In this document: positions 1-25,668 of the stretch, piece by piece
Layout: each line of letters starts with the position of its first letter
How positions within the stretch are numbered: position 1 is the first letter of the stretch
IMG/VR virus record: IMGVR_UViG_3300028840_001289
Coordinates: 1-25,668 of that record
Length of the DNA: 25,668 bases
Origin: a virus
Reading direction: 5' to 3' (one strand)
Program-made: the position numbers and the translations under genes
Notes under the pieces: generated by a model
Told to the model about the DNA's origin: nothing
What the model saw: the letters and a program-made list of their open reading frames with translations, nothing else
Database searches by the model: none

Positions 1-144
1 CGCCTTTGGAGTTTGAAAGTGCGGGGATTGGAGGTTGGCTTGGGTTGCGGCATTGGAATATGGAAGGACTGGAATGCACCTATTACCCTAATGAGAACTC
101 TGGCAACTTACTGATCAATTCAGTATCGGTGCAGGGCGATCAGC
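1..144. repeat. Terminal overlap identical to 25525..25668. This is the signature of a circular or circularly permuted genome assembly.
   Basis: Read base by base: cgcctttggagtttgaaagtgcgg...gcagggcgatcagc occurs at both ends of the window (144/144 identical). Confidence 0.9.
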
Positions 145-1034
145 GAAAAGCTACCGTGACACATAATATACCTCAATCTATTGATTCAGCGTGCAGGGCA
201 TTCGATGTTGGATGGACTTATTTTTATACTACATACCTGGACAGCACATGGATAGTTAACATACGTTATACAAAACAGGGTGTTAGCCGCTGGGCTTATT
301 TAGAAGGCGGCAACTTTAAATGGAATGATGAGCCTGACAGCATCGCTGTTTTAATGCTTGGAGACAGGCAACCAGAAACAGTTAATTTTAGACTTGAGCG
401 TCCTTTGGATGAATTCACCGGCGATAGTGAATTATACATCGAAATATTTCAGCCCATATCATTTGGTGTTGGAGGTCAGGCTGTGGTTAACAGGTTCAGG
501 CTTGGTTTTATTGTACCTGAATGGGAGGGCGCAGGCTACAAGGATGAGACACTGCTTGACTTCGTTCAGGTAAATGTATGGGGCAGCCAGCCGCCTCAGC
601 AGATGGATTTCACATGGGGCATGGCAAATTCGCAGCGTGATAACTCCCATTATTTCCATTTGAGTAGTCCTTATACCAGGGATGGTATAGTCAAAACATT
701 GTGGGGCATGGATGGCAAAACCACCAACATCACAGAACACAAGTATCTGCATAGTTGGTTGCTGGACAGGCTTATTGAAGACAATGACCTGATCACCCGG
801 AAGCTGAAAGCAAGCTACCGAAGCACCCAGATCAGCCCGTTAAGGTTGGTATTTGATTACGAGGCCAATATTTACGGGTTTGTTGCGGGTGAGTACAATG
901 ATAAGAGTTGTTTTTGGGAGAATGTGGAATACGTAGAATATAAGTCAGTCAGGAATGTACCGGGAAGGAAAGATAGGTGTGACTTTTCCGTCAACCAATT
1001 CGATGACAGTTTTTGTAAATGGATAATACCTTAA
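1..1034 (+). CDS. 3' part of a wrap-around tail/baseplate gene. The full gene is 24450..25524 joined to 1..1034, 702 aa. Putative distal-tail/baseplate protein.
   Basis: The frame of ORF 6..1034 is continuous with the open frame that runs off the window end. Position 6 equals 25530 and both lie in the same codon phase. The gene sits immediately downstream of the tape measure gene. Confidence 0.8.
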   Translation, partial: PLEFESAGIGGWLGLRHWNMEGLECTYYPNENSGNLLINSVSVQGDQRKATVTHNIPQSIDSACRAFDVGWTYFYTTYLDSTWIVNIRYTKQGVSRWAYLEGGNFKWNDEPDSIAVLMLGDRQPETVNFRLERPLDEFTGDSELYIEIFQPISFGVGGQAVVNRFRLGFIVPEWEGAGYKDETLLDFVQVNVWGSQPPQQMDFTWGMANSQRDNSHYFHLSSPYTRDGIVKTLWGMDGKTTNITEHKYLHSWLLDRLIEDNDLITRKLKASYRSTQISPLRLVFDYEANIYGFVAGEYNDKSCFWENVEYVEYKSVRNVPGRKDRCDFSVNQFDDSFCKWIIP

Positions 1035-1044
1035 ATTTGTAACT

Positions 1045-2535
1045 ATGGGAGCAAGAGACGATGCCAGGACATACTGGAACAACAACATAATTCAAAACGC
1101 AGCCCAATCCATTACAGGCCAAAAGTTAAATGTTGGCGGTGTTGATAATATCATTGACGTGGCTACTTTCGATGATGAGATAGTTGGTCGGATGTTATGG
1201 AAGAATGAATGGGTTGCCGGTGAATATAACCAATATGATGTTGTAAGGGATGGTGACTGGACTATGGTTGCTAATAAAACCACTAACGACAAGCCAGCTC
1301 CACAGCCATCAGGAGAACCTTATTATCTTTATACCGGCACTATCGGTACTAACACCGCAACTGCCAAGCAGATTATATTCGGTCAGCGTATTACAACAGG
1401 CGTAAGCGGTGGATATATTAATGGTTATAGAGTTTATACCGTTGCGGGTAACTTTTACAGTGTCTTTGTTGTTAGCAACCCATTGGGAACACCGGTATTT
1501 AATCTTGTTTTGCAATTTACTGCTACTGCTGACGGATGGACTGAGTTTGCTATTAGCCCAATAATATTGCCGCCAGCAACGGTTTTCGATATCATTTGCA
1601 ATGTCAGCGAGCCTGATCCCACGCCTACTACTTTTACCGGCCCCTGGAATTATCTAACACCTAACAACCCAGGCACTCCGGCAGCAGGTACTATCGACCA
1701 CGCTAACACCCAAACAGATTCTTTTAGAATACACAAGACAGATAACAATTCTGTTGACCGTTCGGCTGAGTTACTTTCATTAAGGGTTGGTGATATAATC
1801 GATGGTGTCAATCAAAGGTGGTCTATCCAGTTTTTTTCTGATCAAGGTACTTATGTAGATTTCACCGTTGCTCCAGCACAGCAAGGTGCGCCTGATGGGG
1901 TGGCAACGTTTACTTTCGAGACTGTTACCGCAACCCCTATCACTTATGGTGAGGATTTAGACTTTTGGTCAAGCAACCCAAATGTTCAAGGGCTTTTTAT
2001 TGAAGATGGCCAGTGGTCTGATATTGTTCCAGACGAATCACAATACGGGATAGATATATTGATACAAAACGCAACTGTTAGTACTGATTGGGATTTACTT
2101 GCTTTGAGTGGAGGTACTGGTGGTGGTGGTGATTGGGTTCCTTATTATGTTTTTGATAAGGCCACCGGTGTAACTGTAACTGCAGCTCAGAACCTTGCCC
2201 CGCCCAACAACTGGCAAAACATTTGCGATGTGGAGTATGGCATTGAAAGCGGTGACACTGTATATGAGTTCAAGATCAGTTTAACCTGGACTTATTCTAC
2301 GACAGCCAGGGGATCATACATAAGGTATTCAATTGACAATGGATCTACCTGGAATGAGTTTGTCAGGGAGCCTAAAGATGTAAGTGATGTCTATGTTACA
2401 TACTACGCTTTTCCTCAATCGTACAGCCAGTTGAGTCCTACATCGAGCAGGTTTTTGCTTGATGTGAGTAAACAGGACGATACTGATATAATGTTGGTTA
2501 ATTTCGCTGATGTGATGGTAGAACGTGTTAAGTGA
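1045..2535 (+). CDS. Tail/baseplate or receptor-binding protein, 496 aa. Function not assignable from sequence alone.
   Basis: Long ORF in the tail module, with its ATG 10 nt after the preceding stop. An internal Gly-rich linker (SGGTGGGGDW) separates two regions. Confidence 0.7.
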   Translation: MGARDDARTYWNNNIIQNAAQSITGQKLNVGGVDNIIDVATFDDEIVGRMLWKNEWVAGEYNQYDVVRDGDWTMVANKTTNDKPAPQPSGEPYYLYTGTIGTNTATAKQIIFGQRITTGVSGGYINGYRVYTVAGNFYSVFVVSNPLGTPVFNLVLQFTATADGWTEFAISPIILPPATVFDIICNVSEPDPTPTTFTGPWNYLTPNNPGTPAAGTIDHANTQTDSFRIHKTDNNSVDRSAELLSLRVGDIIDGVNQRWSIQFFSDQGTYVDFTVAPAQQGAPDGVATFTFETVTATPITYGEDLDFWSSNPNVQGLFIEDGQWSDIVPDESQYGIDILIQNATVSTDWDLLALSGGTGGGGDWVPYYVFDKATGVTVTAAQNLAPPNNWQNICDVEYGIESGDTVYEFKISLTWTYSTTARGSYIRYSIDNGSTWNEFVREPKDVSDVYVTYYAFPQSYSQLSPTSSRFLLDVSKQDDTDIMLVNFADVMVERVK

Positions 2536-2741
2536 TGAAACAATGGGAACCATCAGATTGGGTGGCATTTGGACTGTTAGGATTTATATGGGTTTACCTG
2601 GTATTGGTCTTTGTTTTGAGAATGAAAGGTTATTCAATAGATGATGATGAAGGCGTAAGAACAAAAGAAATTGTAATATATATTCTCGGAATCCTCTCGG
2701 GGTACATCGGGATAAAAAAAGTGAAAAGAAATGGCAACTAA
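2535..2741 (+). CDS. Small membrane protein with two predicted TM helices. Holin-like candidate.
   Basis: ATG at 2535 overlaps the upstream TGA (TGATG). Hydrophobic stretches are WVAFGLLGFIWVYLVLVFVL and IVIYILGILSGYIGI, and the C-terminus is basic (KKVKRNGN). Confidence 0.55.
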   Translation: MKQWEPSDWVAFGLLGFIWVYLVLVFVLRMKGYSIDDDEGVRTKEIVIYILGILSGYIGIKKVKRNGN

Positions 2742-3747
2742 TTTTTTTGAAAAGGCAAGCCTGGTATTGATACCATCAGGATACAAAGCCGGTAAACTAT
2801 ACAGCGTGAAACCTGATGATGGTTCAGGTGACTTCACCTTTGCTAGAACAACGACAGCGACACGAACCAACTCGGCGGGGCAGATTGAAACGGTGGGCAC
2901 TGATGTACCTCGGTTGCAGTATCCATCATGTCCTTCTTTGCTGTTAGAGCCTGCGAGGACGAATTTAGTTACATATTCTGAGCAGTTTGATACAGGATGG
3001 ACTACACAAGCGGCAACGGTAACAAGTGGATTTATTGCACCTGATGGCAGTTCAAATGCCTGGAAATTGGCAGAAGATGATACAGAAACTCAACATTGGG
3101 TTAGACGTACAGGTGTAGCAATACCAAATGGCGTTGATTGTACTATATCTTGTTTCGCAAAAGCAGGGGAAAGAGATTGGCTATTTCTTTACGGTAATAA
3201 TTTTGATTCCAGGGCTTATTTTGATCTCAAGAATGGTGTTGTTGGAACTGTTATTGCAGGAACAGCAAGCATTGAAGATTGGGGTAATGGTTGGTATCGT
3301 TGTATAATTACAAACACTACTATCAACGTATCATCTGCTGTCAATATTCAGGTTGCTGAAAGTGATAACACTATTTTATATCAAGGTGATGGCTCAAGTG
3401 GTATTTATATATGGGGAGTTCAGGGTGAGGAAGGTTCTTACCCAACATCCTACATCAAGACGGAAGCGAGTACGGTAAATAGGGGGATTGATACTTGCTC
3501 AGTAGCAACAAGCGGCATACTTGGAACTAATGAGGGTACGATTGCCGAGCAGTACGATGCTGACAAGTACGCATACAGATATACCTCAGATGGCAATATG
3601 GAAACTTATAAAAATGGTGCAAGCGAAGGAACGGAAGTTGCAGCTTTGCCAGCAACATACAATTTAAAGAATCCTGGTGAATATCAATACGTTTATATGT
3701 TTAACACTCCACTTACCGACCAGGAGATGGTGGATATCACAACTTAA
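2731..3747 (+). CDS. Tail fibre / receptor-binding protein, 338 aa.
   Basis: The N-terminus reads LIPSGYKAGKLYSVKPDDGSGDFTFARTTTATRTNSAGQIE...PRLQY..CPSLLLEPARTNL. From memory this matches the conserved N-terminal anchor of Bacteroidota phage fibre proteins. A beta-rich, lectin-like region follows. Confidence 0.7.
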   Translation: MATNFFEKASLVLIPSGYKAGKLYSVKPDDGSGDFTFARTTTATRTNSAGQIETVGTDVPRLQYPSCPSLLLEPARTNLVTYSEQFDTGWTTQAATVTSGFIAPDGSSNAWKLAEDDTETQHWVRRTGVAIPNGVDCTISCFAKAGERDWLFLYGNNFDSRAYFDLKNGVVGTVIAGTASIEDWGNGWYRCIITNTTINVSSAVNIQVAESDNTILYQGDGSSGIYIWGVQGEEGSYPTSYIKTEASTVNRGIDTCSVATSGILGTNEGTIAEQYDADKYAYRYTSDGNMETYKNGASEGTEVAALPATYNLKNPGEYQYVYMFNTPLTDQEMVDITT

Positions 3748-3751
3748 AACA

Positions 3752-4273
3752 ATGGCACAAGAAAAATACGACAGTTACACCTTTGCTGATGAAGCAGAAA
3801 TGTTCACCGTTATCGAAGGTCAAGGATACCTGATAAATGCTACTGAGGAAGGCGTATCGGGTGAATTGCAGTCCAATAATATCATCACTGATACCAATGC
3901 AGGGGAGGGTGATGCTACCTACCTTGATATGCACTGGCTTGGACAAATTCCCCTTGACGACCTTGAACCGCCAACGATGTCCGTTGAGGTTTATGTTACC
4001 TCGGCACGAAAGGGGAATTTCAAGATACCGTCAAACTACAAGGTAGATGGTCAGATGCGCAAGTATGTCAATTCACTGAATAGTTATGCGGGGGAACCAA
4101 ACCTTAATGAGGAAGAGATCATTGAACCTGCAGTGTTGAACACCGTCACCACCACTTACACCAAAACGCAGATCCTTCAATGGATGGATGATAACGATGT
4201 ACCTACTGAGTTGTATGAGGAGAGTTGGACTAAGGCAGAGTTAATCCTGGTTATTTTGTCTTGGTTTGTCTGA
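3752..4273 (+). CDS. Hypothetical protein, 173 aa, last gene of the + strand block.
   Basis: The in-frame ATG at 3752 lies just after the fibre gene stop (3745..3747). The ORF-track start at 3677 would overlap the fibre gene by 71 nt. Confidence 0.6.
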   Translation: MAQEKYDSYTFADEAEMFTVIEGQGYLINATEEGVSGELQSNNIITDTNAGEGDATYLDMHWLGQIPLDDLEPPTMSVEVYVTSARKGNFKIPSNYKVDGQMRKYVNSLNSYAGEPNLNEEEIIEPAVLNTVTTTYTKTQILQWMDDNDVPTELYEESWTKAELILVILSWFV

Positions 4274-4465
4274 GCCTTTTTGGTGATTATCGCACCAAAA
4301 TTTATGATTTTTGGCTTTTGGCTCACCACAGCAACCGTAATAGGGTTGCATATTAATCACATACTCGGCATATAGCTGCATCAGTCTTTGGTAATTATCA
4401 CCTGTTATTGTAATCTGGTTATGTGCTAACCAAATATCAGGTGGCATTGGTTTATTACTCATCAC
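4241..4465 (-). CDS. Hypothetical small Cys-containing protein, 74 aa.
   Basis: ATGA start/stop overlap with the upstream gene at 4462..4465 suggests translational coupling. It is convergent with 3752..4273. Confidence 0.5.
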   Translation of the reverse strand: MMSNKPMPPDIWLAHNQITITGDNYQRLMQLYAEYVINMQPYYGCCGEPKAKNHKFWCDNHQKGSDKPRQNNQD

Positions 4466-4701
4466 TCAAAATATACTAAGTCCAACGTAATTGAATACCA
4501 CTTACCGTCATCGTGCATGATCAAATGCCCTTTGTGACGTATAATAAGACCATCGGCAGGATCTGTCGGGATCGTTTCAGTCTCCTGGATGATCACTGTG
4601 CCGATGTTCATTTCTGCCTGTGGCGGGTACTCTTTGGCCACAAGAAATAGTGCTGCCATCCCAAGTATGACGACTGTAAGGATCGTAATAATTTTTTTCA
4701 T
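4462..4701 (-). CDS. Hypothetical protein with an N-terminal signal-anchor or TM segment, 79 aa.
   Basis: The N-terminus MKKIITILTVVILGMAALFLVAKEY is a basic stretch followed by a hydrophobic helix. Confidence 0.55.
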   Translation of the reverse strand: MKKIITILTVVILGMAALFLVAKEYPPQAEMNIGTVIIQETETIPTDPADGLIIRHKGHLIMHDDGKWYSITLDLVYFE

Positions 4702-4718
4702 GTCCGTAATTGTTTAAT

Positions 4719-4738
4719 AACCCCAGGCTGGTGGGGTT
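4719..4738 (-). other. 7-bp stem hairpin (AACCCCA / TGGGGTT, 6-nt loop) 17 nt upstream of the 4701 start codon.
   Basis: Inverted repeat read directly from the sequence. There is no clean U-tract, so terminator versus 5'-UTR structure is unresolved. Confidence 0.35.
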
Positions 4739-4923
4739 GGTGAATAGGAATCAAATTGATCAACTTATGAACTCTTTGCCAAGCCAGCCCTCAGCGTATT
4801 TCTTTGTAACAAAAGTCAACGTATTTGACTGCATGATGTCTTTTATTTAATGCCCTCAGGACTTCCATAGCTGCCCTGTCACGCACTTTCCTGTTGTATT
4901 CAACCCAGAAGCCACGGGAGCCG

Positions 4924-5871
4924 TTACTTAGACGTATGTGAGATATTTCTATATTCATCTATTGCTTTAAATATTTGGTATGCTACCTGCGGAACTATTG
5001 CGTTTCCGTAAGCTTTGATTGATTCGTTTCGCCACTTTGGAAAGGTAATATTGTCCAATCTGTCGGGAATCCCATCATCTCGGCTACAAACAGGGGGTTG
5101 AGTTGGGAAGTTTTGCCAGTTTGGCTGAACGCATCCGGCAGACTGTTGGTTTCGTTCCTTCCTGCCTTTTGTAGTGCTTCCTCTGACCTTACCCCCTTGT
5201 GATCCCGTGTTGCCGGTGTCGGGAGTAGTGTGTTCGGTAGGCTGCTTTGTTGAGTCCACCCGCTGCCTGTTCTCCCCTTGTAATCCCTTTGGTTTGGTGT
5301 CGGGAGTAGGCCGCTGGCTATCGCATCTTCCAAATTCCCCCTCTTCCTGTCGTTGCTGCAATTTCCCCTCGCTGATGCTTCCCTCGCGGTAGGCAACAAA
5401 CCAAACCCTATCCCGTCTGTGGGGAGCGTTGACACCGCAAGCTGGAAGTAGAAACGGTGTGACCTCGTAGCCCTCAGCTTCCAGGTCAGCTTGCACCTCG
5501 TGGAATACCAGCCCGCCTGACCAATTAACAAGGCCGTAAACGTTTTCTCCCACAACCCAACGTGGCTGAATTTCCCTAATTGCTCTAAGCATTTCCGGCC
5601 AGAGATGTCTGTCATCTTCCTTTCCCTTTCGTAGCCCTGCTGCTGAGTAGGGTTGGCAAGGGAATCCGCCTGTGAGGATGTCAATTCCTCCTCGGTGAAC
5701 AGTGAAATCTGTCTTTGTGATGTCTCCATAACTTATTGAACCTGGAAAATGATACTCTAATACTTTTCTTGGGAAGTCCTCCCATTCGCAGTAAAATACG
5801 TTTGTCCACCCCATCCAATCTGCTGCCAGGTCAAAACCTCCAATTCCGCTGAACAGTGAGCCGTGTGTCAT
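4924..5871 (-). CDS. DNA (cytosine-5)-methyltransferase, frame A, 315 aa.
   Basis: Motifs seen: I FSGIGG, IV GFPCQPYS, VI VVGENV, VIII APHRRDRVWFVA, and C-terminal motif X YGNAIVPQV. The middle (about residues 165-250) is a low-complexity R/K/Q/G/T-rich linker with no recognisable TRD or motif IX. Confidence 0.85.
   Translation of the reverse strand: MTHGSLFSGIGGFDLAADWMGWTNVFYCEWEDFPRKVLEYHFPGSISYGDITKTDFTVHRGGIDILTGGFPCQPYSAAGLRKGKEDDRHLWPEMLRAIREIQPRWVVGENVYGLVNWSGGLVFHEVQADLEAEGYEVTPFLLPACGVNAPHRRDRVWFVAYREGSISEGKLQQRQEEGEFGRCDSQRPTPDTKPKGLQGENRQRVDSTKQPTEHTTPDTGNTGSQGGKVRGSTTKGRKERNQQSAGCVQPNWQNFPTQPPVCSRDDGIPDRLDNITFPKWRNESIKAYGNAIVPQVAYQIFKAIDEYRNISHTSK
4995..5729 (-). CDS. Nested +1-frame ORF inside the C5-methyltransferase gene, 244 aa. 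LLPTP-repeat protein with a C-terminal NPLFVAEMMGFPTDWT motif. Possible TRD/motif-IX module or overprinted gene.
   Basis: The frame has 244 stop-free codons. There are three copies of an LLPT(P)xxR(D/E)xxxG unit at residues 111, 141 and 168. Differences between copies 2 and 3 are synonymous in this frame (cca/ccg Pro, agg/cgg Arg) but not in frame A. MGFPxxW resembles the C5-MTase motif-IX region. Confidence 0.5.
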   Translation of the reverse strand: METSQRQISLFTEEELTSSQADSLANPTQQQGYERERKMTDISGRKCLEQLGKFSHVGLWEKTFTALLIGQAGWYSTRCKLTWKLRATRSHRFYFQLAVSTLPTDGIGFGLLPTAREASARGNCSNDRKRGNLEDAIASGLLPTPNQRDYKGRTGSGWTQQSSLPNTLLPTPATRDHKGVRSEEALQKAGRNETNSLPDAFSQTGKTSQLNPLFVAEMMGFPTDWTILPFQSGETNQSKLTETQ

Positions 5872-6335
5872 ATCACTTCAAGTATCTGCTCAAACGATCT
5901 GATGACGATATAGGTGAACCCACGGGAGATGACCTTCTGCTGGAATTTCACCTGGCTTTCCCGCATCTTGTCCGAGCTCGAGAACTTCACCTCGATATAT
6001 ACAGCACCCTTTATGCCGGGAACCGATGCAATCAAATCGCTGGTACCTGGTTCAGTTGTGCCAGGTATCCATTTGTCCTCGATCAGCGTGCGCTCCTTGC
6101 CGGTGACATCCTTCACCTCGTGCTTGCTTACAAGCCTGCGCCCTGATGTGGTTACCTTCGTGCATATACCGCCTTGTATTTCGATGTACTCACTGATGAG
6201 TGCTTCCAATTGGGCTGCTGTCTTTGGGGTTTTTACTTTAAATTCCGAATCGAAATATCGGGATGGCTCTTTGCCGTGTTTCTTGATGTACTTCTGACGG
6301 CGAAGTTGTTCAAGTTTTAAGTATGCTTCATTCAT
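5868..6335 (-). CDS. VRR-NUC / PD-(D/E)xK-type nuclease-like protein, 155 aa.
   Basis: The C-terminal half reads GTSDLIASVPGIKGAVYIEVKFSSSDKMRESQVKFQQKVISRGFTYIVI. This fits the D...E-x-K...Q pattern of VRR-NUC domains. There is an ATGA overlap with the MTase start. Confidence 0.6.
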   Translation of the reverse strand: MNEAYLKLEQLRRQKYIKKHGKEPSRYFDSEFKVKTPKTAAQLEALISEYIEIQGGICTKVTTSGRRLVSKHEVKDVTGKERTLIEDKWIPGTTEPGTSDLIASVPGIKGAVYIEVKFSSSDKMRESQVKFQQKVISRGFTYIVIRSFEQILEVI

Positions 6336-6591
6336 GGCTGTCTAATTTACGCTTAATATCGCCCTGGTTGTAACTCATCCCGAAGCCGATCCTGTCAGGC
6401 TGGTTCATTAGCAACTGCTGCATCATTATCACCATGACCTCTTCAGGACAGTCTTCATTGTTGAAATATTCCATGTCTGTCTTGGTGTCTTCAGGCAGCG
6501 TGCTGTTATGTATCAGGTTGTCTATCCACTCGTATGGATGCTCGATGTCACTTTCCACACCGAGCATCTCGAATATTTGCCAGATGTTCAT
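6328..6591 (-). CDS. Hypothetical acidic protein, 87 aa.
   Basis: The ORF is tightly packed in the operon, with a TAATG overlap upstream and an 8-nt overlap downstream. Confidence 0.55.
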   Translation of the reverse strand: MNIWQIFEMLGVESDIEHPYEWIDNLIHNSTLPEDTKTDMEYFNNEDCPEEVMVIMMQQLLMNQPDRIGFGMSYNQGDIKRKLDSHE

Positions 6592-6926
6592 TACACAAGT
6601 TTTTTAATCCGAACTGCCAGCACTTGTTTACCGAATGCTGAAACCGTTTCGCAAGTTAACTGAACTTTGTATCCAACCCATTTCTCTACGCTTGGAGAGC
6701 CGATCAGGTGCGTCAACTGCTTGCTGTTCGTTTTATTCAGAACGATCATCTTCTTAGTTTCTTTAAATGCCATCACAACTTTATCCTCCTTGCCACGCTC
6801 GTTTTGCACTTCATCAATGCCAATCTCCTTGATGGTGAGCGTTACGTCACCCTCCAACAGATCCTCGCCGCTGATGTAGCGGTAATCATGGAACTTCCGC
6901 CAGTTCCCTGTTATTGTTTTCTTCAT
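6591..6926 (-). CDS. Conserved-looking hypothetical phage protein, 111 aa.
   Basis: The ORF is preceded directly by TAATAGACA-ATG and has protein-like composition. No motif was assignable. Confidence 0.6.
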   Translation of the reverse strand: MKKTITGNWRKFHDYRYISGEDLLEGDVTLTIKEIGIDEVQNERGKEDKVVMAFKETKKMIVLNKTNSKQLTHLIGSPSVEKWVGYKVQLTCETVSAFGKQVLAVRIKKLV

Positions 6927-6932
6927 TGTCTA

Positions 6933-7073
6933 TTAATTTTTGCCCCACTTCTCAAGTATGATCTGTGAGAGCATGTTACTTAATGTTCGGTTCTCTGCTT
7001 CTGCCAGCTCTTTCAAAAGTTTGTGAATCCTGGCAGGAATGGTTACTGATCTGAATTTCTTTTCTGTTTTCAT
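6933..7073 (-). CDS. Ribbon-helix-helix (CopG/Arc-like) DNA-binding protein, 46 aa. Below the ORF-track length cutoff.
   Basis: Hand translation gives MKTEKKFRSVTIPARIHKLLKELAEAENRTLSNMLSQIILEKWGKN. This reads as a beta-strand (VTIP) followed by two helices, the typical RHH layout. There is an ATGA overlap with the upstream gene stop at 7070..7073. Confidence 0.6.
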   Translation of the reverse strand: MKTEKKFRSVTIPARIHKLLKELAEAENRTLSNMLSQIILEKWGKN

Positions 7074-7330
7074 GTTAACTCGATATAAATATTAAATTTT
7101 GTTTCTAATTCTGTCCCGTGGTCATCATACAGGAACAAATCACCGTAAAATGTAGCGGCCCTGTCACCATTGACCCATTGGTATATCATACCCTGGATGT
7201 ACAGGTTCTCCTCGATCTCAACGTCCCAAACGTCACGTGGGTATTGGCCCTCAATCGTCCGGTCTGCATAGTCCCCATTCTCCTTGAACCAGGCCTGCAA
7301 CCTTTGTTTGGCTTGTTGTTCGAGGTTCAT
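7070..7330 (-). CDS. Hypothetical protein, 86 aa, taken from the internal ATG (MNLEQQAKQRL...).
   Basis: The N-terminal 46 codons of the ORF-track model (to 7468) overlap the upstream gene 7383..7733 and look non-coding (Cys/Ile-rich). The ATG at 7330 leaves a 52-nt spacer. Confidence 0.5.
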   Translation of the reverse strand: MNLEQQAKQRLQAWFKENGDYADRTIEGQYPRDVWDVEIEENLYIQGMIYQWVNGDRAATFYGDLFLYDDHGTELETKFNIYIELT

Positions 7331-7382
7331 TTTTAACATTATAAACATAAAGGTCATCGCTATTCTTATGTGAATATTTATG

Positions 7383-7733
7383 CTACTTAAATTCGCCGAT
7401 ATTATTGCGGTTCTTGAGCATTGTTTGCAAGAATTGAAGTTGCGAGCTATCGGTTTCAATGTCATCAAATGTCATCGACATCAATCGTTTTGATTTGATT
7501 TCACGCAAGAAAAGTGAAATTCTGTATTGATCAACAGTCAAATAAAATTCTGCATCGGTGCCGGGATATAACGAAAATTTGATTGTTTCATCATGTGACA
7601 TGACGACGATCAAATTAATCGAATCTTCATTGTGTTCAATTTTGTAGATCAGCGATTTATGATCTACTGAAATATTCCATAATCGGTGTTCAATTTTCAG
7701 AATTTGTTCTTCAAGATTGTTTGTTGTTTTCAT
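7383..7733 (-). CDS. Hypothetical protein, 116 aa.
   Basis: ORF preceded by TTAAACAATAGACAA-ATG. Confidence 0.6.
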   Translation of the reverse strand: MKTTNNLEEQILKIEHRLWNISVDHKSLIYKIEHNEDSINLIVVMSHDETIKFSLYPGTDAEFYLTVDQYRISLFLREIKSKRLMSMTFDDIETDSSQLQFLQTMLKNRNNIGEFK

Positions 7734-7751
7734 TTGTCTATTGTTTAATAA

Positions 7752-7940
7752 TTAAAAATTAATCCATTTGCTTTTGCCTGCTTCCCTATACTGGTTGTAC
7801 TTGGGGTGCATTTCATATTTGCCATTGCTGTCATCACAGAACTTCATCATTTCGATCCTGCGGTTGTGTACTGACTGTGGCTTCTTGAAAATAAATATCG
7901 CCAGGGCGATGATTGCTAAGATGATTAAGATTGTTATCAT
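7752..7940 (-). CDS. Small membrane-anchored protein, 62 aa from MITILIILAIIALAIFIFKK.
   Basis: The ATG at 7940 is preceded by ACAATAGACAA, the same leader as at 7733 and 8067. The N-terminus is a TM helix. This is the first gene of the leftward block. Confidence 0.5.
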   Translation of the reverse strand: MITILIILAIIALAIFIFKKPQSVHNRRIEMMKFCDDSNGKYEMHPKYNQYREAGKSKWINF

Positions 7941-8013
7941 TTGTCTATTGTTTTTGTTTGACGTTGCAAAATAACGCATAATATTTTAAACCACCAAACT
8001 TTTTTTAAATTAT

Positions 8014-8039
8014 TTTGCGATTTATTTTTTATACCTTTG
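8014..8039 (+). promoter_or_regulatory. Bacteroidota-type promoter candidate: TTTG at 8014..8017 and -7 box TAccTTTG at 8032..8039.
   Basis: It matches the TAnnTTTG consensus in the divergent intergenic region, 27 nt upstream of the 8067 ATG. The 14-nt spacer to TTTG is shorter than the textbook spacing of about 19. Confidence 0.45.
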
Positions 8040-8066
8040 CCGCAATATTAATTTAACAATAGACAG

Positions 8067-10262
8067 ATGGAATACAACGAATTTTTAAAAACAAAACAAA
8101 AGGCAGTTATTAGATCGGGGTTTGATGTTGATTACAGCGACCTCAACCCGATGCTGTTTGACTTCCAGAAGTTCACAGTCAAAAAGGCTCTCAAGTCAGG
8201 CAAGTATGCAATATTTGCGGATACAGGATTAGGTAAGACACCAATGCAGCTTGAAATTGCAAACCAGGTTAAAATGAAAACTCAGGAGCCAGTCCTAATT
8301 CTTGCACCGCTGGCAGTTACCGGTCAGACTATTGAGGAAGGGCAAAAGTTTCATATTGAAGTTAAAAGATTGACTGATGAACCAGTTAAGAAAGGTATTT
8401 ATATAACCAACTATGAACAATTGGAAAACATCAATACCAACCAATTTGGGTGCATTATTTTGGATGAATCTTCAATCCTGAAAAATGCTATGGGCAAGTA
8501 TCGCAACCAACTTATTAAGGATTTCAAAAACACGCCTTATAAATATTGCTTTACAGCTACACCATCACCAAACGACCCGATGGAACTTGGTAACCATGCT
8601 GAATTCCTGGATGCGATCAGCTACAATGAAATGCTTGCTATGTATTTTGTGCATGATGGTGGTGAAACGCAAAAATGGAGGCTCAAAGGCCATGCAATTC
8701 AAAAGTTCTGGGAGTTTGTAGCAAGCTGGGGTATCATGTATAACCACCCAAAAGATATAGGATTTGAGCATGATGAATTTGATTTACCACCTCTCAGGAT
8801 AATTGAGAAACAAGTAGCTACTAAAGTCCCTGATGGCATGTTGTTTGGCGGCCTGGCAGTTAATGCAACCGATTACAATGCCTCACTCAGAGAAACAGAA
8901 GATGATCGAATCTCACAGACTATTGATATTGTTACCCGAATAGGATTTAAAGATCATATTCTTATATGGGCAAAGCAAAACCAGGAAGCAAAGAAGCTAT
9001 ATGACAGGCTTACTTATTTAGGTCACGATTGCAGAAATGTTCAAGGCAGCGATAGCCCAGAAAAAAAGGAAAAGGATCTGCTTGGATTCATGCACAAAGA
9101 CTATCAAATACTGATCACAAAGCAGGAAATTGCATCAATGGGCCTGAACTATCAGCATTGTCACTACCAGGTATTTAATTCTGTCGACTTCTCATTTGAA
9201 AAGGCATACCAGGGAATGAGAAGATCATGGAGATTCGGACAAAAAAACGAGGTGACCGTTTATATGGTTACTACTGACAGGATGGCTAACGTTATCAAAG
9301 CACAACAAAAAAAACAAGAACAATTTGAAGAGATGCAACATAGAATGACAAATGCAGTAATTAAACATATAGACGGGCTTATTACTACTTCTGTCGATTT
9401 GCAATCAGACGTTATCACAGACCAATACAAACTCCTTCAAGGGGATTGCGTCAGGCGTTCAAAAGACCTTGAAAACAACGAGGCTGATTTAATTGTTTTC
9501 AGCCCACCTTTCAGCGAGCTTTACACATATTCCAGCCATGTTGAGGATATGGGTAACAGCGCAAATTATGATGAGTTTCAGCAGCATTTCAAATACCTGA
9601 TCCCAGAACTCAAAAGAGTATTGAAACCGGGCAGGATTTGTGCAATACATTGTATGGATCTTCCAATTCAAAAAGGCAAAGAAGGCTATATCGGATTACG
9701 TGACTTTTCAGGAATGCTCATTAAATGGTTCCAGGATGAAGGTTTTATTTATCATTCAAGGGTGACTATTTGGAAAGATCCAGTAATCGAAATGCAGCGC
9801 ACCAAAGCCCTGGGATTGTTGCACAAACAACTAAAAAAAGACAGTTCTATGTCAAGGGTAGGCATCCCGGATTATGTATTGATATTTCGCAATGATGGTG
9901 AAAATGAAATACCAATCGAAAACAAACATATCCCCGTTGAACTTTGGCAGAAGATGGCCAGCCCGATATGGTTAGATATTGACTACACAAGGACACTCAA
10001 CTACCGCCAGGCCCGTGGTGAGAACGATGAGAAACATATCGCTCCTCTACAACTGGAAACAATAGAAAGGCTTATACAACTTTATTCGAATGAATATGAA
10101 ACAGTATTTAGCCCTTTCGGCGGGATAGGATCAGAAGGCTATCAAGCCATCCTGATGAATCGCAAATCTATCAGTATTGAACTTAAAGAAAGTTATTTTG
10201 ATGTGAATATAAAAAACCATATTAATGCTGTTCAGAAGTCCGGGCAACTTACACTAATTTAG
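8067..10262 (+). CDS. Fusion protein, 731 aa: N-terminal SNF2-family helicase and C-terminal beta-class DNA amino-methyltransferase. The SPPF motif IV predicts N4-cytosine specificity.
   Basis: Helicase motifs: I ADTGLGKT, II LDESS, III TATPSPNDPMEL, V ASMGLNYQ, VI QGMRRSWRFGQ. MTase motifs: IV DLIVFSPPF, then I VFSPFGGIGSEG near the C-terminus (order IV then I). Confidence 0.85.
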   Translation: MEYNEFLKTKQKAVIRSGFDVDYSDLNPMLFDFQKFTVKKALKSGKYAIFADTGLGKTPMQLEIANQVKMKTQEPVLILAPLAVTGQTIEEGQKFHIEVKRLTDEPVKKGIYITNYEQLENINTNQFGCIILDESSILKNAMGKYRNQLIKDFKNTPYKYCFTATPSPNDPMELGNHAEFLDAISYNEMLAMYFVHDGGETQKWRLKGHAIQKFWEFVASWGIMYNHPKDIGFEHDEFDLPPLRIIEKQVATKVPDGMLFGGLAVNATDYNASLRETEDDRISQTIDIVTRIGFKDHILIWAKQNQEAKKLYDRLTYLGHDCRNVQGSDSPEKKEKDLLGFMHKDYQILITKQEIASMGLNYQHCHYQVFNSVDFSFEKAYQGMRRSWRFGQKNEVTVYMVTTDRMANVIKAQQKKQEQFEEMQHRMTNAVIKHIDGLITTSVDLQSDVITDQYKLLQGDCVRRSKDLENNEADLIVFSPPFSELYTYSSHVEDMGNSANYDEFQQHFKYLIPELKRVLKPGRICAIHCMDLPIQKGKEGYIGLRDFSGMLIKWFQDEGFIYHSRVTIWKDPVIEMQRTKALGLLHKQLKKDSSMSRVGIPDYVLIFRNDGENEIPIENKHIPVELWQKMASPIWLDIDYTRTLNYRQARGENDEKHIAPLQLETIERLIQLYSNEYETVFSPFGGIGSEGYQAILMNRKSISIELKESYFDVNIKNHINAVQKSGQLTLI

Positions 10263-10317
10263 TATCTTTATCGCCTGATTTATGCGGAAATCAAACCACG
10301 ATATTGTCTATTGGATA

Positions 10318-10362
10318 GCCTTGCCGAGTAGTTGCCGCATCAACGAAAGGCAGGGCTTTTTT
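10318..10362 (+). terminator. Candidate intrinsic terminator after the helicase-MTase gene.
   Basis: GCCTTGCC (10318..10325) pairs with GGCAGGGC (10349..10356) with one G-U pair, followed by T6 (10357..10362). The 23-nt loop is long, so confidence is moderate. Confidence 0.4.
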
Positions 10363-10374
10363 AATCTTTACAAC

Positions 10375-10704
10375 ATGAGCATTTCACCAGACTATGACAG
10401 ATGGTATAACAACCTTACCACCAAAGAACGGGATGAGTTTGAACAGTATTGCAGAAACAGGATGACACCTGAAGAATATGCCGCTTATACACCCGTGGCA
10501 GTCAAACCAAAACAAATTGACCCGAAAGACATCCAAATGTTTCAGGCACTTATTGATGGTCACATTTCTGAAACCGAATGGATCAAATATAAAGCACCAA
10601 GAAACAAAACCCAAATGATGGAACTCGCTAAAATTATTACTATGCAACGCAAAATAAAACGGACTAAAAAACAAGCCCAATGGATATTGACCCGAATCTC
10701 CTGA
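10375..10704 (+). CDS. Hypothetical protein, 109 aa from MSISPDYDRWYNN.
   Basis: The ATG at 10375 lies just after the terminator T-run. The ORF-track start at 10282 would place the terminator hairpin inside the coding sequence. Confidence 0.5.
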   Translation: MSISPDYDRWYNNLTTKERDEFEQYCRNRMTPEEYAAYTPVAVKPKQIDPKDIQMFQALIDGHISETEWIKYKAPRNKTQMMELAKIITMQRKIKRTKKQAQWILTRIS

Positions 10705-11936
10705 AACAAATTGAGTCCATCGCCAAAGAACTCAAAGAAAAACCACCAGCCAATTACATAAGAGTTGGTACAGACTATTTCAAAATAATAGAAAAACCCG
10801 ATAGATTCGGAATAGTCCGCAAAGAGTTAAAAAAATGGAGCATCGAAGCCATCCGCATTGACGAAGGCCGAAAATACCCAAAGAAAATACCCAAATATGA
10901 TGACTTCATCATTGAACCTAATAACAACGGAGAATCACCAATCATAGGCAACTGTTATAATATGCACCATCCATTTGCCCATAAACCAAAACCGGGTGAA
11001 TGGAAATGGACATTTACAATGCTCAAACAAATATTCGGAACCCAGTTCAAAGCCGGTATGATATACCTCCAGGTGCTATACCTCTACCCAAAACAAGCCC
11101 TGCCCGTTTTGGTACTGGTATCAAAAGAGCGACAGACAGGCAAATCAACCTTCCTGGACTGGCTTAACCTTATCTTCGGTGCTAACGTGGCCATGATCGA
11201 TCCTGATGTTATCGGCGGCAACTTCAACGGTGAGTATGCAGCAGCTAATATCATTGCCATTGACGAAACAATACTTGATAAACAAATAGCAGTGGAGAAA
11301 ATAAAAGCACTCGCTACAAAGAAGTTTATTTCAGTCAACATCAAAAATGTTCAGCAATTTAAACTTCCCTTTTTCGGTAAAATCATAATGGCATCAAATA
11401 ACGAAGACAAGTTTATGAGAATCGATGACGAAGAAATCCGGTTTTGGATACGTAAACTCGGCACTCCCAAAATTAACAACCACAGCATTCTTAATGATAT
11501 GATCGATGAAATACCTGCCTTCCTGCACTACCTCACTACAATGCCAATACCTGACTTCTCAAAATCACGAATGGTGCTGACATCAGACCAAATCAAAAAC
11601 CAATGGCTTGAAGACGTTAAAAAAGAAAGCCGATCATGGCTCCATAAAGAACTGATGATACTGTTTAAAGAATATTTGGAAGAATCAGGCAAACCTTATT
11701 TTTACATGACAGCAACCCAAATCAAAAATGAATGGTTCGCAAATAATAACCAGGTGCTAAGAGCTTATATATTCCAGGTGCTTAGAAAAGAGATGAACCT
11801 GATATCACAACCCTATGCCAGATACCCCGAACAATTATGCTATAAAGATATGAGTATCAGGGGCGCACCCTTTATGATAGGCCCTATTCAATTAGGTATT
11901 GAGGTTGAATGTCACGAAAGCCAAGACGATTTTTGA
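10680..11936 (+). CDS. P-loop NTPase of the SF3-helicase / VirE / D5-like type. Putative replication initiator-helicase, 418 aa.
   Basis: Walker A VLVSKERQTGKSTF and Walker B IIAIDET, with a downstream IMASNN motif (sensor-like). It sits in the replication module. Confidence 0.65.
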   Translation: MDIDPNLLKQIESIAKELKEKPPANYIRVGTDYFKIIEKPDRFGIVRKELKKWSIEAIRIDEGRKYPKKIPKYDDFIIEPNNNGESPIIGNCYNMHHPFAHKPKPGEWKWTFTMLKQIFGTQFKAGMIYLQVLYLYPKQALPVLVLVSKERQTGKSTFLDWLNLIFGANVAMIDPDVIGGNFNGEYAAANIIAIDETILDKQIAVEKIKALATKKFISVNIKNVQQFKLPFFGKIIMASNNEDKFMRIDDEEIRFWIRKLGTPKINNHSILNDMIDEIPAFLHYLTTMPIPDFSKSRMVLTSDQIKNQWLEDVKKESRSWLHKELMILFKEYLEESGKPYFYMTATQIKNEWFANNNQVLRAYIFQVLRKEMNLISQPYARYPEQLCYKDMSIRGAPFMIGPIQLGIEVECHESQDDF

Positions 11937-11980
11937 AAACCCACAGCAAACTTGTCTATATGTATATATATTTTTTAAAA

Positions 11981-12055
11981 GACATTATGACATTAGGACA
12001 AAGCCGCATTTGGCGCAGGTTTCCGGTGTCACGAAGTTTGTCACGATGTCACAAA
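11981..12055. repeat. Array of short repeats: GACATT-at-GACATT-ag-GACA, then a 27-nt spacer, then GTCACGAA-gttt-GTCACGAt-GTCACAAA.
   Basis: GACA cores start at 11981, 11989 and 11997. GTCAC cores start at 12028, 12040 and 12048. A further GTCACGAA lies at 11911. GACA and TGTC are reverse complements, so the two triplets form an imperfect large inverted array. Confidence 0.7.
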
Positions 12056-12056
12056 G

Positions 12057-12084
12057 TTGTTTTTGCTGATAATTTACTAATTTT
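12057..12084 (+). promoter_or_regulatory. Promoter candidate for the packaging operon: TTG at 12057..12059 and -7 box TAatTTTG at 12077..12084.
   Basis: It matches TAnnTTTG, 23 nt upstream of the terS start, with a 17-nt spacer to the upstream TTG. Confidence 0.4.
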
Positions 12085-12107
12085 GAAAACAACAAAAATA
12101 TTCAGAC

Positions 12108-12395
12108 TTGCCATATAAGAAAGGACATACGAACAACCCTGAAGGCAGACCAAAAGGAAGTAGAAACGCACGTAGCCTGCAATGGGAGACACTGGCAAAG
12201 GACATCATAGGCAGGCATTCAGAACGGTTCAACAAGGTGCTGGACAACCTCGATGATGAAGAGTTCGCCAGGCAATACACCACTATTCTGAACTACTTCA
12301 AGCCACGTCTAGCCTCCACCCAAATGCAGGGACAGGCAGACATCAACATAACAATCAAGGCCCCGGATGGCACGGATTACCTTCAAGACGACTGA
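12108..12395 (+). CDS. terS: Putative terminase small subunit, 95 aa, with a TTG start.
   Basis: It lies immediately upstream of and overlaps terL. The N-terminal basic motif is KKGHTNNPEGRPKGSRNA, a GNPxGRPKG-like motif common in small terminase or DNA-binding phage proteins (from memory). The only in-frame start is TTG at 12108. Confidence 0.5.
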   Translation: MPYKKGHTNNPEGRPKGSRNARSLQWETLAKDIIGRHSERFNKVLDNLDDEEFARQYTTILNYFKPRLASTQMQGQADINITIKAPDGTDYLQDD

Positions 12396-13518
12396 CGTAT
12401 TCAACCGCCTGACCAAACGCTGGAAGGATAGCCGCTACATCATCTGCTATGGTGGCAGCAGTTCAAGCAAGTCCGTTTCGATACTGCAACAGCTCACCTT
12501 ATACGCCCTGGTCAACAGCAACAAGCGTATCACCATCAGTGCCGAATCATTGCCGGTGCTGAAGAAGACAGTTATTCCCGATTGGAAGGCCCATGTGATG
12601 CAAGGGCTATACGAACCCAAAGCTATGAACGTATCAGAGATGGTGTACAGGTTCCCGACTGGCAGCTACTTCCAATTCATTCCTGGTGATGATGCAGCCC
12701 GATGGCATGGGTTACGTTCTAATATTGTTTACTTCGATGAGGTGTTCTATATCAAAAAGGCCATCTATGACCAGGCTGACATCAGGACGAGTGAGAAGGT
12801 CATAAGCTCATTCAACCCCGCTGCTGAGTTCTGGATCAAAGACCTGTTCGATGAGCCTAAGACCTACGTTGATCACAGCACGTACAAGGACAATCCCTAC
12901 ATCACCCAGCAGATCGTTGACGCATTGGAGGCACGCATTAAGACAGATCCTAATTTCCACCGTGTCTATGCGCTTGGTCAATGGGGCAGCCTTGAAGGAT
13001 TGGTATTCGAGGAGGGCACGCATTGGACCGTAACCGATGAATGGCCTGATGACTTCAAGAAGGAGCGATACGGGCTGGACTTTGGGTATTCAATCGATCC
13101 CGCCTGCCTGGTCCATATCCGCTACCACAACGGGGAGTTGTATTTGAAGGAGCTTGTGTACAAACGTGAGATGCTGAACAGTGACATAGCCATCTACCTG
13201 GGCGGCACTGTGCCAACGGTGGCAGACAGTGCAGAGCCGAAGTCGATAGCTGAACTGCAACGGTTGGGCAAGTATGTAAAGGCATCGGTAAAGGGCAAGG
13301 ATAGTATTAATAATGGCATCCAGGTAATGAAGCAATTCAAGATGAACGTGCATCGGGACAGCGTAAACGTCATCAAGGAGCTGCGGCGGTATTCGTGGCA
13401 GGAGAACCGGCAGGGGGAGAAGTTAACGAAGCCGATAGATGAGTGGAACCATGCGATTGATGCTGCCCGGTATGCGGTTACGGATATGTTTAGTGAGAAG
13501 CCTTTTTTTGTTATTTAA
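12367..13518 (+). CDS. terL: Terminase large subunit (PBSX/Terminase_3-like), 383 aa.
   Basis: Walker A-like CYGGSSSSKS and Walker B IVYFDEV. Nuclease-domain motifs are GLDFGYSIDPACL and HAIDAARYAV at the C-terminus. Confidence 0.85.
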   Translation: MARITFKTTDVFNRLTKRWKDSRYIICYGGSSSSKSVSILQQLTLYALVNSNKRITISAESLPVLKKTVIPDWKAHVMQGLYEPKAMNVSEMVYRFPTGSYFQFIPGDDAARWHGLRSNIVYFDEVFYIKKAIYDQADIRTSEKVISSFNPAAEFWIKDLFDEPKTYVDHSTYKDNPYITQQIVDALEARIKTDPNFHRVYALGQWGSLEGLVFEEGTHWTVTDEWPDDFKKERYGLDFGYSIDPACLVHIRYHNGELYLKELVYKREMLNSDIAIYLGGTVPTVADSAEPKSIAELQRLGKYVKASVKGKDSINNGIQVMKQFKMNVHRDSVNVIKELRRYSWQENRQGEKLTKPIDEWNHAIDAARYAVTDMFSEKPFFVI

Positions 13519-13576
13519 TTTGTATATTTGCAGCACGCAAGGTGGAGGACTTGTAAAGATATTGTACGTACATAAG

Positions 13577-13600
13577 CCCCTCCCTCCAGAGGGGTTTTTT
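13577..13600 (+). terminator. Intrinsic terminator downstream of terL.
   Basis: CCCCTC (13577..13582) pairs with GAGGGG (13589..13594). The loop is 6 nt and a T6 run follows (13595..13600). Confidence 0.7.
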
Positions 13601-13611
13601 AATTTAAGGAT

Positions 13612-14463
13612 ATGGATAAGAGGAGATTAGAGGATTTAAAACCGCATCCTAAAAACATGGAGATTTACGGTGATTCAACACCTGATTCCCTATTTGTTGA
13701 CAGCATAAAAAATAACGGATTTGAGAACCCAATAAAGATAAGCAGTGACAACGTTATCATTGGTGGCCACAGGCGATTTAAGGCAGCTCAGATATTGAAA
13801 TTGGAAGAAGTTCCTGTCATTGTTGTAAGTGGTAATTTATTGGTTCATTTTTTAGAGGATAACCGGCAGAGAGAAAAGAACTGGGAGATGTTGGCCAATG
13901 AAAAGGCTTTAATGAAAGAGATCGAGACTGAAAAGGCTAAGGAGAGGCAATCAGAAGGGGGAAGGAAGGGAAAACCTAATACTTTAAAAGATAAGAAAAA
14001 AGTTACTGATGTTTCTAAACCTACTCCCCAATCCTCTGACATTGTTGCAAAGCAATATGGAGTGAGCAGGCCAACTTTAGAAAAAGAATTAAAGATTCTT
14101 GATGCCGCAAAAAAAGGAAACAAGAAGGCTAAAGACGCTGTTAAGAAGCTCAACTCACAGAAAAAGCCTAAGATTGCAACTGCATATAAAGACCTGTTTG
14201 AGCAAAAGCCGGAGTTTACACAGGAAGAACTTCTTGAAAAAGCTAAGAAGGATAAAATTAATTATCTCAGAAAACTTGGTACTAAATTTTATGAGATCCT
14301 TGGAGATGTTGAAAAAATACATCTGGGTGAAATCACATTAGATACACCTGAAGAAGTTGCAGAGGCTCAGCTAATAATTGATTGCATGAGAAAGGCAATA
14401 AGGATAGGTTTAGAGCAAGATGTTAATTTAGATACAATTAAGAAGGTATTCAAAATAAATTAG
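13612..14463 (+). CDS. ParB-like nuclease-domain (ParB/Srx fold) protein, 283 aa, with a Lys-rich middle region and an HTH-like segment.
   Basis: The N-terminus reads LKPHPKNMEIYGD...GFENPIKISSDNVIIGGHRRFKAAQILKLEEVPVIV, with GxxRxxA and the ParB box. VAKQYGVSRPTLEKELKIL is HTH-like. Confidence 0.8.
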   Translation: MDKRRLEDLKPHPKNMEIYGDSTPDSLFVDSIKNNGFENPIKISSDNVIIGGHRRFKAAQILKLEEVPVIVVSGNLLVHFLEDNRQREKNWEMLANEKALMKEIETEKAKERQSEGGRKGKPNTLKDKKKVTDVSKPTPQSSDIVAKQYGVSRPTLEKELKILDAAKKGNKKAKDAVKKLNSQKKPKIATAYKDLFEQKPEFTQEELLEKAKKDKINYLRKLGTKFYEILGDVEKIHLGEITLDTPEEVAEAQLIIDCMRKAIRIGLEQDVNLDTIKKVFKIN

Positions 14464-14522
14464 TACATTTGAAAATGACCTGTATGGATGGGGTCTTATG
14501 TCATCCATTAAATACATATTAT

Positions 14523-15296
14523 ATGAACAATGAACAGACTGGCGAAGTCATAAAAACACGCTATTCATCAAAAGACATCTCAAATTTCAATCCTGAATAC
14601 ACCCTTGGAGATGTTATAGAAGAAAAAATCCAATATCTTTTAGAGAAAGCTCATGCAGCACCCCACGTTATTGTTATAACAAAAATGCAACTTCTGTGGA
14701 GTGATAAGCCTTTTATTGATCTGGATAAAGAGGACATAAGGAGAGTCCCGTTGTTTGGAAGTTTTGATACTGCGGTTAAGCATATACCAGGGAGAAGGCC
14801 GACAAAAAGAGAGCAACGGAAACAAGTAGCCACCTTTGGAATAGCATTGGAGTGGCCTCACAAATCTATCATGGATTTATTACAAGCAAAGTTTTCGCAA
14901 ACGTTAAATAAATTCATCAGGGATAATAATGACGTATTACCGGCTCCTTTTAAGAAATATTACGCTCCTGACGGTTCACAAAAAGAATTTACACAGGATG
15001 ACCCGTTGCATTTTCCAAATTATTTAGGATACGTATTGATTCACAAAGGCTATTCAGATCAGATAAAAGAATTTTTAATGAGTGATGAAACGCCACTATG
15101 GATGAAGTATCAATTCGAGGATGCTAAGGCTTACACTTCCTATGCTTATAAAAAAAGGATTCTAAAATACGAAAAGGGTATTGAAGCAACAGAGCAGAAA
15201 CTATTAGAGTCAGTGCCTGTGTTAAATTTAATAACCACCAACATCCCAGAGGATCAGAAAAAACTCATAGGACAGCAATATGTTGTTGAGGACTAA
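14523..15296 (+). CDS. Hypothetical protein, 257 aa from MNNEQTGEV.
   Basis: Long ORF. The start is uncertain: TTG 14469, ATG 14475 and ATG 14484 are alternatives. An ATGGATG/CATCCAT inverted repeat at about 14484..14510 argues for the later start. Confidence 0.55.
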   Translation: MNNEQTGEVIKTRYSSKDISNFNPEYTLGDVIEEKIQYLLEKAHAAPHVIVITKMQLLWSDKPFIDLDKEDIRRVPLFGSFDTAVKHIPGRRPTKREQRKQVATFGIALEWPHKSIMDLLQAKFSQTLNKFIRDNNDVLPAPFKKYYAPDGSQKEFTQDDPLHFPNYLGYVLIHKGYSDQIKEFLMSDETPLWMKYQFEDAKAYTSYAYKKRILKYEKGIEATEQKLLESVPVLNLITTNIPEDQKKLIGQQYVVED

Positions 15297-15305
15297 CCAA
15301 CCAAG

Positions 15306-15330
15306 CCACCCCTAACCGGGTGGTTTTTTT
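15306..15330 (+). terminator. Intrinsic terminator closing the ParB cassette.
   Basis: CCACCC (15306..15311) pairs with GGGTGG (15318..15323). The loop is 6 nt and a T7 run follows (15324..15330). Confidence 0.75.
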
Positions 15331-15335
15331 ATGGG

Positions 15336-15369
15336 TTGACATTTGTAAATTTTGCATTACATTTGTAAA
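15336..15369 (+). promoter_or_regulatory. Promoter candidate for the structural operon: TTG at 15336..15338, a 19-nt spacer, and -7 box TAcaTTTG at 15358..15365. It lies within two 11-bp direct repeats ACATTTGTAAA.
   Basis: The TAnnTTTG match has textbook spacing. The direct repeats are at 15339..15349 and 15359..15369. The portal ATG is at 15381. Confidence 0.55.
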
Positions 15370-15380
15370 AACCTATTCCT

Positions 15381-16661
15381 ATGCCCTTAGTTGAGTACTT
15401 GCAATCTGAAATTGCCAGGCTAAAACAGCGTGGATTATACCAAACCAAAGACGGAATAAACAAACTCAACCAGGCACTATACACAAGCTGGTATTCCCCA
15501 TTCATGCCAATTACACCGCCCAGATCGTACACGGGCGACCTCATGGCAGGCTATATGGACAACGAGCTGGTGTATTCTATTGTTAACAAGATAGCCGACA
15601 CAGCCAGCTCCGTTCCTTTGGAGTTGTGCGATCCTGATGGCGAAGTAGTGGAATCGCATTGGGTTATTGACCTGCTCAAACAGCCAAACCCTGACAACAG
15701 TTTAAAGGACATCATCTTCAACTACTACGTTTATTTGCTCAGTATTGGCAACAGCTTTATTTATTCACCTTTCCTGGACAATGGCAGCACGATGGAGCTT
15801 TGGACAATGCCTTCGGATTTGGTCAACGTGGTCAGCGGCCCGTTCTTTGAGCCCGTGATGGGATATAAATTCACCGAAGGCAGCCAGGAGATCGTTTTCG
15901 ACAAACAAAGCGTAATGCACGGCAAACTATTCAACCCCCGCTACCTGTCAGGAAGTTGGGTATATGGGTTGTCACCGATACAGGTTGCTACTGAGATCAT
16001 CAGCGCATCCAACAGCGGCAACATGGCATTGGCGAAGTCGTTTGAGAACATGGGGCCACCATACATCATCAGCAGCCAGACACCGGAAGGACTTACACCT
16101 CAGCAGCAGGAACTACTTGAGCAGACCTATAAGAAGAAATATGGAGGCCCGGACACAGCAAACAAGCCAATGTTGACGGGCACGCCTGTTGATGTGAAGA
16201 TGTTGGGTGTGTCGCCTGTTGACTTGAACATCCTGGACAGCTCACAGCACGCATTGAGGGTGTTGTGTAATGTTTACGGTGTGCCATCGGTACTGTTCAA
16301 CGACAACGAGAACAGCACGTATAACAACGTATCGCAGGCCCGCAAGGACTTCTATGAGTACACCATTCAGCCGCTTAACGAAGCGTTTGCAGGCAAGTTG
16401 AAGGGGTTCCTGATACCTGATGAGGACTTAAAGTTCAGGTTCAATTATGAGAATGTTGCGGTATTGCAGGAGGACTTCTATACCAAGAGTGCTGCGCTCA
16501 ACAATATGTTCTACATGACACCCAATGAGAAGCGTGAGCAGTTGGGGTTGGAGCGTATTGAGATGCCTGAGATGGATATGGTTTACATACCGATGGGGCA
16601 GAAGCCGATTGAGGGTACTATGGCGGATGGTGAGCAGTTAGGTGAAAACGACATCTACTAA
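15381..16661 (+). CDS. Portal protein (HK97-family portal type), 426 aa.
   Basis: Size and position match, and portal-like core sequence is present (SPIQVATEIISASNSG..., LRVLCNVYGVPSVLFND, FYEYTIQPL). Confidence 0.85.
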   Translation: MPLVEYLQSEIARLKQRGLYQTKDGINKLNQALYTSWYSPFMPITPPRSYTGDLMAGYMDNELVYSIVNKIADTASSVPLELCDPDGEVVESHWVIDLLKQPNPDNSLKDIIFNYYVYLLSIGNSFIYSPFLDNGSTMELWTMPSDLVNVVSGPFFEPVMGYKFTEGSQEIVFDKQSVMHGKLFNPRYLSGSWVYGLSPIQVATEIISASNSGNMALAKSFENMGPPYIISSQTPEGLTPQQQELLEQTYKKKYGGPDTANKPMLTGTPVDVKMLGVSPVDLNILDSSQHALRVLCNVYGVPSVLFNDNENSTYNNVSQARKDFYEYTIQPLNEAFAGKLKGFLIPDEDLKFRFNYENVAVLQEDFYTKSAALNNMFYMTPNEKREQLGLERIEMPEMDMVYIPMGQKPIEGTMADGEQLGENDIY

Positions 16662-17395
16662 TGGCAAAGAAAGCCGAAGAATACAGCTACCGGCAGTTCA
16701 AGACTGCGCTCGACAACCAGTACAAACTGGCATTGGAGGCTTTGGCTACTGATGGTTTGGCGAGTGCCAACTGGATTCAGATTGCTGACATTAACGATGC
16801 TTATAACAGGGTATGGTCAAACGTATCACTTGAAGCGGGTAAGAAGGCAAAGCGTGCCATCACCGGGGTAGCAAACCTGGTGGATGATGCGTGGCGGGCC
16901 AATACGGTGAACTTCTTGCAGCGCAATGCGGGGGAGCGCATAAGGGAAGTATGGGCAACGAGCAAGCAGTTGTATATTGAGGCGGTGAATGATGCGGTTG
17001 TAACTGCCACGAATGAGGGGTTGGGTGCTGAGGCAACACAGCGCAGGATTCGGCAGTTGGTGAATAACAAGCTGAATGGTGACATCAACATATGGAGGGC
17101 CCGTAGGATTGCTCGTACTGAAACGGTAGCAGCAGGCAACTATGGCACGTGGCAGGGCATGGTTGATGCGGTGAATAGTGATGGGGCGAGGATTCAGAAG
17201 ATATGGAAGGCATCATTCAGGGACACCCGCCCTGCACATAGGGAAGCCCATGACCAGGTACGTGAGGTAGGGAAGCCGTTTGATGTTGGTGGCGAGCCGT
17301 TGCAGTTCCCCGGTGACCCGAGCGGATCTCCAGGCAATGTGATCAATTGCCAGTGTGTAATGCAGGAAACTTTACTTAACTTTGTAAGATATTGA
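16661..17395 (+). CDS. Head morphogenesis protein, Mu F / SPP1 gp7-like, 244 aa.
   Basis: ARRIARTETVAAGNYG, RPAHREAHDQ and PGNVINCQC are typical of the Phage_Mu_F domain. There is a TAATG overlap with the portal gene. Confidence 0.8.
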   Translation: MAKKAEEYSYRQFKTALDNQYKLALEALATDGLASANWIQIADINDAYNRVWSNVSLEAGKKAKRAITGVANLVDDAWRANTVNFLQRNAGERIREVWATSKQLYIEAVNDAVVTATNEGLGAEATQRRIRQLVNNKLNGDINIWRARRIARTETVAAGNYGTWQGMVDAVNSDGARIQKIWKASFRDTRPAHREAHDQVREVGKPFDVGGEPLQFPGDPSGSPGNVINCQCVMQETLLNFVRY

Positions 17396-17399
17396 AACG

Positions 17400-17990
17400 A
17401 TGGAATATTCAAACTTAACCAAAAATGCACGTGATATTGACACTAAGAAGGGAATTGTGTCCTTCTACTTCGCTGATTTCGGTAGTGTTGACAGTCACGG
17501 AAGGAGAATGCACCGAAACGCATTTAACAGGACTTTCAATAACAATTTCAAGCGGATGGTTCATCTGTTCAACCATGATGCTAACACCATCATCGGCAAG
17601 CCGCTGGAGGTTGGCACAGATCAAAAGGGAGCATTCATGGTGTCTCAACTGATGCCTACCGAGAAGGGTAAGGAGGTGTTGACGCTCTACAATGAGGGCG
17701 TTATAAATGAACATTCGTTTGGGTTCCTGATAAAGGACAGCAACAAGGACGGTGAGATTGAAGTTGTGAACGAACTGCAAATGTTCGAGGCTTCAAGTGT
17801 AACCTGGGGTGCGAATCCTAACACTCCGGTCATAAGTTTGAACCAAATATACGAGGACAGGCTCAAGTCCTTAGAAACAAAAATTGACGCTATAATGGCA
17901 CGCCTGCCCGTTGAAGCCCAACACCAGGCCTCGCAGAGAAGTGACAATGAGCTACAAGAAGTAATTGAATTTTTAAACGCAAATTATTAG
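17400..17990 (+). CDS. Prohead protease (HK97 / S78-U35 type) with a C-terminal scaffold-like tail, 196 aa.
   Basis: FYFADFGSVDSHGRRMHRNAF, LFNHD...IGKP and NEHSFGF match the prohead protease pattern. The gene lies between the MuF-like and capsid genes. Confidence 0.75.
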   Translation: MEYSNLTKNARDIDTKKGIVSFYFADFGSVDSHGRRMHRNAFNRTFNNNFKRMVHLFNHDANTIIGKPLEVGTDQKGAFMVSQLMPTEKGKEVLTLYNEGVINEHSFGFLIKDSNKDGEIEVVNELQMFEASSVTWGANPNTPVISLNQIYEDRLKSLETKIDAIMARLPVEAQHQASQRSDNELQEVIEFLNANY

Positions 17991-17994
17991 AATT

Positions 17995-19263
17995 ATGGCT
18001 GATAACAAAGAAAGTCTTGTGCCTATTGTTGAATCCCTGATGGAGAAACAGCGCAAGCAAAACGACCAACTCAAGGCCGAGCAGGTGATTGAGTTGAACT
18101 CGATGAAGGAGGACATCATGGGCGAGGTTAAAAAAGTAACCGATGGCTTGGGTGGACTTCAAAAGAACATCGATGTAATGGAAACCAAAATGCAAAAAGC
18201 CAACCTTTCAGGCGGTGGCGGCAAAAAGTTTTCAGAGCGTATCCATGCAAACCTGATGAAGGGCAAGGATATGTTCCACAACGAGTGGGGACTGAAAAAG
18301 GGCAGCAATGACTTCTCCTTCACCCTTGAAGGTGGTGTAAAGAACCAGGTCATTGTCATCCACGACCCTACGAGCTTTGTTGCCGGTGATGCCCCTGTCG
18401 TTCTGCCGTTCCGTGATGCAGGTGTCGATAAGGCTCCAAAGCGTGCGCTGTTGGTAAGTGACATCATCCAGTGGGGTACAACCACCTCGAACATGGTTGA
18501 TTGGATCGAGCGTACCGGCAAGACTGCTGGTGCTGCAATGCGCGCTGAAGATGCCATCATGGGCCAGGGCGACCTGGAATACACTGAGGTAAGTACCAAA
18601 GTGAAGATCGCATCACAGTTCATGAAGGTAACCAATGAATCGCTAAAAGACGTTGACTTCCTCGCCTCAGAGATCAACACCGAGCTGCTTGAGGACTTGC
18701 GTATTTTGGTGGATGACCAGCTGCTTGCCGGTGACGGGCAGACCGTGAACCTTTTGGGTATCGTACCACAGGCGACAGAGTTCACCCCGGGCAAGTTTGC
18801 TACCGGCCAGCCTTATGCTGTTACAGAACCTAACAACATGGATGTGTTGAGGGTTGCTGTCAACCAGATATGGATTGCGGGCAAAGGTAAATTCATCCCG
18901 AATTATATCTTGATGCACCCTACCGATGTAGCTTCAATGGATGTATTGAAGATTGCAGACGGCAGGTACATCGAGGTTCCTTACTACAATCCTGACGGGC
19001 CTAGCGTGGTCACCATCCCGATTGTTCAGAACGTGGGTATTGATGAGGGCACTTACCTGGTAGGTGACTTCATGCGTGCCAAAGCATTCATGAGGGATGC
19101 GCTTACCATCAGGATCTATGACCAGAATGCTGATGACCCGATCTACAACCGTTCAACGGTGACTGCAAACATCAGGTTGGCGTTCCGTATCAAGAACCAG
19201 GACAAGCCTGCATTTGTCACCGGTACGTTTGCTACTGACAAAGCGGCTATTTCCGTCACTTAG
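17995..19263 (+). CDS. Major capsid protein, HK97 fold, with an N-terminal coiled-coil delta-like region, 422 aa.
   Basis: Position after the protease. The charged helical N-terminal segment of about 100 aa is followed by a capsid-like core. A strong terminator lies downstream. Confidence 0.85.
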   Translation: MADNKESLVPIVESLMEKQRKQNDQLKAEQVIELNSMKEDIMGEVKKVTDGLGGLQKNIDVMETKMQKANLSGGGGKKFSERIHANLMKGKDMFHNEWGLKKGSNDFSFTLEGGVKNQVIVIHDPTSFVAGDAPVVLPFRDAGVDKAPKRALLVSDIIQWGTTTSNMVDWIERTGKTAGAAMRAEDAIMGQGDLEYTEVSTKVKIASQFMKVTNESLKDVDFLASEINTELLEDLRILVDDQLLAGDGQTVNLLGIVPQATEFTPGKFATGQPYAVTEPNNMDVLRVAVNQIWIAGKGKFIPNYILMHPTDVASMDVLKIADGRYIEVPYYNPDGPSVVTIPIVQNVGIDEGTYLVGDFMRAKAFMRDALTIRIYDQNADDPIYNRSTVTANIRLAFRIKNQDKPAFVTGTFATDKAAISVT

Positions 19264-19281
19264 TTTTTAGTTTGTTTATTG

Positions 19282-19320
19282 GTGGGGCGTGGTTTTTTTC
19301 TAACGCCCGCCCCACTTTTT
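19282..19320 (+). terminator. GC-rich hairpin plus T-run after the capsid gene.
   Basis: GTGGGGCG (19282..19289) pairs with CGCCCGCCCCAC (19304..19315), which carries a bulge. T5 follows (19316..19320). Confidence 0.65.
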
Positions 19321-19335
19321 AAAACTTAGCAAAGT

Positions 19336-19497
19336 ATGAGAGTTAAAATCATCAAAGCCTTCCATCAATTTGATAAAGATTCAGAGCATGAGTTCCCGAC
19401 ATCGGTAGCCAATCATCTTATCAGTGATGGGTGGGCTGAACAGGTCAAACCTAAAAAGAAAAGGAATGTTAAACGTAAAAAAGACGGTAACCGGTGA
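19336..19497 (+). CDS. Small hypothetical protein, 53 aa (MRVKIIKAFHQFDKDSEHEF...KPKKKRNVKRKKDGNR). Below the ORF-track cutoff.
   Basis: Hand translation. It fills the gap between the capsid terminator and the connector gene and has a basic C-terminus. It overlaps the next gene by 32 nt. Confidence 0.35.
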   Translation: MRVKIIKAFHQFDKDSEHEFPTSVANHLISDGWAEQVKPKKKRNVKRKKDGNR

Positions 19498-19981
19498 TGA
19501 GCCGCTGACGCTCCAGGAGGTTAAAGACTGGATCAAGCAGGACGGTGATGCTGATGACGCTTTGATAACAAGCCTGATCACGCAGGCCCGTGAGCTGATC
19601 GAGAACTACCTGGGTGCATCGTTGGTATCTACCACTTTAGTAGTAGAAGCGACACCGAGAACAGAGCTGCGCCCTCCTTATGGGCCGGTTGTCACCATCA
19701 GTTCGGTAAAGGATGAAGATGGCAATGACGTTGATTACGTTTGGGATGGGTTTGTACTTAATTTCACGGGAGGCACTTATTCAGTCACCAGTGGCTATTC
19801 GCCTCAATACACAACTACCACTTATGATACCGGGTATGATACGATTCCTGACGGGCTGAAGATGGCACTATTGGAGACGGTGGCTTATTTGTATGAGCAT
19901 CGTGGTGAGGAGATGAAGATTCAAATGTTTTTATATCAAAATCAAAACCTGCAAGTTTACAGGGAAACAATCTGGATTTAA
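19466..19981 (+). CDS. Head-tail connector (gp6-like), 171 aa from MLNVKKTV.
   Basis: LTLQEVKDWIKQDGDADDALITSLITQARELIENYLG matches the characteristic N-terminus of gp6-like head-tail connectors. The exact start (19424 versus 19466) is uncertain. Confidence 0.7.
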   Translation: MLNVKKTVTGDEPLTLQEVKDWIKQDGDADDALITSLITQARELIENYLGASLVSTTLVVEATPRTELRPPYGPVVTISSVKDEDGNDVDYVWDGFVLNFTGGTYSVTSGYSPQYTTTTYDTGYDTIPDGLKMALLETVAYLYEHRGEEMKIQMFLYQNQNLQVYRETIWI

Positions 19982-19982
19982 T

Positions 19983-20429
19983 ATGGCACGAGACAGAGCA
20001 GCGCAAAAGAAGCGCAGAATGAAACAATACTGGGAGGAACCATCCATACTGACTGGCAACCTTTGTGATGACCCTCAATTCGATCCCGGAACCAAATGGA
20101 CATTCGGGACAGGGTGGACTAACACCACTCCAACTGCGACAACTGATGGCAGTGCTGTTGGCAAACTGGTCTATGATGCCACAGGGTTAGTGACAGCCGG
20201 TAAGACCTATCAGGTAACATTGAGCATTGATGGCGTTTATGGTGGCTCCAATGAATCGCTTGCCATATTGCTTGGTGATTCTGATGCCATACAGGTTCCT
20301 GCACTTCAGGGCAATGCGGTCATCGTGGGTGTCTGGGGTGATACCGGGACTGATCTATCGATTGACGTACTTGCCGAGGATGATTTTGTTGGCACTGTAA
20401 CCAATGTAATATTGAAAGAGTTTGTCTGA
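19983..20429 (+). CDS. Hypothetical beta-rich protein, 148 aa. Possible decoration or carbohydrate-binding-like module.
   Basis: ORF between the connector and adaptor genes. It has a basic N-terminus and then a Gly/Thr/Val-rich beta-type sequence. No motif was assignable. Confidence 0.55.
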   Translation: MARDRAAQKKRRMKQYWEEPSILTGNLCDDPQFDPGTKWTFGTGWTNTTPTATTDGSAVGKLVYDATGLVTAGKTYQVTLSIDGVYGGSNESLAILLGDSDAIQVPALQGNAVIVGVWGDTGTDLSIDVLAEDDFVGTVTNVILKEFV

Positions 20430-20755
20430 TGGGAGTTGGTAGGATGACTGAGCGTGTTGATGTTTACTCTGTTATACAGGGGCAACCTGATGGCATTGGC
20501 GGCTATGTAACTACCAAAGAACTCCAGGCAACTTTGTGGGCCAGGGTTGAGCAGGACAGGCAGGCATTGAGGACACCTGAAGGCAAACAGGCACTAACCC
20601 GCAACAGCTACAAGGTGACGATACGGTCAGGAGCTTACGATATAACAACCGCAAATCTGTTGGTTTGGTTGGGTAAAGAGTTGACTATTGAAGGTGTTCA
20701 GCGGGATGAGAAGCACCGGTACACCATATGCGATTGCACTTATGATGGTACTTGA
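20429..20755 (+). CDS. Head-tail adaptor / head closure protein, 108 aa.
   Basis: Size, position and pattern fit (DGIGGYV...LWARVEQ...YKVTIRSGAYDIT...LTIEGV), as in SPP1 gp16 / HK97 gp9-type adaptors. There is a TGATG overlap upstream. Confidence 0.6.
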   Translation: MGVGRMTERVDVYSVIQGQPDGIGGYVTTKELQATLWARVEQDRQALRTPEGKQALTRNSYKVTIRSGAYDITTANLLVWLGKELTIEGVQRDEKHRYTICDCTYDGT

Positions 20756-21116
20756 CACAAAGAAGGCAATTGGTGACTTCCGCCAGTATGATAAGGACAC
20801 CCAGAAGGCGTTCCGAAGGACATTGAGGGAGTTTGCAGGTCAGATCAGCGCAAGGCAAAAAGAGATACTAAGGGCGAAGGTGATAGACAGGACTCCGTGG
20901 CTTGAATTGACCGTAGCACCTGACCGCAAGAAGTGGTGGCATTATTTAATTGGCCCTGATACTGAGAAGGCGGTATATGCGGAGTGGATTGAGACGGGAG
21001 GCAGGGGAGGTTTCAAAGGTTACCATTACGTGAGGGATTCAGTAAAGGGGATGATGCCCAAATTAACGAAGGCACTAAAGCAAGACATCAAAGACAATGC
21101 AAGATATAAGGGCTAA
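20742..21116 (+). CDS. HK97 gp10-like tail-attachment protein, 124 aa from MMVLDTKK.
   Basis: Position in the joining module. The YAEWIETGG segment resembles the gp10-family YA..vE.G motif. The ATG at 20742 gives a 14-nt overlap instead of 68 nt. Confidence 0.5.
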   Translation: MMVLDTKKAIGDFRQYDKDTQKAFRRTLREFAGQISARQKEILRAKVIDRTPWLELTVAPDRKKWWHYLIGPDTEKAVYAEWIETGGRGGFKGYHYVRDSVKGMMPKLTKALKQDIKDNARYKG

Positions 21117-21576
21117 CATACTTCAGGGGCTTTCTGAGGCACTTTCTCCAACAGGGTTAGGTGTTTATTCATTTGTGCCTGATAATACGTCCAAGCCTTT
21201 TATTTACATTGGAGAGATCGAGTTGACACAGGCTCCCAACAAGTCGAACTTCTACCAGGAGGGGACTGTGGTGGTGATGCTTTACACAGGGGATGCAGGT
21301 TGGTCGGGTTCGCTATCGCAGCCGCTTGCCTGGCTGAATGAAATAAAAATCAGGCTGCAATATGAGGTAGCTCACAAACTTCTTCCACGGATGACTTACT
21401 GGATGCTGCTAAATGATACGGGGTTGGAGAACATCAGCGACACTCAGAGGCAGTATGTAGCATCGTTGCAATATGAGTTTCACTATGCACAGCCGCTTAC
21501 ATATCCTGACAGGGTAACAAATGATGGCGGGGTGGTTGAGAATTATGTAACTTGCGTTTTGAATAAGATACTATGA
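21097..21576 (+). CDS. Tail terminator / completion protein (DUF3168-like), 159 aa, with a C-terminal YPDRVTNDGGVVENYVTC extension.
   Basis: The N-terminus ILQGLSEALSPTGLGVYSFVPDNTSKPFIYIGEIE fits the tail-completion family pattern. It lies just upstream of the major tail gene region. Confidence 0.55.
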   Translation: MQDIRANILQGLSEALSPTGLGVYSFVPDNTSKPFIYIGEIELTQAPNKSNFYQEGTVVVMLYTGDAGWSGSLSQPLAWLNEIKIRLQYEVAHKLLPRMTYWMLLNDTGLENISDTQRQYVASLQYEFHYAQPLTYPDRVTNDGGVVENYVTCVLNKIL

Positions 21577-21785
21577 AACAAGGCGGCCCATACAAAGGAA
21601 TCAGGACTTACCCCGTAGCTACACCGAAACGACACAGGGCAGGGTGGAAACGCAGGACGTACATCCATGACAGCTCATCATTCACCCCGGAGGCGTTTGA
21701 GTATTATGACAGGGTGACGGCTGATGGTGGCGTGAGTGAAGGCAGGCTTTGTTTGGAAATCAAGATTTATGAACTTAAATATTAA
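21573..21785 (+). CDS. Small basic hypothetical protein, 70 aa, ending in YYDRVTADGGVSEGRLC.
   Basis: ATGA overlap with the upstream gene. It shares the DRVxxDGG peptide with its neighbour and with the post-tape-measure protein. Confidence 0.5.
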   Translation: MKQGGPYKGIRTYPVATPKRHRAGWKRRTYIHDSSSFTPEAFEYYDRVTADGGVSEGRLCLEIKIYELKY

Positions 21786-21790
21786 ATACT

Positions 21791-22246
21791 ATGGCCACAG
21801 TGGTTAACGGCAAGAACCTTGTCGTAAAATTTGAAAAAGGAAGCACCGGCGGAAGTGAGGTCGTTATTGCTTGCTCAACATCATGTACCCTCACGTTGAA
21901 CCAGGCGATGACCGAGGCAACCTGCAAAGATGCTGATTCGTGGACATCGCAGATCGAAGGGCAGAAGTCCTGGGAGATTTCGGTTGATGCGCTTTACACT
22001 GAAGAAGATTCGATAACTGCGGGTTTCCGTGGTTTGGCGGATCTGATCATCACCGGCCCGAATGAATGTTCGCTCGTATTTGAGGAGTTGAACAACCCGA
22101 ACTACGGGGCAACCAACCCGATGTGGTCAGGAGTTGCCAGGATGACTACCTGCTCATTGACAGGTGATGACAACAGTCCTGCGACTTATTCGGCAACTTT
22201 CACGGGGAACGGGCCATTAACATTCACTGAAGGAACAACAACTTAG
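21791..22246 (+). CDS. Major tail protein of a non-contractile tail, 151 aa.
   Basis: Position upstream of G/GT and the tape measure. The sequence VVNGKNLVV...ACSTSCTLTLNQAMTEATCKD...WEISVDALY is typical of phi13/TP901-like major tail proteins. Confidence 0.75.
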   Translation: MATVVNGKNLVVKFEKGSTGGSEVVIACSTSCTLTLNQAMTEATCKDADSWTSQIEGQKSWEISVDALYTEEDSITAGFRGLADLIITGPNECSLVFEELNNPNYGATNPMWSGVARMTTCSLTGDDNSPATYSATFTGNGPLTFTEGTTT

Positions 22247-22250
22247 GGTT

Positions 22251-22595
22251 ATGGTGATCGGTGGAGAAGAACGAACATTAAAGTTCGGTATCAATCAGAC
22301 AGATTTATTCTGTGAGTTGAGGGGATGGTCATTATCTAAATACCAGGATTTTTTAGTGAGGCTGGGAACCAATGAATTCAGCGTGTCTGAGTACAGGGAT
22401 TTGGTATGGTCGGCTTTAAAGGATGGTGCAAGGTATGATGGCAGGGAGTTTGAGTTTGATGCTTTGACTGTTGGTGATTGGCTGGATGAGGTTCCTGAGT
22501 ATGCTGAGTTCGTTATGAACGAGTTCTTAAAAAGTATGCCAAAAGCTAACGGGGGACAGCCTGCAAAAAAAAAGCAGAAAGTATCAGGGAGCTGA
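22251..22595 (+). CDS. Tail assembly chaperone (gpG analogue), 114 aa.
   Basis: It lies between the major tail and tape measure genes and has a slippery A-run near its 3' end. Confidence 0.75.
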   Translation: MVIGGEERTLKFGINQTDLFCELRGWSLSKYQDFLVRLGTNEFSVSEYRDLVWSALKDGARYDGREFEFDALTVGDWLDEVPEYAEFVMNEFLKSMPKANGGQPAKKKQKVSGS

Positions 22596-22882
22596 CACTT
22601 CAGGACGTTAAGGATCTATTGAGTGAAATCGGCCTGAATTATGCTGAAATGTTAAGTTGTTCGTGGAAGGAGTTTGAATATTATGAGCGTGGCTATCAGC
22701 GAAGGATTGAACGGCAGTGGGATGTGGCGAGGCATTTAATCGCAAATATGTATAACAGCAGCGGGTTTGCCAAGAAAAAGACACAGGCCAGGGACATAAT
22801 GAGGCTCGAGATGTTGGACAGGAAACCTAAATCTGAAACTATTCCTAAAGACAAAGTTCGAGAAATGCTAAACCGATTATAG
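22251..22882 (+). CDS. Tail assembly chaperone -1 frameshift product (gpGT analogue), about 209 aa. The shift is at 22568..22574.
   Basis: The -1 frame is open from the slippery site through ORF 22619..22882 (KKKAESIRELTLQDVKDLLSEIGLNY...) and ends 1 nt before the tape measure ATG. Confidence 0.65.
22568..22574 (+). promoter_or_regulatory. Programmed -1 ribosomal frameshift slippery heptamer A_AAA_AAG.
   Basis: The zero-frame codons are gca aaa aaa aag within an A9 run (22565..22573). This is the same heptamer as the E. coli dnaX site. Confidence 0.65.
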
Positions 22883-24460
22883 ATGTCAATTATAGCCAAA
22901 TTAGCAGCAGTCCTGACCCTTGACAACAAGAAGTTCAAGAAGGGGTTAAAGGACAGCGAGAAGCAGAGTAAAGCCTTCGGCGATTCAATTAAGAAAATAG
23001 GAGGTTTTATTGCTGGTGCATTTGCCGCAGATCAGTTGATTAAATTCGGCAGTGAGATGGTGAAACTCAGCCATCAGTCACGAGGGGTAGGCAGGGCATT
23101 TGATACTTTGGGGATTCAACTCGAAGATTTACAAAAGGCAACAGACTTCGGTGTTCCTGCATTACAACTACAAAAGATGGCAGTGCAGGCTAAGAACCTG
23201 GGCTTGCCTGTTCAGGATTTAGCTAAGTATTTCGAGTTTGCGACTGTAAGGGCCGCCGAAACGGGCGAATCAGTAGAATACCTGGTGAATAGCATCGTTA
23301 CAGGTATAGGCCGAAAGTCTCCCATGATCTTGGACAACTTGGGCATCAGCATGGTTGATTTGCAGGAGGAGACCAAGCGGGTTGGTGACTTTGCAAAGGC
23401 GGCAGCGAATATCATTGAGCGTGAAATGGGAAACAGCACCATTGCTGTTGAAGATGCCACCGATGCCGTAACAGAACTCGCAACTTCATGGGCCGATCTT
23501 AAGCTGGCGGTTGCAGACACGGGTATATGGGATGGGCTTGCCGGATCATTGCGGGCTGTTGCCAGAACCTTGCGTGGAGATTTAACAACGCCTGTAACTG
23601 AACTGAGTGACAGGAATCTTGAAATATTTATGAAGTGGGCCAAAGACAGCAACGAGGCCCAATATCAAATATATAAAGCAGAATGGGAGCGCAGGCAGCC
23701 TGATTACCAAAAGTTGGGTGAGTCTTTATTTGCTGGTGGAACAAAGCCTCATCAGACATCAGTACCATTTGCACCCGGAGGCGGTGTCGGTGCAGTTCCA
23801 AAGGTGAAAACTACCGGCATGAGTGATGCTGAAAAGGCATTCGAGAACACACTGACGGCTACGAGCGACACTGTTGCAGGGTTTTGGCAAGAATACACTC
23901 ATAATGCGGGGATGGCTGTTAATGCCTTAGTTCCTCTAAACAAAGAGTTGGACTTGAATAATGAGTTGATGGCTAATGCAGTTCCTATCATGCGTGATTT
24001 TGGGGAGACTGCAACAGAGATGCAACGGATTGCTGATGTGAGTGGTTTTGTAGTTGCCGGGATAAGTAGCATCGCACAGGCAGCGGGGCAATTACTGGCA
24101 GGGGAAACCAGTGCCGATGTCATGGAAGAGTTTCTTGGCAAGCTGGGCGGCCTGATGCAACAGTTCGGGGCACTGCTCGTATCGTTTGGTATAGGTGAGA
24201 TTGCTTTAAAGTCAGGTAACCCATATGTAACTATTGCAGCGGGTGCGGCTTTGATAGCTATCGGTGCAGCAATAGGAAGCAAACGGGGACAGATACAGGG
24301 TTCAGTAGGTGGAGGCGGGACTTATGGCAGCTATGGCGGTGCAACCGGTGGCGGTGGCATGTACACCGAACAACGTGAAATAGTGATGGTAGCACGTGGT
24401 AAGGATCTGGTTACGGTATTGAATAAACAAAACTATGAGGATAACTTAGGTGGCCCTTAA
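22883..24460 (+). CDS. Tape measure protein, 525 aa.
   Basis: It is the largest helical ORF after G/GT. It is Ala/Gly-rich with hydrophobic segments and has a Gly-rich C-terminal region (GGGGTYGSYGGATGGGGMY). Confidence 0.8.
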   Translation: MSIIAKLAAVLTLDNKKFKKGLKDSEKQSKAFGDSIKKIGGFIAGAFAADQLIKFGSEMVKLSHQSRGVGRAFDTLGIQLEDLQKATDFGVPALQLQKMAVQAKNLGLPVQDLAKYFEFATVRAAETGESVEYLVNSIVTGIGRKSPMILDNLGISMVDLQEETKRVGDFAKAAANIIEREMGNSTIAVEDATDAVTELATSWADLKLAVADTGIWDGLAGSLRAVARTLRGDLTTPVTELSDRNLEIFMKWAKDSNEAQYQIYKAEWERRQPDYQKLGESLFAGGTKPHQTSVPFAPGGGVGAVPKVKTTGMSDAEKAFENTLTATSDTVAGFWQEYTHNAGMAVNALVPLNKELDLNNELMANAVPIMRDFGETATEMQRIADVSGFVVAGISSIAQAAGQLLAGETSADVMEEFLGKLGGLMQQFGALLVSFGIGEIALKSGNPYVTIAAGAALIAIGAAIGSKRGQIQGSVGGGGTYGSYGGATGGGGMYTEQREIVMVARGKDLVTVLNKQNYEDNLGGP

Positions 24461-25668
24461 TATAATTCAATATGATGATTACCTGGGTGGCGTTACGACC
24501 ATCGGATGGTTCCCGGTTGGCATCAGCACCATCCAGGATTACATTGACAGGGTATTGGCTGACGGTGGTACCATCGAAGCTGAGCAATGTTTAAGGGACC
24601 GGATCGCTGAGCTGGAAGGTGAGACGTATGAATTCTGCGGAGGTTCTGAACCATTAAGATACCGCTGGTATGGTGACCGTTATGAAACGCTCAGGGGTTC
24701 AACAGTTGCCATCAACGTGATGATACGCAGCGATGAGGACAAGGCGCAAATTGATAAGACATTAGAAGCAGCACATTACGTTTGGGTGGAGAAGGATAGC
24801 GTAATTCAGTGGAGGGGCAAGATATTCCCCCAGCTCTTCACCGAGGCTTACCGGCAGTACCCTTATGTCATACAGCTAATGGGTACTGACCAGGTAGGCC
24901 AATTAAAGGACTACCGCTTTTTGATGACCGATTTCCCCGAGCCTTTCAATACCATTGCTCCTGAGTTCACTGTGCTTGATGTGTTGAATATTGCATTGAG
25001 CAACCCTACATTCAAGCCTGATGCAGACTACCCCACTGCACCTGAAAAGATCAATATAAGTACACGCCTGACCTTTGATGAAGCTAACAGGAACAGGACG
25101 TTGGAGCTTACTTACCTCGACCCTCAAAACTTCATCGATGATAACGACCAGTATATGTCCAAGTGGGATGTGCTTGATGCAATTTTGAAGCCGTTGCAGT
25201 TATACCTCGTCCAATGGTTGGGACAGTGGTGGGTGTTGTCATGGGATGCCCTGTGGGACAACGGCAACTTTGAATTTGTTCAGTACACGCTTGACTTTGA
25301 TGCCGGCCCTCAATATGTCTTCACGGGCGGATATACAGGCGGGGTGCTTGATCTCTATGATGGCTGGCAGACATCAGATCCGCAGCAGGTGTATAACAAC
25401 GCACAGTTGGAGTACTTACCGGCATGGCAGGGCGTTGATTACTCGATGACTTACACTCCAAATAAACAGGCCCTACCTATTTTCTCAAATCAATCAGGTG
25501 ATTTTTACCGTGGGCGTGGCGGTACGCCTTTGGAGTTTGAAAGTGCGGGGATTGGAGGTTGGCTTGGGTTGCGGCATTGGAATATGGAAGGACTGGAATG
25601 CACCTATTACCCTAATGAGAACTCTGGCAACTTACTGATCAATTCAGTATCGGTGCAGGGCGATCAGC
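24450..25668 (+). CDS. 5' part of the wrap-around tail/baseplate gene, continuing at 1..1034. The likely start is GTG 24450.
   Basis: The frame is open from the TAG at 24447 to the window end, with no stop, so it is absent from the ORF track. It is in phase with 6..1034 through the 144-nt overlap. The first in-frame ATG is only at about 24719. Confidence 0.7.
   Translation, partial: MALNIIQYDDYLGGVTTIGWFPVGISTIQDYIDRVLADGGTIEAEQCLRDRIAELEGETYEFCGGSEPLRYRWYGDRYETLRGSTVAINVMIRSDEDKAQIDKTLEAAHYVWVEKDSVIQWRGKIFPQLFTEAYRQYPYVIQLMGTDQVGQLKDYRFLMTDFPEPFNTIAPEFTVLDVLNIALSNPTFKPDADYPTAPEKINISTRLTFDEANRNRTLELTYLDPQNFIDDNDQYMSKWDVLDAILKPLQLYLVQWLGQWWVLSWDALWDNGNFEFVQYTLDFDAGPQYVFTGGYTGGVLDLYDGWQTSDPQQVYNNAQLEYLPAWQGVDYSMTYTPNKQALPIFSNQSGDFYRGRGGTPLEFESAGIGGWLGLRHWNMEGLECTYYPNENSGNLLINSVSVQGDQ
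25525..25668. repeat. Second copy of the terminal overlap, identical to 1..144.
   Basis: Direct comparison of both ends. Confidence 0.9.

Follow-up and report, generated by a model that had tools for sequence, protein, structure and literature searches.

A phage C5-cytosine methyltransferase gene with a second, nested frame that probably encodes its motif-IX chain

Within the 25,668-nucleotide stretch of viral DNA analysed here (the window; IMG/VR record IMGVR_UViG_3300028840_001289), a C5-cytosine methyltransferase gene is overlapped by a second long open frame, which raises the question of whether this frame encodes a protein and, if so, what that protein contributes. An earlier reading of the DNA without database searches (the sequence-only reading) had described the two overlapping frames without giving a strand; both were confirmed in the window, on the minus strand, and frame B with its 244 stop-free codons was seen in the ORF list as well as in the translation. 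Frame B lies wholly within frame A, in the +1 frame relative to it and at an offset of 142 nt, and the resulting same-strand dual-coding overlap measures 735 nt (Table 1). The methyltransferase gene is an orphan that sits in a phage replication module, and its ATG shares the sequence ATGA with the stop of the nuclease-like gene upstream of it. The products of frames A and B are referred to below as the alpha and beta chain, respectively.

Table 1. Features of the two overlapping frames, with positions in the window
Feature	Position	Strand	Description
Frame A, alpha chain	4924..5871	-	315 aa; catalytic chain of the C5-cytosine methyltransferase
Alpha motif I, FSGIGG (SAM binding)	5836..5853	-	residues 7-12; translation
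Alpha motif IV, GFPCQ, catalytic Cys72	5653..5667	-	residues 69-73; frame B there reads ...DSLAN...
Alpha motif VI, ENV	5539..5547	-	residues 109-111
Alpha motif VIII, HRRDRVWF	5398..5421	-	residues 151-158
Alpha linker, A161-255	5107..5391	-	R/K/Q/G/T-rich low complexity, stop-free
Alpha pre-X segment PTQPPVCSRDDGIPDRLDNITFPKWRNESIKAY, A256-282	5008..5106	-	overlaps beta motif IX
Alpha motif X, GNAIVPQV	4984..5007	-	residues 289-296
Frame B, beta chain	4995..5729	-	244 aa/codons; nested in alpha, +1 frame
Beta start ATG	5727..5729	-	within alpha codons 48-49 (TAT GGA); G-poor, A/T-rich stretch before it
Beta N-terminal 63 residues	5541..5729	-	weakly constrained; mostly +1 shadow of alpha motifs IV-VI
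Beta W/C-rich segment, B64-103 (...LLIGQAGWYSTRCKLTWKL..RFYFQL..STLP)	5421..5540	-	conserved; over alpha motifs VI-VIII
Three LLPT(P)xxR(D/E) units of beta	5190..5402	-	translation
Beta motif-IX equivalent SQLNPLFVAEMMGFPTDWTILPF, B208-230	5040..5108	-	constraint and PF00145 hybrid score

Frame A matched Pfam family PF00145 at 152 bits (E=3.4e-44; cut-off 22 bits) and the phage 'DNA methyltransferase' family phrog_363 at E=8e-78, and translation located motifs I, IV (PCQ), VI (ENV), VIII and X in order along it, all of them as previously listed. The reported lack of a target-recognition domain (TRD) and of motif IX was borne out as well: the natural alpha C-terminus (A236-315) scored 13.4 bits against PF00145, with no motif IX, and the region from motif VIII to motif X proved to be unconstrained and of low complexity, without a target-recognition domain. 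Codon periodicity was normal in the parts of frame A that are free of frame B, with an identity of 0.41-0.49 at third positions versus 0.72-0.86 at second positions. The stop codon of beta (4995..4997) falls within alpha motif X. Some stretches of frame B are shadows of alpha, with DSLAN arising from GFPCQ, KMT from DDR and the first LLPT unit from WFVAY, the tail of alpha motif VIII.

An assembly artefact, in which one normal ORF is broken up by a pair of compensating indels, would account for the geometry of the locus, and nothing further spoke for it. However, the window's exact protein was found on 3 contigs, and the same layout recurred in approximately 150 independent assemblies, cultured isolates among them. 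Isolates with the two-frame layout include Bacteroides phage BS-TP4, a Porphyromonas phage, Paenibacillus phage Tadhana, Lacticaseibacillus phage R9.1 and Escherichia phage SHAK7693, while variant layouts were seen in Gordonia phage Rabbitrun and Mycobacterium phage Hoot. Because phage isolates from four bacterial phyla thus share the layout, compensating assembly indels, which had been put forward as one of the explanations, are refuted, and we regard an artefact as next to impossible.

The two frames were subsequently compared for the occurrence of stop codons. Frames A and B were both open in all 78 viral loci (77 relatives and the window) and in 72 of the 76 loci from bacterial genomes, with the third sense frame (frame C) showing 9-32 stops over the same loci; the median longest stop-free run amounted to 331, 269 and 38 codons for frames A, B and C, respectively. 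Synonymous shuffles of the window that preserved the A protein and its codon usage left frame B without stops across the core in 0.7% of the trials (mean of 0.5% over 61 loci), and shuffles that preserved the B protein left frame A without stops across its linker and tail in 0.3% (mean of 0.4%). Across 117 loci, frame B contained 0 stops per 100 core codons versus 3.78 expected, and the frame C control yielded 7.33 observed versus 6.72 expected. A natural control was provided by a relative (locus L171, protein P0157) in which motif X is located in frame B and frame A ends approximately 40 codons past motif VIII. In this locus frame A carries 36 stops across the B region, indicating that frame A is open only when it is needed to reach motif X. 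Chance is excluded as the source of the two open frames, and both frames are shown to be under selection to stay open.

With regard to the linker, its coding strand is indeed T-poor (11.9% T) and an antisense ORF is indeed present there (5174..5392, plus strand), as the sequence-only reading had remarked, but its caution that the openness of frame A in this part is weak evidence is countered by the synonymous shuffles and by the natural control of L171. The alpha linker is the -1 shadow of the LLPT(P) region of beta, translated only to reach motif X.

Frame-specific constraint, a check that had been proposed earlier, was examined by a synonymous-site comparison over 117 distinct loci. Identity at A synonymous sites was 0.52 in the A-only parts of the gene (the baseline), versus 0.75 over B64-103 (p=7e-8), 0.86 over beta motif IX (p=9e-12; 0.85-0.98 within 5040..5108) and 0.61 over the N-terminal 63 residues of beta (p=0.002). 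Over motif IV the A synonymous sites were at baseline (0.50), meaning that frame B is unconstrained at that particular spot, and identity was raised to 0.72 at B4-13. The B64-103 segment contains the invariant residues L68, G70, W74, S76, C79, L81, W83, R92 and L97, and probably constitutes an alpha-binding or structural hairpin. In the alpha linker, amino acid identity was 0.21 over the 117 loci and B synonymous sites were at their baseline (0.48-0.51), and in the LLPT region the third positions of frame B were the most variable (identity of 0.38 versus 0.50 and 0.55), which is the third-position bias that had been looked for. In the pre-X segment, amino acid identity was 0.70 and B synonymous sites reached 0.74 versus their baseline of 0.48 (p=3e-7), pointing to constraint on both frames. 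Segment by segment, these alignments show a constraint that is specific to the frame.

These data also bear on the possibility that frame B is merely a shadow ORF without translation, the homologues of which would only be +1 read-outs of a conserved core. The beta N-terminus is in part such a shadow (DSLAN, KMT and the first LLPT), with A synonymous sites there at baseline. Nevertheless, the linker and motif IX are constrained in frame B, with its third positions varying most where the amino acid identity of A is down to 0.21, A synonymous sites reach up to 0.98 identity over motif IX, and the stops expected in frame B over the core (3.78 per 100 codons) are missing altogether in the 117 loci. 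A shadow ORF therefore carries hardly any likelihood.

In terms of its own relatives, frame B matched a second phage 'DNA methyltransferase' family (phrog_1008) at E=2.6e-25, by which the family of LPTP-repeat / NPxFVEWMMGFPxxWT phage proteins that the sequence-only reading had named turned out to be correct. The homologue check that it had called for returned thousands of sequences: 3410 homologues of frame B were found, and the family profile matched 16,082 cluster representatives, so that the beta family comprises 16,000 or more clusters when grouped at 50% identity. Pfam and NCBIfam searches with beta gave no match, and neither beta nor its profile hit any PDB sequence at E<=10. The three LLPT(P) units noticed earlier are present in the translation of frame B and align with the units of Hoot gp83 (E=1.4e-5), and the number of such PT[PVAI] units per protein ranged from 1 to 11 among 257 relatives, with approximately 12 counted by eye in P0157. 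AF2 modelling of beta alone (from a 61-sequence alignment) yielded a mean pLDDT of 55.8 and a pTM of 0.23, with pLDDT values below 50 for B1-30 and of approximately 75 only in the hairpin of residues 79-100. This low-confidence model falls short of the quality that a fold search needs; it would be compatible with beta acquiring its fold on alpha, and does not constitute positive evidence for it.

A hybrid of B182-232 and A283-315 scored 30.2 bits (E=4e-7) against positions 270-323 of PF00145, versus 13.4 bits for the natural A236-315, and this profile comparison confirms the suspected motif-IX equivalent of frame B as the one that alpha lacks. Exactly 16 codons were counted between GFPTDW in frame B and GNAIVP in frame A, in line with the earlier estimate of about 16. 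The LLPT(P) array in turn probably represents the target-recognition part, as judged from its position, its constraint and a non-significant profile match in which the beta profile aligned best with the TRD 'SPTL..GGG' motif of a monomeric enzyme (E=0.27).

It could nevertheless be argued that frame B is translated for a job unrelated to methylation (e.g. in anti-restriction or regulation) and that alpha works alone, as alpha passes the Pfam threshold by itself. Moreover, a +1 ORF also covers the core of the monomeric methyltransferase of Streptococcus phage 5093, which has a TRD and motif IX of its own, and this persistence suggests that the overprinted N-terminal domain may have its own function. 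However, alpha has no motif IX and holds no region under constraint from motif VIII to motif X, beta supplies, correctly spaced, just the motif IX that is missing, and the beta modules and motif X are joined in one chain in relatives. We consider such an unrelated job of frame B, with alpha working alone, unlikely.

A further possibility is programmed recoding, by which a +1 shift after motif VIII and a -1 shift after motif IX would produce one textbook enzyme. The full A/B/A chimera indeed scored slightly better against PF00145 than frame A alone (163 versus 152 bits), motif IX of B and motif X of A are at canonical spacing, and a single +1 shift in Hoot and L171 would yield a complete enzyme. 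The A/B/A geometry proposed in the sequence-only reading therefore fits as far as these scores and distances are concerned, but the chimera would drop the constrained pre-X segment A256-282, which in P0157 is retained after motif IX, both in one frame and chain. Single-sequence AF2 modelling of the chimera gave a pLDDT of 30.9, too low to be informative. The absence of canonical slippery heptamers, remarked upon earlier for the window, extends to a lack of any conserved heptamer or homopolymer across the 117 loci: canonical -1 heptamers occurred in the last 40 B codons of 16 loci and homopolymers of at least 7 in 23 loci, at positions that were not conserved. Moreover, recoding needs neither frame B to be open before motif VIII nor the A linker to be open, yet both are kept, against odds of approximately 200 to 1 per locus, and the B64-103 segment, which lies upstream of all shift sites that could be of use, is constrained at the protein level. 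In addition, activity of the two-chain enzyme M.EcoHK31I was restored from alpha and beta genes on two separate plasmids (PMC2836561). Expression through frameshifts is accordingly a very improbable explanation of the locus.

Separate initiation of beta would involve a start codon within alpha, and in 74 of 117 loci the first frame-B ATG was located at alpha codon 47 or 48, with another 15 loci having it at codon 43. The sequence upstream of this ATG has a G content of 0.15 and an AT content of 0.62, versus 0.26 and 0.54 in the core, and resembles that of alpha's own start. Among the Firmicutes phages examined, no strong Shine-Dalgarno sequence preceded beta, with a GGGAGG 12 nt upstream in Tadhana and weak matches in R9.1.

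An overprinted pair, in which a TRD-like partner with motif IX is encoded inside the methyltransferase, was the remaining proposal of the sequence-only reading, and it is upheld by approximately 150 open loci, the frame-specific constraint, the conserved beta ATG and a published precedent. We conclude that the locus probably encodes a naturally split two-chain phage C5-methyltransferase, each chain of which is read from its own frame of one DNA stretch. Alpha would then be the catalytic large domain, consisting of motifs I-VIII, an unconstrained linker that stays open, the pre-X segment and motif X. Beta would start at its own ATG within alpha codon 48, and run from a loose N-terminus through the Trp/Cys-rich segment and the variable LLPT(P) array to motif IX. 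The array would most likely recognise the DNA target, and alpha and beta would associate non-covalently to form a single enzyme, which would methylate the phage genome and may so protect it from host restriction. That beta is initiated separately, that it assembles with alpha, that the LLPT array acts as a TRD and that the enzyme counters restriction is inferred by analogy with M.EcoHK31I.

The nested layout is common among phages, and annotation has partly missed it. Both CDSs are annotated in the GenBank record of Tadhana, while frame A is the only one listed in the (incomplete) gene tables of RefSeq plasmids and frame B the only one listed in the record of the Porphyromonas phage; literature searches returned no paper on such nesting in phages. 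Since one chain is often left unannotated, catalogues of phage methyltransferases and predictions of their specificity may lack the DNA-reading chain. Some tblastn matches looked like single-frame versions of the chimera, and proved to be either nested again (SHAK7693) or classical enzymes (5093 and Burkholderia phage vB_CB1). Within the family, the same modules occur in three layouts, being nested (EcoHK31I-like), sequential (AquI-like; Hoot gp84/gp83 and L171/P0157, with the beta modules chained with motif X) or Rabbitrun-like, and the family as such offers natural experiments on the evolution of overlapping genes. The locus itself presents a statistically strong and clean case of 735-nt same-strand dual coding over a conserved catalytic core.

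More tentatively, nested coding might be the normal state in a very large set of orphan C5-methyltransferases encoded by phages and prophages, with recognition residing wholly in beta, with 1 to approximately 12 LLPT(P) modules that are possibly multispecific, and with an overprinted N-domain that maybe has its own function, given that classical monomeric enzymes (phrog_16143) also keep a +1 ORF across their core; we consider this broader reading possible, although doubtful. If true, the modular reader could expand or contract with the catalytic chain left untouched, and nesting as in M.EcoHK31I would be no curiosity of one E. coli enzyme.

By its layout the window gene resembles M.EcoHK31I, the alpha chain of which is approximately 309 aa long versus 315 aa in the window: beta is nested in alpha, motifs I-VIII and X belong to alpha, and motif IX belongs to beta. 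The accounts of M.EcoHK31I in PMC2836561 and PMC3404938 describe a heterodimeric C5-methyltransferase of E. coli HK31 (YGGCCR) with beta inside alpha in another frame, alpha comprising motifs I-VIII together with X, beta comprising motif IX. According to the same accounts, methylation needs both chains and N-terminal deletions of beta lead to weaker association (PMC2836561; PMC3404938, citing Lee, Kam & Shaw 1995). The literature places the TRD of M.EcoHK31I in alpha, whereas in the window a constrained, repeat-built candidate TRD is found in beta and the VIII-X region of alpha is unconstrained, and the comparison suggests that the published assignment is worth re-examining. M.EcoHK31I furthermore forms part of a restriction-modification system, whereas the window gene is a phage orphan, and the window's beta is longer than that of M.EcoHK31I, its LLPT(P) units varying in number.

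M.AquI, in which alpha holds motifs I-VIII along with a portion of the variable region and beta the remainder with motifs IX-X (PMC3404938), is likewise a two-chain C5-methyltransferase, and its layout is matched exactly by Hoot gp84/gp83 and L171/P0157. Unlike in M.AquI, the motif X of the window is located in alpha and its beta is fully nested, with alpha reading through 95 codons of beta coding sequence in the -1 frame. With monomeric enzymes of the M.HhaI type (as in Streptococcus phage 5093 and Burkholderia phage vB_CB1) the window gene shares the catalytic motifs, their order and the spacing from motif IX to motif X, but those enzymes have the TRD and motif IX in the core's own frame and chain instead of in the other frame. 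SPR and phi3T are multispecific phage C5-methyltransferases with tandem TRDs, and they resemble the window in having a tandem array of a variable number of short modules between motifs VIII and IX, although the match between LLPT(P) units and TRD is non-significant; their array resides in one chain with the core, whereas that of the window resides in beta. Finally, as in long same-strand overprinted viral genes, two proteins would be obtained from one stretch of DNA, with one frame dominating the constraint in each segment. Unlike the usual overprinted viral genes, the overlap extends over 735 nt, the partner lies over a catalytic core of high conservation, and both products most likely serve as subunits of a single enzyme.

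Frame A, the putative catalytic chain (alpha), matched Pfam PF00145 (E=3.4e-44) as well as phrog_363, and its residues 161–255 are rich in R/K/Q/G/T. The nested +1 ORF (frame B, or beta) ends within the motif X of A and matched phrog_1008 ('DNA methyltransferase', E=2.6e-25); Pfam and NCBIfam searches with this frame returned no match. The repeated LLPT(P)xxR(D/E) motifs (LLPT units) and the motif-IX-like segment that a sequence-only reading had described in frame B were indeed present, as were the T-poor coding strand of the linker (11.9% T) and the antisense ORF facing it. Antisense stop-free runs are common among relatives (median 87–98 codons) with none spanning the gene, and the one in the window probably arises from the low T content of the coding strand.

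Besides the resolvase-like and helicase genes of the table, the window, a phage fragment, encodes a tail protein and a primase. The ATGA overlap between the stop of the resolvase-like gene and the alpha start suggests translational coupling. The C-terminal half of the helicase matched the phage DNA methyltransferase PHROGs phrog_67 (E=4e-33) and phrog_498, so the window may hold a second methyltransferase-like module.

Positions of the nested frames, their motifs and the neighbouring ORFs in the window
Feature	Position	Strand	Description
Frame A (alpha)	4924..5871	-	315 aa ORF
Frame B (beta)	4995..5729	-	244 aa ORF; start 142 nt past A's ATG, hence +1 to A
Motif I FSGIGG	frame A residues 7-12	-	translation
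Motif IV GFPCQ	frame A residues 69-73	-	translation
Motif VI ENV	frame A residues 109-111	-	translation
Motif VIII HRRDRVWF	frame A residues 151-158	-	translation
Motif X GNAIVPQV	frame A residues 289-296	-	translation
LLPT(P) units, n=3	B110-180	-	frame B translation
SQLNPLFVAEMMGFPTDWTILPF	B208-230	-	frame B translation
Antisense ORF	5174..5392	+	72 aa; opposite the linker
VRR-NUC / Holliday-junction-resolvase-like gene	5868..6335	-	stop shares ATGA with A's ATG
55-aa ORF	4791..4958	-	start 35 nt ahead of alpha's stop
SNF2-type helicase	8067..10262	+	731 aa; phrog_16, E=3e-74

Compensating indels in the assembly, which might have split one ordinary gene over two frames, were rejected because the nested pair recurs in cultured phages from several phyla, i.e. 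Bacteroides phage BS-TP4 (A of 440 aa, B of 372 aa), Porphyromonas phage 018a (L005), Paenibacillus phage Tadhana, Lacticaseibacillus phage R9.1 and Escherichia phage SHAK7693. We gathered 80 loci on viral contigs and another 80, most of them in Bacteroidota prophages, from GTDB genomes. Frame A proved open over the entire B ORF in every viral locus that could be scored (78, counting the window and 77 relatives) and in 72 of the 76 genome loci. The longest stop-free run had a median of 331 codons in A, 269 in B and 38 in the third sense frame (C), which carries 9–32 stops per locus. In the other four bacterial genome loci A does not span all of B: the open stretch of A starts downstream of B's in L093, L140 and L167, and the open frame of B reaches upstream of A's in L105. 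Prophage decay, errors in MAGs or a further layout variant may explain these exceptions.

Synonymous codons were also permuted with the protein of one frame fixed, and stops were counted in its partner. With the A protein fixed, B averaged 4.3 stops over the core, and 0.5% of trials (0.7% for the window) left it free of stops; with the B protein fixed, A averaged 7 stops over linker and tail, and 0.4% of trials (0.3% for the window) left it stop-free. The control frame C held 7.33 stops per 100 core codons vs 6.72 expected, and frame B 0 vs 3.78 expected. T-poor composition thus does not account for the open frames, and the nested layout is neither artefact nor chance.

Codon alignments of 117 distinct loci were then scored for A third-position identity in pairs sharing the amino acid. 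This identity was 0.52 in the A-only parts without B overlap (the baseline), and the 0.50–0.58 found around motif IV (A71–90, about B24–43) indicates that B is a mere shadow there. Values rose to 0.72 at A51–60 (B4–13), 0.75 at A111–150 (B64–103; p=7e-8) and 0.86 at A251–285, opposite the motif IX of B (p=9e-12; peak 0.98). Within the linker, A amino-acid identity was 0.21, B synonymous sites were at baseline (0.48–0.51) and the B third position was the most variable (0.38), leaving B as the sole frame constrained at the protein level; even so, no stop ever breaks A. At A256–291 constraint acts on both frames (B synonymous sites 0.74 vs 0.48, p=3e-7), and the A C-terminal tail beyond B's stop has the normal periodicity of frame A. 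Because both frames are kept open under frame-specific constraint, an overprinted gene pair, the first of three explanations offered by the sequence-only reading, is supported.

Its second explanation, expression via a +1 and then a –1 frameshift, would call for slippage signals near the junctions. Canonical X XXY YYZ heptamers were found in the last 40 B codons of 16 of the 117 loci and homopolymers of at least 7 in 23, neither at a conserved position. Moreover, such recoding would make the 110 B codons over the core and the A linker needless, yet these skipped parts are open and B64–103 is constrained, so that recoding was rejected. The A/B/A chimera, A(1–157) + B(111–232) + A(283–315), drops the constrained pre-X segment just before motif X, and its AlphaFold2 model was useless; beta alone was modelled with low confidence, only hairpin B79–100 reaching about 75. 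As for separate initiation of beta, no strong Shine-Dalgarno was found ahead of it in the Firmicutes phages examined. In Bacteroidota-type loci the beta ATG is preceded by a G-poor, A/T-rich stretch like that at alpha's own start, a likeness that is only suggestive.

The natural A236–315 scored 13.4 bits against PF00145 (E=0.05), under the cut-off of 22, and a hybrid of B182–232 and A283–315 scored 30.2 bits (E=4e-7; profile positions 270–323); neither the B tail nor A283–315 matched alone. The full A/B/A chimera reached 163.3 bits vs 152 for A. By these profile scores, frame B supplies motif IX; the scores point to an origin from a once-contiguous IX–X region, and are silent on the present-day mode of expression.

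Because alpha is unconstrained between motifs VIII and X, a candidate target-recognition domain (TRD) must lie in beta. The LLPT units are located between motifs VIII and IX, are constrained, and vary in copy number among relatives from 1 to 11 by regular expression, with approximately 12 seen by eye in P0157 (the beta protein of locus L171). They are homologous to the units of gp83 of Mycobacterium phage Hoot (E=1.4e-5), and their best match in a monomeric enzyme, albeit non-significant, was the TRD motif 'SPTL..GGG'. Together, position, constraint, copy number, Hoot homology and this match make the units a putative TRD. At 5398..5412 (-), alpha's TGG TTT GTT GCC TAC is read in +1 as TTG TTG CCT ACC, making beta's first LLPT unit a read-out of the motif VIII tail; one could speculate that the repeat motif was born through overprinting and duplicated later.

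Relatives also revealed other layouts. L171 (2323..4483 on a JGI contig), of the same subfamily as the window gene, is AquI-like, with a core-only alpha of 201 aa and a beta (P0157) of 660 aa that carries in one frame an N-domain, the LLPTP units, motif IX, the pre-X segment (FFPTQSPV...FPKHRNESIKAY) and motif X (GNAICPQV). Its frame A ends approximately 40 codons past motif VIII, with 36 stops counted across the B region, indicating that A is held open only if needed to reach motif X, and hence that the window linker is translated as read-through. The presence of motif IX and the pre-X segment in one chain of P0157 indicates that both are genuine peptide elements; in the window they share bases in two frames. 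Phage Hoot (L008, 1192..2191) is likewise AquI-like, with the core in gp84 and LLPTP units, IX and X in gp83, a +1 ORF overlapping gp84 by 179 nt. Gordonia phage Rabbitrun (L006, 592..1455, gp78) has core, IX and X in one frame and a lone LFPTP unit in a +1 ORF. Across these layouts, the LLPT units are always +1 to the core. Since 245 of the 257 closest beta proteins have a motif-IX-like sequence and only 2 an in-frame motif X, the nested layout is dominant in the subfamily.

Streptococcus phage 5093 (L007) encodes a classical monomeric C5-methyltransferase (586..1545) with TRD, IX and X in frame, and a 141-codon +1 ORF (737..1162, +) over motifs IV–VIII (shuffle P(open)=0.0005). This ORF falls in a PHROG of its own (phrog_16143, E=6e-59), with a weak match to the N-terminal part of phrog_1008, and its tail, ...SLLDILEENVDEKFFLSQE, resembles the usual start of the C5-enzyme variable region.

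Beta had 3410 homologues at E<=1e-3 in a 90%-clustered database, and its family profile retrieved 16,082 representatives of 50% clusters (1,758 with E<=1e-30). This phage family is annotated only in part: the incomplete plasmid gene tables (hits H93–H114) list frame A only, the Porphyromonas phage 018a record labels B hypothetical and has no entry for frame A, the methyltransferase, and Paenibacillus phage records annotate both (as two CDSs in GenBank for Tadhana). Two methyltransferases appear in the Paenibacillus phage paper, which makes no remark on their nesting, and in our literature searches no publication described such nesting as general among phages. Although the architecture itself was already known in 1995, further work is warranted by how strong and how long the dual coding is, by the likely move of the TRD to beta and by how widespread the family is.

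Two two-chain C5-methyltransferases have been described (PMC3404938). M.AquI has motifs I–VIII in alpha and IX–X in beta, and M.EcoHK31I, whose beta is encoded inside the alpha gene in a different frame, has motifs I–VIII, X and the TRD (as assigned) in alpha and motif IX in beta (PMC3404938). According to a passage in PMC2836561 citing Lee, Kam & Shaw 1995, M.EcoHK31I needs both chains, its activity returned when the two genes were supplied on different plasmids, and N-terminal truncations of beta led to stepwise weaker alpha binding. In layout, the window gene shares the M.EcoHK31I architecture, including the structural defining features that were compared. However, its alpha is unconstrained between motifs VIII and X and does not share the placement of the TRD in that chain. 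By this comparison, the locus would best be described as an M.EcoHK31I-type nested two-chain C5-methyltransferase, belonging to a very large phage family.
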